From Minisyncoccota bacterium (GTDB taxonomy: Bacteria; Patescibacteriota; Minisyncoccia; Phycocordibacterales; JAACPR01): 64,000 nt of DNA. The DNA lies in assembly GCA_041674225.1 (NCBI GenBank), contig JBAYWG010000001.1, forward strand, positions 390,273-454,272, given 5' to 3'. The notes under the pieces are model-generated. The model had not been told where the DNA came from, ran no database searches, and saw only the letters and a program-made list of their open reading frames with translations. Within the stretch, counting starts at the first letter, position 1, and every line of letters begins with the position of its first letter. A program made the position numbers and the translations under genes. Of this stretch, positions 1 to 64,000 are shown piece after piece.

Positions 1-615
1 GACTATTTTTCTTTTTTTGATTATTCAAAAACTCGCAAAGGATACAGCGGTGTGGCGATCTACACAAAACACGAACCAGAAAAAGTTCAGTATGGTTTTG
101 GTATAGAAGAACTGGATCAAGAAGGTCGTCTAGTTTCTTTGTTTTATGAAAAGTTTGTGATTATAAATTGCTACTTTCCCAATGGTGGAATGGGTGGCGA
201 CAAATTTAAATTCAAACTTAATTTTTTTGATGCATTTTTGAAATATATTATTTCGTTACGCAAAAAAGGATACGATGTGATTTTTGTCGGGGATGTGAAT
301 GTTGCACATACTGCTCTGGATATTCTTCGTGCAAAAGAAAATGAAGACACTATTGGGTTTTTGCCGATTGAAAGAGACTGGGTTTCAAAAGTTGTGGAAA
401 GTGGTTTCGTGGATACTTGGCGAAAAGAAAATCCGAAGACCGAAAAATATTCTTGGTGGGACATGAAGACTCGTTCTCGCGACAGAAACGTTGGTTGGCG
501 TATTGATTATATTTTTGTCTCTGAAAATCTCGCTCCCAAAATCCGCCGCACCGAAATCCACAACGAAGTTTTCGGAAGTGATCACTGCCCTGTCTCGCTG
601 GAAATAGATTTTTAG
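1..615 (+). CDS. xth: Exodeoxyribonuclease III / AP endonuclease (EEP family), 5' end truncated by window edge
   Basis: Open frame runs from nt 1 with no upstream stop. The C-terminal GSDHCPV motif and GWRIDYIF segment are typical of ExoIII/EEP nucleases. Confidence 0.8.
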   Translation, partial: DYFSFFDYSKTRKGYSGVAIYTKHEPEKVQYGFGIEELDQEGRLVSLFYEKFVIINCYFPNGGMGGDKFKFKLNFFDAFLKYIISLRKKGYDVIFVGDVNVAHTALDILRAKENEDTIGFLPIERDWVSKVVESGFVDTWRKENPKTEKYSWWDMKTRSRDRNVGWRIDYIFVSENLAPKIRRTEIHNEVFGSDHCPVSLEIDF

Positions 616-635
616 TGTGCTAGTATCGTGCACAA

Positions 636-1022
636 ATGAACTTTACTAAACGCCATTTAGATCACACCAAGATCTATCACTACCAATTTAGAATCATAGA
701 AGATTTTTGGTTGGAGCAATTTGTTACTCTAATACAACACAAACAAATCGGAGATACTCCTTTTGGTCTACGTGATTTTTGGGAGCCCGTGCTCATCAAT
801 GGAAATCCAATCCGTGTTTACGAATTCTCACATGACTACAGCGTCATAATGGTGCTTGTAAAAGGCATCGGAGGATATCGAAATGTCTTGTGTAACGGAA
901 ATTTTTCCGTAGATGATGACGGCTTGCTTCTCGGCGGCCTCACAATGTTTGATGGACAAAACACTATCAAAGGCACTGGATATATTATGCTTGGCCAAAG
1001 TTGCCTAGCAGTACTGCCCTAA
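636..1022 (+). CDS. Hypothetical protein
   Basis: 128-aa ORF in an intergenic slot. No recognisable motif. Confidence 0.3.
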   Translation: MNFTKRHLDHTKIYHYQFRIIEDFWLEQFVTLIQHKQIGDTPFGLRDFWEPVLINGNPIRVYEFSHDYSVIMVLVKGIGGYRNVLCNGNFSVDDDGLLLGGLTMFDGQNTIKGTGYIMLGQSCLAVLP

Positions 1023-1390
1023 CCGGCAGTTTTTCTTTTAAAGGACATTTATCCCCAACACTCTGAATAATGTCCTTTACATGTCCTTTATAAGAACTAC
1101 AATAGATAACGAACCTAGATCTTTCAGAACTTTCAACAATAAAATAATAACTAGGACAAGTGTGCACTTATAACACTATCGCCCTTAAATGCCCGAGACT
1201 TTTCTCGATTTGCTTAATTGTAGGCTGCGAATAGAAAACAAAAAAGTAAGAAAAGCACATTAAAATCCTTCAACCCACGCCGTCTGGCAAAAACAAAAAT
1301 TGACTCCTCTCGTCAAATTTTAAATCCTCTCAAAAAACTCAATCCAGACGGCTGTTTCTTTCAAAGAAGGATTTCTTATTTATTTTAAGG

Positions 1391-2851
1391 TTACTTCACT
1401 TTGTGTTTTGCTTTTAGTTCTTGAATAACCTTGTCATCTTCTTCTTCTAGACGGTCTTTGCCCTTTTTTCCTAATTCATCTAGTTGTGCATCACTCATTT
1501 TATTTAAATCAGTTACACGTGTAACAAGGTGCTCATCTGTGTTTTTTTCTGGTTCATCTAGCACTTCCTCTAATAAAGCATGCAAAATGGCTCCAATTCT
1601 AGGTCCTTTCTCTACTCCAAGCTCCATTAGTTTCACACCATCCACTTTCAACATTCCGACAGATAAAGGCGCACGCAAAGCCTCCTCAATCATTGATTGA
1701 TATTTTCTGAATCTATATGGCTCTTCTACCGGTCTTCCTGTGCCGATTCGGTCGCATTTTCGCAGCTCTACTAGATCCCAAATACTGTCAGTCCCCACTT
1801 TAGTTATAATCCTTCGCACAGCAGAAAGAGTTATTTGGTCCGGATCAGCGAAAAACATATGCCAACGCACAAGTCGTGTAACTTCCTCTATTGTTTCACG
1901 TGAAAAGCGTAAGTCTGCTAATGTTTCCCGTGTAACCTTTGCCCCGACCACTTCGTGGCCATAAAATGTGGCTTTATTCCCTACCATTCTCTTTGTGTGA
2001 GGTTTTGCAATGTCGTGGAACAATACAGCCAATCGAAGCTCTAATCGGTGGCCTTTATCTGCTGAATGTTGCAAAGCTCTCAAAGAGTGTTCAAAAACAT
2101 CATATTTATGTGCTTGAGTTTCTTGTGAAACCCCTACCATGCCGTCTATCGCTGTTGAAACATATTTTAATATTCCCAACTTTTGCAACATCACGATTCC
2201 AATCATTGGATTATCCGACATTATAAGCTTCTTGAATTCGTCTCGAATTCTTTCACGTGAAACCTTTTCAAGTAATCCGCCTAGTTCAGATATGGCGTTT
2301 GCTGTCTCAGACTCAATAATAAAGCCAAGTTCTGCTGAAAAACGCACTGCACGCATTATTCTTAGCGCATCTTCTCGAAATCTTTCCTTTGGATCCCCTA
2401 CTGTTCTTATAACTTTGGCTTCCAAATCATCTTGTCCTTTATAAAGGTCAACAATTTGTCCTTTAGAAAGTGCAATTGCATTGATTGTGAAATCTCGTCG
2501 AGACAAATCATCTTTAATGTTTTTGCTGAAAGACACTTTGTCTGGATGACGGTGGTCTGAGTATTCTGATTCTAATCTGTAAGGTGTTATCTCTATTACT
2601 TTCAACGTCGGATCTTCATCTTCTGTCTTTACCCCAACTGTTCCAAAGGTGTTTTCATAAAAAGAATCTGGAAAAATCTCTTGAATTTCCTCAGGTGTTG
2701 CATTAGTTGTGACATCCCAATCCTTAGGAGTTTTGTTTAAAAATAGGTCTCGTACGCATCCACCCACTAAAAAAGCCTCAAAACCTGAACTTTCTAGGCT
2801 GTCTAAGATGTTTTGCACTGATTGTGGAATGTTGTATCGACTAGTCTTCAT
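1391..2851 (-). CDS. cca: CCA-adding tRNA nucleotidyltransferase (polymerase-beta head + HD domain)
   Basis: N-terminal GGCVRD nucleotidyltransferase motif, downstream HD-domain histidines, 486 aa. Confidence 0.85.
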   Translation of the reverse strand: MKTSRYNIPQSVQNILDSLESSGFEAFLVGGCVRDLFLNKTPKDWDVTTNATPEEIQEIFPDSFYENTFGTVGVKTEDEDPTLKVIEITPYRLESEYSDHRHPDKVSFSKNIKDDLSRRDFTINAIALSKGQIVDLYKGQDDLEAKVIRTVGDPKERFREDALRIMRAVRFSAELGFIIESETANAISELGGLLEKVSRERIRDEFKKLIMSDNPMIGIVMLQKLGILKYVSTAIDGMVGVSQETQAHKYDVFEHSLRALQHSADKGHRLELRLAVLFHDIAKPHTKRMVGNKATFYGHEVVGAKVTRETLADLRFSRETIEEVTRLVRWHMFFADPDQITLSAVRRIITKVGTDSIWDLVELRKCDRIGTGRPVEEPYRFRKYQSMIEEALRAPLSVGMLKVDGVKLMELGVEKGPRIGAILHALLEEVLDEPEKNTDEHLVTRVTDLNKMSDAQLDELGKKGKDRLEEEDDKVIQELKAKHKVK

Positions 2852-2912
2852 TGCGACATTCTAGCATAAAACCCTTTATCTTTATCAATCTTAATGTATA
2901 ATCTTGTTCATT

Positions 2913-2984
2913 GCTCTTGTGGTGAAATGGATATCACAGCGGTCTTCGGAACCGTCGTTGGGGGTTCGAGTCCCTCCAGGAGCA
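2913..2984 (+). tRNA. tRNA-Arg (anticodon TCG), no encoded CCA
   Basis: Hand-folded cloverleaf: acceptor GCTCTTG/CAGGAGC, anticodon stem GCGGT/ACCGT with loop CTTCGGA, T-arm GGGGG-TTCGAGT-CCCTC, discriminator A then CAAAAG. Confidence 0.8.
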
Positions 2985-3006
2985 CAAAAGGTTTATACCT
3001 TTAAAA

Positions 3007-3077
3007 GCGGGTATAGTTTAGTGGTAAAATGAGTCCTTGCCAAGGATTAGACGGGAGTTCGATTCTCCCTACCCGCA
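3007..3077 (+). tRNA. tRNA-Gly (anticodon GCC), no encoded CCA
   Basis: Acceptor GCGGGTA/TACCCGC, anticodon loop TTGCCAA, T-arm GGGAG-TTCGATT-CTCCC. Confidence 0.8.
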
Positions 3078-3304
3078 CAAATAAGGGTTTTCTGGGGATA
3101 ACTATGGGGATATGTGTATAAAAGACATCATTTTTGTCTAATAAACAAGTTTGTGTTTTAAAATAGTGTTATTTATAGCCAAATAAAATTGTCTAATAGA
3201 CTTATATGTTTCACGTGAAACACTTTAGATCATGTGAATATCTTCATAATTCCTTGAGTTTTTCTTTAATACCGTTTCACATGTAACCATTTATGATGTA
3301 AAAC

Positions 3305-3679
3305 ATGAAAAATCATAAAGAATTTGGGAATTATTGTGAGGAAGAGGCGAGTTTGTTTCTTATAAGACAGGGATTTTCGATCTTGTTTAAAAACTATCTG
3401 ACGTCCTTTGGAGAAATAGACATTATTGCCGAGAAGAACAGCGTTATTCACTTTGTTGAGGTCAAGGCAGTTTCACGCGAAACATTCGAAAGGGGAATCA
3501 GACCTCAAGATCATGTTACACGTGAAAAGATTAGAAGGATAAAAATGGTTGCTCAACACTTCTTGGTTTCTTATGGATTGGCCGGAGTTTCCAATCAAAT
3601 TGATCTCGTGGCTATTGTCACAGCGCAAAAACTTTCCAAAGATTTAATTTCTATCGAATATCTACCGCAGATTTTCTAA
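3305..3679 (+). CDS. YraN/UPF0102 family endonuclease-like protein
   Basis: About 120 aa with a GEIDIIA...VHFVEVK core typical of the UPF0102 family. Confidence 0.65.
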   Translation: MKNHKEFGNYCEEEASLFLIRQGFSILFKNYLTSFGEIDIIAEKNSVIHFVEVKAVSRETFERGIRPQDHVTREKIRRIKMVAQHFLVSYGLAGVSNQIDLVAIVTAQKLSKDLISIEYLPQIF

Positions 3680-3726
3680 ATCTTTACTAGACCGAAGCAA
3701 TTTCAGGTGTTACTATGCTTTACATT

Positions 3727-3799
3727 CGGGGTGTGGTGTAACGGCTAACATGCTCGCTTTGGGAGCGAGTGACTCCGGGTTCGAATCCCGGCACCCCGA
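3727..3799 (+). tRNA. tRNA-Pro (anticodon TGG), no encoded CCA
   Basis: Acceptor CGGGGTG/CACCCCG, anticodon stem CTCGC/GCGAG with loop TTTGGGA, T-arm CCGGG-TTCGAAT-CCCGG, discriminator A. Confidence 0.85.
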
Positions 3800-3800
3800 C

Positions 3801-4685
3801 ATGAAAAAAATGAAAATAGTAACTCACGCTGGAAGCTTTCATTTGGATGACTTGTTTGCAATAGCAACTATTTCTTTAATTTATCCAGACATTGAGATTG
3901 TGCGTTCGAGAGATAAAAGTGAAGCGGCAAGCGCTGATTTTGTTGTGGATGTAGGAGACGTGAATGATACAGAAAAAAACAGATTTGATCATCATCAACC
4001 AGGTGGGGCAGGGGTTAGAGAAAATGGTGTTCCATATGCAAGCTTTGGTTTAGTTTGGAAAAAATTTGGAACTGAAGTTTCTGGCGGAGATGCTCGTGTA
4101 CAGGATTTGGTTGATAAAAAAATGGTTCAACCAATTGATGCTGCTGATAACGGTTTCAATATGTATCGTGAAACTAAATCAGGACTATCTCCTTATCTTC
4201 TAGACAACGCTTTCAAGGCTCTGACACCTACGTGGCGAGACGAAGGAACTGTAGATGACACTTTCACTAGAATTCTACCTTTAGCTCGAGAAATCTTATT
4301 AATGGAGATCAAAAAAGCTAAATATTTCTTTGAGGATACTGAAATTGTGAAAGAGGCTTATAAAAATGCGCCTGATAAAAGAATTATTGTTTTGGAACAT
4401 CCTTTGGCTTGGAAATCTGTTATCTCTAGAAAAAATGAACCAATTTATGTTATTCATCCAAATCAAATGACAGGGGAGTGGATTGTCGCTTGTGTGCGAA
4501 AGACCCCACGTTCTCATGAAAATAGAAAACTTTTGCCACAAGCGTGGGCAGGAAAAAGAAAAGAAGATTTGGAAAAAATCACGGGTGTAGAAGGTGCAGA
4601 GTCTTGTCATAACAAAAGATTTATCGCAACAGCGTGGAGTAAAGAAGCTGCGGTGAAATTGGCTGAGATTGCTGTGAAGAATTAA
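3801..4685 (+). CDS. MYG1/UPF0160 family metal-dependent hydrolase
   Basis: N-terminal THAGSFHLDD motif. Start placed at the ATG immediately after tRNA-Pro, because the ORF-track start at 3750 lies inside the tRNA. Confidence 0.7.
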   Translation: MKKMKIVTHAGSFHLDDLFAIATISLIYPDIEIVRSRDKSEAASADFVVDVGDVNDTEKNRFDHHQPGGAGVRENGVPYASFGLVWKKFGTEVSGGDARVQDLVDKKMVQPIDAADNGFNMYRETKSGLSPYLLDNAFKALTPTWRDEGTVDDTFTRILPLAREILLMEIKKAKYFFEDTEIVKEAYKNAPDKRIIVLEHPLAWKSVISRKNEPIYVIHPNQMTGEWIVACVRKTPRSHENRKLLPQAWAGKRKEDLEKITGVEGAESCHNKRFIATAWSKEAAVKLAEIAVKN

Positions 4686-4806
4686 ATTACGGTCACATTG
4701 ACTTTTTGTATTTTTGTGATTTAATTGCGCGTGGACAGCTCTAGGTTATTTCAATTAGAATCTAGGGAATTTCTGTTTTTTGAAACTCAACCCAATTTAA
4801 AACGGG

Positions 4807-5910
4807 ATGACAAGCAATACAGTTAAAAATGAGGAGTCGGAACCTCTCAAAATATTTCCGGAGAAGACTCGAGTCGCTATGCCATTTAAACCCAGGCCGG
4901 ATCAAATATTGGTCTTGCTAATGTTGGAAACTGAAGAAGGGAAGATTGTTTTTCCTAATCTCAATTCAGATGACATCACCTACATTGAAAAGGAGAAGGA
5001 TGGAGTTCTGTATCTCAAGGAAAAGGAGTGTTTGTTTGTGGGCTGTGGAAGAGATCCGCGATTCGATCCAAACGCACATCCAAATAATCCTTGGGACTCT
5101 GCATCTTCGATGATGACCAGACATTTGGGATTATTTAAAAAATACCCAATATGGAGGAAAGTCATTGAAGAGGTCCGCAGTGCCTACAGGGGAAGACAGT
5201 TAGAGTCGGGCGAGATTGCTTTGATGGCTGACGCCCTTTATGGTTCTCATGGTGGACTCGTTGGAGATGCTTCGGTTATTCAGTGGGTGAAAACTGCGTA
5301 CGATGCCGAAATTCATTTCGGTGACAAAAAACAGTTGAAACCATTGGATAGATGGGGTGTGCTCGATATTCTCAAACAACAAAATTCTCCGAGTGCTGAG
5401 TGGTTTGAGATGATGATCAGTGAGTGTCAGTCTCATTACGAAAGGAGTAAGAATGATGCGAAGACAGTCTTTGTGGGTCTTGAACCCAAAAAATTCAATC
5501 ACCCGATTCATGGAGAATTGAATCTGTACATCGTTTCGACCGACAATGAGAAGGTGGCATCGTATGCGTGGAAGAATACGGACGCTGATATTCTAGTTGT
5601 TTTGAAGAGCAATGGACAGGTCGCAATTCAAACTAAAAGAGAGAGGCTTTTTGACATGACGGAAGTCTGGCAAAAAATTGTTGAACTTGAACCAAAAGGA
5701 AGAGGCTCTGAATTGTGGGATTTATATTCCGGTCCGAGGATGATTCTCAACGGTTCTCGATCTAATCCCAATACTCCTCCGACGAAGCTTACTCTGGAAG
5801 AAATAGCTGAAATTATTCAGAACGTTCTGACAGGGAAAGAATACCTCGACAGAATGAGGCCGAGTGTTGGAGACATGCTTGAAGCTGCTCTATCTGGGTT
5901 TGGAAGTTAA
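4807..5910 (+). CDS. Hypothetical protein (367 aa)
   Basis: Long uninterrupted ORF, locally GC-richer. No recognisable motif. Confidence 0.5.
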   Translation: MTSNTVKNEESEPLKIFPEKTRVAMPFKPRPDQILVLLMLETEEGKIVFPNLNSDDITYIEKEKDGVLYLKEKECLFVGCGRDPRFDPNAHPNNPWDSASSMMTRHLGLFKKYPIWRKVIEEVRSAYRGRQLESGEIALMADALYGSHGGLVGDASVIQWVKTAYDAEIHFGDKKQLKPLDRWGVLDILKQQNSPSAEWFEMMISECQSHYERSKNDAKTVFVGLEPKKFNHPIHGELNLYIVSTDNEKVASYAWKNTDADILVVLKSNGQVAIQTKRERLFDMTEVWQKIVELEPKGRGSELWDLYSGPRMILNGSRSNPNTPPTKLTLEEIAEIIQNVLTGKEYLDRMRPSVGDMLEAALSGFGS

Positions 5911-5983
5911 GTTGATGAAGTTTAGAGCGCGAGTGGAAACACTCGCGCTCTTTTTCTTTTTAATTGATATAATTATTTTATAA

Positions 5984-6379
5984 ATGCCACCAAAAACTTT
6001 TCAAAAAACTGTAGAAAATTTTGAATGTGAACACTGTCATAATCCAGTGTCTGGAAACGGATATACAAATCATTGTCCTGCGTGTTTGTGGTCTAAGCAT
6101 GTTGATATAAATCCTGGAGATAGAGCTGCCACATGTGGAGGAATGATGAAGCCAACGGCATTAGAGAATGAAAATGGAGAATATGTTGTGACTCACACTT
6201 GTATAAAATGTTCGTACAAAAAAAGAAATAAAATTTCTCCAACGGATGATTTTGATGTTGTTGTACAAGTGGCTACAGATTTAGCAGAAATAGATTCTAA
6301 AGGTTTCTCATCAAGAGCTCCTCTAGGCGCGGGGCAACAAGCTCAAAATCTTCTGCTTGTGTCTGCAGGTTCCCAGTAA
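5984..6379 (+). CDS. RNHCP-domain zinc-ribbon protein
   Basis: CEHCHNP...YTNHCPAC...CIKC cysteine pattern containing the literal NHCP motif. Confidence 0.6.
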   Translation: MPPKTFQKTVENFECEHCHNPVSGNGYTNHCPACLWSKHVDINPGDRAATCGGMMKPTALENENGEYVVTHTCIKCSYKKRNKISPTDDFDVVVQVATDLAEIDSKGFSSRAPLGAGQQAQNLLLVSAGSQ

Positions 6380-7526
6380 TAAAGCTAGAAAGACTTCTTC
6401 CTGTTTCATTTTTTATTTCTCTGTTGATGTAGCTAAGAGTTAAAACATTTGCTACCAAATACTCGGCAGAACTTCCTGTGTTTGTGCTTACAATAATTCC
6501 TCCAAGAACATTATCTTTAAAAGCTCCACCTCCACTTGAACCCCGCTGCGCTACAGTAGTATCCCCAGTTGCTACGACATCAACTGTGTTTTGTCCGAGT
6601 GTAAAAATTTCTCGAATGCGAACACGGTCTGTTTGAAGCTCTGTGTTTTTTGCAATTTCTAAAGAAGATGTCATTTTCCCAGGATAACCAGCAATTGTAA
6701 CTGTGTCTCCTACATCAAGAAAATTAGAATCAGTATTTATTTTTAAAGAAGGGAATGCAGGTAGAGCGAGTGTTGGATTTGTATTTCCTGTAATCAAAAG
6801 TAATGCATAGTCGTATTTTCCTGTACCTGTTGGAGAAGAATTATTTATTTGACGATAATTTTCTTCAATCCAAGTTTCTGAAATATATAAAGGCACAGCA
6901 TTGAATCCATACAAAGGAATATTTTCTCTGCGAAGTGTGCAGTTGTATCCAGCGTCTTTTAATAAAAATTGTTGGGCGACATGAGCGTTTGTTAACACAA
7001 CTCCACTTGAAGAAATAATAACTCCGCTACCTGTTGAAAGAGAAATCATATTTCCGATTTGTCTGATGCAAAGAATATTCACAAGAACATTTTCGATTGA
7101 ATTTATTGCAGAGGTGTCTGGTGTTGCCGCTGTGGTGACTGTGATTTGCTCAGAAACAATTTCAGGAGATTGTTGTGCTTGTGGAATAGTTTGTGCTGGT
7201 ACAGTGCTGATTGGTGTAATTATTTTTTCTGTAATTTTTATGACTGGAGTTTTGATTGGTTCTGGGGGAATTATTGGTAGGGGAGTTTGAATAGATTTCG
7301 GCTTAGTAATATTTGCATCCGGAAGATTTAAAATATTTATTTTTGGCAGAGGGATTTGAGTTAGTTCTTGAATTAATCCAGGGCTTTCTTCTTCGATTAT
7401 TTCTTCAATTGGGTTTAAATTACTTGAATCATCAATGTCAGCGTGTGGAGAAAGCCCTAAAACTGTTAAAGAGGATACTATTACAAGGAAAACTCTTTGG
7501 GCAATTATTCGAATTAAGAATGGCAT
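6297..7526 (-). CDS. Secreted trypsin-like (S1 family) serine protease with a Pro/Thr-rich linker
   Basis: Signal peptide, TNAHV (catalytic His) and GSSGG (catalytic Ser) motifs. Confidence 0.75.
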   Translation of the reverse strand: MPFLIRIIAQRVFLVIVSSLTVLGLSPHADIDDSSNLNPIEEIIEEESPGLIQELTQIPLPKINILNLPDANITKPKSIQTPLPIIPPEPIKTPVIKITEKIITPISTVPAQTIPQAQQSPEIVSEQITVTTAATPDTSAINSIENVLVNILCIRQIGNMISLSTGSGVIISSSGVVLTNAHVAQQFLLKDAGYNCTLRRENIPLYGFNAVPLYISETWIEENYRQINNSSPTGTGKYDYALLLITGNTNPTLALPAFPSLKINTDSNFLDVGDTVTIAGYPGKMTSSLEIAKNTELQTDRVRIREIFTLGQNTVDVVATGDTTVAQRGSSGGGAFKDNVLGGIIVSTNTGSSAEYLVANVLTLSYINREIKNETGRSLSSFITGNLQTQAEDFELVAPRLEELLMRNL

Positions 7527-7615
7527 GGTTTAACTTTCACTTATTGCCACATCTGTGTCAATCTGATAATCTCAATATTACAACAAATTTTGTTGTGTGT
7601 ATCGTATAGATCTTT

Positions 7616-7689
7616 GCGGGTATAGTTTAATGGTAGAATGACTGCCTTCCAAGCAGTAGATGGGAGTTCGATTCCCCCTACCCGCACCA
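7616..7689 (+). tRNA. tRNA-Gly (anticodon TCC) with genomically encoded CCA
   Basis: Acceptor GCGGGTA/TACCCGC, anticodon stem ACTGC/GCAGT with loop CTTCCAA, T-arm GGGAG-TTCGATT-CCCCC, then A-CCA. Confidence 0.85.
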
Positions 7690-7714
7690 AATTAAAAGTG
7701 TTATCTTTATAGAT

Positions 7715-8467
7715 ATGTTCGAAAAATTCTTAGAAGAATTGGGTCTAAGTGATAAAGAGTCAAAAGTTTATTTAGCATTGTTGGAAGTTGAAAATGATTC
7801 TGTAATCGATTTATCTAAAAAAACAGATATTAACAGAACAACAATTTATCCAGTTTTGGAATCTCTTTCTAAAAAAGGTTTGATTAGTGAAATTAAGGTT
7901 GATAAAAAAGTTCGTTATGCCGCTGAATCTCCTGAGAGATTAGAAACTTATGTTGAAAGAAGAAAAATTCAATTAGAGGAGCAAGAAAGAAAGTTGAAAG
8001 ATATTATTCCGCAGTTGAAGAGTGTGCAGCGGGATAAAGGAGAAAAACCAATCATAAAGTTTTATGATGGTAAGGAAGGAATAATGTCAGCTATAAAAGA
8101 ATATTTTGGACCAAATCCGAAAGGTGGCGATGCTTATTTTTTATATGATTATGATTTAGTTAATGAAATTTTTACCCCACAAGAGATTAAAACTGCCCAA
8201 AATAATAGAAGCCAAGCGAAGATAAATGCATTTTCTTTTTATGCGAGTAAAAACGAGTCACTATCAAACAGTGAGTCATCATCAAGAATTCAAGTTGATG
8301 GTGATAAATATCCAATCTATTGTGATATTGGAGTATATGATGATTATGTAAGAATTCACACTTTAAATAAAAAAGTTTCTGCTATATATATAAAAAACAA
8401 GGATATCGCCGAAACTTTTAAGTCTTTATTTAGAATCGCTTTCGATAATTACAAAAGTAACAAGTAG
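7715..8467 (+). CDS. TrmB-family winged-helix transcriptional regulator
   Basis: N-terminal LSDKESKVYLALLE...TIYPVLESLSKKGLI wHTH typical of the TrmB family. Confidence 0.65.
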   Translation: MFEKFLEELGLSDKESKVYLALLEVENDSVIDLSKKTDINRTTIYPVLESLSKKGLISEIKVDKKVRYAAESPERLETYVERRKIQLEEQERKLKDIIPQLKSVQRDKGEKPIIKFYDGKEGIMSAIKEYFGPNPKGGDAYFLYDYDLVNEIFTPQEIKTAQNNRSQAKINAFSFYASKNESLSNSESSSRIQVDGDKYPIYCDIGVYDDYVRIHTLNKKVSAIYIKNKDIAETFKSLFRIAFDNYKSNK

Positions 8468-8482
8468 TCTAGAAAGAAAAAT

Positions 8483-8518
8483 CTCCCTCGCAGCAAAAGC
8501 TGGAGGGAGTGTTTTTTT
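8483..8518 (+). terminator. Rho-independent terminator
   Basis: CTCCCTC-loop-GAGGGAG hairpin followed by a T7 run. Confidence 0.6.
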
Positions 8519-8959
8519 AAAATTGGACTTATTTAGATATCTCTAAAAATTTGTCCAGAAAACATTTTCAATTTTTAATCTCCAAAGTCGCCCATAATGA
8601 ACTCCTTTCTGTTTTGAAATTTGGTGAACGACCAATTAGTGCTGAATCAACACCCCCACCCGAAACCCTATGCAAGGCTCGGGTGGGGGCGCATCATCTG
8701 CGTGTCTTAGCCGTGCATAGGTCACCTCCTTTCAGTTGAACTATCTGATTGAAATCCTGGTCTAGAAAGACAAGGCAATCAGATTTCTAAGATAGTATAG
8801 CAAATTTTAGATAAATGTCAATACATATAAACAGTTTTGTCTTATATTTCTTTTAAAACACGGCTTATTTATGGTTTTTTTGTTAAAAATGTTTATTTTG
8901 ATTAAATAATTTTCATTGACTTTTAAGTAAAAACGTGATAATATAAGAGAAGAAATTAA

Positions 8960-9062
8960 GTAGCCATAGCCACAAGAGCCTTAATATTAAGACCCTTCTG
9001 GCTATGGCTACCGAGTGGTATATCCGAGCTACACGTCAGTCCATCGTGAAAAACAGGACTCG
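8960..9062 (+). ncRNA. Structured leader element X (copy A): 13-bp hairpin plus conserved GAGUGGUA...GUGAAAAACAGGACUCG tail
   Basis: GTAGCCATAGCCA...TGGCTATGGCTAC perfect hairpin. A paralogous copy at 17794-17895 carries a compensatory C:G to A:U change. Confidence 0.5.
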
Positions 9063-9094
9063 TTCGGCTATCGACAAGAGCCACCAAGTACATT

Positions 9095-9439
9095 ATGAAG
9101 ACATATTTTTCGAACGATTCGAACCCCTCAGTCACTGTTTACTACTGTATCCCTGAGACAGTATTCGAAATAAATTTATTTGGATGTTTCTATATCGCAG
9201 TGGTAAAAAAACCAGAAGGGTTCATATTCTGGTGGGAAAATCCAGACCTGAGTCATCTTGGCCCTGACGATGAACTCCTCGAGGAACACAATCCTAGTGA
9301 ATGTGTTGAGCTTCCTGATGAATTCCTAAGGAAGCTTGAGGAAAAGCTGCGAAATGTTGACCATGTGGACAACCTTTTGTGGGATTCATCTTCGGAACAA
9401 TGGAAAAGCCTTCCGTCTGTTTTGCAGTTTGAAGATTAA
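9095..9439 (+). CDS. Hypothetical acidic protein (114 aa)
   Basis: ORF immediately downstream of element X. Start context AGTACATTATGAA is shared with the next ORF. Confidence 0.4.
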   Translation: MKTYFSNDSNPSVTVYYCIPETVFEINLFGCFYIAVVKKPEGFIFWWENPDLSHLGPDDELLEEHNPSECVELPDEFLRKLEEKLRNVDHVDNLLWDSSSEQWKSLPSVLQFED

Positions 9440-9620
9440 TAGTGGTACTCCACTCGGTTCATAGATTAATACCGTAAAATCTACTTGGAGAACTTCGGTT
9501 CTCCTCTCAACTGAGCTTGCAACAATTTGATAGTTGTAAGTTCACAGAGAGTAAAACGTTCAGACACTCGTTATAAAACAGTCTGTGCAAGTCAAAGCAG
9601 CAATTGACACCTAGTACATT

Positions 9621-10130
9621 ATGAAACCAATTATTGCCTTCTATGAAATGCTCTGCGATCTTATTGAGACCGGAGTGAAAGGAGCTGGTACCGGCAGCTA
9701 TCCTGCAAGGAAGATGGAAATTGATCTTATTAGCTTGTCTGGTAAGGCTCGTGCTTCCAAAAACCCTGTTAGCTGGGTTGGTGCTGACAATGCAAACATC
9801 CTTTCCATGATGTTGCGTTGTATCAACGACAACGAAAACTCAAGCGGCAGACAGTGGGAACTCAGTGTTGAAACTCTGATGATCTCTGCATTCGGAGATC
9901 TGTCCGCCGTTCGTGATACAGAAGCGCTTCAAACTTTCGGACGGTTGAGAAGGGTGTGCTTCATGGACAAGAAAGAACTCTTTCTCTGGAGTCGTAAGAA
10001 AACTGAGAGAGAAGACGGAAGTGCTGTCATTGTGCTGCACGTCAGTGATCTACGAGCTTTTCAGTCTCTGATTCACGTCAGTGGCTCGAAAGGAAACCTC
10101 GAAGATGGTTTGATGATCATCAAGCCTTAA
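9621..10130 (+). CDS. Hypothetical protein (169 aa)
   Basis: ORF downstream of element Y. Protein-like composition. Confidence 0.45.
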   Translation: MKPIIAFYEMLCDLIETGVKGAGTGSYPARKMEIDLISLSGKARASKNPVSWVGADNANILSMMLRCINDNENSSGRQWELSVETLMISAFGDLSAVRDTEALQTFGRLRRVCFMDKKELFLWSRKKTEREDGSAVIVLHVSDLRAFQSLIHVSGSKGNLEDGLMIIKP

Positions 10131-10210
10131 TTGGAAACGCTAAAGGAGAACAGCGTACAACTCCGGCTCTGCATACACTTGCAGAGTCTTTTTATTTTAA
10201 GATATTTAAA

Positions 10211-10241
10211 TAAAAAATAGCCCCTTTTGCAAAGGGCTATT
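10211..10241 (-). terminator. Rho-independent terminator (bidirectional hairpin)
   Basis: TAGCCC-TTTTGCAAA-GGGCTA hairpin flanked by an A-run on the + strand, which is a T-run on the - strand. Confidence 0.55.
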
Positions 10242-10253
10242 AAGTTTAACTTT

Positions 10254-11414
10254 TCAGTTAATCAACCAACTTAACGCCGGTTTCTTGTGGAATATTCTTT
10301 CTGCGATTACCGCATTAGTATATTCTTTGTCTTCGGTGACTTCTTGAATTATCTCTATCCAGTCTGGAATTTGCAATTCATGCTCCAGATTGGTTAGTTC
10401 TATTTCAAGCATCCCAATCTCAACACTCGGATCAGTACTTGTATTGGAGTTTTTGAAGACATCCAGTTCCAAATATTGATTTGCCCAAAGCATACAGTGT
10501 CGAGTTTTGTTTACCGGACATGTGTCTGGTTTAATCATTGAAGACATGAGCTCGAACTCACTTTCTCCGATGATTCTCTCAACTTCGAGTCTTTGGCCTG
10601 GGCCGTGATCGCGTTTTTCAGTCATGAAGTAGGTGTAGAAACCATCGTGACCGCGTTTGCGAATACGGATTTCCGCCTTATCACTTCCTGTTGTTAGATA
10701 AATCTGCTCGATGTCGATTGAGACAGCTTCCTTGGGAATGTTCATTGGATTGAACTTTACTAAGAATTTTCTTTCTCTTTCGACAGGAATCGGCACCCCA
10801 ATAACTGCACAAACTTCTTGATAAACTCGGTGGAGTTTTTCTTGAAAATCGGTACTGTTGTCGACGACTCTCATGTGAGGATGACCAACCCAGGCTTGCT
10901 GAGTTCTCTTATCAAGATCTCTCGCTTGTTGGGGAGTCTCGTGTCTCGCTGAATTGTTTGCCAGAGTGTAGAAATCCTCAGCACCTTCTGCGGCTGTGAC
11001 CATGTGAATGACTGCGTCATATCTCGCATGACTAGCACTCACTGGATTGAGTTCTCTTGTTTGCAGCAGAGACAAGTAGTCTTCTTTTTCCATGTATGCA
11101 CTCCCGTCGGGAATACCACGGTCGTAGATGACTACAATCTTTTGATCTGCTGGAAGATTTTTTGCAATCTCCAAAATGTTATTTTCGATGCTCAAACTTA
11201 TGTTGAGAATCGCATTTTGAAGCATGTCTCCCGAGATTGAATTTTTGCCTGGCATTACTCCAGCGTTGATACATAGGGTCGCCATCTCTGGGATGACAAA
11301 AACCACATGATTTTCAATCTCTTCAATTTTCTCTCTCAAGAAAGAGAGGCCACTAGACTTTCCTCCGCAAGGGCCACCGGTCAGGACTATTCGGTATATG
11401 TTTTTGGGTTGCAT
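10254..11414 (-). CDS. P-loop AAA-type ATPase fused to a C-terminal CYTH (triphosphate tunnel) domain
   Basis: Walker A TGGPCGGKSS at the N-terminus. The C-terminal half starts ERERKFLV and has the alternating acidic/basic strands of CYTH. Confidence 0.65.
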   Translation of the reverse strand: MQPKNIYRIVLTGGPCGGKSSGLSFLREKIEEIENHVVFVIPEMATLCINAGVMPGKNSISGDMLQNAILNISLSIENNILEIAKNLPADQKIVVIYDRGIPDGSAYMEKEDYLSLLQTRELNPVSASHARYDAVIHMVTAAEGAEDFYTLANNSARHETPQQARDLDKRTQQAWVGHPHMRVVDNSTDFQEKLHRVYQEVCAVIGVPIPVERERKFLVKFNPMNIPKEAVSIDIEQIYLTTGSDKAEIRIRKRGHDGFYTYFMTEKRDHGPGQRLEVERIIGESEFELMSSMIKPDTCPVNKTRHCMLWANQYLELDVFKNSNTSTDPSVEIGMLEIELTNLEHELQIPDWIEIIQEVTEDKEYTNAVIAERIFHKKPALSWLIN

Positions 11415-11530
11415 AGATTGGTTTAGTTGGTTGTGAATGAACTGCTACTCTTCACTGATTATGTTTAAAAGGTTCGTTGTTTTCTAGTCTTTCTGCGTTG
11501 AGTCAAATTTTTTAGACTAAAATGTCTAAA

Positions 11531-12202
11531 CTATTCTTCATCAGTTGTATTTAAAAAATATTCTGCAAAAAAGTGATCTTTCTTGTTTTCTTTAACAAGT
11601 TTTAATATCTTTTTCGCTCCAGGTAAAATGTTTTTGCTATCTATTTCATCAAATGTTCCCCAGAAGCATTCTCCAACTGTATTCCCGTCTTCTAATTCTC
11701 CAGTCACTTCTGTTCCAGAGAAGACATGGCAAAGAAGGTGTGTAACTAATTCTGTTTCATCGTGCACAGCAATATAAACATCGCCCCTGTGTTTTAGTTT
11801 TGCAGATAATCCAGATTTTTCTTTCAGTTCTCTTTCTGCCGAATCTTTTATTCTTTCCTCGAGGTGAATTTTCCCATATGGAAAAGAAACAAAATTAATA
11901 AAGGGCGCTCTTTTTTGACGGTAGAGTAAATACTTTCCATCTTTTTCAATTACCATTGATGTAACAATTTTGGGTTGAGTTCTTTCTTCAAATGTATCAA
12001 AAGACATCCTGCTGATTAGGTGTTTTCCTGCAGATGTCAGACTGTATGTTTTATCTTTTGAAATAATCAAACCAAGTTTTGTTAGGGAGTTTAGGTGGTA
12101 CACAAAAACATTTCCCTCGACTTCTTTATCTTTTAGATCTGAGTAACGGATCTTTTTCTGTAGAGAAAGTTTTTTAAGGATGTCTTTTTGAATTTCGTGC
12201 AT
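11531..12202 (-). CDS. Winged-helix + Nudix hydrolase domain protein
   Basis: Nudix box GKIHLEERIKDSAERELKEKSG, N-terminal HTH-like segment. Confidence 0.7.
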   Translation of the reverse strand: MHEIQKDILKKLSLQKKIRYSDLKDKEVEGNVFVYHLNSLTKLGLIISKDKTYSLTSAGKHLISRMSFDTFEERTQPKIVTSMVIEKDGKYLLYRQKRAPFINFVSFPYGKIHLEERIKDSAERELKEKSGLSAKLKHRGDVYIAVHDETELVTHLLCHVFSGTEVTGELEDGNTVGECFWGTFDEIDSKNILPGAKKILKLVKENKKDHFFAEYFLNTTDEE

Positions 12203-12348
12203 GGTGAAATATTAACATATAACAAATTAATTCTAAAAACTCACGATTTTGTATTATAAATAAAGATCATTTTGGCAAAGTTTGTGTGTAACAATTTAAT
12301 ACGGATTCTGTAATTAATTATTATTTTTGAGGGTTATTTGATACAATC

Positions 12349-13086
12349 TTGTTAATTATGAAAAATAAAATACTTGAGCAGATTGGTTTATCAAAGAATG
12401 AGAGTGAGATTTATTTAGCACTTTTAGATTTAGGACCTTCAAGTATTTCAAAAATCTCTGAGAAAACCGCCATCCACCGACCACTTATTTATAAAGCACT
12501 ACCTGAACTTTTGGAGAAAAAATTGGTTAGCCAAACTCAGAAAGGGAAAAATGTGCTTTATGTGGCGGAACCACCAAATAGATTAGAATCAATTTTTGAT
12601 GAATTAAAATATCAATTCTTTGAACTTTTACCTGATCTAGAAGACTCATACTCAAGCAACAATAAAAAACCGAAAATTAGATTTTTGGAAGGGAAGGATG
12701 GAACTAAAAGAGTTTTTGATGATGTTGTGAGAAGTTTGAATAAAGGAGATACTTTTTATAGATACACTTCAAACAAAGATGGAAAAGAGAAAAAAGATCG
12801 ATATGTTCCGAGAATTTATTGGACTATGCGTGACGCTAAAAAATTGGAGAGGCAAGTGATCACAAACGAGAAGACTGCAAAAGCAAAAATAGAAAAAATT
12901 GATAGATTTGTGAAAGGAATGCCAGAAGATTTTGGACCTTTTGAACACAACATTACAGAAATTATTTATGGAGACAGAGTTTCTTTTATAGACTACAACT
13001 CAGACACCGCGATGATTATTGAAAGCAAACCGATTGCTGAGTTTCAAAAACATATCTTCAAGACATTTTATAAGAAGTTAAGTTAA
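12349..13086 (+). CDS. TrmB-family transcriptional regulator (paralog of 7715-8467)
   Basis: LSKNESEIYLALLDLGPSSISKIS...LIYKALPELLEKKLV wHTH. Similar length and architecture to the first TrmB-like gene. Confidence 0.6.
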   Translation: MLIMKNKILEQIGLSKNESEIYLALLDLGPSSISKISEKTAIHRPLIYKALPELLEKKLVSQTQKGKNVLYVAEPPNRLESIFDELKYQFFELLPDLEDSYSSNNKKPKIRFLEGKDGTKRVFDDVVRSLNKGDTFYRYTSNKDGKEKKDRYVPRIYWTMRDAKKLERQVITNEKTAKAKIEKIDRFVKGMPEDFGPFEHNITEIIYGDRVSFIDYNSDTAMIIESKPIAEFQKHIFKTFYKKLS

Positions 13087-14436
13087 TTACTCGTGCCACC
13101 TTCGTTCTGCTCGAATTGGTGCATCTGCAACTAGTTTTATGCGAAGGTCTGAAGGAAGAAAATCAAGGGTGAATGATCTTCCTTCGATTACAATCTTGCT
13201 TTCAGAAGTGTCTCGGATTTTTGATATTTCCCTAGCTGAAAATTCTATAACTTCTTTCTGATATTTTTTTGCGATGTCAGGGATTTTATTTTCAACCCTG
13301 CTTTCTCGGAGTGCTTGTCCGTAAACTTTTTTGATATCTAGATTCGTGTGAAAGAGTCTTAATTCTCCTGATGTGCTCTTGTAGTACATGTTTTTGAAGA
13401 TATTTTTTGTGAATTTTATTTTTGCTAGGTTTAGTAAAGTGAGGTATCTGAAAATGTCTCCCATTGAGAAGATTTTTGCGTTTAGTTTTTTTGCCAATTC
13501 TTTTGTGGTTGAGCTTTTTCCGACTCCACTTTTTCCTTCTAGAGAAATTATTTTGGTCTCCTTTTTTATGTCAGTCTCGATTATTTTGATAACATTTTTT
13601 ATTCCAATTACTTTTCCTGTATCTACTGTGATTGTTTTCTTAGGTTTTTGTATTCTCAATCCTTTGTTTGAAAGATTTTCTTTATTTACTTTATCTATCT
13701 GATCATCTCTGTGATCTCTTTCAATTATTGAATGTAGTATTTCACTTACCCCATGTGATTTTATTCTATGAGTTATTTTCTCTTTTCCTATTTCTGAGAC
13801 CACGCAATCTTTTATTATTGTATTCAGTTCAGCTGTTTTAAATTCCGAGAAGTATTTGTCACCAAAATCTCCGAGACCAGGAACTATATAACCTTTTTCG
13901 TCTAAACATTTATCTAGTTGTCCGATTATTATTTTAACTTTTGGATAAAGAGTTAAGATTTTATTTACTCCCTCTGGTGAGGCTAAGATGTTTGCTACGA
14001 CTATTTTTTCTTCTGCGACATTTTTCTTTAAACATCTTTCGATTGCGTCGATAATAGTGTTTCCAGTTGCTAACATGGGATCAACTATGATGACAAAGTT
14101 GTTTTTGTTTATTTTTCCCTCTTCAAAATCAACCTCTGTTTCTAGTGTTTCCTCGTTTCGCTTTGAGCTTAGGTGGTAATAATTTTTTATTTTAAATTTC
14201 TTTAGGCTCGGGATAAAAGCGAGTGCAGATCTCCAGGGAAGAATAACGACCGTGTTATTTTTTTCTATATGATTTAAAGATTCTTTAATTATTTTGTCTG
14301 TAATTATTTCAGAATTTTCTCTAAAGATTTTTCCTTTGGTTTGTTCATGAAAAGATTTGTTGGGATATCCGGCTCTTAAAATTTTAAATGCGGTGTTGAA
14401 TTTTTTATCTGGAGTTACTATTTTTATTTTCTTCAT
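13087..14436 (-). CDS. Uracil phosphoribosyltransferase fused to cytidylate kinase
   Basis: N-terminal half has DPMLATGNT and YIVPGLGDFGDKYF (UPRT). C-terminal half has P-loop ISLEGKSGVGKSS and cmk-like sequence. Confidence 0.75.
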   Translation of the reverse strand: MKKIKIVTPDKKFNTAFKILRAGYPNKSFHEQTKGKIFRENSEIITDKIIKESLNHIEKNNTVVILPWRSALAFIPSLKKFKIKNYYHLSSKRNEETLETEVDFEEGKINKNNFVIIVDPMLATGNTIIDAIERCLKKNVAEEKIVVANILASPEGVNKILTLYPKVKIIIGQLDKCLDEKGYIVPGLGDFGDKYFSEFKTAELNTIIKDCVVSEIGKEKITHRIKSHGVSEILHSIIERDHRDDQIDKVNKENLSNKGLRIQKPKKTITVDTGKVIGIKNVIKIIETDIKKETKIISLEGKSGVGKSSTTKELAKKLNAKIFSMGDIFRYLTLLNLAKIKFTKNIFKNMYYKSTSGELRLFHTNLDIKKVYGQALRESRVENKIPDIAKKYQKEVIEFSAREISKIRDTSESKIVIEGRSFTLDFLPSDLRIKLVADAPIRAERRWHE

Positions 14437-14460
14437 TTAATTTTATTATAGTTTATTTTT

Positions 14461-14512
14461 TCCGTTTCGTCCTTTTGGACTCATCAGGCAAAGAACTTAC
14501 CTTGCGACAGTG
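14461..14512 (-). ncRNA. Hammerhead ribozyme, type III (HHR-1)
   Basis: Minus-strand read: CACUGUC|GCAAGG-UAAGUU-CUUUGC (stem I) CUGAUGAG UCC-AAAA-GGA (stem II) CGAAAC GGA. Full catalytic core, GUC cleavage triplet. Confidence 0.8.
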
Positions 14513-14581
14513 GACGGATGGAACGTGCATCCGTCAATTTGTTTCAGTTTCAGGAAGTTTTTTCTCCCTAGTGCGCCTCGA

Positions 14582-14962
14582 TTAGCCGTGGCCGATGACC
14601 GGGACGCGACCGATCTCCTCTCTCTCCTCTTGGGCTCGTTGCCTTTCGCGGGCTTCTTCGTGGCCGAAAGAGCGGAGATAACTTTCGTCATGCTCTCGCT
14701 GCTCTTGCTCGTAGGATGCCCGAAGCGGTGTTCGGATCAAGGATGAGAGTTCGTCTCTGACCTCTTTGGGCCATGATTTCCTGATCCGCAGGAGGTCGCC
14801 GATGAATCTCTCAGCGTCATTGATATCGAGGTGTCCTCGCATCATTCGGCAGAGGTCTTCGGAGGTGTTTGGGTGTTGTCTGTTGGTCGGCATGGGTCGT
14901 TTGGGGCGTGGAGTTGGTGGGGACTGTTTCGTCTTGCTTCTACACTTGTAGAAGAGACTCAT
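14582..14962 (-). CDS. Hypothetical small charged protein between two hammerhead ribozymes (coding status uncertain)
   Basis: 126-aa ORF. Its 5' end overlaps HHR-2, so the true start is probably an internal Met. Confidence 0.3.
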   Translation of the reverse strand: MSLFYKCRSKTKQSPPTPRPKRPMPTNRQHPNTSEDLCRMMRGHLDINDAERFIGDLLRIRKSWPKEVRDELSSLIRTPLRASYEQEQREHDESYLRSFGHEEARERQRAQEEREEIGRVPVIGHG

Positions 14963-14990
14963 CAGGCGAGATACTTATCTCGCGACAGAA
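14921..14990 (-). ncRNA. Hammerhead ribozyme, type III (HHR-2)
   Basis: Minus-strand read: UUCUGUC|GCGAGAU-AAGU-AUCUCGC CUGAUGAG UCU-CUUCUAC-AAGU-GUAGAAG-CA-AGA CGAAAC AGUCC. Stem III is CUG/CAG. Confidence 0.8.
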
Positions 14991-15036
14991 GACGGATGGA
15001 ACGTTCATCCGTCAATTTGGTTCAGTTTCAGGAAGT

Positions 15037-15360
15037 TTATTCTTCCTCTGCGCCGGTGCGAATGTACCCTCTTCGCTCGAGTTCCTTCAGGCAGATATGC
15101 ATTTCCCTCGGACTACCTGCTTGAAACAGGACTCGCATTTGTTTGCGGGTTAGTCGGGCAGGGTTTGCTAGATTTGCTTCCGCTCTTTTCATTAGGCGAT
15201 TGAAGGCTTTCTCGCAAGCTGGCGGTGCGTGGCGGTCTTTGGCCTTTGGTGGTTCGGTTTGCTCGCGCATCTTGGCTTTTTGTGCGGAGATTATGCCGTT
15301 GTAGCGTGGTACGCAGGTGCAGGATGTGGTCATGGGTAGTTTGGGGTTTGGGGTTAACAA
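15037..15360 (-). CDS. Hypothetical small protein, possible HTH at C-terminus (coding status uncertain)
   Basis: 107-aa ORF upstream of HHR-2 on the minus strand. Confidence 0.3.
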   Translation of the reverse strand: MLTPNPKLPMTTSCTCVPRYNGIISAQKAKMREQTEPPKAKDRHAPPACEKAFNRLMKRAEANLANPARLTRKQMRVLFQAGSPREMHICLKELERRGYIRTGAEEE

Positions 15361-15747
15361 AGAACAAATTTATTTTTTTGTAAATTGTAAGGTCTAATCC
15401 AACATATTTATAGTCTAGTCAAATTGAGTCAATTGTTTTTATCAGAAGTGGTATTTTTATGTGCAGGGGGTTCAGGCAATATTATAAGTAAAGTATTTGA
15501 AAATATTTTTTATTTATGGTCAATGTGTACAGAGATGGGAGCGAGGTGAATTTAGTGGCTTTAAATATAGCTATTATTTGATTTTTCAGTGTAATTTTTA
15601 GTTTCAAAAAAACTTTTTTATACAACTTTTTTAAAAAAGTAGCAAAAAAATATAAATTCTGTCTAAAATTTGAAACATTATAAAAATGTAAATATGGCTT
15701 AAAATATGATAAAAAATGATATCTAAAATTAGAAACGACAAAAACGC

Positions 15748-15776
15748 TTGACAAAAAATGAAAATGGGTATATACT
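15748..15776 (+). promoter_or_regulatory. Consensus sigma70-type promoter (TTGACA-17 nt-TATACT)
   Basis: Perfect -35 TTGACA at 15748-15753, 17-nt spacer, -10 TATACT at 15771-15776, in an AT-rich region with upstream direct repeats. Confidence 0.6.
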
Positions 15777-15837
15777 ACTTTCAAACCTAAAACAAGCACA
15801 CAACATTCAACAACCAGCCAATAGAAAGGAGGAGGGC

Positions 15838-15888
15838 ATGATTTACCAAATCTACCCCGATGGGACCATTGTGGTCGTCCGCCGATAG
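15838..15888 (+). CDS. Candidate 16-aa leader peptide (MIYQIYPDGTIVVVRR)
   Basis: ATG 5 nt downstream of the strong SD AAGGAGGAGGG, about 55 nt from the predicted TSS. Stop TAG. Confidence 0.3.
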   Translation: MIYQIYPDGTIVVVRR

Positions 15889-16342
15889 GCCGGAATAGTG
15901 GGTTCGTTCAAACCGAATCTGCTCCCTTAAAATAAGATCTTCCACACGGTCTTATTTTAAGGTAGCGGAAGTTACCTAGTTCTTTAAAAGATAAAAGATA
16001 GCCTGCACCTTAATCAGAGTATTGCTAGTACTTTGATTAAGGCGCAGGACATTAACAGTTGTTTGGCGGCCTAAAAATAGGGAAACAAAGTTTCCCCTTT
16101 CGGCTGATCACCGATTGAACTACCCAGGAGGTTTGTGTCATGTTTGAACACGAGCAAGAAAGGTGGAGGAAGATGTTCACAATTTAAAGAACATCTGGAA
16201 GGTTGGTAACCGTAAACTGTTGTGGTGCATGTAAGGGTGCCACGATTGTCCTTTGGACAATCAAAAGTCAATGCCTAATCAATATTAGGTACACACGTCT
16301 ACACGAAGTGATGGAATGCTTAACCAGCTCCATGCACTTCGT

Positions 16343-16396
16343 CCTGTCGCGAGATGCATGTCTCGCCTGATGAGTCCAAAAGGACGAAACAGTTGC
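16343..16396 (+). ncRNA. Hammerhead ribozyme, type III (HHR-3)
   Basis: CCUGUC|GCGAGA-UGCAUG-UCUCGC CUGAUGAG UCC-AAAA-GGA CGAAAC AGUUGC. Shares stem I with HHR-2 and stem II with HHR-1. Confidence 0.85.
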
Positions 16397-16524
16397 ATTT
16401 TTAAAATATAAAATCTTTGTACTGCATTCCGTGTTCAATTCTTTTGGAAGATAAACACCACTCAATTTAATGTGGCCCCCAAAATTGGACACAGTGCTCG
16501 GTATAAAGATTTATACCAACAGTT

Positions 16525-16540
16525 CTTTAAATAAAAATAA
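16525..16540 (+). repeat. 16-nt direct repeat CTTTAAATAAAAATAA (copy 1 of 3)
   Basis: Exact 16-mer, also present at 17307 and 17776. Confidence 0.7.
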
Positions 16541-17252
16541 TCATTTTCTTGGAACTCCGCAGTCACAAAATTGAAACTAAAATTTGGTTTTAATTTTGTG
16601 GCTGTGGAGGGCCCGATAGACTCGCAAGAGTTGATAGGATAGTTGCCAAAAGACAATTACTATCCGGGTGTGTAAAAACATCTAAATCTCCATCTTGAAA
16701 CTAGTGTGCTCCGGGAGGGGTATCCAAACATTAGTGTAGAGAGCTGTAGAAGTCTGCAAACTTCGAAAGCAGTTAGAAGCGTTCAGGGCTGCAACCCAAA
16801 AACGTGGAAAGCCAAGTGTGCATCAGGCACGGCTCGCAAGGCTGTGTGCAGTGCACCCCTCTTTCTTGGCATGTCTTACAACTATATAAAGTTGCTAACG
16901 GCATAAAGAGGGAAATCAATCATCGTAGGGCTGTGCCACAATACCAGAGAATTGGGAAAACTCTGGGTGAAAAGTGGAAGAGGAACGCCACCTCAAATGG
17001 AAAAAGCCCCGGCCAGGGAAATATCCAAGAAGATGATTGAGGATAAAGGGTGCGCACACACCCTAAAACAATTCGGTGAGATTCCGAAATGTGTGGTCAA
17101 AAGACAGCTACCGTTAGCAGCGGTGGTCGGCTCGCAAGAGTATTGCTGTCATTGAGAGTATGTGAGCTTCGGCTTCTGACCTTTGTACTCTCTCCCAAAT
17201 TTTTCGGTTCGGAACTAGGTTCAACCGGGTTGTAAGTTATCCAAAAACTTTC

Positions 17253-17302
17253 TCTGTCTCGAAATGTAATTTCGACTGATGAGCTCAAAAGAGCGAAACA
17301 GA
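17253..17302 (+). ncRNA. Hammerhead ribozyme, type III (HHR-4)
   Basis: UCUGUC|UCGAAAU-GUA-AUUUCGA CUGAUGAG CUC-AAAA-GAG CGAAAC AGA. Stem III is UCUG/CAGA. Confidence 0.85.
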
Positions 17303-17306
17303 TGAT

Positions 17307-17322
17307 CTTTAAATAAAAATAA
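17307..17322 (+). repeat. 16-nt direct repeat CTTTAAATAAAAATAA (copy 2 of 3)
   Basis: Exact copy, immediately 3' of HHR-4. Confidence 0.7.
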
Positions 17323-17775
17323 ATTCTCTGCACCGAATTGCATTTAAGTTTTTTAAATTCAGTTCGGTGCAGGGAGTTGTTGCGACCCCATAGTACGTGA
17401 GTCAAAGAGGGATAAATGATACCCTCGCGAAAAGATCAGCTGCAACATGCTAAAAGAGCTTAGGAATTTATGCTCGATCGAAAAATTTCCAATCATATGA
17501 CCAAGGTCGAAAGACGCTGTTACATCTCCCAGAAGAGATGGTGCGACGAGGCAATCTAGAACGCCTTTTCAATCGCATTACCTAATGCCCTTCAACCGGC
17601 GGTTTATATTACTCGAGATTAGATCTCTTGCGGATATAGATTGGTTAACAAACGACAGGTTAGGTATCTCGTGTTGAATCGGGACATCATCGCAACAATT
17701 TTTCGCACTTTTTCAAAAAAAGTGCACTTCATTGAGCTTACGAAATTTGATATTCGCAAGTTCATAGAGTTTGTA

Positions 17776-17791
17776 CTTTAAATAAAAATAA
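17776..17791 (+). repeat. 16-nt direct repeat CTTTAAATAAAAATAA (copy 3 of 3)
   Basis: Exact copy, immediately 5' of element X copy B. Confidence 0.7.
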
Positions 17792-17793
17792 AA

Positions 17794-17895
17794 GTAGACA
17801 TAGCCAAAGGAATTTTTAAATAGAATTTCTTTGGCTATGTCTACTGAGTGGTAGATGAGCTGCACATTGGTCCGTTTGTGAAAAACAAGGACTCG
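17794..17895 (+). ncRNA. Structured leader element X (copy B)
   Basis: GTAGACATAGCCA...TGGCTATGTCTAC hairpin plus UGAGUGGUAGAU...GUGAAAAACAAGGACUCG. Paralog of 8960-9062. Confidence 0.5.
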
Positions 17896-17924
17896 TCTGA
17901 CGAACGTATCGTCACCCCAGACTT

Positions 17925-18245
17925 ATGAGCAAGCACCACTATCGTAAACCTGCTGCTAAACCTGTGTGTCCTTGCGGACATGCTACGACCGATGCTCTCT
18001 GGGTGTTAGACATCCAAGGAGACCGACCTATCAGGGTTCATCGGCCATGCGGTCAGGCGATCTTGAAGAACGCGCCGAAAGGAACGCAGGGCAAAATTCG
18101 TCCTTCCCGCGAGCTCAAAGAGATTCACAAGAAGCAGAGGTACGAGCGCGAGCTCTCCTCCAGTTTCTGGAACTCCAAGCTTGAAGGTGTCAAAGGCAAG
18201 TCTTTACAAGACTTGGTGAAGACCGCTCCCGACAGGCAGTCCTGA
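17925..18245 (+). CDS. Hypothetical basic Cys-containing protein (106 aa)
   Basis: ORF directly after element X. CPCGH...PCGQ suggests a small zinc-binding fold. Confidence 0.4.
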   Translation: MSKHHYRKPAAKPVCPCGHATTDALWVLDIQGDRPIRVHRPCGQAILKNAPKGTQGKIRPSRELKEIHKKQRYERELSSSFWNSKLEGVKGKSLQDLVKTAPDRQS

Positions 18246-18381
18246 TGGATTGGTTGAAACAAGTTTCTCTAGCTCTTTTCCTTTCAAAAAAGAGTCGCAC
18301 TGTCAGCGGATAATAATCAACCCCGCTAGACTAAGAGTTTGCAGATTTCTTAAATCTGCACTTACTTGAGCTTGCAACAAG

Positions 18382-18780
18382 ATGTTGTTGGTTCATAGAG
18401 TGTTAGTTCTTTCAAAAACAAAACAAAAAAATATGATCATCTCAAATGCATTTTCACTCAACATGTTTGAAACCCTCGAAGGAGAAATTCTCAGCAGAGA
18501 GCTTAGTGTCACGGAAATCTCGAAAGAGCAGGCTGTTGAACTTTTAACAGACCCTGAGCTTGGAGGAGTAGATTCAGCTGTTGGACATGCCGACACTGCT
18601 GCGCTTTTTTCTACGATTCTCGGAATCGAGATCCCGTGTGAGCGCAAGACGATTCAACTCAACCCTGAAAATGGTTGGCTTATTGTCGGGCAGTATCATG
18701 GACCACGTCTTGAAGAAGGAAGTACTACACTTCCGGAGGGTGCCAGTATTCGCTGGTACGAAATCGAGATTAAGTCTTGA
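18382..18780 (+). CDS. Hypothetical protein (132 aa; may start at internal Met 18439)
   Basis: ORF downstream of element Y copy B. Confidence 0.45.
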   Translation: MLLVHRVLVLSKTKQKNMIISNAFSLNMFETLEGEILSRELSVTEISKEQAVELLTDPELGGVDSAVGHADTAALFSTILGIEIPCERKTIQLNPENGWLIVGQYHGPRLEEGSTTLPEGASIRWYEIEIKS

Positions 18781-18789
18781 GAGATTATT

Positions 18790-19077
18790 ATGAATTTGGA
18801 AGAAATTTCAAAGCTCTATGATGATCCTCAAGATGCAATGAGGATTTTACAAACATCTGTTGAAGGAAAACACAGATATTTCCGAAACGAGAAAGCTTTC
18901 GAAAGGTTTCTGAGAAAAGAACAAGACTCATATCAGCGTCGCAAGACTGCTGGTGTTTCAAGTCCGGTTTCACTTCTTGAGAATACTCTCGACTCTTCTC
19001 CTTTAAGGAACGAAACTTTGCCCCCGGGCAGTAATGGTTTCAATGTGATTATCTGGCAGGAAACTTCCAAAGGATAA
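18790..19077 (+). CDS. Hypothetical protein (95 aa)
   Basis: ORF tightly following the previous one (10-nt gap), followed by a terminator. Confidence 0.45.
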   Translation: MNLEEISKLYDDPQDAMRILQTSVEGKHRYFRNEKAFERFLRKEQDSYQRRKTAGVSSPVSLLENTLDSSPLRNETLPPGSNGFNVIIWQETSKG

Positions 19078-19085
19078 TCATTGAA

Positions 19086-19112
19086 CCCTGCAATAAAATG
19101 TAGGGTTTTTTC
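19086..19112 (+). terminator. Rho-independent terminator
   Basis: CCCUGCA-AUAAAA-UGUAGGG hairpin followed by a T6-7 run, 9 nt after the ORF stop. Confidence 0.55.
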
Positions 19113-19127
19113 TTTAAATTTATACAA

Positions 19128-19158
19128 AGCAAAAAGCCGGCGGAGCCGGCTTTTTGCT
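19128..19158. terminator. Bidirectional Rho-independent terminator
   Basis: GCAAAAAGCCGGC-GGA-GCCGGCTTTTTGC, a perfect hairpin with A/T runs on both sides. It lies downstream of hup on the minus strand. Confidence 0.7.
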
Positions 19159-19229
19159 TATTTACTTAAAATTCTGTGAAGATAAATTTAATAACTTAAA
19201 ATTTAACCGTTTTGAACTTGTACGTATAT

Positions 19230-19502
19230 TTATTTAACAGCTTCTTTCAAAGCTTTTGCAGCTCTAAACTTTGGAGTTTTCATAGCTGGAACTTTGATAG
19301 CTTCACCTGTTCTTGGGTTTCTAGCTGTTCGGGCTGCTCGTGTTTTAGCTTCAAAAATACCGAATCCTGCAACTGAAACTTCTTCTCCAGATGTTAAAGA
19401 TTTGATAATTGAATCAAAAACAGCGTCAACAACCTTTTCTGCTTCTACCTTTGTTGTACCTAATACTTCATGTACCTTTTCTACAATGGCTGCTTTATTC
19501 AT
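19230..19502 (-). CDS. hup: DNA-binding protein HU
   Basis: 90 aa. MNKAAIVEKV...GFGIFEAKTRAARTARNPRTGEAIKVPA matches the HU/IHF fold signature. Confidence 0.9.
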   Translation of the reverse strand: MNKAAIVEKVHEVLGTTKVEAEKVVDAVFDSIIKSLTSGEEVSVAGFGIFEAKTRAARTARNPRTGEAIKVPAMKTPKFRAAKALKEAVK

Positions 19503-19659
19503 ATATGTTGGTTGTATTAATCAATCCGTAAAAAACGGGTTTGTTAACCGATAACCGCTTAAAACGACTTTGTTATTAAGCTGGAAATAATTATATAAAA
19601 CAAGGGTTTTATAGCAATAGAGCCACGAGTACACCTTGTTTATAACTTTTTGTCAAAAA

Positions 19660-21171
19660 TTATCTTGCAACTTCAATAACTCTGTTTTCTCGTATCACTG
19701 TAACCTTGATTTCCCCAGGGTATTTTAGGTCTTTTTCTATTTTCAGGGCTATATTCCTAGCTAAATTACGCGCTTCTAAATCTGAAATTTCTTCAGGATT
19801 TACAAAAATTCTTATTTCACGTCCTGCTTGTAGGGCGTAAGATTTTTCTACTCCTTTAAATTCATTGGCTATAGCTTCCAAATCATTTAAGCGTTTTAAG
19901 TAGTTTTCTGTGTTATCTCTTCTGGCTCCTGGACGACTTCCAGAAATAGAATCCGCAACTTGAACGATAATTGATTCAGGTGTTTCATAAGGGTATTCTT
20001 CGTGATGTGCTTGCATAGCTTTTACAACAGATTCATCTGCTCCAAATTTTTGTAAAATTCTGCGCCCGATTTCTACGTGAGTTCCGGCAATTTCGTGATC
20101 AACTGCTTTTCCAATATCGTGAAGAAGTGCACCAGCTTTGGCTACTCGCACATCTGCACCTATTTCTTCAGCAATCATTCCTGCAATGTGAGACATTTCG
20201 ATTGAGTGTTGCAAAACATTGTGACCATAACTCGTTCGAAAGTGAAGTCTTCCTAAAATAGAAATAATTCGTGGGTCTAAATTAAAAATCCCACATTCAT
20301 AAGCGGCTTGTTCTCCTTTTTCAATGATTATTTTATTTATAGATTTCTTTGCTTTTTCAACGCATTCTTCGATTTTTGCAGGTTGAATTCGTCCATCTAG
20401 AACTAATTGTTCCAAAGCTATTTTTGCAATTTCACGACGAACTGGATCAAAAGAAGAAATTGAGATTGTCGCTGGTGTATCATCAATAATTAATTCAACA
20501 CCAGTAGCTCTTTCAAAACTTTTTATGTTTCGACCTTCTTTTCCAATGATTTTTCCTTTTATTTCGTCAGAAGGAAGAGTGACACTGCTAGAAAAAATAT
20601 CTGAAGATACAGAGTTCCCAAGTCGGTGGATAGCTGTGGTTATAATATCGCGAGCTTTTGCTTCCAATTTTTCTTTTCCACTGATATCCATTTTTTGTAA
20701 ACGAATCAAAATATCTTCGGATTGTTCTTTTTCAAGATTTTCAATTAGTTCTTTTTTAGCATCTTCTTTTGAAATTTCTGCAATTTTTTCTATAGAATCA
20801 ATTCTTTCTTTTTCAAGTTTCTTTAATCTGTCTTCAATTTCTTCAATTTGAGTCTCTTTTATTTTAATCTCTTCCGACAATTCATCCAAATCAGTCTGTC
20901 TTTTGTCTAGATAACTTTCTTTATTTATCAGTCTAGCTTCTGTTTTCTCTACTTTTTCTTCAAATTCAATAGCTGTGTCTTTGGCTTCTTTAATAATATT
21001 CTGAGCTTCCTCTCGTGCTGAGACCATCATTTCCTTTATTTCTAGCTCCATTGAGCCTCTTTTACCCAGAGAAATTATGAATCGCAAAAACCATCCCAGA
21101 GCTATTCCGGCTAATCCTGCTGCCATTGCTATTATTAATACTATTAGTAGAGACATGATTTTTAGCGCCAA
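19660..21171 (-). CDS. rny: Ribonuclease Y
   Basis: N-terminal TM helix, coiled-coil, KH domain (GKIIGKEGRNIK) and HD domain (HDIGK), 503 aa. Confidence 0.9.
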   Translation of the reverse strand: MALKIMSLLIVLIIAMAAGLAGIALGWFLRFIISLGKRGSMELEIKEMMVSAREEAQNIIKEAKDTAIEFEEKVEKTEARLINKESYLDKRQTDLDELSEEIKIKETQIEEIEDRLKKLEKERIDSIEKIAEISKEDAKKELIENLEKEQSEDILIRLQKMDISGKEKLEAKARDIITTAIHRLGNSVSSDIFSSSVTLPSDEIKGKIIGKEGRNIKSFERATGVELIIDDTPATISISSFDPVRREIAKIALEQLVLDGRIQPAKIEECVEKAKKSINKIIIEKGEQAAYECGIFNLDPRIISILGRLHFRTSYGHNVLQHSIEMSHIAGMIAEEIGADVRVAKAGALLHDIGKAVDHEIAGTHVEIGRRILQKFGADESVVKAMQAHHEEYPYETPESIIVQVADSISGSRPGARRDNTENYLKRLNDLEAIANEFKGVEKSYALQAGREIRIFVNPEEISDLEARNLARNIALKIEKDLKYPGEIKVTVIRENRVIEVAR

Positions 21172-21577
21172 AACCCAGAAATCTGCTTGGCGACTTCATC
21201 ATAGAGAAAGGGGTGGTGTTTTGCAAGAAAAAGAAAAAGGAGCCCAACCCCCTAAGAATTTTTGTTCTCAAACAAAACAAGTTAATTTCGGGTGGACTCC
21301 TGTCCTGCTTCCCAATCTTTTCCCGTAAGAACAAACGCGTTGCAGAACAAATGTGTTCTGAACATATTGCTACAAAGCGACGCTGCTATTTGACGTTGCG
21401 GGAGAGCAGTCGTATGGCTTTATAATTCTCACCAGCAAAGGAGGAGCTGGCTGGGGGTTGGGGGAGGGGGATTTTTTAAGGATTACTCCTTAAATTGTAT
21501 AAAGATAAAGAACAGAAACTAAATTTCTGCGCATATTCTAACCTTTCTGTATTAGTGTGTCAATACCAGATTTGAGA

Positions 21578-22153
21578 TTATTTACCTAAAACTTTATCAA
21601 TCAATCCATATTTTTTAGCCTCTTCAGCAGACATGAAATAATCTCTGTCAGAATCTTTTTCAATTTGTGCTGTTGTTTTTCCTGAAGCTTCTGCAAGAAT
21701 TTTATAAAGATTATCTCGTAGTTTTAGAATTTGTTTTGCTGTTATTACAATATCTGATGCTTGTCCAGAAATTCCTCCCATTGGTTGGTGGATCATGATT
21801 TCAGAGTTGGGTAGGGCAAATCTTTTTCCTTTATCTCCTGCTGCAAGAATAACTGCCCCCATAGAAGCTGCGATACCAACACAAACTGTGGCGATAGGAT
21901 TTTTGATATGTCTCATTGTATCGATGATGGCTAGACCGGCTGTAATAGACCCCCCGGGAGAGTTAATGTATAGCTTCACTTCTTTCTTAGGATCTTCTGA
22001 TTGAACGAAAAGAAGTTGAGCTACTATCAAATTGGCCATGTAGTCGTCTATTTCTCCACCAACAAAAATAATATTTTCTTTTAATAGTCGTGAATAAATG
22101 TCGTATGCTCTTTCGCCAAATTGGCTTTTGTCGATTACTGTTGGAATTATCAT
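21578..22153 (-). CDS. clpP: ATP-dependent Clp protease proteolytic subunit
   Basis: Conserved [14 protein letters not shown]...[11 protein letters not shown]...GIAASMGA motifs. Confidence 0.9.
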
Positions 22154-22186
22154 AGGGTTTGAATATAACAGTTTTTTTAATTGATG

Positions 22187-22669
22187 TTAAGAGGCTAGTT
22201 TATCTAGAAAATCTTTTTTATCTTTTTCATTTTTTAAAATAATAGCTTCAGCCGGAGCTTCTAAATGTTCGATTGATCTATTAAAGTTTTCATCGCTCAC
22301 TTCATGATGTGTTTTGTCTATTAAACTTTGAGCTCTCCTTCTTTTTATTTCTTCAAGAGGAACTTCCAAATAAATTATTATTGGTTCTGCATTATTTTCT
22401 TTTGCTAAATTTATAAAAATTTCTCGGGTTGCTGGATGGGTGTTTGTGCTGTCGTAAATAACAGAAATATTGTTTTGCAGATTTTCTTTAATTTTATTTT
22501 TACAATCTTCTAATGCAGTTTCATAATTTAATTCAAAATTTGTTTTAGATAGCTCCACCCAATTTTTATCAAAGCTAATTAATTTTGCCCCGATTTTATT
22601 TTCAATCTCTTTTGATAAAAGTGACTTGCCTGCGAAAGGGAGTCCACAAAGTATATAAAGTTTTTTCAT
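22187..22669 (-). CDS. P-loop kinase-like ATP-binding protein
   Basis: Walker A GLPFAGKS, about 160 aa, AAA_33/zeta-toxin-like kinase fold inferred. Confidence 0.55.
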   Translation of the reverse strand: MKKLYILCGLPFAGKSLLSKEIENKIGAKLISFDKNWVELSKTNFELNYETALEDCKNKIKENLQNNISVIYDSTNTHPATREIFINLAKENNAEPIIIYLEVPLEEIKRRRAQSLIDKTHHEVSDENFNRSIEHLEAPAEAIILKNEKDKKDFLDKLAS

Positions 22670-22755
22670 GAAATTTATTATAGATTGTTTCTGTTAAAAC
22701 CATACTTTGACAAAACGTTGTTTTATTGTAGTATGTTTTTGGAAAGGACTTTAAT

Positions 22756-23247
22756 ATGCAAGTAGAAAAAATTGGTAAAGATCGTCGGATAATTACTCTG
22801 AGCAGTTCTGACACTTTACTTAAAGCTTCAGAACTCGAAAGACAAATTAAGAAATTTGCTGAAGAGATTTTTTTCGTAATTCAATACGAGAACTGTAATT
22901 TGGAGGTGAGAAGATTTCTTACTCCTGTCATTCTTCGTCTTCAGATGAAATGGATTCTTACACAGAATGGAGTGATTCATGTGTCAGTTCCTCATGAGGG
23001 TTTCTATCAATATTTCCTCGGAGTTAACTGGGAAGATTTTTATGATGAAATTGAGATAGATGATGCTGCAAAAATAATCGACAAAAGAATTGATCATATT
23101 TTTGCAGTGATGCGTGGCAGAGGAAGAAAATTTTCGACAGTCAGATTGTTGGAAATTCCATCAGAAGGACGTCTTGATTTTTCTCTTTGTGCTATCAACA
23201 ATCCAAACTACAATGACCCGGGTTTAATCCCATGGAGTTGGCTTTAA
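22756..23247 (+). CDS. Hypothetical protein (163 aa)
   Basis: ORF with good context. No motif recognised. Confidence 0.45.
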   Translation: MQVEKIGKDRRIITLSSSDTLLKASELERQIKKFAEEIFFVIQYENCNLEVRRFLTPVILRLQMKWILTQNGVIHVSVPHEGFYQYFLGVNWEDFYDEIEIDDAAKIIDKRIDHIFAVMRGRGRKFSTVRLLEIPSEGRLDFSLCAINNPNYNDPGLIPWSWL

Positions 23248-23286
23248 GCCTCTCCTTTTTATTTATTAAATTATTAAAAAATTATT

Positions 23287-23991
23287 ATGAAAATACACAG
23301 ATTTTTTTTAGAGACAAAAATTGGAAATCAAGACAAAGTAAAAATTGTTGATCCAAACTTGGTACATCAGATTAAAGATGTACTGCGATTTAATGGTGGA
23401 GAGGAAGTGGTTCTTCTAGACGGGACTGGGATAGAATTTTTTGGACGAATTGAATCTGTGTCAAAAAAAGATGTTGTCGTGTTCAAGGAGAAAGTTAAAA
23501 AAGCTTCAAAAAGTGAAAGTGAAAAAATAGAAGTTCACCTTTTTGCTGCGATCACAAAGAAGGATAAATTTGAGTGGGTTTTGCAAAAAGCTACTGAGAT
23601 TGGAGTGTCGAGAATTACTCCGATTATTTCTGAGAGGACAGAAAAAAATAAATTGAATATGGATCGAGCAGATAAAATTGTGCGAGAAGCTGCGGAACAA
23701 TCTGAGAGAAAAGATTTACCTTTTGTGGATGAGCCGGTGAAACTTTCTATCGCACTAAAAGTTTCTGAAGAGACTCCTTTGATTTTAGATATAAATGCTC
23801 CAAAAATTGATTTGCAAAAAATTCGTGAGAATAAAAAACTTTGCATCTTTGTTGGGCCCGAAGGAGGATGGAGTCAACGAGATCGAGAACTTTTTGATAA
23901 AAGAAAAGTTGAATATGTTTCACTTGGAAAAAATGTTTTGCGCGCAGAAACAGCATCTGTTGCCATCGCCTCTGTTTTGTTATTGGGATAA
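23287..23991 (+). CDS. rsmE: 16S rRNA (uracil1498-N3)-methyltransferase
   Basis: C-terminal GPEGGWS...LG.NVLRAETA motif of the RsmE/SPOUT family. Confidence 0.8.
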   Translation: MKIHRFFLETKIGNQDKVKIVDPNLVHQIKDVLRFNGGEEVVLLDGTGIEFFGRIESVSKKDVVVFKEKVKKASKSESEKIEVHLFAAITKKDKFEWVLQKATEIGVSRITPIISERTEKNKLNMDRADKIVREAAEQSERKDLPFVDEPVKLSIALKVSEETPLILDINAPKIDLQKIRENKKLCIFVGPEGGWSQRDRELFDKRKVEYVSLGKNVLRAETASVAIASVLLLG

Positions 23992-24044
23992 TTGATCAGA
24001 GTTATTCAGTGGAATCTGTGTGAAACTTCGTAAGGTGTTACACA

Positions 24045-24097
24045 AAAAATAAAAGACTCACATTCGACAATGCCGAATGTGAGTCTTTTATTTTTTG
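24045..24097. terminator. Bidirectional Rho-independent terminator (rsmE / tig)
   Basis: AAAAGACTCACATTCG...CGAATGTGAGTCTTTT 16-bp hairpin with T-runs on both strands. Confidence 0.7.
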
Positions 24098-24106
24098 TAT
24101 TGCAGT

Positions 24107-25147
24107 TTAAAGTGTCTCTAACATTTTAAAAACAGCTTCGTTTGTTAATACATTTTCAACATAAAGCTTTGCGTGTGCTTCGTTGATACTCGGGTCGTGT
24201 TCTTTGATGTGATGAAGTTCATGTTCGATTTCTTTTTCATCAATCTTTATTTTTTCTGCTTCTGCGATTTTTGGTAATACCAAATTCATCTTTACTCGTT
24301 TCACAGCATCTGGTCTCCACTCGTTTTTCAAATCTTCTTCAGTCTTTTTTATTTGAGCAAGATATTCCTCTGGATTCATTTTGAATTGTTCGATGTCGTG
24401 TTTGAATTTTCCAAACATTCTTTCAAGTTCTTGGACGATAAGTGGTTCAGGAATTTCGGCAGCAACATTTTCGACGATTGATTCAATGATCTTTATTCGA
24501 TGAGTTTCTGTTGCTCGCATCTTTTTTTCTTCCAACATGTTTTCTTTTAGTTTTGTTTTGAACTCATCAACTGTTTTAAAATCTCCGAGTGTTTTTACAA
24601 ACTCATCATCGAACGCAGGAAGTTCTAAATTTTCCATATCAACTTTTTTTCCTTCAGACATCGCCACTCCTTGAGCTCGCTGTTTTTGGATGTACTGGAT
24701 GTACTCTTCAACTTCTGATTCTTTCAATTCAACTTCTTCTTTTTTAATTTTTGATGCGAGAGTTTTGTAGTCGGGAAGAGTGATCACTGGCATTGATGTC
24801 ACATTCATTTTGAACACAAGAGGATTGTCGGCTGCAATTTTTGTAACGTTAATATTTGGAAAAGTTAAAGCTTCGATTTTTTCTGTTGCTAATACGATTG
24901 GGATAATATTGTAAACTGCTCGGTAAGCTGATTTTTCTAACACCATCATTTCTCCAACTTTTTGAACAATGATTTTTTCTGGAGCTGTTCCTTTTCTAAA
25001 ACCATCCACTTCGATTTCATTTGAAATCTCTTTTACAGCATCTTGTCGGAATCCCTGTACGACTTCAAAAGGCACCTCGATTTCTAGTTCAATTTGTCCA
25101 GCTGATAAATTCTCTCTGTTTAATATTTTATATTTTTCATTTGTCAT
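24107..25147 (-). CDS. tig: Trigger factor (short form lacking the PPIase domain)
   Basis: Ribosome-binding signature GFRKGTAPEKII near the N-terminus. 346 aa. Confidence 0.75.
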   Translation of the reverse strand: MTNEKYKILNRENLSAGQIELEIEVPFEVVQGFRQDAVKEISNEIEVDGFRKGTAPEKIIVQKVGEMMVLEKSAYRAVYNIIPIVLATEKIEALTFPNINVTKIAADNPLVFKMNVTSMPVITLPDYKTLASKIKKEEVELKESEVEEYIQYIQKQRAQGVAMSEGKKVDMENLELPAFDDEFVKTLGDFKTVDEFKTKLKENMLEEKKMRATETHRIKIIESIVENVAAEIPEPLIVQELERMFGKFKHDIEQFKMNPEEYLAQIKKTEEDLKNEWRPDAVKRVKMNLVLPKIAEAEKIKIDEKEIEHELHHIKEHDPSINEAHAKLYVENVLTNEAVFKMLETL

Positions 25148-25168
25148 AAGTAGGCCGAGTTTACACTA

Positions 25169-25212
25169 AAAATAAAAAATAAAAAAGGCGCGCCGGCGGA
25201 GCCGGCGCACCT
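25169..25212 (-). terminator. Rho-independent terminator
   Basis: GCGCCGGC-GGAG-GCCGGCGC hairpin with a T-run on the minus strand, downstream of the 96-aa gene. Confidence 0.55.
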
Positions 25213-25226
25213 CTCTTTTTCACTAA

Positions 25227-25517
25227 CTAAATTTGAAATTCCGCTTCGATTGATTTCAATTCTTCTTCCATATCTTCTACTTCAGTTGAATTTAATTCTG
25301 CTTCGATGTCTGTGATCTCATCAGACTCATTTACTGTTTCTGTTTGAGTTGTTTCTGGATTTTCAACTTCAACATTTACTTTTTCTTTGATTGTAGAAAA
25401 AAGATAGAAAGCTCCCAAGATGATGATAAGGATTATTATCACTGAACCAACTAGAGGACCTACTTTGTCACCAGACTTTGTATTTTTTGTTTCAAAATTT
25501 TGTGTCTCGTTTTCCAT
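25227..25517 (-). CDS. Small membrane protein with acidic C-terminal tail
   Basis: One TM helix plus an acidic repeat region. Confidence 0.45.
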   Translation of the reverse strand: MENETQNFETKNTKSGDKVGPLVGSVIIILIIILGAFYLFSTIKEKVNVEVENPETTQTETVNESDEITDIEAELNSTEVEDMEEELKSIEAEFQI

Positions 25518-25534
25518 AAAAGTTTTTCTTAATT

Positions 25535-26068
25535 TTATTTAATAACTTCCACCACTTCTACCAAAGAAGTTTTTGTAGATTTCAAACTCTCTACGATTTC
25601 TTTAACAAGTGTTTTAATTCCTTCAAAACGAATTTCTTCTCCGCTTTCAACTAAATTTTCAATTTCTGTTTTTGTAGATTCAATCAAATCTTTTGAATCA
25701 TTAATCAAATTTTTTGCTTCTTCTAATTTTGTTTTTGCTTCACTAAGATCTTTATCTGTTTCAGATTCAATCTTTTCAATTCTTGATTCAATTTTTTCCG
25801 CAAGCTTTTCTAAACGAGCTACTGTTCTATCAAATCTTTCAAAAACGTTATCTACTTTTTTAGAAAAAGTTTCTTTTCGTTTTTCTGTAAATCTTGCTTT
25901 TATCTCTTCTTTTTTTACAGATAAGTTTTCCCTTATCTCTTGTCTTTTTTGTTCTCTGTTTTCGACTCTGTCTTCGATGCAATTCTCTCTTTCATCAGCT
26001 TGCACTGGAAGTGCTGATACTAATGCAAACGCAACTAATAAAAATGTAATAAATTTGTATTTCTTCAT
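25535..26068 (-). CDS. Secreted coiled-coil protein
   Basis: Signal peptide followed by Glu/Lys-rich heptad-like sequence. Confidence 0.45.
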   Translation of the reverse strand: MKKYKFITFLLVAFALVSALPVQADERENCIEDRVENREQKRQEIRENLSVKKEEIKARFTEKRKETFSKKVDNVFERFDRTVARLEKLAEKIESRIEKIESETDKDLSEAKTKLEEAKNLINDSKDLIESTKTEIENLVESGEEIRFEGIKTLVKEIVESLKSTKTSLVEVVEVIK

Positions 26069-26112
26069 AATAATTAATCCTTATCTGATAACCTATTAAT
26101 TTTAGCACGAAA

Positions 26113-26141
26113 GAAAAAACCCGCCTTCGGCGGGTTTTTTC
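26113..26141. terminator. Bidirectional Rho-independent terminator (ppa)
   Basis: AAAAAACCCGCC-TTCG-GCGGGTTTTTT. Confidence 0.7.
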
Positions 26142-26152
26142 TTTCTTAATCT

Positions 26153-26701
26153 TTATTTATTTTTCTCTTTATACTCCGCGTACATTTGTATAGATTTCTC
26201 TACAGCTTCTTTCGCTTCTTTACTATCTCCGATTCCTTGAATATCTACCACGTGAGCATCTGAGTCACTCTTCAAACTTTTATAAGTTTCAAAGAAGTGA
26301 GTGATTTCTTTTAGTTGATGAGGGTTAACATCTTTTATGTCTTTTACATTTTCCCAGCGTCTATCTTTTACAGGAACTGCAATCACTTTAAAATCTGATT
26401 CTCCATCGTCAATCATTCGAATCACTGCCACAGGTCGAACTTTTACAACAATTCCAACATTCAGTGGCCATGTTGTAAGAACTACAACATCAAGCGCATC
26501 ATTGTCTTCCCAAAGTGTTTGAGGTGCAAAACCATAATCAACTGGATAAGGAGCTGTTGAGTAGTTTGCTCTATCAAGCGCAATTAAACCAGTTTCTTTA
26601 TCAATCTCATATTTATTGTTTGATCCTTTTGGAATCTCAATAATTACGTTAAATTCTTCTGGTGCTTTGTCTCCTAAAGGAACATCATGCCAAAGGTTCA
26701 T
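26153..26701 (-). CDS. ppa: Inorganic pyrophosphatase
   Basis: Family I PPase motifs (DNDALDVVVL, YPVDYGF), 182 aa. Confidence 0.85.
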   Translation of the reverse strand: MNLWHDVPLGDKAPEEFNVIIEIPKGSNNKYEIDKETGLIALDRANYSTAPYPVDYGFAPQTLWEDNDALDVVVLTTWPLNVGIVVKVRPVAVIRMIDDGESDFKVIAVPVKDRRWENVKDIKDVNPHQLKEITHFFETYKSLKSDSDAHVVDIQGIGDSKEAKEAVEKSIQMYAEYKEKNK

Positions 26702-26714
26702 ATTTTTAATTAAA

Positions 26715-27854
26715 TTAAGCTTCTAATTTTTGTTCTGCTTCTTCTGGAACTTCTACTGAAGCAATATCAATTTTCCAACCTGTTAATTTTGCAGCAAGAC
26801 GAACGTTTTGACCACCTTTTCCAATCGCTAATGATTGTTGATCTGGTGCTACTAATACTTTCGCAATACGAGCTTCTTCTGTTTCAGTTGTTTGAATATC
26901 TAAAACATGAGCAGGAGAAAGCGCTTCCTCTACGAATTTTGCTGGATCTTCTGACCATTCGATAATATCGATTTTTTCTCCTCCAAGTTCAGACATAATT
27001 GTTGAAACTCGAACTCCTCTTTGTCCAACAAGTGCTCCAACTGGATCGATGTGATCATCATGAGAAATAACAGCAATCTTTGATCTAGAACCGGCTTCTC
27101 GGGCAATTGATTTAACCTCTACAATTCCTTGTGTTAATTCCGGAACTTCCGCATTGAATAATTCTTCCAAGAATTTTGGATGAGAACGAGAAAGTTTTAG
27201 AAAAACTCCTCTAGATGTTTCATCTACCTTGAAAAGATAAGCTCGAACTCTTTCTCCTTGCTTGAATCTTTCTCCTGGAATTTGTTCTTCGTATGATAAA
27301 AGTCCAACTGCTCTTCCCATATCAAGATATACAGAACCTCGTTCCATTCTCTCTACTGTTCCTGAAACGATTTCTCCTTCTTTTTGCCCAAATTCAGATA
27401 GAACTGATGTTTTCTCAGCTTCTCGAATTTTTTGCATTATTACTTGTTTTGCTGTTTGAGCAGCGATTCGTCCAAAATCATCTTTATTTTCTAATGGAAA
27501 AATTAGCTCGTCTCCAACTTTTGCTCCAGTTTTCATCAATTTAGCGTCTTCTAACAGAATGTGATGTTCTGAATTGAAATGAACTTTTGGTTCTTCACCT
27601 TCGATATTTTCAATAACCTCATTTTCATCCATTACGACACTGTCTTTATCAACCACGATTCTAACTTGGTTAAATTCAACAGCTCCTGAGTTTAAATCAA
27701 ATTTAGCTCGTACAATTTGACCTTTTTTCCCGTATTCCTTTCTGTAAGCATTTGCCAAGGCAAGCTCAATAGCATCAATCACGACTTCTCGTCCAATTCC
27801 TTTTTCTTCCTCTAACTGTGTCATCACAGCGTTTACTACCTTTAAATCGATCAT
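26715..27854 (-). CDS. nusA: Transcription termination/antitermination factor NusA
   Basis: N-terminal domain, S1 and two KH domains. Lies next to ppa, with a 13-nt gap. Confidence 0.85.
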   Translation of the reverse strand: MIDLKVVNAVMTQLEEEKGIGREVVIDAIELALANAYRKEYGKKGQIVRAKFDLNSGAVEFNQVRIVVDKDSVVMDENEVIENIEGEEPKVHFNSEHHILLEDAKLMKTGAKVGDELIFPLENKDDFGRIAAQTAKQVIMQKIREAEKTSVLSEFGQKEGEIVSGTVERMERGSVYLDMGRAVGLLSYEEQIPGERFKQGERVRAYLFKVDETSRGVFLKLSRSHPKFLEELFNAEVPELTQGIVEVKSIAREAGSRSKIAVISHDDHIDPVGALVGQRGVRVSTIMSELGGEKIDIIEWSEDPAKFVEEALSPAHVLDIQTTETEEARIAKVLVAPDQQSLAIGKGGQNVRLAAKLTGWKIDIASVEVPEEAEQKLEA

Positions 27855-27977
27855 ATATTTAATTGTTTAGTTTTTTTAAAAAATTAAGCCCGCCGGGAGG
27901 CGAACTTGACCCTAAAAGTGTACCAGCTATTTTAAATTTGGTCAATGTGGCTATAAATCTGTATATATATAGAATAG

Positions 27978-28505
27978 ATGCATATGAAAAAACCAAGCAT
28001 TTCAACAACAATCATTTTTATAATAATTTTATTAGCCGTAGTCGGTCTTATTTTTCTTAACAAACCAAAGCAAACAGAAGCTCCAACTGACAGTGCACCC
28101 GAAACTCAAAATACTGCTGCTTCTACTACTTCAACAACAAATACTCAGGTAAATACTGCAACAAATCCAGACACTCCGGTTTCTTCACAACCAACAACTC
28201 CTGGAACACAAGTTATCTACGGCGATGGTGTTGTTACAACTATTACTCAAACAGGAGGACCAACAGGTGAAGCTCCAATAATTGAAAGTTTTGTTTTGGA
28301 TAATCCTGGTTCAGCAGTTTGTAGATTTAGTTGGGATGTGCGAAAAGCGAAGACTTGTAATTTTGTAAATGTTTCTACAAAGATGCAGGTGGATGCAGTA
28401 AATGACGAAGGAATAATTCAGACTAGTGAAAAGGGAGATTACCAATTGAAATGCTATGGTGACGGTGGAAAAATTACAACTTCATCAGTTGTGAGTTGTA
28501 AATAA
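27978..28505 (+). CDS. Secreted protein with Thr/Pro-rich low-complexity linker
   Basis: TM/signal segment followed by a TTSTTNTQVNTATNPDTP region. Confidence 0.5.
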   Translation: MHMKKPSISTTIIFIIILLAVVGLIFLNKPKQTEAPTDSAPETQNTAASTTSTTNTQVNTATNPDTPVSSQPTTPGTQVIYGDGVVTTITQTGGPTGEAPIIESFVLDNPGSAVCRFSWDVRKAKTCNFVNVSTKMQVDAVNDEGIIQTSEKGDYQLKCYGDGGKITTSSVVSCK

Positions 28506-28532
28506 TATTTAAATTAAAATTTAAAAAAGAAA

Positions 28533-28567
28533 AATCACGCAATCGACTGCGTGATTTTTCTTTTTTA
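28533..28567 (+). terminator. Rho-independent terminator
   Basis: ATCACGCA-ATCGAC-TGCGTGAT hairpin followed by a T-run. Confidence 0.65.
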
Positions 28568-28600
28568 TTTTGTTAAAACGCTTTATAATGAAAGCAACTT

Positions 28601-30343
28601 ATGTACATCGAGGAAAACAAACTAAAAAGTTTTATGATCGATTCTGGATTAGTTTCAGAAACCGATATTATTAATGCAGAAAAATCTATTGCAAATAATC
28701 CAAATCAATCTGTTGGAGATTTTTTAATCAGTGAAGGAAAAATTAGTGATGACGATTTAAAAAGAGTCCAAGCATATCTTGTTGGAATTCCTTTTATTGA
28801 TATTTCTGCACAAAAAATTCCTTTTGAAATTCTTTCTATTATTCCAGAACCGATTGCGAGAAATAGAAACATTATTGCTTACGGGAAAGACGAGAATCGT
28901 TTAGAGGTTGCAATGCTTGATACAGATGATCTTTCTTCTTTGGATTTTATAAAAAAGAAAACAGGTTTTACAATTCTTCCTCGACTTACTTCTTCTTCTT
29001 CTATAAAAAAAGCGCTAGTTCAATATCAAAAAAGCTTGAAAGCCGATTTTGGAGATTTGATTAAAAAAGATACAGACGCAATGAAGACTGTGAAAGAGGG
29101 AGAGGAAAATGAAAAAAATCTTTTAGAAGTGGCGCAAGATTTGCCTGTGGTGCGTATTGTGGATACTCTTTTGAAACATGCGATTTTACAAAACGCTTCT
29201 GATATTCATATTGAGCCACAAGAAAATGAATTGCTTGTGCGATATCGTGTGGACGGAATACTTTTTGAAGCGATGACCCTTCCAAAACAAAGTGGACTTT
29301 CTATTGTTGCGAGAATAAAAGTTTTGGCGAGTTTGAAAATTGATGAAAAAAGATTGCCACAAGATGGGCGTTTCAAGATTGATTTAGATGGAGAAAAAGT
29401 TTCTTTCCGTGTTTCTATTTTGCCAACATATTATGGAGAGAAAACTGTTATGCGTATTTTGCGCGAGGGTGGTGGTGGATATACTCTGGAATCACTTGGA
29501 TTTCATGGAGAAGGTCTGGAAAAAATCTATGAAGCTACAAAACAAACTACCGGAATGATTCTAACCACTGGACCGACTGGTTCTGGAAAATCTACAACGC
29601 TCTATACTCTGCTTGATATTTTGAATACTCCGGATGTAAATATTTCTACAATCGAAGATCCTGTGGAATATCAAATGAAACGCGTTAATCAAACTCAGGT
29701 GAAACCAGAGATTGGTTTTAGTTTTGCTGAAGGTTTGAGGAGTTTGGTGCGACAAGATCCCGACATTATCATGGTGGGAGAAATTCGAGATGGGGACACT
29801 GCCGGGCTTGCTATCAACGCTGCTCTTACAGGACACTTGGTGCTTTCAACTTTGCACACCAACTCTGCGGCTGGAACCGTGCCTAGACTTTTGGACATGG
29901 GTGCAGAATCTTTTCTTTTGGTATCTACGCTTCGCGTGATTATTGCGCAAAGACTTGTTCGAAAACTTGGAAAAAATAAAGAAAAATATTTTTTGTCGGC
30001 AGCTGGACTGAAGTCACTAGCGAAATCAGTTAACTTGGATAATGTTCTGAAAGTTTTAATTGATGAAAAAATCGTTGAACCAAAGGCTACTTGGGATAAA
30101 ATTCCGTTTTATAAAGCAAAAGTTAATGGAGATGATGATGGTTTTTCTGGACGAATTGGAATTCATGAAATTTTAAAAACTTCGCCTACGATTCAGGAAA
30201 TGATTATTGCGGGAAAAACTGCTGAAGATATAGAGGAGCAAGCAAAAAAAGAGGGAATGATGACTATGCTTGAAGACGGAATTTATAAAGCTGTGCGAGG
30301 TGTGACAACTATCGAAGAAGTGTTGAGAGTTATTTCTGAATAA
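28601..30343 (+). CDS. pilB: Type IV pilus assembly ATPase (GspE/PilB family)
   Basis: GspE N-terminal domain, Walker A GPTGSGKSTT, Asp/His boxes. Confidence 0.85.
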   Translation: MYIEENKLKSFMIDSGLVSETDIINAEKSIANNPNQSVGDFLISEGKISDDDLKRVQAYLVGIPFIDISAQKIPFEILSIIPEPIARNRNIIAYGKDENRLEVAMLDTDDLSSLDFIKKKTGFTILPRLTSSSSIKKALVQYQKSLKADFGDLIKKDTDAMKTVKEGEENEKNLLEVAQDLPVVRIVDTLLKHAILQNASDIHIEPQENELLVRYRVDGILFEAMTLPKQSGLSIVARIKVLASLKIDEKRLPQDGRFKIDLDGEKVSFRVSILPTYYGEKTVMRILREGGGGYTLESLGFHGEGLEKIYEATKQTTGMILTTGPTGSGKSTTLYTLLDILNTPDVNISTIEDPVEYQMKRVNQTQVKPEIGFSFAEGLRSLVRQDPDIIMVGEIRDGDTAGLAINAALTGHLVLSTLHTNSAAGTVPRLLDMGAESFLLVSTLRVIIAQRLVRKLGKNKEKYFLSAAGLKSLAKSVNLDNVLKVLIDEKIVEPKATWDKIPFYKAKVNGDDDGFSGRIGIHEILKTSPTIQEMIIAGKTAEDIEEQAKKEGMMTMLEDGIYKAVRGVTTIEEVLRVISE

Positions 30344-30345
30344 TT

Positions 30346-31560
30346 ATGAAATTTAAATATAAAGCACAAAACACAGCCGGAAATTATGTAGAAGATGTTG
30401 CAGATGCAAAAGACAGTTTTGATTTAGCGAGAATTTTGAAAGAAAAAGATTTAAATATGATTTCTGCAAAGCCAGTGAACGGTGGAAAGTTTTCTCAAAT
30501 AATTCAATCAATCACAAATTTTGGAACAGTTTCTACAAATGAAAAAATTCTTTTTGGAAAAAATCTTTCTTCAATGCTTGAAGCGGGTCTGCCACTTTCG
30601 CGCGCTATCGAAGTAATGGGAAGACAAAGTCGAAACAAAAAATTTAAGTTTGTGATGAACAGTATTAATGATTCTATTAAAAGCGGAGATTCTTTGTCGG
30701 GTGCACTATCAAAATTTCCTCATATTTTTCCAAGTCTTTTTATTTCAATGGTGCGAGCGGGAGAAGAATCTGGTGATTTGGTTGGATCTTTGGGAATCGT
30801 TTCTACCCAAATGGAAAAAACTCACGAACTGAAAAAGAAAATTCAAGGAGCGATGATTTATCCAGGAGTGATTATCACAGCGATGGCAGGTATTGGTATT
30901 TTTATGTTAATTTTTATCGTGCCAACTTTGACAAAAACTTTCGTTGAACTGAATGTCGAACTTCCAAAATCTACGCAGTTCATTATTAGTATTTCTGACG
31001 CTTTTAAAAACAATACTATTATTTTGCTTGGAGCTTTAGCTTTTGTAATCGGTTTGATTTTTATGGGTTTCAAAACTTCAACAGGGAGAAGAATTATGGA
31101 TTGGACTCTTTTGCATATGCCTTTGGTTTCTAGATTGGTAAAAGAAACAAATTCTGCGAGAACTACTCGGACACTGTCTGCGTTGATAATTTCTGGAGTG
31201 CCTTATCTAACTGCTGTAGATATTACGACTGGTGTGATGCAAAATTCTTATTACAAAGCAGTGCTAAAAAAAGCTGGAAAAAATGTTGAGCTTGGTTTGC
31301 CTGTGGCAAAAATCTTTGAAGAAAATCAAAAGTTGTATCCTGTGTTTGTGTCAGAGATGATTGCGGTAGGAGAGGAGACTGGTGAACTTGGAAACATGCT
31401 TATGAAAGTGGCTGTGTATTATGAAAACGAAGTTGAACAAAAAACAAAAAACATGTCGACAATTGTGGAACCATTTTTGATGATCGTAGTTGGAGCCGCT
31501 GTGGGATTTTTCGCACTTTCGATGATCAGTCCGATGTATTCATTGGTAGAGAATATATAA
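30346..31560 (+). CDS. pilC: Type IV pilus inner-membrane platform protein (GspF/PilC family)
   Basis: Two T2SSF repeats and three TM segments. Lies 2 nt after pilB. Confidence 0.8.
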   Translation: MKFKYKAQNTAGNYVEDVADAKDSFDLARILKEKDLNMISAKPVNGGKFSQIIQSITNFGTVSTNEKILFGKNLSSMLEAGLPLSRAIEVMGRQSRNKKFKFVMNSINDSIKSGDSLSGALSKFPHIFPSLFISMVRAGEESGDLVGSLGIVSTQMEKTHELKKKIQGAMIYPGVIITAMAGIGIFMLIFIVPTLTKTFVELNVELPKSTQFIISISDAFKNNTIILLGALAFVIGLIFMGFKTSTGRRIMDWTLLHMPLVSRLVKETNSARTTRTLSALIISGVPYLTAVDITTGVMQNSYYKAVLKKAGKNVELGLPVAKIFEENQKLYPVFVSEMIAVGEETGELGNMLMKVAVYYENEVEQKTKNMSTIVEPFLMIVVGAAVGFFALSMISPMYSLVENI

Positions 31561-31561
31561 A

Positions 31562-31592
31562 ACAGCCACCCTGTGTTGGGTGGCTGTGTTTG
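31562..31592 (+). terminator. Rho-independent terminator
   Basis: CAGCCACCC-TGTGTT-GGGTGGCTG hairpin followed by a U-rich run. Confidence 0.55.
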
Positions 31593-31603
31593 GAGATTGA
31601 GGT

Positions 31604-32056
31604 TCAATCTCCTTGGTCCGTTTGGTTTCCTGGAGGTTTCTCTTTCTCATCGTTGGCAAAATAAGTTTGCCAATTTTTCTCATTCTTGCTCGCGACCGCG
31701 ACCTTTTTGAAGACCCTGTTGATCTCACCATTTTCGTAGACATTGTCCACGTATCTGGCTCCGATGAAGATAGGATCACCTTTCCTTCCAATGCCTTCCA
31801 TTGTGAATGGCTTGTCGAGCACGGGGTAGTAGCTTAGCACCGCTCCTTTTTCCGAGACCAGACTCACCGTTCCGTCTCGATGAATTTCCTGAATAGCGAG
31901 GCCGTCACCGTTGAGAAGGATGCAACCTTCGCGACTGTCTACCACTTTGAGTGGTTGGGGTTGTTCGCAGCCGGTAAGGGCGACGAGGGTGAAAATGAAT
32001 GCTGCCAACATTGATTTTAGAGTGGCAACTTCTCCTCTTTTGGTTCTATTTTTCAT
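31604..32056 (-). CDS. Lipoprotein (hypothetical)
   Basis: Lipobox LVALTGC after the signal peptide. Confidence 0.5.
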   Translation of the reverse strand: MKNRTKRGEVATLKSMLAAFIFTLVALTGCEQPQPLKVVDSREGCILLNGDGLAIQEIHRDGTVSLVSEKGAVLSYYPVLDKPFTMEGIGRKGDPIFIGARYVDNVYENGEINRVFKKVAVASKNEKNWQTYFANDEKEKPPGNQTDQGD

Positions 32057-32142
32057 TGGTACAGATTTTTATGGAGTTTATAACACATTATTTTGGTTGT
32101 CAAAGACTTAAGATAAAGAATAATTTAGGTTAAAATTGTGAA

Positions 32143-32751
32143 ATGACTAAAGAAAATCCTAAATTTGAGGAGATGAAGAAGATTCGTGATGAAATCATGG
32201 AGTTGAAAGAATCTCCTCTATATATAGAGAGGGTGGAGAACGGGTATTTTCCTGTGATTGGGGCCGGAAGCCATGACGCGAATATCATGTTTATTGGTGA
32301 GGCACCTGGAAAAAACGAGGCGAAGACCGGACGGCCTTTTTGCGGGGCTTCCGGCCGTATCCTCGATGAACTTCTTCAAACTATCAAAACAAAAAGAGAT
32401 GACGTTTATATAACTAATATTGTAAAAGACCGACCAACAGGCAATCGCGATCCACGTCCAGAAGAAATAGAAATTTACTCTCCATTTCTCGACAGACAAA
32501 TTGAAACCATTCAGCCAAAAGTCATTGCAACACTCGGAAGATTTTCTATGCAATACATTATGAAAAAATTTGGTTTAGAGAAAGATCTAGATATTATTTC
32601 AAAAAATCACGGAAAAATTTTTGAAGCAAAAGCATCTTACGGAAAAATAAAAATCATTCCACTTTATCATCCTGCTGTCGCAATTTATTCTCGTACACAG
32701 TTACCACAATTAAAACAAGACTTCGAGCTTTTGAAAGAGTACAATAGTTAG
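32143..32751 (+). CDS. Uracil-DNA glycosylase, family 4
   Basis: GEAPGKNEAKTGRPFCGASGRIL and HPAVAIY motifs. Confidence 0.8.
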   Translation: MTKENPKFEEMKKIRDEIMELKESPLYIERVENGYFPVIGAGSHDANIMFIGEAPGKNEAKTGRPFCGASGRILDELLQTIKTKRDDVYITNIVKDRPTGNRDPRPEEIEIYSPFLDRQIETIQPKVIATLGRFSMQYIMKKFGLEKDLDIISKNHGKIFEAKASYGKIKIIPLYHPAVAIYSRTQLPQLKQDFELLKEYNS

Positions 32752-32753
32752 TA

Positions 32754-34553
32754 ATGAATAGAGGTTTTACACTTATCGAAACTGTAATCGGCGTTGCGAT
32801 TTTTGCAATGATAGCTACATCTGCATGGATGGGGCTTGTAAAAATTTTTGATGCTGTCGCAATTCTTCGAACAAAAACTATTGCAGTAAACTTGGCGACA
32901 GAACAAATTGAAATTATTAGAAATCTTCCTTATTCAAAAGTTGGAATTCAAAACGGACTCCCTGCAGGAGATGTTCCTTATGAACAAATATTAGAAAGAG
33001 ACGGAAAAAGTTTTCTTGTGAGAACTGCAATCAGAAATATTGATTTAGCATTTGATGGATTAATTGGTGGTACTCCAAACGATTTATCTCCAGCAGATAA
33101 TAAATTAGTCGAAGTGGAAGTTTCTTGTTCAAATTGTGCAAAACAAATTGACCCAATTGTTTTTAGTACGAGAATCGCTCCAATGGCTTTAGAGACAACT
33201 GGAAATAACGGCGCATTATTTATTTCTGTCTTTGATTCCAACGGGCAACCAGTGTCCGGTGCAAATGTTTCTGTGGAATTTAATGCCACAACAACTCCAG
33301 TAATTATAAATGACATGACGAATGCTTCAGGTCTTCTACAAATTATTGATGCTCCTCCAGGGGTAGAGGCTTATGAAATTTTGGTCACAAAAGCCGGGTA
33401 TTCTTCAGAAAGAACTTATGCAACTGGTGAAGTTTCAAATCCTTCGCCAAATAAATTGCATGCGAATGTGGTTTCAGGACAAGTTACTCAAATTAGTTTT
33501 TCGATTGATAGACTTTCTGTTCTGACTGTAAACACTAGAACTGTTGCTTGCTCTCCAATTTCAAGTGTCGATTTCAATATTGAAAGTTCAAAAATGATTG
33601 GTGTGAACACTCCTAAATATGATGTGGATCATGTAACAAATGTTTCAGGACAGAAAATTATCAGTAGTTTAGAGTGGGATACGTATAATTTAACTTTGTT
33701 GGAATCAGGGAAACATTTGATTGGTGCAAATCCTAGCCTTCCCTTTGATGTTTTTGCTGGTACTGAACAAACTTTAGATTTAATTTTGGGATCATCAGAT
33801 CCAAACGCTGTGCTCGTGACTGTGGTGGATGGAGCAAATCAACAATTACTTTCTGATGCAATAGTAAAATTCACTCAAGGTTCTGTGATGAAAACTGCAA
33901 CAACTGGTAGTGGTTATCTTGAGCAAACAGATTGGTCTGGAGGTCAGGGACAAATCAATTTTATAAATGAATCACAATATTTGACACAAGATGGGGGAAT
34001 AGAAACAAACAGTCCAGATGGAGAATTAAAGTTAGATTATTTTGCGGGCAATTATTCGAACAGTGGTTTATTAGAATCTTCTGTTTTTGATATTGGTACC
34101 ACTACAAATTTCTTGACACTTTCTTGGACGCCATCTGATCAGCCTCAGTTTTCAGGATTAAATTCTGCAAAATTTCAAATCGCTACAAATGAAACTTTAG
34201 AAGACACGCCCGAGGTTCCTTTGGTTTGGGATTTTAGAGGTCCAAGTGGTAGTAGTGGAACTTATTATGATACTCCGGGGCAAGCCATTGCGAGCCTGCA
34301 CGACGGCGACAGATATTTGAAATATAAATTATTTTTATCTACTGGAGATTCTTCTGTAACACCAAATATCTCTGATGTGCGTTTTAGTTTTGCTACCGAC
34401 TGTACTCCTGTGGGACAGGCCTATGTTGGTGGGTTAAATAACTCTTCTTATAATTTGGAAATTTCAAAACCAGGTTATGAGACGATAAATTATTCTGGAC
34501 TTCTTTTCAATCAACCTTGGCAAACTGTTAAAATAACTTTGAATCCATTATAA
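32754..34553 (+). CDS. Large prepilin-type (N-terminal methylation motif) pseudopilin-like protein, 599 aa
   Basis: N-terminus MNRGFTLIETVIGVAIFAMI is a class III signal peptide. Confidence 0.7.
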   Translation: MNRGFTLIETVIGVAIFAMIATSAWMGLVKIFDAVAILRTKTIAVNLATEQIEIIRNLPYSKVGIQNGLPAGDVPYEQILERDGKSFLVRTAIRNIDLAFDGLIGGTPNDLSPADNKLVEVEVSCSNCAKQIDPIVFSTRIAPMALETTGNNGALFISVFDSNGQPVSGANVSVEFNATTTPVIINDMTNASGLLQIIDAPPGVEAYEILVTKAGYSSERTYATGEVSNPSPNKLHANVVSGQVTQISFSIDRLSVLTVNTRTVACSPISSVDFNIESSKMIGVNTPKYDVDHVTNVSGQKIISSLEWDTYNLTLLESGKHLIGANPSLPFDVFAGTEQTLDLILGSSDPNAVLVTVVDGANQQLLSDAIVKFTQGSVMKTATTGSGYLEQTDWSGGQGQINFINESQYLTQDGGIETNSPDGELKLDYFAGNYSNSGLLESSVFDIGTTTNFLTLSWTPSDQPQFSGLNSAKFQIATNETLEDTPEVPLVWDFRGPSGSSGTYYDTPGQAIASLHDGDRYLKYKLFLSTGDSSVTPNISDVRFSFATDCTPVGQAYVGGLNNSSYNLEISKPGYETINYSGLLFNQPWQTVKITLNPL

Positions 34554-34555
34554 AT

Positions 34556-35161
34556 ATGAAAAAAGGTTTCACTTTAATTGAATCAGTAATTGCAGTAGCC
34601 ATATTTAGCTCGGTTGTTGTTGCCATTGGAGCTTTTCAAAGAGATGTTTTTTTCTTTAATGATATTTTACAAACAGGATTAAACAATATTACAGAAGCCA
34701 GAAAAGTTTTGAGACCATTTGTTGGGGAAGTGCGTGGAGCACAACCTTCAAATCTTGGTGCTTCAGCTGTGCAAAATGCAGAAGAAAAATCTTTTATATT
34801 TTTTACAGACTTAAATGCAGATGGATTAAAAGAAAGAGTGCGATATTTTGTTGATGGAGATACTTTTAAAAAGGGTGTTATCGAGCCAATTGGTAATCCA
34901 TTTGTATATGATCAAAATAATGAAAAAATAACTAATGTGGTAAATGATGTTGTAAATGTAGACACGAAATTTTATTACTATGGTTCAAATTATAATGGTA
35001 CAGAAGAAACACCACCGCTAGCCTTCCCCGTGTCTCCTTCGGAAGTTCGTTTGGTAAAAGTTGATTTAACCATTGATACAAATCCGAATCGTGCTCCTGG
35101 TAGAATGACTATCACAACACAAGCAACAATTAGAAATTTGAAAGACAATTATGAAGACTAA
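34556..35161 (+). CDS. Prepilin-type pilin/pseudopilin
   Basis: MKKGFTLIESVIAVAIF N-terminus. Confidence 0.7.
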   Translation: MKKGFTLIESVIAVAIFSSVVVAIGAFQRDVFFFNDILQTGLNNITEARKVLRPFVGEVRGAQPSNLGASAVQNAEEKSFIFFTDLNADGLKERVRYFVDGDTFKKGVIEPIGNPFVYDQNNEKITNVVNDVVNVDTKFYYYGSNYNGTEETPPLAFPVSPSEVRLVKVDLTIDTNPNRAPGRMTITTQATIRNLKDNYED

Positions 35162-36596
35162 TAATTTAAAAAATAATAGTGGAATAATTCTTTTGAATAC
35201 TTTAGTTTTTGGAATGGTTGCCGTGATGTTAATTGTTGCACTCTCTAGCTGGTTTACTGTGACTTATCGAGGCTCAAGAAAAGTTATTGATGAAGAGCAA
35301 GCCTTTCATATTGCTGAAGCAGGAATTGAATATTACAGATGGCATTTAGCTCACGCACCACAAGATTTTACTGACGGAAATGCTGCGAATGTTGCTCAGC
35401 CTTATAAGCATGATTTTTTTGATAAAAATGATGAAAAAATTGGTGAGTTTGAATTAACTATTATAGCTCCAGAAAGTGGTTCGACTTTGGTGACTGTTGA
35501 GTCAAAAGGAATCTTGGATGCATCAGGAGTTTCAAAAACTATTAGAGCAGAATTCGCAAAACCTACATTTGCAAAATATGCTTTTATTTCAAATGAAAAT
35601 ATTCGTCTTGGCGAAGGTACAGAAGTTTTTGGGTTGATTCATTCAAACGAAGGTGTTCGTTTTGAGGGAGTTGCTCATAATTTGGTGACGAGCGCCCAGA
35701 CTACTTATGATGATCCAGATCATGGAGGAGCAAAAGAATGGGGAGTTCATACTCATGTGGATCCTGTTGATCCAATGCCGAATACTCCTTTGCCAAATAG
35801 ATTTGATATTTTTCAATCTGGGCGCGAGGTGGGTGTGCCAGCAATAGATTTTGATGGACTTACTGCCACAATGGCCGATTTAAAATCAAAGGCGCAGGCA
35901 GATGGCAGATATCATGGAAGCTCTGGAAAGAGTGGATATAATTTAGTTTTAAAAACTAATGGAACTTATCAATTATACAAAGTGAATTCTTTGATTAATC
36001 CCTCTAACTCTTGCAATAACGCTCTTGGTCAGCCTGATTGGGGAAGTTGGAGTATAAATAAACGATCTTTGGTTGGTACATATCAAATGCCGGATAACGG
36101 TGTAATTTTCCTTGAAGATCATGTTTGGGTTGAAGGACAAATAGATGAAGAAAGATTGACTATCGTGGCAGCACGATTTCCAGAGGCTCCTGGGCAATAC
36201 AGAAATATTATTATCAACAAAGATATTTTGTATTCAAACATGGATGGGCAAGATGTTTTGGGTTTGATTGCGCAGGGAGATATTAATATTGGAATGTATA
36301 GTGATGATGTTTTAGATATTCATGCAGCGATGATCGCAAAGAATGGAAGAATTGGAAGATATTATTACCGACCACCTTCAAATAATAATGGATGCTCTCC
36401 TTATCATACGAGAAACACAATTAATGTTTATGGAATGATTGGCACAAACGGTAGATATGGTTTCGCTTACACAGATGATACTGGTTATATAAACAGAAAT
36501 GTGACTTACGACGCAAATCTTCTTTATAATTCTCCGCCAGAGTTTCCACTTACTGCAGATCAATACGAAATAATTTCTTGGGAAGAATTGGATTAG
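35151..36596 (+). CDS. Pilus-associated membrane-anchored protein (PilX-like, hypothetical)
   Basis: N-terminal hydrophobic anchor and a large extracellular region, within the pilus cluster. Confidence 0.45.
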   Translation: MKTNNLKNNSGIILLNTLVFGMVAVMLIVALSSWFTVTYRGSRKVIDEEQAFHIAEAGIEYYRWHLAHAPQDFTDGNAANVAQPYKHDFFDKNDEKIGEFELTIIAPESGSTLVTVESKGILDASGVSKTIRAEFAKPTFAKYAFISNENIRLGEGTEVFGLIHSNEGVRFEGVAHNLVTSAQTTYDDPDHGGAKEWGVHTHVDPVDPMPNTPLPNRFDIFQSGREVGVPAIDFDGLTATMADLKSKAQADGRYHGSSGKSGYNLVLKTNGTYQLYKVNSLINPSNSCNNALGQPDWGSWSINKRSLVGTYQMPDNGVIFLEDHVWVEGQIDEERLTIVAARFPEAPGQYRNIIINKDILYSNMDGQDVLGLIAQGDINIGMYSDDVLDIHAAMIAKNGRIGRYYYRPPSNNNGCSPYHTRNTINVYGMIGTNGRYGFAYTDDTGYINRNVTYDANLLYNSPPEFPLTADQYEIISWEELD

Positions 36597-36622
36597 TTGA
36601 AAATTGATATATAATATTTTTA

Positions 36623-38773
36623 ATGATTGAAAAAATATTTAATACAAATTTAATTTCAAAATTGATTTTAAGTTTAGTTGTTCTTTTACCAATTTTCTAT
36701 TTACCAGCAAGTTTATCGTCTTTGATTTTTGCCAAAACAGCTTTGCTTTATTTTTTTGTTTTTGTTGTTGCTCTATGTGCTGTATTTGCTTTTCTAAAAT
36801 CAAAAGAAAAGTTTTTAGATTTTAGTTATTTTAAATTTGGTGCACTTGCAGTGGTGCTTTCTTATACTGTTTCGGCGTTACTTTCAGAAAGTTTCAGGGT
36901 TTCTTTTTGGGGAAGGGATTTAGCAATAGATAGTTGGGCAACAGTATTCAGTTTGTTTTTGCTGTTTTGTTTAATTACAAGACATTTCCAAAAGAGTTAT
37001 GCACTAAATGTTATTTTCAGTTTTATATTTGTTTCTGGGTTACTTTCAATTTTTCAATTATTAAATATTTTAGTTCCAAGCTTTCCAACTCTTGGGATTT
37101 TCTACGACGCATCATCTAGTATTTTGGGAAAAGTTAACGATCTCTCTTTGTTCTTGGTTGTTGGTGTTATTTTGATTACTTTAGCTCTAGAGCAGCTTAA
37201 AATGACAAGTAAGTTTAAAGCCATTCTTTATGTAATTGGTATTTTGAATTTGAGTCTAATATTGCTAATTAACTTTAATTTAAGTCTCTATATTATAATT
37301 GGTTTTGGAGTTATCTATTCAATTTATAAGTTTGTAGTTTATAAAAATATTAATCAAAAACTAAAAGGCGAAGATTTAAAAGTGTTCGGTGCCTCTTTGT
37401 TTTTGTTAACCATTTCTGTTATTTGGTTATTTTTTGGATCAGGGATAAGTTCAGAGTTATCTAAAAAATTAAATTTTAATTATGTTGAGGTTCGACCATC
37501 TCTTTCTAATACAATTGAAATAAGTAAAAAATCTTTAGAACAGAATTTATTCTTTGGATCAGGCCCAGCAACTTTTGAAAGAATGTGGCCGCAGTTGAGA
37601 TCAGATGAAGTTTTAAAAACAGATTTTTGGAATGTTGATTTTAGATTTGGATACGGATTAATTTCATCTTTTGGAGTTACTTTAGGTTCTGTAGGAGTTA
37701 TCGTGTGGATTATATTTTTGATAATGGTTCTTTCATATGTTATTAAATCGTTACTATTTAAAACAAAAGATTTAAGCTCTAAATTTATTTTAGATGCTTT
37801 TGCAATTTCAACCGTAGTTCTTTGGATTATTTCGGTGATGTATATTCCAACCATTAGCTTATTTGCTCTCGCGTTTATTTTCACAGGAATATTATTTGCT
37901 TTACTAAAAGATATTAAAGTAATAGAAGTTTTAAAAATTCAATTCAATCAATCTGCTGGAAAAATTTTAGCAATTGTATTCATTGTTGTTTTAGGAATAT
38001 TTTATTATGTGTTGTTAGGAAAATTTGTAGCACATTCATATTTTCAAAAAGCTCAGTTTGCTGTTGTTGAGAATAATACCGATCAAGCTCTAATTTATTT
38101 AGAGAAGTCTATAGAAAAAGATGATTTAGATATTTATCACCGATCTTTGTCAGTAATTTATACTAATTTTTTGTATCAAGAGATTAATAGCGAAAAAGAA
38201 TTAAATAAAGAAGAGTTGGAATCTATTATTCAGAAAATAATACAAAATTATGATTTGGCTATTAAATATGATCAAAATAATTACTCCAATTATTTGAACA
38301 TGGCTGACTTTTTTGCAGAGCTGCTGGCATTGGAAGTTTCACCAGAAGAAGCTTACACAATGTCTACTAATTTATATAACAAAGCTGGGCAACTAAAACC
38401 TAATAATCCTTATATTGAATTACAAAAATCTAAGCTGAGTTTTTTTAATCAAGAATATTCTAAAGCCAAAGAGGGAATCGCTAAAACAATCTCACTTAGA
38501 CCTCAATATTACGAAGCATATCTTGCTCTTTCTCAAATGGAACTTGAAATGGGAAATGGTCAGATTGCTGTCGATACTTTGACTGAATATTTGAAAATAA
38601 TGCCAGATGATCATAATGCGATGTTTCAATTAGGGTTACTTTATGCCGGTGTGAATGATTATCAAAATGCTGCTATTATTTTTCAAAACCTTCAATCAAT
38701 ATATCCAGAAGATCAAAACCTAAGGGGTGTGTTGGAAAACATTAAAAATGGTAATTTAAGTGATACAATATAA
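36623..38773 (+). CDS. Polytopic membrane protein with C-terminal TPR repeats (O-antigen ligase/Wzy-like, hypothetical)
   Basis: At least 10 predicted TM helices, then a TPR-like C-terminal domain. Confidence 0.45.
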   Translation: MIEKIFNTNLISKLILSLVVLLPIFYLPASLSSLIFAKTALLYFFVFVVALCAVFAFLKSKEKFLDFSYFKFGALAVVLSYTVSALLSESFRVSFWGRDLAIDSWATVFSLFLLFCLITRHFQKSYALNVIFSFIFVSGLLSIFQLLNILVPSFPTLGIFYDASSSILGKVNDLSLFLVVGVILITLALEQLKMTSKFKAILYVIGILNLSLILLINFNLSLYIIIGFGVIYSIYKFVVYKNINQKLKGEDLKVFGASLFLLTISVIWLFFGSGISSELSKKLNFNYVEVRPSLSNTIEISKKSLEQNLFFGSGPATFERMWPQLRSDEVLKTDFWNVDFRFGYGLISSFGVTLGSVGVIVWIIFLIMVLSYVIKSLLFKTKDLSSKFILDAFAISTVVLWIISVMYIPTISLFALAFIFTGILFALLKDIKVIEVLKIQFNQSAGKILAIVFIVVLGIFYYVLLGKFVAHSYFQKAQFAVVENNTDQALIYLEKSIEKDDLDIYHRSLSVIYTNFLYQEINSEKELNKEELESIIQKIIQNYDLAIKYDQNNYSNYLNMADFFAELLALEVSPEEAYTMSTNLYNKAGQLKPNNPYIELQKSKLSFFNQEYSKAKEGIAKTISLRPQYYEAYLALSQMELEMGNGQIAVDTLTEYLKIMPDDHNAMFQLGLLYAGVNDYQNAAIIFQNLQSIYPEDQNLRGVLENIKNGNLSDTI

Positions 38774-38778
38774 ACGAT

Positions 38779-38964
38779 ATGAAAAAATTTCAACAAGTAA
38801 AATTATTAGTGTTAGTGGTTTTATTATTAGTATCGCCGATTTTATGGATAGTTTTGGGGAATATTCCGGTAGATTTTAACGACACTCAATCTTGGATTTA
38901 TTTAATTACTTTTGCAGTTTTGGCACTTGCTGTGTTTTTTGCTTTAGACTCGAATAAAAAGTAG
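38779..38964 (+). CDS. Small two-TM membrane protein
   Basis: 61 aa, hydrophobic. Confidence 0.35.
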   Translation: MKKFQQVKLLVLVVLLLVSPILWIVLGNIPVDFNDTQSWIYLITFAVLALAVFFALDSNKK

Positions 38965-39015
38965 TTTTATTGTGGATATGGTGGAAATTATTTTAAAATA
39001 ATCCGTGTTACAATT

Positions 39016-39690
39016 TTGATATATTCATTTAAAATAAATATAATGATAAAAAACATTTTAAGCACAATATTTATTTTTACCCTGCTGATTGGATGCATTC
39101 CTTTTTTTGAACCATCGATTCTAAATGCTATAGAAGATGAAGTTCTTGTAAACCTTACTGTTGATTCTGGAATTTCTATTACATCTCCTGCGGACGTGAC
39201 AATGTCTAACTTAGGTACTTCTGTAAATACATCTACTGGTGGAGCTGTTTGGAATGTAAAAACCAATGATCCTGACGGCTATAGTCTTTCTGTAAAAGCA
39301 TCTGCTGCTCCTGCTATGGTTAGTGGTGGAAATAGTTTTTTGGATTACACCGAAGCTACACCAGGAACTCCTGATGCTTGGTCTGTTGATGCCTCTACTA
39401 TTCAATTCGGTTTTTCTGGGTTAGGGACAGATGTTGTCAATGTGAACAGTGATCAATATGCTGCTACAGGTCAAACTACATGTGATAATGGTGTGGCTTC
39501 ATCGACTGTTAATTCAACACTAAGATTTTTAGGTTTTGAAACATCAAATCAAACTCTTGCAACTCGAGCAGCAACCACAACTACGGCTGGAATTGATACG
39601 AGAATTTGTTTCGCGGCTGCGCAAAACGGAGTATATGCACCAGCAGGGGCATATCAAGCTACTATTACAGCTACTGCAGTGGCGCTTTAA
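39016..39690 (+). CDS. Secreted WxL-like cell-surface protein (paralog A)
   Basis: Signal peptide. Shares ISITSPADV / GYSLSVKASAA / YQATITATAVAL blocks with 40701-41456. Confidence 0.5.
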   Translation: MIYSFKINIMIKNILSTIFIFTLLIGCIPFFEPSILNAIEDEVLVNLTVDSGISITSPADVTMSNLGTSVNTSTGGAVWNVKTNDPDGYSLSVKASAAPAMVSGGNSFLDYTEATPGTPDAWSVDASTIQFGFSGLGTDVVNVNSDQYAATGQTTCDNGVASSTVNSTLRFLGFETSNQTLATRAATTTTAGIDTRICFAAAQNGVYAPAGAYQATITATAVAL

Positions 39691-39693
39691 GAT

Positions 39694-40704
39694 ATGGATT
39701 ATATAATAAATTTTATGTTTAAAAGAGAATCAAAAATAAATTCTTTAGCGATTTTGTTTTCATTGATTTTTATTTTAATTTCTATCCCTCAAGTTTCTGA
39801 TGCTCAGGTTACAAGGGAACAGTTGGGAGTAGAGCTTTTGAATGATTTTGTTTTGGAACCAGCTAAAAATGAAGTTTTATTAAACCCCGGAGAATCTTCT
39901 GTGGAGTATTTATCTATTATTAATAGAAAAGCCGTAAATGTGGATTTTCAAATTCAAATAGAAGATATTGTTGGATCTGATGATATTGCAGAACAGGTAA
40001 AACTTTTAGGTGATGAAAAAGGTCCTTATTCTCTAAAAGATTTTTTGATTCCAGAAATTACGGAATTTACACTTGAGCCAGGCGAAAAAATTACTATTCC
40101 TGTACGTGTAGAGCTTTCACAGGATGCTGAGCCTCGAGGTTATTATGGTGCTTTAATTGTTTCGTCTAGAGGAGATGATAGTAGAGTAGATTCTAATGGA
40201 GAAGTAAGTGGTAAAACAGAAATTATAACTAGATTGGGTTCAATTTTTCTTGTGAGAATAAATGGAGATGTGATTGAAAAAAGTGAGCTGGTAGATTTTA
40301 AAACAATCGGTCCTAAAAAATACGTTTATTTCTCTAATCCAGAAGGTTTTGAGGTTGCGATAAAAAATAAAGGAAATGTTCACTTGGTTCACTATGGAGA
40401 AATAAAAATTAAAAATCTTTTTGGTAAAGAAGTGACTAGTCTGCCAATAAATGCTTTCTTTTCACTTCCAGATTCAACTAGATATAGAGAATTGTCGTGG
40501 AAAGATGGTTTTGCTTTTGGTTTTTATAGAGCGGAATTAGCTTTATATCAAGGTTTTGAAAATGAAGATGGTTTTCTAGATTCAAATATTTGGTTTTTTG
40601 TACTTCCTTGGAAACTAACACTAGGTTTGTTGCTGTTAGCCTTCGTTATCTTTGTAGTTATTAGATATTTTAAAAAGAATTTTAAACTGGAAAGAAAAAA
40701 ATGA
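39694..40704 (+). CDS. Cell-surface protein with signal peptide and C-terminal TM anchor (DUF916/DUF3324-like)
   Basis: Sec signal, beta-rich body, C-terminal hydrophobic helix plus a basic tail. Confidence 0.45.
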   Translation: MDYIINFMFKRESKINSLAILFSLIFILISIPQVSDAQVTREQLGVELLNDFVLEPAKNEVLLNPGESSVEYLSIINRKAVNVDFQIQIEDIVGSDDIAEQVKLLGDEKGPYSLKDFLIPEITEFTLEPGEKITIPVRVELSQDAEPRGYYGALIVSSRGDDSRVDSNGEVSGKTEIITRLGSIFLVRINGDVIEKSELVDFKTIGPKKYVYFSNPEGFEVAIKNKGNVHLVHYGEIKIKNLFGKEVTSLPINAFFSLPDSTRYRELSWKDGFAFGFYRAELALYQGFENEDGFLDSNIWFFVLPWKLTLGLLLLAFVIFVVIRYFKKNFKLERKK

Positions 40705-41456
40705 GAGATGTTTTTCATTCTATTCTAATTACATTACTAGTTTTTATTTCAATCATCCCGGTTATTTCTGTTGGACAAGTACGAGAAAGCGCAAATTATA
40801 AAATAGAAAGAGATAGTTTGAATGTAGGAGGTGGATTTAGTTCTAGTGCTAATTATCAGACGGAGAGTTCTGTTGGTGAGGTATCAACTGGTTTTTCAGA
40901 TAGCGACAACTATACTGTTTCAGCTGGATTTCAACAAAGTTTAGAGGCATCTTACATCTCAATTTCTTCTCCTGCTGACTTAAATATGGATTCTGTGAAT
41001 GGTTTGACTGGAGGTGTTTCAACTTCTTCAATTGCTTGGACTGTAACTACAAATAACAACGCAGGATATTCTTTGGCTATTAAAGCGAGCACAGATCCTG
41101 CTTTGAAATCGGTACTCGATGAATTTCAGGATTATGGAATCGCTGTGACGGATCCAGATTTTGATTTTTCTATAGATTCTACAACAGCAGAATTTGGATT
41201 TAGCCCAAGTGGGACACATATCTTAGATAAATTTAAAGATAACGGCAGTGTTTGTAATTCTGGTTCTGGAGACACTCTTTATAAGTGTTGGGAAGGTCTA
41301 GCAACTTCTTCACAAACCGTAGCTCAAAGTGCGTCTTCAAACGATCCTTCTGGAACTGTTACAACAATTCACTTTCAAGCTGAGTCTGGTGCAGATAAAA
41401 TTTTAACGGCGGGGAGTTATTCTGCTACAATAACAATGACGGCCTTGGCGCTTTAG
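40701..41456 (+). CDS. Secreted WxL-like cell-surface protein (paralog B)
   Basis: Paralog of 39016-39690. C-terminal YSATITMTALAL resembles the WxL C-terminal motif with the Trp replaced. Confidence 0.5.
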   Translation: MRDVFHSILITLLVFISIIPVISVGQVRESANYKIERDSLNVGGGFSSSANYQTESSVGEVSTGFSDSDNYTVSAGFQQSLEASYISISSPADLNMDSVNGLTGGVSTSSIAWTVTTNNNAGYSLAIKASTDPALKSVLDEFQDYGIAVTDPDFDFSIDSTTAEFGFSPSGTHILDKFKDNGSVCNSGSGDTLYKCWEGLATSSQTVAQSASSNDPSGTVTTIHFQAESGADKILTAGSYSATITMTALAL

Positions 41457-41467
41457 TCATTTTTGAA

Positions 41468-42586
41468 ATGAATAAAAGAAAAGAAAGTATAATATTTTTT
41501 GTAGTAATTTTATTTTTATTTAGTACACCTCTTTTTTTAAAGGCCCAATTAAACACACAATCTGGTGATACGGATGTAAATTTGATAGTGGAGGGTTGTA
41601 ATAATAATTTAATTTGTGAGGCAAATATAGGAGAAGATTTGGCAACATGTCCTAATGATTGCTCATTTATACCTCCAGCCGAAGATGATGAAGAGCCTAC
41701 TCGTGATTCTAATCGTCCTCCTAGTTTGAGACAAGATTTTTTTTCTGAATCTAATTTAATTCAACATCTTCCACCTACTAATTTAAAAATATCAATTGAA
41801 GAAAAGAACGTTTATTTATTTTGGAATAATCCCAAAGATGTAAATTTTGATTTTATTAGAATAATGAAAAATAATTATTACACCACCAATCCATATGAAG
41901 GGAGTATTGTGTATGAAGGAAATTTAGAATCACAGTCTGATTATTTGGAAAAGTTTGATGAAGATTATTTTTATATATTTTTTGCAAAGTATAAAGATGG
42001 AAATTTCTCTGCGCCGGTAGTTGTGAGCGTGAATTCAAGAAAACCTAGTATTTTTGAAGATATTAAAAAAGAAGTGAAGGATGATATTGAAATAAATCTA
42101 GAAAAACCTTTCGAACCAATATTCTTTTCAGATAAACTAAATCTATATGAAATAAATTTTACTCAGAACGGCGAAAGAATCTTCTGGAAAAAGGATATTT
42201 TAAAGGCTTATAGCGATATTCCAATAGAATTATCTTTTTCAAAGAAAAATATTTTTGCACCAATAGATAATTATTTTATAGAAATAGATTTTTTTGATTC
42301 AAATGATGTCTTTTTGAGAAGAGAAGTGATGAAGATAGATTATATTGGAGGAGCTGAGACATATAAGGGTAATATTTCTAATCTATCTTTTGTGAGTAGA
42401 TTGAGTTTTAAAATTTACATTGCGGAAAAAGGCGAACAAAAAAATGTTGTTGCTGGTATAATAGATTTTAGTAATAAAGTAGAAGAATTTCCAACCACTA
42501 GATCTTTTGAAAAATATATACTCATAATACTCATTATGTTGTTTATATTATTCATCTTTTTCAAGAAGAAACGCAAGGATAACTAA
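41468..42586 (+). CDS. Secreted protein with C-terminal TM anchor and basic tail (FN3-like, hypothetical)
   Basis: Signal peptide, C-terminal ILIILIMLFILFIFFKKKRKDN. Confidence 0.45.
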   Translation: MNKRKESIIFFVVILFLFSTPLFLKAQLNTQSGDTDVNLIVEGCNNNLICEANIGEDLATCPNDCSFIPPAEDDEEPTRDSNRPPSLRQDFFSESNLIQHLPPTNLKISIEEKNVYLFWNNPKDVNFDFIRIMKNNYYTTNPYEGSIVYEGNLESQSDYLEKFDEDYFYIFFAKYKDGNFSAPVVVSVNSRKPSIFEDIKKEVKDDIEINLEKPFEPIFFSDKLNLYEINFTQNGERIFWKKDILKAYSDIPIELSFSKKNIFAPIDNYFIEIDFFDSNDVFLRREVMKIDYIGGAETYKGNISNLSFVSRLSFKIYIAEKGEQKNVVAGIIDFSNKVEEFPTTRSFEKYILIILIMLFILFIFFKKKRKDN

Positions 42587-42644
42587 TTTTTTCAAACAAA
42601 AAAAATGTTAAAATTTAAGCGGCGATGGCCAATGCTTTTTTGTT

Positions 42645-45600
42645 ATGAAAAAATTATTAATTAAAACTTTAACATTCAAAATAATCTTAATATTGGCCTT
42701 ATTAAATTTTTCTTTAATTGATTCAAAAGACGTCTTTGCCGCTATTAATCCAGAAATAAATTATCAAGGAAGACTTCTTGATGACCTTGGAGATCCTGTT
42801 GCTGATACTGATTTTAATATTCAATTTAAACTATATACAGTAGATACTGGAGGTACGGAAATTTGGACAGAAAATCATTGTTATTCTCCGGATGATGGTG
42901 CAACTTGTGATGGAACAGGTGTAGATAGCAGAATTACCACAAGAGACGGTTTGTTTAGTGTGATGCTTGGAAGTGTCAACTCACTTTCTGATGTTGATTT
43001 CAATCAAACACTTTATTTGGGAATAAATATTGGAGGAACGGGAGACACTCCTAGTTATGACGGAGAAATGACACCTAGAAAAGTACTCGGAGCTGTACCT
43101 GCAGCTTTTGAAGCTGGAAAATTGAATGGAATTACATCCGATCAATTTTTTAGAAATGATATTTTAAATGCTACAAACAGTGCAACAACTTCACTTGCGA
43201 TTCAACAAAACGGTGCCGGAAAAGTGGCGGAATTTTTCGGCTCAACTGGAAATAGTTTGTTTACAGTGCAGTCGAATGGAAATGTGGGGATTGGGACATC
43301 AACACCATCTGCAATGCTTGCTGTACATGGAACATTCTATGCTTCAAGTACTTCAAGTTTTGGTTCTGATGTCTCACTACTTAATTCTTCAAAATTATAT
43401 TTGAACCCATATGATTATATTTATAGTAATGGTGGAGGTTCTACATATTTATCTAGCCCTTTTGCACAATCTGTATTTATAACTTCAGGACAATCAGCTC
43501 AGTCTGCCTCTCTGAAACTATCAACTTCTGAGAATAAAAGTGCTGGACTTATACATTATGACGTAGCTCATGCAAATGGAAGATTACTTGAAATGTATTC
43601 AGAACCAGGTGTTGCCTTGTCTTTTTCTCCTGCCCTTACTGAAGCAATGCGAATTACCACTGGAGGAAATGTTGGAATTGGTACAACGAATCCGACTGCC
43701 AAACTAGAAGTTAAGACTTCAGATACTGAGACATTTAGCGTATCAGGAAGAGCTCTAGGAGATTTTACCGGTTCACCAACAATTGGTGCAACAAACGGAA
43801 ACGTTTTCATAACGGATGGTGTTCGCGTTGGTAGTTATAGTGGTCTTACTTCTGTAAATATTGGACAAACCGATTACGCTAATAGTCTTATACAAGTTGG
43901 TGGTGGAAGCGCGCTGAATGGTATAGGTGTCCGACTTGGAAGTGATGAGACATACCAAGGCCCTTTTAAGGTTTTGAGTGGGAATAATACTGAGTTGTTC
44001 AGAATTATGCCAACAGGGAATGTCGGGATTGGTGCGACAGCACCTCTTGAAAAATTAGATATAGGAACTGCAGTTGCTAGCAGTGAAACAGGAAGTGCAA
44101 ATATTAAATTCAGTTACACACCCCAACCTTCAGATTTTAACAACTCTATTCGTAATTCATTTTCAGGAGTAAATAGTTTTCAAACTATGGCTTTTTATGT
44201 AAAAAGTACGAGTGAAGTAAACCCTCTTACTCTTACCGGAGATAATAGAGTTTTAATAAATGGAACACCCTCATTTAATACTGCTGTTGCTGTTGGTGCT
44301 GGGGCGGCAGGTTTGACTCCGACAGGTCAGCTTCAAATCCTCGATACTTATAATGGGGGATCTTTTGCTCACGAAACTCTGGTAATGAATTATTCTGCAA
44401 ATCAGTACAAAACAAGTTTCGGAGCTAATTTTAACAACGTTGCGGCAGACAATTTCCTTACACTTAACATTTCTTCAGGTTCATCAACTCAGGCGGCAAA
44501 TGTACAGACGTGGTTAGGAAATGGGAATGTTGGAATTGGAACAACAACACCTTCAAAAGAACTTTCAGTAGATGGTGATTTTGTGGTTACTGGTAATATT
44601 GAGGTTAGTGATTCAACTTTTCTTTCTGAAGATTATTTAAACTTTTCAAATACTGTTGGAAGCTCTGGGTTTGGGCTTAGAAACAATGCTGGTGTAATCG
44701 AGTATAAAGATTCTTCTGGTGCGTGGATTCCTTTAAATGAGATTGGTCAGGAGACATACGGGTACGTTAAATTTTCTGATGTAAAATCTGATGGTACGGA
44801 TGCTGGTACGGCAACTTCAGGCTCTTGGTTTACAAGAACTCTAAATACAGAATCAGACGATACTATTGGTTCAACTCTTTCTTCAAATACTTTTACACTA
44901 CCAGCTGGTACTTATCGCATAGATGCGAAAGTTCCGGGATTCCATGTTAATGGACATCAATCTAGGTTATATAACGTTACAGACGGTGCCGTTTCTTTAT
45001 TAGGGTCAAATGCAACTGCTGTAAATTTACTTTCTGCTACACATTCATTTATCAATGGTGTTATAACAATAGCCTCAGAAAAAACTTTTCGTATTGAACA
45101 AAGAGTTCAAACAACTAGAGCTAGTGATGGTCAGGGTTCTGATAATGGTTTTGCTGGAACTGATGAATTATATACGGTTGTAGAGGTTAGTAGTTTAACG
45201 GCAGAATCTGCAGCTTCTGGATCTTGGACAGTTAATGGAAGTGATATAAGTTTTGAAGGGGGAAAGGTTGGTATTGGAACATCTAACCCAACTACAGGTT
45301 TATTGGTTTTGGAAAGCTCTGCATCCTCAGCGTTTGACGGATTGTCGCTTATAAACAGTGTATCAGGAACAGGGCTCGGCTCTAATCGTATTTTGTTTGG
45401 TCGAAGTGTCGCTAGCAATCATCAGCAAGCCGCTATTATTTCAGATATCACGCTAGCAAACGACTTCGGTGAAGGCTACCTCGCCTTCCAGACACAGACT
45501 GCAGGAGCACTAGCGGAGCGTATGCGTATAACAAACTCAGGTGATATTGGAATTGGTACTAGTACTCCACAAAGAAGACTACATGTTCAAGTTGGTTCGG

Positions 45601-46418
45601 ATGTTGCACCTGTTCGTTTCCAAGATTCAAATGGATATTGTGAAATTAATCCAACTTCTACTACTTGGACATGTACCTCTGATCAAAGATTGAAAGAAAA
45701 CATTCTTGACGTTGCAAGCACTACACCAGATTTATTTGAAAAAATGATGCAATTACGACCTGTAACTTTTGAATGGAAAACAGATGAAACAAACACTACT
45801 CGAGTTGGGCTTATTGCTCAAGAGGTCGAACTAATTTTTCCTGAGTTTGTGACAACAGATTCTGAAACAGGCTTAAAAACTGTTGCTTACGGTTCTTTTG
45901 TTCCATATTTAATATCTGTAGTGCAAGATTTAGCTAATAAACTTGGTGAGTTAGCAAAAAGAATTGATGAAATAGATTTAGTTGGAGGATTTATTGCAAA
46001 ACTAACAATCGGTTCTAGTGAAAAACCAACTGGCGTGACTTTATATGATGAAGTGACAGGAGATCCTTATTGTATGTCTGTGAGAAATGGAGATATGGTG
46101 ACAAAATTTGGTGAATGTACAGATGAATCACAAGAACCTACAGGAAATTCTAATGATGATACTGGAGAAATACCTCATATTTTCAACTCGAATATAGAAG
46201 AAGAGGAGAATCCAGATATTATTTTTGAAGATGAAATTGTTGATGTTGAAGAAATCTCCGAGGTAGATGAAGTTGAAGAAATTATTGAAATTGAAGATGT
46301 TTCTATAATAGAAGAAACAGAAGAGGTAGAAGAAGTGGAGGAACTGGACACAACAGAAGAGGTGCAAGTGATTTTTGAAACGAATAATTCCTCAGGTTCT
46401 GTAGAATTAAATCTGTGA
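42645..46418 (+). CDS. Giant secreted tail-fibre-like protein with C-terminal peptidase S74 intramolecular-chaperone domain and acidic tail
   Basis: At least six GNVGIGTxxP repeats. TSDQRLKENI...LIAQEVE matches the S74 auto-cleaving chaperone signature. Poly-Glu C-terminus. Confidence 0.7.
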   Translation: MKKLLIKTLTFKIILILALLNFSLIDSKDVFAAINPEINYQGRLLDDLGDPVADTDFNIQFKLYTVDTGGTEIWTENHCYSPDDGATCDGTGVDSRITTRDGLFSVMLGSVNSLSDVDFNQTLYLGINIGGTGDTPSYDGEMTPRKVLGAVPAAFEAGKLNGITSDQFFRNDILNATNSATTSLAIQQNGAGKVAEFFGSTGNSLFTVQSNGNVGIGTSTPSAMLAVHGTFYASSTSSFGSDVSLLNSSKLYLNPYDYIYSNGGGSTYLSSPFAQSVFITSGQSAQSASLKLSTSENKSAGLIHYDVAHANGRLLEMYSEPGVALSFSPALTEAMRITTGGNVGIGTTNPTAKLEVKTSDTETFSVSGRALGDFTGSPTIGATNGNVFITDGVRVGSYSGLTSVNIGQTDYANSLIQVGGGSALNGIGVRLGSDETYQGPFKVLSGNNTELFRIMPTGNVGIGATAPLEKLDIGTAVASSETGSANIKFSYTPQPSDFNNSIRNSFSGVNSFQTMAFYVKSTSEVNPLTLTGDNRVLINGTPSFNTAVAVGAGAAGLTPTGQLQILDTYNGGSFAHETLVMNYSANQYKTSFGANFNNVAADNFLTLNISSGSSTQAANVQTWLGNGNVGIGTTTPSKELSVDGDFVVTGNIEVSDSTFLSEDYLNFSNTVGSSGFGLRNNAGVIEYKDSSGAWIPLNEIGQETYGYVKFSDVKSDGTDAGTATSGSWFTRTLNTESDDTIGSTLSSNTFTLPAGTYRIDAKVPGFHVNGHQSRLYNVTDGAVSLLGSNATAVNLLSATHSFINGVITIASEKTFRIEQRVQTTRASDGQGSDNGFAGTDELYTVVEVSSLTAESAASGSWTVNGSDISFEGGKVGIGTSNPTTGLLVLESSASSAFDGLSLINSVSGTGLGSNRILFGRSVASNHQQAAIISDITLANDFGEGYLAFQTQTAGALAERMRITNSGDIGIGTSTPQRRLHVQVGSDVAPVRFQDSNGYCEINPTSTTWTCTSDQRLKENILDVASTTPDLFEKMMQLRPVTFEWKTDETNTTRVGLIAQEVELIFPEFVTTDSETGLKTVAYGSFVPYLISVVQDLANKLGELAKRIDEIDLVGGFIAKLTIGSSEKPTGVTLYDEVTGDPYCMSVRNGDMVTKFGECTDESQEPTGNSNDDTGEIPHIFNSNIEEEENPDIIFEDEIVDVEEISEVDEVEEIIEIEDVSIIEETEEVEEVEELDTTEEVQVIFETNNSSGSVELNL

Positions 46419-46428
46419 TAAAATTACT

Positions 46429-47202
46429 TTGATGTCTGCTAGAAAGAAGCTCGTTATCGGCAATTGGAAAATGAATCCCCAAACTCTTATTGAAGCTAAG
46501 CGTATTTTCTCTACATTTAAAAAAACTAAAAGAGATGACAAAGGTGCGACTGTAGTTTTTTGTCCACCGTTTCCATTTATTAATGAACTTAGTAAAAGTT
46601 ATTCAGGAACTAGAATATTTTTTGGTGCACAAGATTTGTTTTGGAAAGAAGAAGGTTCTTATACAGGGGAAGTGAGTCCAAAAATTTTGCAAAGTGTTGG
46701 AGCTAAATTTGTAATTGTTGGACATTCTGAAAGAAGAAGTCTTGGAGAGAGTGAATCTGTGGTATGTGAAAAAGTAAAAGCGACTTTGAAGGCTGGAATG
46801 CACGCTGTTCTTTGTGTTGGAGAATCTACAAGAGATATTCACGGAAAATATCTGCACACTTTGAAAGAACAAATTTTGTCTGCACTAGATGGAGTTGAAG
46901 TTTCTTCTTTGAAACGATTGATTGTGGCGTATGAACCTGTTTGGACAATCGGAGAAGGACACACCGCAATTGATAATCATGATTTACATCAGACAATTTT
47001 ATTTATTAAGAAACAATTGATTGAAAAGTATGACCGAAAAGTCGGAGATGCAATCTCAATTGTTTATGGAGGATCTGTGGATTCGGAAAATGCCAATCTT
47101 TTGATTAAAGAAGGGGGAGTAGATGGATTTTTGGTTGGAAGAAATAGTTTGAATGCATTTGAATTCGCAAAAATAATTTCAGAAGTTTCAAGAAAAAAAT
47201 AA
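46429..47202 (+). CDS. tpiA: Triosephosphate isomerase
   Basis: NWKMN, IVGHSERR and YEPVWAIG-type motifs. Confidence 0.9.
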   Translation: MMSARKKLVIGNWKMNPQTLIEAKRIFSTFKKTKRDDKGATVVFCPPFPFINELSKSYSGTRIFFGAQDLFWKEEGSYTGEVSPKILQSVGAKFVIVGHSERRSLGESESVVCEKVKATLKAGMHAVLCVGESTRDIHGKYLHTLKEQILSALDGVEVSSLKRLIVAYEPVWTIGEGHTAIDNHDLHQTILFIKKQLIEKYDRKVGDAISIVYGGSVDSENANLLIKEGGVDGFLVGRNSLNAFEFAKIISEVSRKK

Positions 47203-47206
47203 TTTT

Positions 47207-48343
47207 ATGAAAAAAGTAAACTTTGAAAAAATAAAAACTATTGATGACCTGGGAGATATTAAGGGGAAGAAGGTTTTATTGCGATTGAGCTTGAATGTGC
47301 CTGTAGAAAAGGGACATGTGGTGGATCCTTTTCGTATTGAAATGGCGATTCCAACTATTATGGAGCTTAGAGATAAAGGTGCAAAAGTTATTCTTTTAAG
47401 CCATATTGGACGAGATCCAAAAGAAACATTGGAGCCGATAATGAGATATCTTCAAGACACTCTGCCTGTGGTTTTTATACGAGATATTTTTTCAAACAAT
47501 GTTCAAAAAATGATTGATTATGCAGCTCCTGGAAGTGTAATTATTTTTGAAAACTTACGCCGACATGAAGGTGAAGAGAAAAATGATCCTGAATTTGCAA
47601 AACATCTCGCATCCTTTGGAGATATTTATATAAACGATTCTTTTCCTGAATGCCACAGAAAGCACGCTTCAATTGTGGGTATTCCGGAACTTCTACCAAG
47701 TTTTGCAGGAAGACAACTGATACAAGAGATCACAAATCTTTCAAAATCATTCAACCCAGAGCATCCGTTTTTGTTTATTTTAGGTGGAGCAAAAGTAGAA
47801 ACAAAACTGCCTTTAATAAATAATTTTCTAGATAATGCTGACAATATTTTTATTGGAGGAATTTTGGCGAATGATTTTCTAAAAACAATGAATCTACAAA
47901 CAGGAAAATCCGCTCTTTCAAATCAAACAGTTCCGAAGGAATTGCTGGATAATAAAAAGATTATTTTGCCATCTGACATTGTGGTAGACAGAAATGGTAA
48001 AAAGGAAAATATTCCACATGACGCTGTTTTGGAAAACGATAAAATTTTTGATATTGGAAGAAAAAGTGTTGAGACTGTTTGTGATTTGATCAAAAAAGCA
48101 AAATTTATTTTATGGAATGGCCCTGTTGGTTTTTGTGAAGGAGGTTTTTGTGAAGGAACCGAAATTATTGCTAATGCGATTGTGGAGAGTAAAGCTGTTT
48201 CAATTGTGGGAGGGGGAGATACTTTGGCCTCTGTTTCAGATGAAGTGCAAGCTAAAATGACTTTTATTTCTACAGGTGGTGGTGCGATGTTGGATTATCT
48301 TGCAAATGGAAATATTCCCGGTGTTGAAGCTCTAGAGAGATAA
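47207..48343 (+). CDS. pgk: Phosphoglycerate kinase
   Basis: Canonical PGK architecture and length. Sits immediately downstream of tpiA, the conserved pairing. Confidence 0.8.
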   Translation: MKKVNFEKIKTIDDLGDIKGKKVLLRLSLNVPVEKGHVVDPFRIEMAIPTIMELRDKGAKVILLSHIGRDPKETLEPIMRYLQDTLPVVFIRDIFSNNVQKMIDYAAPGSVIIFENLRRHEGEEKNDPEFAKHLASFGDIYINDSFPECHRKHASIVGIPELLPSFAGRQLIQEITNLSKSFNPEHPFLFILGGAKVETKLPLINNFLDNADNIFIGGILANDFLKTMNLQTGKSALSNQTVPKELLDNKKIILPSDIVVDRNGKKENIPHDAVLENDKIFDIGRKSVETVCDLIKKAKFILWNGPVGFCEGGFCEGTEIIANAIVESKAVSIVGGGDTLASVSDEVQAKMTFISTGGGAMLDYLANGNIPGVEALER

Positions 48344-48344
48344 A

Positions 48345-48773
48345 TTACAAGAAAGATTTTATTTTCTCTGCCATTTCTTTTAATTGCTCTGGTGATTCGT
48401 CGTGTGCCAAGATCGGATTTATTTCGTGTTCTTTGAAAAGGGGGATTAGGTGTAGATGTGCATGAGGGACTCCAAAACCTTCCACTGCCATTCCTACACG
48501 TACACAAGCCGTAGCTTTTTGTATTGCTGGTGCAATTTTTGTCGCTAATTCAAAAATTCCCAAATACGTTGCTTTGTCTAAATCAAAAATATAATCCATT
48601 GGTTTTTTAGGGATTATTAGAGTATGACCTAAGTTTATTGGTTTGATGTCTATGAATACAAAGTAATTTTCATCTTCATATATTTTGTCACAAGGAATCT
48701 CTCCAGAGATAATTCGTTCAAATATTGTTGGGTTTAAGCTCATAAATTCATAATATGCTAAAATCGAGCACAT
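48345..48773 (-). CDS. HIT-family (histidine triad) hydrolase
   Basis: HAHLHLIP histidine-triad motif. Confidence 0.8.
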   Translation of the reverse strand: MCSILAYYEFMSLNPTIFERIISGEIPCDKIYEDENYFVFIDIKPINLGHTLIIPKKPMDYIFDLDKATYLGIFELATKIAPAIQKATACVRVGMAVEGFGVPHAHLHLIPLFKEHEINPILAHDESPEQLKEMAEKIKSFL

Positions 48774-50472
48774 GAAAAGATACGAGTTACGAGAAGGTGT
48801 TCCAGAAAAAGTAACTCAAGAATTGGCTGGTTATCCAGAATTGGTACAAAAACTTTTATTTCATCGAGGAATTTCAGATTATAATGCTGCAGAAATATTT
48901 TTTAAACCAGATTTCGAAAGAGATTTGCACGATCCTTTTTTGCTTCCGAACATGGATGAAGCTGTAAATCGAATTTTGTTAGCGATAAAAGAAAATCACA
49001 GATTCACTATTTATTCTGATTATGACGCTGATGGAATTCCAGCGTCCGTGGCTTTGCATGATTTTTTTAAGAAAATTGGTTACGAGAATTTTGATGTATA
49101 TATTCCACATAGAAACAGAGAGGGTTTTGGGTTGAATAAAAAAGCAATTCAAGAAATCGCCTCACGAGGTTCAAAGTTGATGATCACCGTCGATTGTGGG
49201 ACTTCGGATGTAGATGAAGTGGCACTTGCCAGGTCTCTAGGAATTGATGTGATTATCACCGATCATCATGAAGCTCATGAAGTTTTGCCAGATGCGATAA
49301 TTGTTAACCACAAATTGATTGGTTCAAAATATCCGGAAAGAATTTTGTGTGGTGCAGGTGTAGTTTTTAAATTGATTCAAGCTTTGATTGCGAAAGGAGA
49401 TTTTAATTTACCGAAAGGTTTTGAAAAATGGTTTTTGGATATGATTGGAATTGCAACTTTGGCAGACATGGTGCCATTGGTGGGGGAGAATCGAGCACTG
49501 GCGCATTACGGTTTGATTGTGTTGCGCAAATCTCCAAGGCCTGGATTGCAGCAACTTCTCCGAAAAACTCGAACAAATCAAAATCAAATTAGTGTAATGG
49601 ATGTTGGGTTTACAATTGCTCCTAGAATCAATGCGGCATCGAGAATGGGAGAGCCTGATGTGGCATTTAATTTGTTGGCAGAAAAATCTTTTGAAAAAGT
49701 TGGTGCGCTTGTGGATCATTTACATGAAATTAATGATCAAAGAAAAGGTCATGTGGCTGTGATTACAAAAGCTGTGTATCAAAAAATGCATGAGATGGAA
49801 AATTCTGATGAATTGAAAGTGATTGTTGCAGGTAATCCTTTGTGGCAGCCTTCTCTTTTAGGGCTTGCTGCTAGCTCTGTGGTGGAAAAGTACCAGAAGC
49901 CAGTTTTTCTTTGGGGAAGAGGCGATGGAGAAGAATTAAAGGGTTCTTGTCGAAGTATTGAAGGTGTGAGTACTTTGGAATTATTAAATGATGTATCTGA
50001 TTTATTTCATGCTCATGGTGGGCACGATCAGGCTGGGGGTTTCGTTGTGCAATCAGAACATGTGGATTTTTTGCAAGACCGTTTATCTGCTGCTTATGAA
50101 AAATGCGTTTCTGAACAATCTGAACAAGTTGTTTTTCTAGATGCAGAAATTACAATCCCAGAAATTAATTATTCTTTTTTTAATCAAGTTCAAAAATTGA
50201 GTCCCTTCGGTATTGGAAATGAAGAGCCAAAATTTTTAGTTAAAAATATTTTAGTTAATGATGTGCAGAAGTTCGGAAAAAATAAAGAGCACATAAAGAT
50301 AATTTGCGAAGATAACGGAAAGCAAATCGAAGCAATTTCTTTCTTTTCAAATGAAGATTCTTTTTCAAATCCAGTGAAAAAAGATATGAAAATTTCTATT
50401 GTTGCAATTATTGAGAAAAACCAGTGGGGAAAGAGTAGCTTAAGATTGAGAATTTTGGATGTGCTTCTCTAA
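48772..50472 (+). CDS. recJ: Single-stranded-DNA-specific exonuclease RecJ
   Basis: DHH motifs (DYDADG, DHH) and a DHHA1 domain, 566 aa. Confidence 0.85.
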   Translation: MKRYELREGVPEKVTQELAGYPELVQKLLFHRGISDYNAAEIFFKPDFERDLHDPFLLPNMDEAVNRILLAIKENHRFTIYSDYDADGIPASVALHDFFKKIGYENFDVYIPHRNREGFGLNKKAIQEIASRGSKLMITVDCGTSDVDEVALARSLGIDVIITDHHEAHEVLPDAIIVNHKLIGSKYPERILCGAGVVFKLIQALIAKGDFNLPKGFEKWFLDMIGIATLADMVPLVGENRALAHYGLIVLRKSPRPGLQQLLRKTRTNQNQISVMDVGFTIAPRINAASRMGEPDVAFNLLAEKSFEKVGALVDHLHEINDQRKGHVAVITKAVYQKMHEMENSDELKVIVAGNPLWQPSLLGLAASSVVEKYQKPVFLWGRGDGEELKGSCRSIEGVSTLELLNDVSDLFHAHGGHDQAGGFVVQSEHVDFLQDRLSAAYEKCVSEQSEQVVFLDAEITIPEINYSFFNQVQKLSPFGIGNEEPKFLVKNILVNDVQKFGKNKEHIKIICEDNGKQIEAISFFSNEDSFSNPVKKDMKISIVAIIEKNQWGKSSLRLRILDVLL

Positions 50473-50889
50473 TACTTCATTCACTTTTATTAAAATCTCA
50501 TCTAGGGTAAGTGTTGCTTTTACTAAATATTTTTCTGCACCTAGACTTAAACCTTTTTCAATTTCTTCTTTTTGACCAAAGTTTGAAAGAATAACAACTG
50601 GAATATTTTTTGTTTCTTCTTTGCTTTTGATTTCTTCAAGAATCTCAAAACCATTTTTTCCAGGAAGTAAGATATCCAAAATAATAATATCTGGAGTAGT
50701 TGTTTTTAAAATAGCAAAAGCTTGATCAGCGTCGATTGCGTGTAATAGTGTGCATTTATTGATAGAGCACTTTCTAGAAATCATGTCTGACAAAAGCAAA
50801 TCATCTTCCACCCACATGATGACTTTGTCTGTTGGCTGATCTCCTTCACAAAGTACTTCCGAATCAACATCTATATCGTTTTTACTCAT
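50440..50889 (-). CDS. Response regulator receiver-domain protein (CheY-like)
   Basis: DIIILDILLPG phospho-acceptor Asp context. Stand-alone receiver domain. Confidence 0.7.
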   Translation of the reverse strand: MSKNDIDVDSEVLCEGDQPTDKVIMWVEDDLLLSDMISRKCSINKCTLLHAIDADQAFAILKTTTPDIIILDILLPGKNGFEILEEIKSKEETKNIPVVILSNFGQKEEIEKGLSLGAEKYLVKATLTLDEILIKVNEVLEKHIQNSQS

Positions 50890-50918
50890 GATTTTATTGT
50901 AGCACTATATAAATAAAT

Positions 50919-52484
50919 CTACATCCTTTTAGTCGTTGGGAGTTCTATATAGAAAGACGTCTCACCTTCTTTTGTGCTTTCAAACCATATTCTTCCACCA
51001 TGGTCTTCTACGATGTTTTTGGTAATAAAAAGCCCAACTCCTAGCCCTTCAGTCTCTTTTCTTATAGCATTTTTAGCTCTGAAGAATCTTTGGAATATGT
51101 TTTCGGCCTCTTCTTTTGGAATACCGATTCCTTTGTTTTTCACAATTACTTGCAAAGTGGTATTAATTTTTCTGGTCTCAATATTTATAACGCTGTTTTC
51201 ATTACCGTATTTAATTGCATTATCTATAAGGTTTTGTAGGACGATTGAGATTTTTTTGTGGTCAATTTCTGCCATAAGTTTTTCTGCTGGCCGCTTCCAT
51301 TCAATTTTTATATTTCTCTTCACAGACAATGAGTTCACAGATTTTAATGTGTCTTCAATCACTTCAGACATATCTGAACTTTTGAAAACATAATCATATT
51401 TTTCTTTTGTATATAAATCGATATCTAGTAAATCGTTCACTAACTCAATAACTTTATTGTTGCTACTGATATTTTTTTCTAAAAAGTTTTTCTGATCGTC
51501 GGTAAGTTTTCCTATTTCATCATTCTTTAACATTGTAAGACCCCATTTAATTGCTGAAAGGGGAGTTCTCAATTGATGAGCTGCCACAGAAATGAACTCA
51601 GATTTCTTTTCGTCTAGTTTTTTCAAATCATCATAAGCTAGTTGAAGTTCCGTTGTTCTTTGTGCGATAGTCTTTTCAAGAGATTCATTTACAGATGTTA
51701 ATTCCTCTGTTTTTTCACGGACTTGTCTTTCCAATTCTTTTTTACTCATCAAAGAAAGCCATTCATCCATACCCAGAATTCTCTCTGGAATGATTTTTAG
51801 AACCACAGCAGAAAGTTCTGCATTATATTGTTGTTTGAAATTTGTAAAAATATCTCGGAAAATATTCTTTGTAAGTTTTTCTCCTAGTGATAATTCAATT
51901 TTGCCATATAGAACATTAACTAAATTTTTGAATGATTTTGTTATTTCATCCATTTGATAATTGAATCCGTCGTTGATGCTTTGATCTATTAGACAAAAAT
52001 CTAAACCATTTGGTGTGATTTTAATTTTAGAAAGAAAAGGATCTTTGATATCTTTCATTGTTTTTACTAATGTCGCATTTCCTAAGTGTTCATTTATATA
52101 TTCAACAAGTTTAAATATGAAGTTTTCATAAATAGAAATAGTCTGTTCCTTTTTAGGAAGAAAAATAAGCCTAAAGCCCAATGAAAGCTTCTTTGTATCA
52201 GCCTCTCTTTTTAATGCCTCTCTCAGTGTTTCAGGTGTGTAGTTTTTATAATTTTCTGTCTTATTGTTTATTATAAATTCTTCCCAGTTTAAATAAAGAT
52301 TTATAAATACTTCATCATTGCCATCTCTATATTTTTTCTTTAGGCGATTGTATTGGAAAAGATAATTTTCGATTGTGTCAGGATGATGACTAATACTTGC
52401 TAGAAAAGAAAAAATTTTGTCTGCCTCAGTGGGCTTTGTTGGTTTTTGTGAAAAAAAATTATTGAAGAAAGGTATTCTAAACAT
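50919..52484 (-). CDS. Sensor histidine kinase
   Basis: H-box AAHQLRTPL plus HATPase_c N/G boxes at the C-terminus. Confidence 0.8.
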   Translation of the reverse strand: MFRIPFFNNFFSQKPTKPTEADKIFSFLASISHHPDTIENYLFQYNRLKKKYRDGNDEVFINLYLNWEEFIINNKTENYKNYTPETLREALKREADTKKLSLGFRLIFLPKKEQTISIYENFIFKLVEYINEHLGNATLVKTMKDIKDPFLSKIKITPNGLDFCLIDQSINDGFNYQMDEITKSFKNLVNVLYGKIELSLGEKLTKNIFRDIFTNFKQQYNAELSAVVLKIIPERILGMDEWLSLMSKKELERQVREKTEELTSVNESLEKTIAQRTTELQLAYDDLKKLDEKKSEFISVAAHQLRTPLSAIKWGLTMLKNDEIGKLTDDQKNFLEKNISSNNKVIELVNDLLDIDLYTKEKYDYVFKSSDMSEVIEDTLKSVNSLSVKRNIKIEWKRPAEKLMAEIDHKKISIVLQNLIDNAIKYGNENSVINIETRKINTTLQVIVKNKGIGIPKEEAENIFQRFFRAKNAIRKETEGLGVGLFITKNIVEDHGGRIWFESTKEGETSFYIELPTTKRM

Positions 52485-53175
52485 GGTATTTTTTTGTGAA
52501 ATAAATCCCTACTACAATAGTAATCCAAGAAATTAAAAGAACAACATCGCTAATGTCTCCAAAGTAGGAAATGTCATTCCAAGATCTGTAAAAGAATAAA
52601 ATATTACTAATTGCTAATAAAATTAATCCGCTAGATAGACACACAATTCCACAGTGTGTTCTTTTCCCAGAAATTCTTATTGCCATAACTCCGATTGTAA
52701 TAAGAAAAGTATTTAATATTTGTACCCATCCTAAAAAGAAAGATGTTGCAAAATAGGTAATTAAAAAAACAAAAATTGTTTCTACGAATACAAATTTTGG
52801 AAGATTTAATTTATATGTTGTAAGTAATAGATATAAACCAGCGACCATTAAAAGTGATTCTACTAACCATAATGTTTTATTGATTTGAATTTGAGTATTG
52901 AAATCTATTAAAAGTATATTAATCAAAGACAGTACACCGGAGATTCCAAAATATAACAAACTTTTACCTACAAAATTTTTGATACCAATTTTATTTATAC
53001 TTTCGATTACTAAAAATATTCCAATAATCAAAGTGATGTAAAGTGAAGTTTGAAATACTGACTGTAGAAAAGGGGAGATACCTAGTATTGTGATAAAAAA
53101 TATTCCACACAAGAAAGCTAAAAGTGAAATTATTGCAAAAGTCCTCTCTAATTTATCACAAGAATTTGTAAGCAT
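52477..53175 (-). CDS. Polytopic membrane protein (hypothetical)
   Basis: At least 6 TM helices. Overlaps the kinase start by 8 nt, so it may be the sensor membrane module. Confidence 0.5.
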   Translation of the reverse strand: MLTNSCDKLERTFAIISLLAFLCGIFFITILGISPFLQSVFQTSLYITLIIGIFLVIESINKIGIKNFVGKSLLYFGISGVLSLINILLIDFNTQIQINKTLWLVESLLMVAGLYLLLTTYKLNLPKFVFVETIFVFLITYFATSFFLGWVQILNTFLITIGVMAIRISGKRTHCGIVCLSSGLILLAISNILFFYRSWNDISYFGDISDVVLLISWITIVVGIYFTKKYHV

Positions 53176-53176
53176 T

Positions 53177-53974
53177 TTATATTTCGAAGTTTTTTCTTTC
53201 TGGCATTTTAGATAATAAAATCACAGCGTAAGTAAAGATGATTGATGAAAGTACGTACAGTTGATCTGCTATATCGCCGTTCCAAACAATTTCTGTTGCT
53301 GTTCTATAGCTAAAGACAAGGTCTGCCATAGTGATTGTAAACATAGCTAAAACCCAAACCAAAATACCTCTGTAAATTTTCCCTCCAGCCATAATAAGTA
53401 GTGCCACACCTCCTCCTACATAAATAGAGTCACTCAAAGCAAACCCAAAGTTGAAGAAGTTTTCCCAAAATGGTAATTCCCCAGAAATTTCTGGCTTACC
53501 TACAAAGAACAACATTGCTAAAACTAAAATCAAAAACACGCCAGAAGCTGACACAATACTACTTGCTTTAGCGCTTGTTCTGTAAATTTGTAGAAGTGAG
53601 CCAACAGCTAAAGCATATGGAATTGTCATTGCTAAGAAAAATATATCTGCAATAGATGGATATGGAACACTTATGTTTTCTGCGAAGTTGTAATAAACCC
53701 AAATAATCGAACCGATTGCAAATAATGCGTTTGCAATTCCTGTATTTAAAATTGCAGTAGAGACACCCCCTCTGTCACCAATTTTTTTATAATATTGAAA
53801 ACAAATTATTGCAGAAATAGCAAAAACTAACCCTAGAACTAAAGAAGCCCAGTTAGTTATAGAACTATCTGTTTGTTCTGTGAATTGTATCCATAAGAAA
53901 AAAGCGATAGAGCCAAATCCTGATAATGTGATTATTGTAAAAGCTTTTCTGTGAAATTTTTGTAGTAAATCCAT
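53177..53974 (-). CDS. Polytopic membrane protein (hypothetical)
   Basis: At least 7 TM helices. Confidence 0.5.
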   Translation of the reverse strand: MDLLQKFHRKAFTIITLSGFGSIAFFLWIQFTEQTDSSITNWASLVLGLVFAISAIICFQYYKKIGDRGGVSTAILNTGIANALFAIGSIIWVYYNFAENISVPYPSIADIFFLAMTIPYALAVGSLLQIYRTSAKASSIVSASGVFLILVLAMLFFVGKPEISGELPFWENFFNFGFALSDSIYVGGGVALLIMAGGKIYRGILVWVLAMFTITMADLVFSYRTATEIVWNGDIADQLYVLSSIIFTYAVILLSKMPERKNFEI

Positions 53975-54027
53975 GACTAAATTGTAGCATTTATTTAATT
54001 AATTTAAGGTTTTTTATAAACAATATT

Positions 54028-54750
54028 TTGCGTGATATACTTCTCAAAATGAAAATCGCAACAATTTTTACAGATGGTGCATCTCGAGGTAATCCTGGGC
54101 CGGGGGGTTGGGGATCAATTATTTCTTTTAATGGGGAGATTTTAGAAATTGGGGGACGAGAATCCAAAACTACAAACAACAGAATGGAGTTAACTGCTGT
54201 GACAAGCGCTTTAAGTGGTTTAGTTGAAACTAAAAAAACAGAAAATGTAATTATTTTTACTGATTCGAGTTATGTTTTAAATGGTTCTACAAAGTGGATT
54301 CATGGTTGGAAGAGAAATGATTGGAAAAAACAAGATAAAAGTGAAGTTTTAAATAAAGATCTTTGGGAGAAGATGGACTTTCTTTTGGAAAATTTAAATG
54401 TGGAATGGAATCTAGTAGCAGGGCACGCTGGTGTAGCAGGTAATGAGCGGTGTGATGTTATTGCTACTTCTTTTGCGGACAACAATCCAATAGATTTATA
54501 TTCTGGACCCGCAGACAAATATTTTGTTGATATTAAAAATATTGCTCCTTTGGCTGTAAATAAAGACGCAAAAAACAGAGCTAAAACAAAGGCCTATAGC
54601 TATTTGTCTTTAATTAATGGAGAGTTGGTAAAACATTCAACTTGGGCTGAATGTGAAGAAAGAGTGCGAGGTGTAAAAGGTGCAAAATATAGAAAAAGCA
54701 TTTCACCACAAGATGAAATGGATATTATTGCCGAGTGGAACGGGAAATAA
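54028..54750 (+). CDS. rnhA: Ribonuclease HI with C-terminal extension
   Basis: IFTDGASRGNPGPGGWG and the DEDD core. About 90 extra C-terminal residues. Confidence 0.8.
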   Translation: MRDILLKMKIATIFTDGASRGNPGPGGWGSIISFNGEILEIGGRESKTTNNRMELTAVTSALSGLVETKKTENVIIFTDSSYVLNGSTKWIHGWKRNDWKKQDKSEVLNKDLWEKMDFLLENLNVEWNLVAGHAGVAGNERCDVIATSFADNNPIDLYSGPADKYFVDIKNIAPLAVNKDAKNRAKTKAYSYLSLINGELVKHSTWAECEERVRGVKGAKYRKSISPQDEMDIIAEWNGK

Positions 54751-54802
54751 AATTTCGTTAAATTTTCTCTAGAGATTCTCTGAATTTTATTGCGATGTTA
54801 TT

Positions 54803-56206
54803 TTGGAGAAGTCATATCATTTAGAGATGCTTTTTTATAGCGTTGTGTTTTCTTTTTTAGCTGGAGTTTTTTTGTTTGAAGTGATTGGTTTGAAGATTTA
54901 TTCAATCGTTTTTATATTTTTGGTTGGTGTATATTGTTTGATTGCATTTAAAAACTTTCAGATATTTCTGGTGGTTTTATTATTCCTGATTGGTGGATGG
55001 AGGATTTTAAATATAGAGAAAATTAACAATGCGGATTTTTTGTTAAACAAAGATTCTCAATTCGAAGGAGTGGTGGTGAGCGAACCGGATAAAAGGGAAT
55101 TTAATACGCATTATGTCGTTGAATTAAAAGAGTATGATTCGTTAGTCAGAATAACTTTACCTAGATTTCCAGAACTTGCCTTTAATATGCAAATTGTATT
55201 CTCGGGTAAATTACAATCACCGGAAAGTTTTGAAAATGAAAATGGAATCGAATTTGATTATCCAAAATTTTTAGCAAAAGACGGTATTGCATACCTGATG
55301 TTTTATCCTAAGTTAATCTCTAGAGAAGAAAATGCTCCAGAAAATTTTTTAAATAAAATCTGGATCGGTTTTTATAAAACATTAATCAAAATTAAGAGTG
55401 TTTTTTCGGTGAGTTTGCAAAAAGAATTAAAAGAACCGCAAGCGGGTTTGGCGTCAGGAATATTAATTGGATCAAAACAAGCGTTAGGAAAAGATTTACT
55501 GGAAGATTTTAGAAGGGCAGGGTTGATACATCTCGTGGTTTTGTCTGGATATAATGTAACGATTATTGCAGATGCAATCCGAAAACTTCTCTCTGGACTG
55601 CCGATTTTTTACGCAAAAAATTTATCAATATTTTTTATAATATCTTTTGCAATTCTCACTGGGGCTAGTGCGACGACAATTAGAGCCAGTATTATGGCCA
55701 TAATTGCAGTGCTTTCTTTTTCAACTTCTAGAAAGTATCAAGTAAATAGGGCACTCTGGGTCGCCGCTTTCCTTATGGTACTTCACAATCCGAGAATTCT
55801 TACCGGCGACCCAGGCTTCCAGCTCTCATTCGTTGCCACTCTCGGATTGATTCACGTCAGCCCGCTTATTTCAGAAAAATTAAAATTCATAACTGAAAGA
55901 TTTCAAATCCGCGAAATAATCTCCACAACAATCGCCACTCAAATCACAGTTTTACCTCTGTTGGTAAAAATGACAGGAGAAATATCTGTAGTTGCGATGA
56001 TTTCAAATCTTTTAGTTTTGCCATTTATGCCTTTGGCGATGCTTCTCTCAGCAATATCTGGAGCTTTTTCATTTCTAAATCCAATAATAAAAATTGTTTC
56101 TCTCGTAGCTTATATAATTTTGAGTTTTATTATTTTTGTCGCAGAGTGGACTTCGAGTTTATCTTTTGCAGTCGTCAAAATTTCTTTCAACAATCTCCCA
56201 ATTTAA
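54803..56206 (+). CDS. comEC: ComEC/Rec2 competence channel domain protein (N-terminal part of a split ComEC)
   Basis: DUF4131-like N-terminal TM bundle plus the competence domain (LSGYNVTIIA, multiple TM). No beta-lactamase domain in this ORF. Confidence 0.7.
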   Translation: MEKSYHLEMLFYSVVFSFLAGVFLFEVIGLKIYSIVFIFLVGVYCLIAFKNFQIFLVVLLFLIGGWRILNIEKINNADFLLNKDSQFEGVVVSEPDKREFNTHYVVELKEYDSLVRITLPRFPELAFNMQIVFSGKLQSPESFENENGIEFDYPKFLAKDGIAYLMFYPKLISREENAPENFLNKIWIGFYKTLIKIKSVFSVSLQKELKEPQAGLASGILIGSKQALGKDLLEDFRRAGLIHLVVLSGYNVTIIADAIRKLLSGLPIFYAKNLSIFFIISFAILTGASATTIRASIMAIIAVLSFSTSRKYQVNRALWVAAFLMVLHNPRILTGDPGFQLSFVATLGLIHVSPLISEKLKFITERFQIREIISTTIATQITVLPLLVKMTGEISVVAMISNLLVLPFMPLAMLLSAISGAFSFLNPIIKIVSLVAYIILSFIIFVAEWTSSLSFAVVKISFNNLPI

Positions 56207-56746
56207 ATTCGCAAAAAAGTCTTCGATGTAAGTCGCTTTTCCTGAAGGTAAATAGTCTGCAACAAAAGAGTGTTCCCACATATCTAGAGCCAAAATCGGT
56301 GTGCAACCATTTAAATGTCCTAAATGCTGCTCATCAATCCAAGAGTTCAAAAGTTGATTTGTTTTTGGATCGAAATATAAAATAGCCCAACCGATTCCGC
56401 GAGTTTTTGCAATTGTTTTAAATCTATTAATCCAATTTTCAAATGAACCAAAATCTTCTGTAATTTTATTTTTTAAATCTCCTTCAGAAATTTCTTTAGC
56501 ACCACCTTCTAGTGATTCAAAATAAACTTCATGATTTCGCATTCCGTCGAATTCAAAAGAGAAGCGTCTTTGCATTTCAGAGATAGCATAAGCATCTTTT
56601 TCAGCATCTCGAGTTGATACTTCTTCCAAAATTAAGTTTGCGTGTTTTACATAACCTTCATAAAGTTTTACATGTTCCTCTATAGTTTTCTCTGAAATTC
56701 CTTTTAAAACTGGGACATTAAACTTTTTTGCTTCAAATTTTTGCAT
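56159..56746 (-). CDS. sod: Fe/Mn superoxide dismutase
   Basis: N-terminal HH pair and C-terminal DMWEHS(F) motif. Confidence 0.8.
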   Translation of the reverse strand: MQKFEAKKFNVPVLKGISEKTIEEHVKLYEGYVKHANLILEEVSTRDAEKDAYAISEMQRRFSFEFDGMRNHEVYFESLEGGAKEISEGDLKNKITEDFGSFENWINRFKTIAKTRGIGWAILYFDPKTNQLLNSWIDEQHLGHLNGCTPILALDMWEHSFVADYLPSGKATYIEDFFANLNWEIVERNFDDCKR

Positions 56747-56807
56747 TTTATTTATAATTTAGATTCTTTTAATAAAGACATTATATCAAACTGATACAAT
56801 ACTTATC

Positions 56808-57683
56808 GTGAATAATATATTAACTCCGCAGGAAATCAAAAAGCTTTCTATAAACCTAGTTCTGCTGGCTACTCTTTTATTTACTGCCATTTCAGGTTGG
56901 CTACAGATTGCCACAAATGAAAATAAGGGTAATTTGCAGGTGAGTTTCCTAGATGTGGGTCAGGGCGATGCTATTTTTATTGAAGCTCCAAACAAAATGC
57001 AGGTCATCATCGACACTGGTCCAAACGGCAAAATATTAGAATCTTTAAATAATAAAATATCTTTTTTCGATCAAAGTATTGATGCTGTGATTTTGACTCA
57101 TCCAGACTTGGATCACATCGGTGGAACAATCGATTTATTTAATTCCTACGAAATTCCTTTATTGATTTCTGCCACAAGTTCAAAACAAACCGACGCCACT
57201 GAAGAGATCAAAACTTTATCTGTTGAAAGAAGAGAAGTAAAAGAAGGTGACATTCTAATGATTGACGCAGAGAAAAATATTTATTTAGAAATATTGCATC
57301 CAGAAACTGATTACATAAGTGTGGATTCAAACGATCAATCAATTGTGGCTAAATTAATTTTTGATCAGACCTGCTTTATTTTTATGGGAGACGCTTCAAA
57401 AGAAGTTGAAATGAAAATTATTAAAAAATACAGCGATAAAATAAAATGCGACGTTTTGAAAGTAGGGCATCACGGCTCGCACACTTCTTCAGAAGAAAAA
57501 TTTATTGGATTTGTGGCTCCAAAATACGCAATCATCTCTGCTGGAAAAGATAATAAATATGGGCATCCTCACAAAGAAGTCTTAGATACTCTTTCAAAAT
57601 TTAATGCAGAAATATTAAATACTGCAGATTTAGGAAATATCACTTTTTGGAGTGATGGGAAAACTATTGAGAGAGAATATTAG
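56808..57683 (+). CDS. Metallo-beta-lactamase fold protein (ComEC C-terminal-like)
   Basis: LTHPDLDHIGG and KVGHHGS motifs, signal/TM at the N-terminus. Confidence 0.7.
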   Translation: MNNILTPQEIKKLSINLVLLATLLFTAISGWLQIATNENKGNLQVSFLDVGQGDAIFIEAPNKMQVIIDTGPNGKILESLNNKISFFDQSIDAVILTHPDLDHIGGTIDLFNSYEIPLLISATSSKQTDATEEIKTLSVERREVKEGDILMIDAEKNIYLEILHPETDYISVDSNDQSIVAKLIFDQTCFIFMGDASKEVEMKIIKKYSDKIKCDVLKVGHHGSHTSSEEKFIGFVAPKYAIISAGKDNKYGHPHKEVLDTLSKFNAEILNTADLGNITFWSDGKTIEREY

Positions 57684-57922
57684 ATAACCCCAGCGTCTTT
57701 AAGAGCTTTGTACGCACCTTTTTTGTTGATAGTTTTGATAGCTCGAGTAGATAGAGTTAGGTTTAGAGTTTCGTTTATTTCTGGTACGAAAATTCGCTTC
57801 TTTTGCAGGTTAACATACTTTCGAACTTGTCCTGTCGGATTAAATTTAGTAGCACGAATACGGTTTGAGTATCCGCCACCCATTTGTGAATGCTTCCCAG
57901 TTATTGCGCATGCTTTTGCCAT
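57680..57922 (-). CDS. rpmB: 50S ribosomal protein L28
   Basis: MAKACAITGK start typical of L28. The ORF-track start at 58021 is an overextension. Confidence 0.75.
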   Translation of the reverse strand: MAKACAITGKHSQMGGGYSNRIRATKFNPTGQVRKYVNLQKKRIFVPEINETLNLTLSTRAIKTINKKGAYKALKDAGVI

Positions 57923-57977
57923 ATAATTTGTATTTAGTTTTGCCATACTACCAAACACTCTATATAATGCAAGTGTC

Positions 57978-58589
57978 ATGGAACCGATTTCAATAATATT
58001 GCTAGTAGTAATAATCATCATGTCTGTAGTTGTGCATGAGGTAGCACACGGATATGCGGCTTTATGGTTAGGGGATTCTACTGCTCATTATGCTGGTCGA
58101 CTTACCTTAAACCCTATAAAACACTTGGATTTATTTGGTTCGGTGATTGTTCCTTTGCTTCTTTCTTTCTCGGGTATGGTTTTTGGTTGGGCAAAACCGG
58201 TTCCTTATAATCCTTATAATTTGAGAAATCGTCGTTGGGGAGAATTATTGGTTGCCATAGCTGGACCCATTTCAAATATTCTCTTAGCTGTGATTTTTGG
58301 GATGTTCATTCGGCTAACTTCTGTGGATTCATTAGGCATGACGAGTGTGATGTATGTCGCTTCTTTGATTGTGCACATCAATATAGTTTTGGCGATTTTC
58401 AATTTGATTCCCGTTCCGCCACTAGATGGATCAAAAATTCTTTTCGCAATTTTGCCAAATCAATATAATCAAATAAAAATTGTTCTAGAAAGATTTGGTT
58501 TTATTATAATTTTATTTTTTATAATATTTTTGTGGCAAATGTTTTCTCCAATCATCGATTTCTTCTTTAAATTAATAACGGGATTTTAA
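57978..58589 (+). CDS. Site-2 protease family (M50) zinc metalloprotease, short form
   Basis: HEVAHG zincin motif inside a TM helix. At least 4 TM. Confidence 0.7.
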   Translation: MEPISIILLVVIIIMSVVVHEVAHGYAALWLGDSTAHYAGRLTLNPIKHLDLFGSVIVPLLLSFSGMVFGWAKPVPYNPYNLRNRRWGELLVAIAGPISNILLAVIFGMFIRLTSVDSLGMTSVMYVASLIVHINIVLAIFNLIPVPPLDGSKILFAILPNQYNQIKIVLERFGFIIILFFIIFLWQMFSPIIDFFFKLITGF

Positions 58590-58610
58590 ACATCGTGTTA
58601 AAATATTTTT

Positions 58611-59087
58611 ATGAAAAAGAAAGCTCCTTCTAAAGGAAAGCGTTATCCTGATTTAGTTTCTCAAAACAAAGCTTTATGTAAGGCTATTTCTTTATTGCCG
58701 ACCACAACGAAATCTAGTGTTCCTGCTATCTATATAAAATCTCTGCCGATGGTAATTGGTGTTATGACAATAATAGCTTTGATTATCCTTCCAACTTCGC
58801 GAAACTTTTTCTCTGAAATATCATCAAATACTTTTAAAAATTTTTCTTATAAAAACGAAGAACTTAAATCACATCTAATTTTTTCACTGAGAGCTGGTGT
58901 GACTGCTTATTCAGATCAAATCAAAAAAAATATAAAAATACTTCCAATAGATACTGAAATAGAACCTCAATTATATGGCGGAAGGGTAGAACCGAGTGTT
59001 GACAGAGCTGTTTTGGCAGAGGGTTTACACTCAATGACAGCGAGCCTTTCTGATGGTTTTTCTAAAATTAAGCCAGATAGCTTTTAG
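58611..59087 (+). CDS. Hypothetical membrane-anchored protein
   Basis: 158-aa ORF with one TM. Confidence 0.4.
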
Positions 59088-59154
59088 GGTATTGCATCAA
59101 AATGAAGTGTGTAGTAGAGTGTCCCTACCTTTTTATAGGGACTTTTTATTGTAT

Positions 59155-59571
59155 ATGCCAACAGTTAATCAATTGATTAAAAATAATAGAAGCAAACCAA
59201 AACGCCGAACAAAGGCGATTGCACTTCGACGTGGTTTCAATACACTAAAAAACAAACCTACAAAATATAATGCTCCTTTCAAAAGAGGTGTTTGTATCAA
59301 AGTTACAACAAAAACACCCCGAAAACCCAACTCTGCTATTCGAAAAATCGCGAGAGTTAGACTTACAAACGGTCAAGAAGTAACAGCCTACATTCCAGGA
59401 ATGGGACACAATCTACAAGAACACTCTGTGGTAATGCTACGAGGTGGTCGTGTAAAAGACGTAAACATTCGATACACAATTGTTCGAGGAGTTCTGGATG
59501 CAGAAGGTGTAAAGAAACGAGGAAAGAGCCGAAGTCGTTACGGAGCTAAAAAGCCAAAAGCAGACAAATAA
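59155..59571 (+). CDS. rpsL: 30S ribosomal protein S12
   Basis: [27 protein letters not shown]. Start moved to the internal Met relative to the ORF track. Confidence 0.9.
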
Positions 59572-59580
59572 TAAAATAAT

Positions 59581-60051
59581 ATGCGAAGACCATTAAAGAA
59601 AAAACCAATAATCAAACCAGATGTTAAATACAGCTCAACAAAAGTTGAGAAGTTTATTAACCATGTAATGGAAGAAGGTAAAAAAGAAACTGCTCGTAAA
59701 ATTGTTTACAAAGCTTTTGACGAAATCAAAAAATCAGAAAAAGTTGAAAATCCTCTAGAAATCTTTGATGCAGCTTTGAAAAATGCGGCTCCAGTGATGG
59801 AAGTTCGATCAAGACGAGTTGGAGGTGCCAACTACCAAGTGCCTCGAGAAGTTCGACCTGAGCGAAGACAATTCCTTGCTATGACTTGGATTAAAACTGC
59901 TGCTTACTCTAAAAAGGGAACTCCTATGCACAAAAAACTAGCTACAGAATTGATCCTTGCTTCAAAAGGAGAAGGAGAAGCTGTGAAGAAGAAAGAAAAT
60001 ACACACAAGATGGCAGAAGCAAACAAAGCATTTGCTCACTTTGCTTGGTAA
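59581..60051 (+). CDS. rpsG: 30S ribosomal protein S7
   Basis: 156-aa ORF between rpsL and fusA, the conserved str-operon slot for S7. Confidence 0.8.
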
Positions 60052-60107
60052 TATCTGTTAAGATATTCAGTACAACTTTAAAAGTAATTAATATTTAGTT
60101 TATTTAT

Positions 60108-62255
60108 ATGGCACGAGATTATCCATTAGACAAAGTTCGAAACTTTGGAATTATTGCACACATCGACGCAGGTAAGACTACAACAACAGAAAGAATTCTT
60201 TTCTATACTGGTGTTTCTCATAAAATCGGAGAAGTTCACGAAGGTGAAGCTACTATGGACTGGATGGAACAAGAACAAGAAAGAGGTATCACAATTACTT
60301 CTGCCGCTACTACTGCTTTCTGGGTTCCAACATATGCCAAAGGAGATGAATCAAGAAAACATCGTTTTAATATTATCGACACGCCAGGTCACGTAGACTT
60401 TACTGTGGAAGTTGAAAGAAGTTTGAAAGTTCTCGACGGTGGAGTTGTGGTTTTCGACGGAGTTGCCGGTGTGGAAGCTCAATCAGAAACAGTTTGGAGA
60501 CAAGCTGATAAATATGGTGTGCCACGAATTTGTTTCATCAATAAAATCGACCGAACAGGTGCCTCTTTCGATCGATCATTTAAATCTATTGAAGACCGAC
60601 TTTCTAAAAATGCTGTGCGAGCGCAACTGCCTTGGGGAGAAGAAGGAGAACTAAAAGGTATTGTAGATCTTTTGAAAATGAAGGCTTACACTTTCTCTGG
60701 AGACATGGGGAATGTTATTACAGAAATAGAAGTGCCTGAAGAAATGAAAGCAGAAGCTGAAAAATGGCGAGCAGTTTTCATCGAAAGAATTGTTGAAAAT
60801 GATGAAGAAGCTATGAACGCTTTTCTAGATGGAAAAGAACCAGACACTGATACTTTGAAAAAAATTCTACGAAAAGCTGTTATCGACAGAACTGTTATTC
60901 CAGTTTTCACAGGTTCATCTTTGAAAAACACAGGAGTTCAATTAGTTTTGGACGCTGTTGTTGATTACCTTCCATCTCCTATAGATATTCCACCAATCGG
61001 AGGTACTGATCCAAAAACTGGAGAAGAAATTGTTAGAAAAGCTTCTGATGAAGAACCATTTTCTGCTCTTGCATTCAAACTACAAACTGACCCTTATGTA
61101 GGACAACTTACATACTTCCGAGTTTACTCAGGGTCTGTTTCTGCTGGTTCATATATTTACAATGTTTCAACTGGAGAAAAAGAAAGACTAGGACGAATCT
61201 TGAGAATGCATGCAAACGAAAGAGAAGAAGTGCAAACAGTTTACGCTGGAGAAATCGCAGCTGCTGTAGGTCTAAAAAATACTCACACTTCAGATACACT
61301 TTGTGATGAAGCAAAACAAATTGAGCTTCACCGAATCGAATTCGCTGAACCAGTTGTGTCTCTACGAATCGAACCAAAAACTAAAGCCGACCAAGAAAAA
61401 ATGGGTATCGCTTTGAAAAAACTTGCTGAAGAAGATCCAACTTTCCGAGTTACTTCAGATGAAGAAACTGCAGAAACAATTATTTCTGGTATGGGAGAAC
61501 TTCACTTGGAAATTCTTGTTGATCGAATGAAAAGAGAATTCAATGTTGAAGCTAATGTTGGACAACCTCAAGTAGCATACCGAGAAACAATTCTTGGAGA
61601 AGGTGATGCTGAATATAAATACATCAAACAATCAGGAGGAAAAGGACAATACGGTCACGTTAAAATTAAGATCAAGCCACTTGCTCCAGTTGATCCAGAA
61701 GAAAAACTTGCAAAAAATATCAAGCGATCAGAAGGATTTGAATTTATCAACAATATCAAGGGAGGAGTTGTGCCTGTTGAATTTATTCCTGCTGTTGAAA
61801 AGGGAATTAAAGAAGCAATGGAAAGAGGAATCGTTGCTGGATACAAAATGGTGGATGTTTCTGCAGAGTTGTATGATGGTTCATACCATGATGTCGATTC
61901 ATCAGAAATCGCTTTCAAACTAGCTGCAAGTCACGCTTTCCAAGAAGCAGCTGCACGAGCTCGAGCTTCAATTCTTGAACCTATTATGAAAGTAGAAATC
62001 GTTATTCCAGATCAAAACACTGGAGATATTACTGGAGATATTTCTTCAAAACGAGGACAAATCGAAGGTATGGAAGAAAGAGGAATGGGAATTCAAGCTG
62101 TTCGAGCGCTTGTTCCACTTTCAGAAATGTTTGGTTACACAACTAGACTTCGATCTATGACAGCGGGTAGAGGGTCTGCTGCGATGGAGTTTCATCATTA
62201 TGATGTTGTGCCGGCTAATGTGGCTGAAGAAATTAAAAAGAAACGAGGGAAATAA
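60108..62255 (+). CDS. fusA: Elongation factor G
   Basis: GTP-binding motifs [21 protein letters not shown]. 715 aa. Confidence 0.95.
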
Positions 62256-62386
62256 AATCCTACTAAGCAAAGACACGCTGTAAAAGAAAAAACGAAACGC
62301 TCTGCGTTTCGTTTTTTCTTTTCAGCTAACTCTCGCCGTTTGGGACGGCTCCGAGATGTCTTTGCTTAGTAGGATTTTATTTCTCT
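62246..62386. repeat. About 130-bp element bounded by 24-bp perfect terminal inverted repeats (ATAAAATCCTACTAAGCAAAGACA), enclosing the fusA terminator
   Basis: Left arm 62253-62276 overlaps the fusA stop. Right arm 62356-62379 is its exact reverse complement. Internal hairpin GAAACGCTCTGCGTTTC followed by T7. Confidence 0.6.
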
Positions 62387-62428
62387 CGCTAGTTCTCGAA
62401 TATTTGTATGATATTATTTTAAGATAAT

Positions 62429-62872
62429 ATGAATATTTTTGAAATAGTAGGTAAAGTTTTAATAGGTATCATTTCGGTACCTTTTATGTTTATTGGAATG
62501 ATTGCACCAATTTCATTTCTATTTGTTCTTATAGATTCATATATAAAAGTCAAAAAAATAGTGATTAGAGAAATAGATGAAAGATTTGTTGTAAATGATC
62601 GTGATCTACTAATGAAAAAATCTAGACAAATTGGTTTTGTAAGTTTGATAATTTCAACGTCAATGTTAATAATATTTTATTTTTTTATGGATTTATTTTT
62701 TAATTTTTTCCGTGTGTCTAGTACAGGTGAAATTTATACAGATGATTTTACACCAATGATTGTTGCAGGTTTTTGTATAGCTGCTAATGGATTTTTGGGA
62801 TTTATGATTGCAAAAATTTTAATAAAAAGAGAAATTAAAAAGTATTTTTTGCAATATGAAAATAATATTTGA
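62429..62872 (+). CDS. Hypothetical membrane protein (147 aa)
   Basis: At least 3 TM. Confidence 0.4.
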   Translation: MNIFEIVGKVLIGIISVPFMFIGMIAPISFLFVLIDSYIKVKKIVIREIDERFVVNDRDLLMKKSRQIGFVSLIISTSMLIIFYFFMDLFFNFFRVSSTGEIYTDDFTPMIVAGFCIAANGFLGFMIAKILIKREIKKYFLQYENNI

Positions 62873-62961
62873 TTTCAATTAGGGTGTCTTTTAAATGAGG
62901 AGAGTTTTAACATAATAGAAAAAATCCCGCCAACATTTTCAGTGGCGGGATTAAAGGGGTG

Positions 62962-63402
62962 TTAGTCTTTCCAAACTGCTCTGTAGAGAAGTTTGGTGAT
63001 TCCTAAGTAAAATTTGAATTTCGAAATCGGTGATCCATCGCAGATGAGTTCTCTTGGTAATTGCAGTGTTACAAAGAGAGAATCAAGTGAGAAATCAGGA
63101 TTGAGACGACGTTCCAAAATATCATCTGACTCAATACTTCTTGGATCCAAGATGTTTGTAAGTCCAGGTTTCTTTTTAAGTTTGCGTTCAGTATGTTCCT
63201 TGCGCAATGGTAGTAGTCTCACACAAATCATCGCTTGTTTTTTTGTCAGAGCACCCGGAATTCTTGTTGGGCTGAAAAACTGGTGAAGTTTTCCAGCATT
63301 TTTCTTTCCGAGCATTGTTTCATACTTGGTAAGAATTTCATCTTGAGCAGTTGAATCCATTAATGATTCAAATGCTGTTTCTTCTACGGTTTTTACACTC
63401 AT
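62962..63402 (-). CDS. Hypothetical protein (146 aa)
   Basis: ORF only. Confidence 0.4.
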   Translation of the reverse strand: MSVKTVEETAFESLMDSTAQDEILTKYETMLGKKNAGKLHQFFSPTRIPGALTKKQAMICVRLLPLRKEHTERKLKKKPGLTNILDPRSIESDDILERRLNPDFSLDSLFVTLQLPRELICDGSPISKFKFYLGITKLLYRAVWKD

Positions 63403-63667
63403 GGTTTTTTAAGTTGAGGTACTGTTGAGGTTCTGGGCCATATTACATTCACGAAAAGCAAAGTCAAATTATCAATTTGACACTACCCTTAAAATCATAT
63501 AATCTCTTCTCTGTAAGGCCTGAGACAAGTGGCGTCCAAATAAGACCGCTCGAGACCTGAAAAACGTGGTGATAATTATGTAAATAATTTAGTTGCGTTT
63601 CTCTAATATTTCTCTCTACGGCCTTGCAAAACAAAGGTCGTTTATTTTTTAAAGTCCAAACAAAAAA

Positions 63668-64000
63668 ATGGCAATTACAAAACAAAAGAAAACAGAAATC
63701 ATCGATAAATTAAAAGAAGCTGCAAAAAGCGAATCAGCAGTTTTTGTTAGTTTCCGAGGAGTTCCTGTTTCAGAAGTGACAACAATGCGATCACAATTGC
63801 GAGACAATGGTGTTGCATACTTTGTTGCAAAGAAAACTCTTATCAAAAAAGCTTTTGCTGAAGCTGGTATCGAAGGTGAAGTTCCTACATTAGATGGGGA
63901 AGTAGCTGTAGCATACTCAACAGACGCAACTGCTCCTGCTAGAGAAGTTTTTGATTTCCACAAAAAATTTGGCGACAAACTAAGAATTGTTGGAGGTGTG
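63668..64000 (+). CDS. rplJ: 50S ribosomal protein L10, 3' end truncated by window edge
   Basis: MAITKQKKTEIIDKLKE...FVAKKTL is a typical L10 N-terminus. Not in the ORF track because there is no in-window stop. Confidence 0.8.
   Translation, partial: MAITKQKKTEIIDKLKEAAKSESAVFVSFRGVPVSEVTTMRSQLRDNGVAYFVAKKTLIKKAFAEAGIEGEVPTLDGEVAVAYSTDATAPAREVFDFHKKFGDKLRIVGGV

Follow-up and report, generated by a model that had tools for sequence, protein, structure and literature searches.

A chromosomal Peptidase S74 fibre protein with constant ends and an exchangeable middle, encoded after Pam-like pilus genes in Candidatus Paceibacterota: a candidate for host recognition

Why does an ultrasmall bacterium carry in its own chromosome, close to pilus genes, a gene that resembles a phage tail fibre, and what could the encoded protein do for the cell? 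The gene lies in a window of 64,000 nucleotides from a Candidatus Paceibacterota MAG, i.e. from a member of the Patescibacteria (CPR), and its length was confirmed as initially annotated:

42645..46418, + strand: fibre gene, 1257 aa, followed by a stop codon

The protein is identical to NCBI MFA7193728.1, 'MAG: tail fiber domain-containing protein [Candidatus Paceibacterota bacterium]'. A fibre gene of a prophage, tailocin or contractile injection system residing in the chromosome would agree with this name and with the PHROGs tail-fibre families that match along the length of the protein, but a Pfam scan of 20 larger ORFs between 28.6 and 62.3 kb revealed no phage family, six assemblies show synteny of the locus with housekeeping genes, and the protein possesses a signal peptide as well as an N-terminal module that gave no match among 2.9 million viral contigs. 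We regard this explanation as effectively refuted. A function as tail fibre of a phage virion was likewise rejected, as the scanned flanking genes belong to glycolysis (TIM, PGK), DNA repair (RecJ) and pili and not to phage structures, and as the same arrangement is found in the five other assemblies. The gene thus is chromosomal, as had been assumed, and an episymbiotic life of the organism is plausible, in keeping with its assignment to Candidatus Paceibacterota.

The region after the shaft of the fibre comprises three segments:

45678..45980, + strand: Peptidase S74 intramolecular chaperone domain, aa 1012-1112, with the catalytic pair S1012/K1017
45981..46130, + strand: conserved two-cysteine module of 50 aa, aa 1113-1162 (IGSSEKPTGVTLYDEVTGDPYC...GEC)
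46131..46415, + strand: acidic low-complexity tail, aa 1163-1257, ending ETNNSSGSVELNL

The stretch TSDQRLKENI...GLIAQEVE had been recognized correctly as S74, since Pfam PF13884 (Peptidase_S74) matches aa 1012-1069 with an E-value of 9.2e-15 and with 55.1 bits, above the gathering cut-off of 22. The Ser/Lys dyad to be expected from such an assignment is present: S1012 and K1017, five residues apart in an SDxxxK motif, do not vary among 20 aligned, diverse homologues, and the motif lines up with that of 8jov, 6f45, T5 pb1 (8hqz), MYRF (7dc3) and GA-1 (3gud), which were matched by the S74 family profile in the PDB with E-values of 3.6e-18, 5.8e-14, 3.7e-13, 1.6e-10 and 3.3e-5, respectively. Judged by these profiles, we are dealing with a genuine Peptidase_S74 domain protein. 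Self-cleavage is predicted between T1011 and S1012, because the crystal structure of the Bdellovibrio S74 fibre Bd3182 ends at A781, directly before the catalytic S782 (PMC10769870). The two-cysteine module, for which Pfam and NCBIfam gave no match, occurs in 45 of 120 homologues, some of them without S74. A poly-Glu tail, as described in the initial annotation, was not found: the longest run of E or of D/E is four residues, and what follows the two-cysteine module is an acidic tail of 95 aa with 36 D/E and zero K/R, whose ending is kept by close relatives.

Some homologues (P0009-P0014, P0059) terminate in a TM helix, whereas the protein studied here has no TM helix after S74. In the TM-ending homologues, S74 cleavage would detach the fibre from the helix, as in MYRF, and neither a membrane anchor nor a sortase signal is present in our protein; Pam pili, moreover, have been described as easily untethered. 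All this would suit a factor that is shed after cleavage, for example a phage decoy that shares the receptor-binding domain, or a soluble lectin. With such a role, however, it would be hard to explain that the N-terminal module is conserved and genetically tied to membrane-anchored neighbours, and a released factor is in our opinion very improbable.

This N-terminal part of the protein consists of two features:

42645..42737, + strand: predicted Sec-type signal peptide, aa 1-31 (MKK..., hydrophobic core, VFA/A), read from the sequence
42738..43169, + strand: conserved N-terminal beta-rich (Ig-like) module, aa 32-175 (INYQGRL...DGEMTPRK), with the C79/C88 pair, one of three Cys pairs spread along the protein

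The signal peptide is the sole hydrophobic segment of the protein, with the Kyte-Doolittle maximum at aa 4-27, and conservation among homologues begins right after it, near the INYQG motif. This single segment at the N-terminus and the three Cys pairs speak for export. The following module is kept in 111 of the 120 homologues and is matched by 10,625 representative proteins at E<=1e-3. Its AF2 model is beta-rich, and over aa ~38-147 the pLDDT does not fall below 86, most values being 89-96. No significant match was obtained in the PDB, comparison with the predicted viral structures of BFVD gave weak, generic Ig/FN3-like matches at most, and no match could be confirmed in the 2.9 million viral contigs of IMG/VR. 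GTDB genomes contain 523 matches, the best 80 of which nearly all carry the label of Patescibacteria or of unclassified MAGs, and the module is common in Patescibacteria.

Between this module and S74, the protein is organized by short glycine-rich repeats:

43278..43307, + strand: GNVGIGTSTP at aa 212-221, the first repeat, which bounds the variable cassette on its N-side
43665-43685, 44016-44036, 44523-44543, 45261-45281 and 45540-45560, + strand: the other five repeat copies
43308..45524, + strand: variable cassette, aa ~222-960; fibres encoded at this locus in syntenic genomes carry other sequence instead
44760..45194, + strand: C1q/TNF-like jelly-roll domain, candidate ligand-binding knob, aa 706-850, inside the variable cassette
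45525..45677, + strand: last conserved shaft segment, aa 961-1011, with the final repeat (GDIGIGTSTPQRRLHV) and the C999/C1010 pair

The expression G.[VI]G[IV]G[TA] is found exactly six times, at aa 212, 341, 458, 627, 873 and 966, and each copy is followed by (S/T)xP, while 2000 composition-preserving shuffles yielded a mean of 0.0055 copies. The initial annotation had counted at least six repeats of the type G(N/K/D)VGIGT(S/T)xP, with which this agrees if the motif is written as G(N/K/D)(V/I)GIG(T/A). The specific attribution to endosialidase stalks does not stand: the six repeats with their flanks (E.MRIT..GNVGIGT..P...L) align best to the beta-helix of Bdellovibrio MAT (mosaic adhesive trimer) fibres, namely to Bd2133 (8ond, E 1.8e-6), 8oml and 8ol4. 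The last shaft segment ends with ...TSTTWTCT, the predicted mature C-terminus.

The six syntenic loci, which share housekeeping genes with each other, indicate what the repeats delimit. Flanking proteins are mostly 60-89% identical, the fibre N-termini 61-68%, and S74 together with the Cys module 53-77%, but the middle only 27-35%. The breakpoints coincide with the first and the last repeat, and the middle of our protein is private among the 120 homologues. These alignments describe a fibre with constant ends and an exchangeable middle cassette.

Within this cassette, aa 706-850 match phrog_24210 in PHROGs with an E-value of 9e-28 and are 43-44% identical to tail fibres of Sulfitobacter and Synechococcus phages. 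The domain is common to fibre tips of podophages and myophages, and 45 short proteins carry it at their own C-terminus; two of these were checked, and both lie among phage genes. The AF2 model (pLDDT 92.8) was matched by Foldseek to the fibres of the cyanophages A4 and A-1(L), to BclA, to C1q and to TNF. The nearest relatives of the knob are the tips of (small) phage tail fibres, where it is terminal, while in our protein it is internal and located 160 aa before the mature C-terminus. Together with the PHROGs tail-fibre matches, this domain substantiates the phage-type architecture that had been noted at first. The S74 domain, the C1q/TNF fold and the signal peptide suggest that the fibre is trimeric and displayed on the cell surface.

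Could such a fibre be an enzyme rather than an adhesin? Endosialidases and tailspikes are classic carriers of S74, and Bd3182 resembles the P22 tailspike and has a surface cleft (PMC10769870), so that the shaft might bear a polysaccharide depolymerase or a similar activity that digests the envelope of a host or prey. Searches of Pfam, NCBIfam, PHROGs and PDB sequences, however, gave no catalytic domain, and the only globular domain that was modelled is the C1q/TNF-like jelly roll, which is a binding fold. A primarily enzymatic role is therefore improbable.

How the fibre relates to the pilus genes is the second part of the question. A pilus cluster had been noted as adjoining, and a type IV pilus cluster indeed lies upstream of the fibre (PilB 28601, PilC 30346, pseudopilins 32754 and 34556), but it is not the conserved partner: among 80 Patescibacteria loci, type IV pilus genes occur in 0-1, and if TIM and PGK are counted as well, the range is 0-2. 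The conserved partner is a Pam-like cluster of four genes at 39016-42586:

39016..39690, + strand: secreted protein resembling pilins and paralogous to ORF 40701; the called ORF has 224 aa, its orthologues 214-222 aa
39694..40704, + strand: 336-aa protein with a signal peptide and a TM anchor at the C-terminus; candidate pilus chaperone anchored in the membrane, PamC/PamD-like in architecture
40701..41456, + strand: PamT-like pilin, 251 aa
41468..42586, + strand: 372-aa protein that combines a signal peptide, an FN3 domain and a TM anchor at the C-terminus; PamR-like architecture

In the order from 39016 to 41468, these genes precede the fibre in 55, 57, 71 and 57 of the 80 loci, and their order, on the same strand, is fixed across most loci. 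ORF 40701 matches NCBIfam NF058579 (CPR_pilus_PamT) with an E-value of 2e-11 and 43.8 bits, at a curated cut-off of 240; in its family, 42 of 69 members match PamT and three match CPR_Pam_pilin_C. The family profile of the 372-aa protein matches FN3 domains (E 6e-16), and no match to Pam models was found for the families of the 336-aa and 372-aa proteins. The label "Pam-like" for the cluster rests on architecture, on one sub-threshold family match and on one preprint. Fusions of the FN3/TM protein to the fibre occur in 9 of the 80 loci and in about 14 of 150 representative proteins (~10%), and one such fusion protein aligns to the FN3/TM family with an E-value of 2e-77.

This is the point at which an autonomous MAT-like fibre has to be weighed. 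Such a fibre would bind the wall or S-layer with its N-terminal module and would share the pilus operon solely for co-regulation, in physical contact with neither the pilus nor the FN3/TM protein. Bdellovibrio MAT fibres are displayed at the surface without a dedicated pilus, and their N-terminal domain has been proposed to bind a cell-surface element (PMC10769870). At 16 of the 80 loci, no member of the four-gene cluster was seen before the fibre; some of these loci are truncated by contig ends. Homology between the N-terminal module and the pilin and FN3/TM families was not detected (hhalign probability 0.2%). Because of this lack of homology, no docking mechanism is evident for the module, which we nevertheless propose to be the docking end of the fibre; the same value for the pilin family led to the rejection of the fibre as an Ig-like pilin that assembles by donor-strand exchange. 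The recurrence of the FN3/TM fusions and the gene order that is fixed in most loci, while housekeeping neighbours are not conserved, argue for a coupling of fibre and pilus beyond shared regulation, and we consider a fully autonomous fibre unlikely.

The reading that we prefer, with a probability of about 0.6, is that of a Sec-exported, trimeric and S74-matured surface adhesin, similar to MAT fibres and coupled to the Pam-like pilus operon, as sequence and gene order suggest. First, the signal peptide would be removed behind VFA. The S74 chaperone would then align three chains and template the folding of the beta-helical shaft, in analogy to endoNF, T5 pb1 and Bd3182. With S1012 and K1017, it would cut between T1011 and S1012, thereby generating a fragment of 246 aa that contains the chaperone, the two-Cys module and the acidic tail, and a mature chain of 980 aa. 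The N-terminal Ig-like module, in view of gene order and fusions, may anchor the fibre at or near the upstream FN3/TM protein and the pilus. A surface structure of a host or partner cell may be bound by the region of aa ~222-960, which includes the C1q/TNF-like knob derived from phages, and by the terminal beta-helix that becomes accessible after cleavage. Recombination at the GxVGIGTxxP repeats could swap the binding cassette between lineages, with both ends remaining fixed. The protein is thus a good candidate for host recognition in Patescibacteria, in which binding of the host would be the task of the distal part. More tentatively, the fibre might be the host-recognition subunit of a CPR Pam-type pilus, the N-terminal module plugging the trimer onto the pilus or onto the FN3/TM anchor. 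If so, a chaperone-assembled pilus would bear a phage-derived receptor-binding fibre with swappable cassettes, the variable cassette at a fixed locus would be the main determinant of the hosts to which a Paceibacteria lineage attaches, and the arrangement would unite two adhesion machineries in a hybrid not yet described as one unit.

How does this compare with known systems? WxL/WxL-interacting-protein (DUF916) clusters of Gram-positives are related by the 336-aa neighbour, whose family profile matches the Enterococcus faecium WxL-interacting protein EfmWxLIP1 (9i25/9i1y) with an E-value of 2e-8, and each of the two clusters brings together a large surface protein, small secreted proteins and a protein anchored at its C-terminus; in the small upstream proteins, however, a WxL domain was not detected, and the relation concerns the neighbours and not the fibre. 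The myelin regulatory factor MYRF shares a homologous S74/ICA domain (7dc3, profile E 1.6e-10), and cleavage in the TM-ending relatives would free the N-terminal part from its membrane tether; our protein, in contrast, has no such helix, is predicted to be extracytoplasmic instead of cytoplasmic or nuclear, and contains no DNA-binding domain. With phage S74 fibres and tailspikes (K1F endoNF, T5 pb1 8hqz, GA-1 gp12 3gud, 8jov), it has in common a homologous S74 with the Ser/Lys pair, PHROGs tail-fibre matches and the fibre-tip domain at aa 706-850, but it is not a virion component and differs by its Sec signal peptide, by an N-terminal module for which viral contigs gave no match, by a syntenic, chromosomal, non-phage context and by an extension after S74.

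The Pam pilus is similar with respect to the upstream genes, i.e. secreted Ig-like pilins, a PamC/PamD-like protein with C-terminal TM and a PamR-like protein with FN3 and C-terminal TM. A "tail fibre-like protein" has been described as consistently co-located with pam operons and central in their neighbourhoods (Troman et al. 2026 preprint, 10.64898/2026.03.03.709456), and it was not analysed in that preprint; Pam pilins were found there mainly in Saccharimonadia and Microgenomatia, not in Paceibacteria. The lineage studied here is Paceibacteria, comparison with Pam models gave either sub-threshold matches or none, and its operon is shorter, with two pilins and one anchored protein.

With the S74 subgroup of Bdellovibrio bacteriovorus MAT fibres, such as Bd3182 (Caulton et al. 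2024, PMC10769870), several features are shared. In both, a signal peptide is directly followed by a conserved beta-rich domain, which likewise lacks a PDB homologue in MAT (PMC10769870) and is likened here by description; common to both are a long shaft in which GxVGIGTxxP-type loops recur and on which our protein aligns to 8ond, 8oml and 8ol4, a mosaic, swappable distal part, TNF-like binding domains, and an S74 chaperone with the SDxxxK motif; and both genes are chromosomal in a bacterium that lives on other bacteria, which for our organism is plausible. The further MAT-bearing organisms in the supplementary table are other predators and a bacterium of the Omnitrophica, and the supplement text that was searched contains no term for Patescibacteria (PMC10769870). 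The differences are that the cell is a member of the Patescibacteria, that 145 aa follow S74 (Cys module and acidic tail; in some relatives a TM anchor), that the TNF/C1q-like domain is internal and not terminal as in MAT, and that the gene concludes a pilus-like operon and sometimes is fused to the FN3/TM gene.

The open reading frame at 42645..46418 on the plus strand encodes a protein of 1257 aa, as the initial annotation had it, and this protein is identical to NCBI MFA7193728.1, 'MAG: tail fiber domain-containing protein [Candidatus Paceibacterota bacterium]', whose source contig has a length of 476 kb. We regard it as a fibre that is matured by an S74 domain, is linked to a pilus system and binds the host, and we give this whole package a probability of about 0.6; as to its parts, we are nearly certain of the S74 fibre, consider a link to the pilus system probable, and find host binding plausible. 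The chain has the following features:

aa 1-31, signal peptide, Sec-like, ending VFA|A, sole hydrophobic segment of the protein
aa 32-175, N-terminal module, kept in 111 of 120 homologues, nearly always right after the signal peptide
aa 706-850, knob, match to the tail-fibre family PHROG 24210 (E 9e-28)
aa 1012-1069, Peptidase_S74, the only Pfam family in the fibre (E 9.2e-15)

The S74 assignment of the initial annotation is borne out by a Pfam score of 55.1 bits, with a cut-off of 22, and the Ser/Lys dyad is conserved as well: S1012 and K1017 form the SDxxxK motif, and when 20 diverse homologues are aligned, these two residues and the G and A of GxIAQE are the only four invariant columns. The strict motif pattern was found in 52 of 74 S74-like stretches of homologues, and several of the others are near variants. 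A profile of the S74 alignment matches solved chaperones (8jov, 3.6e-18; 6f45; T5 pb1, 8hqz; MYRF, 7dc3; GA-1, 3gud) with the Ser/Lys motif lined up, which at the level of sequence establishes S74 homology and a conserved catalytic pair. The Bdellovibrio fibre Bd3182 cuts itself at its catalytic S782, and its crystal structure stops at A781 (PMC10769870). By analogy, the fibre would be cleaved between T1011 and S1012, and the predicted products are a mature chain of 980 aa (aa 32-1011) and a C-terminal fragment of 246 aa.

This fragment continues beyond the S74 domain with a 50-aa two-cysteine module, which occurs in 45 of 120 homologues, some of them without S74, and with a 95-aa tail that contains 36 D/E and zero K/R. 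The tail had initially been described as poly-Glu, which is not the case, as the longest acidic run comprises four residues. It is tempting to speculate that the extension may keep the precursor near the membrane until it has trimerised. After the non-conserved acidic tail, the last 13 codons (window 46377-46415) encode an ETNxSSGSVxLPxE-like ending that is common to the closest relatives (P0002, P0003, P0004, P0006-P0008), and this conserved extreme C-terminus may be a recognition or sorting peptide. Other homologues (P0009-P0014, P0059) end with S74, the Cys module, a Ser/Thr-rich spacer, a TM helix and a basic tail, so that cleavage would free the fibre from a membrane tether in a MYRF-like manner. 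Some homologues (P0004, P0005, P0045, P0047, P0048, P0062, P0069) carry an S74 domain inside the chain in addition to the C-terminal one, and would give three pieces per fibre if both cleave.

The repeats recognized by the initial annotation are far beyond chance: G.[VI]G[IV]G[TA] occurs six times (aa 212, 341, 458, 627, 873 and 966), compared with a mean of 0.0055 copies in composition-preserving shuffles, each copy is directly followed by (S/T)xP, and several copies are contained in the longer motif E.MRIT..GNVGIGT..P...L.V. Together with their flanks, the repeats align to crystallised beta-helix segments of Bdellovibrio fibres (8ond, E 1.8e-6; 8oml; 8ol4), and the shaft is in its sequence similar to these solved segments of mosaic adhesive trimer (MAT) fibres. 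We infer export of the fibre by the Sec pathway, and the six cysteines, arranged as three local pairs (79/88, 999/1010 and 1143/1158), fit an extracytoplasmic protein.

Could the gene belong to a prophage, or its product to a virion? The genes upstream (PilB, PilC, UDG and two pseudopilins) and downstream (TIM, PGK, RecJ, histidine kinase, RNase H, ComEC, EF-G) are cellular, and phage families were found in 0 of the 20 neighbouring ORFs scanned, and on this result, the conserved housekeeping synteny and the signal peptide we reject a prophage origin. The identity as a virion fibre of a phage is rejected too, as neither of the two defining features looked for was found. The G+C content of the window is low, about 0.30-0.42, and a scan of 38.6-48.5 kb for promoters and terminators gave no signals above shuffled sequence. 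The initial annotation had noted a pilus cluster beside the gene, and PilB, PilC and the pseudopilins are indeed a type IV pilus cluster. Downstream of PilB and PilC, a gene set at window 32754-38773 is kept in syntenic genomes and encodes:

a 599-aa pseudopilin, unusually large, with N-terminal methylation motif and CarboxypepD_reg domain
a second pseudopilin of 201 aa
a 481-aa protein with N-terminal TM segment and a faint GspK-like match
a 716-aa polytopic membrane protein with TPR repeats at its C-terminal end

AF2 gives aa ~38-147 of the N-terminal module a beta-rich fold, at pLDDT 86 or higher. The fold has no significant match in the PDB and at most weak, generic Ig/FN3-like matches among the predicted viral structures of BFVD, and the module was detected in 0 of 2.9 million viral contigs of IMG/VR (pattern scan confirmed by tblastn), which speaks against a phage origin of this part. 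We therefore consider the fibre to be a chimera of a cell-specific base and a phage-type shaft, knob and chaperone. A relationship of the module to pilins or FN3 proteins is rejected, as hhalign comparisons with the pilin family and with the FN3/TM family found nothing, and the fibre as a whole is rejected as a pilin. This is a large family. Representative proteins (clusters at 50% identity) that match the module by itself number 10,625 at E<=1e-3, i.e. more than 10,000 clusters, and 2,174 at E<=1e-10, and proteins that carry the module reach about 5,000 aa. In GTDB species genomes, 523 stretches encode a relative, and the best 80 of these are nearly all labelled Patescibacteria or unclassified MAGs.

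With tail fibres of Sulfitobacter phages and of Synechococcus phage S-RIP1, the knob shares 43-44% identity. Further matches are 45 short proteins from metagenomes that have the domain as their C-terminal end; of two such proteins checked for context, one adjoins a terminase gene, and the other lies amid baseplate, tail-tube and collar-domain genes. A PDB sequence search with aa 676-872 alone gave 0 matches, and the fold was recognized only via the AF2 model, a jelly roll with pLDDT 92.8, whose best PDB matches are fibre domains of the cyanophages A4 and A-1(L), BclA, the F-ENA tip, C1q and TNF. Trimeric ligand-binding domains make up most of these matches. As modelled, the knob has a C1q/TNF fold, and it has phage relatives.

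The knob is part of a larger exchangeable segment. The best homologues have only the two ends of the protein in common with the fibre. For five of them (P0002, P0004, P0005, P0006, P0007), the gene lies at the corresponding locus in other assemblies, in the shared order pseudopilins, 481-aa gene, TPR gene, four small genes, fibre, TIM, PGK, HIT and RecJ, and the identity along these loci is uneven:

Identity of syntenic loci to the window
Flanking proteins: mostly 60-89%
Fibre N-terminus: 61-68%
S74 and Cys module: 53-77%
Fibre aa 241-860: 27-35%, which is background for such repeat-rich composition

Identity drops directly past the first GNVGIGTSTP (aa ~221) and is regained at the last GDIGIGTSTPQRRLHV (aa ~960-966), i.e. 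the conserved repeats bracket the exchanged segment, and the aligned sequences demonstrate a cassette replacement that is bounded by repeats. Plausibly, recombination uses the repeats as joints that are compatible in structure. The orthologues of the fibre measure 978 to 1701 aa and contain other domains, such as phage tail collar, Kelch and YadA-like repeats, and SO2946-like_C. In two syntenic genomes, a tandem second fibre-sized gene lies between the first fibre and TIM (L005:15283-18513, 1076 aa with S74; L006:8979-11771, 930 aa), so the locus can hold more than one fibre.

Which neighbours accompany the fibre? Recurrence was counted in the best 80 of the 523 GTDB loci with the N-terminal module:

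Recurrence of neighbouring genes
ORF 39016, 224 aa: 55 of 80 loci
ORF 39694, 336 aa: 57 of 80 loci
ORF 40701, 251 aa: 71 of 80 loci
ORF 41468, 372 aa: 57 of 80 loci
PilB, PilC, pseudopilins, TIM, PGK: 0-2 of 80 loci

As PilB, PilC and the pseudopilins accompany the module in 0-1 of 80 loci, the adjacent type IV pilus genes are rejected as the conserved association. The four small genes have a fixed order on one strand (pilin-like, 336-like, pilin-like, 372-like, fibre), with the full set in 33 of 80 loci and contig ends interrupting many others. ORF 40701 matches NCBIfam CPR_pilus_PamT with E 2e-11, below the cut-off, and so do 42 of the 69 proteins in the two pilin-like families; for the four upstream proteins, NCBIfam gave nothing beyond this sub-threshold match, and Pfam no useful match even at E<=10. 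A signal peptide and a C-terminal TM anchor are found in the 336-aa family, and the profile of this family has a match in EfmWxLIP1, a WxL-interacting protein of Enterococcus faecium (9i25/9i1y, E 2e-8). The 372-aa family has FN3 domains (profile E 6e-16) and a C-terminal TM anchor. In the Pam pilus of Ca. Mycosynbacter amalyticus, Ig-like pilins are joined through donor-strand exchange, PamC and PamD are membrane-anchored PapD-like chaperones, and PamR is an FN3/TM terminator; Pam pilins are described mainly from Saccharimonadia and Microgenomatia (Troman et al. 2026 preprint, 10.64898/2026.03.03.709456). The architectures of the four upstream genes fit this system, and window 39016-42586 has the appearance of a Pam-type (CPR) pilus operon, albeit a short one, here in a genome of Paceibacteria. 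Judging from the profile match, the Pam-type anchored 'chaperones' of CPR may be related to the DUF916/WxLIP proteins of Gram-positive WxL surface clusters.

The two pilin-like proteins of window 39016-42586 are paralogous, secreted, and both end with ...ATIT.TA.AL. The TTG called as the start of the 224-aa ORF (39016) probably lies too far upstream, since orthologues of this ORF have 214-222 aa. In syntenic loci, a small ORF of 62-64 aa lies between the TPR gene and the orthologue (counterpart region of the window 38774-39015).

The fibre can even be joined to its neighbour, as the stop codon of the 372-like ORF is absent in 9 of 80 loci:

Fused FN3/TM-fibre ORFs
L036:5327-12556
L019:5555-14596
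L023:5234-8956
L025:5110-8817
L056:4953-10103
L011:5696-7996
L048:5285-8074
L018:4-2556
L033:3053-5326
in addition, protein P0031, whose residues 10-375 align with the 372-aa family (E 2.3e-77)

The fused ORF runs from the TM helix through a short basic loop into the signal-peptide-like segment of the fibre and the N-terminal module, and in about 14 of the 150 best representatives the module lies at residue ~420-600 and not at ~30-60. The topology is self-consistent, with FN3 outside, the TM helix leading inward, the second hydrophobic segment leading outward to an AxA site, and the fibre outside; signal peptidase could split the fused form into the two usual proteins. The fusions argue for a functional link beyond co-regulation. 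Both the fusions and the gene order conserved with the Pam-like genes are seen in the compared sequences.

In the mechanism that we propose, three chains would trimerise on the template of the S74 domain, and self-cleavage would then free the C-terminal fragment. The N-terminal module would retain the fibre at the cell, at or near the FN3/TM anchor or the pilus, and a surface structure of the host would be bound by the distal cassette together with the end of the beta-helix that cleavage lays bare.

To our knowledge, only in a few cultured Saccharibacteria is much known about how CPR/Patescibacteria locate a host and hold on to it, and we know of no host for most Paceibacteria. For this very large, mostly uncultured group, the locus is a concrete candidate for host recognition that can be put to the test, and constant ends with a replaceable, partly phage-borrowed binding cassette are the pattern expected of a host-range determinant. 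Comparing cassette types with co-occurring organisms in metagenomes could predict hosts. The find is not categorically new, as the S74 domain had already given the protein its NCBI name, and the preprint mentions, in one sentence and without further analysis, 'a tail fibre-like protein' as central in pam neighbourhoods (10.64898/2026.03.03.709456). Our literature search for Patescibacteria with S74 or tail fibres found no dedicated paper, and the cryo-ET paper on M. amalyticus does not mention fibres. The present analysis supplies function-relevant context for this gene beside the pam operons, extends Pam-like operons to Paceibacteria, and suggests a link between Pam-type anchored proteins and Gram-positive WxL-interacting proteins.

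Among known systems, the S74 subgroup of the Bdellovibrio MAT fibres is the closest kind. The overall plan is alike and the fibre is a candidate member of the MAT group, but it differs in phylum, in its C-terminal extension, in its internal knob, and in its genetic coupling to a pilus-like operon.
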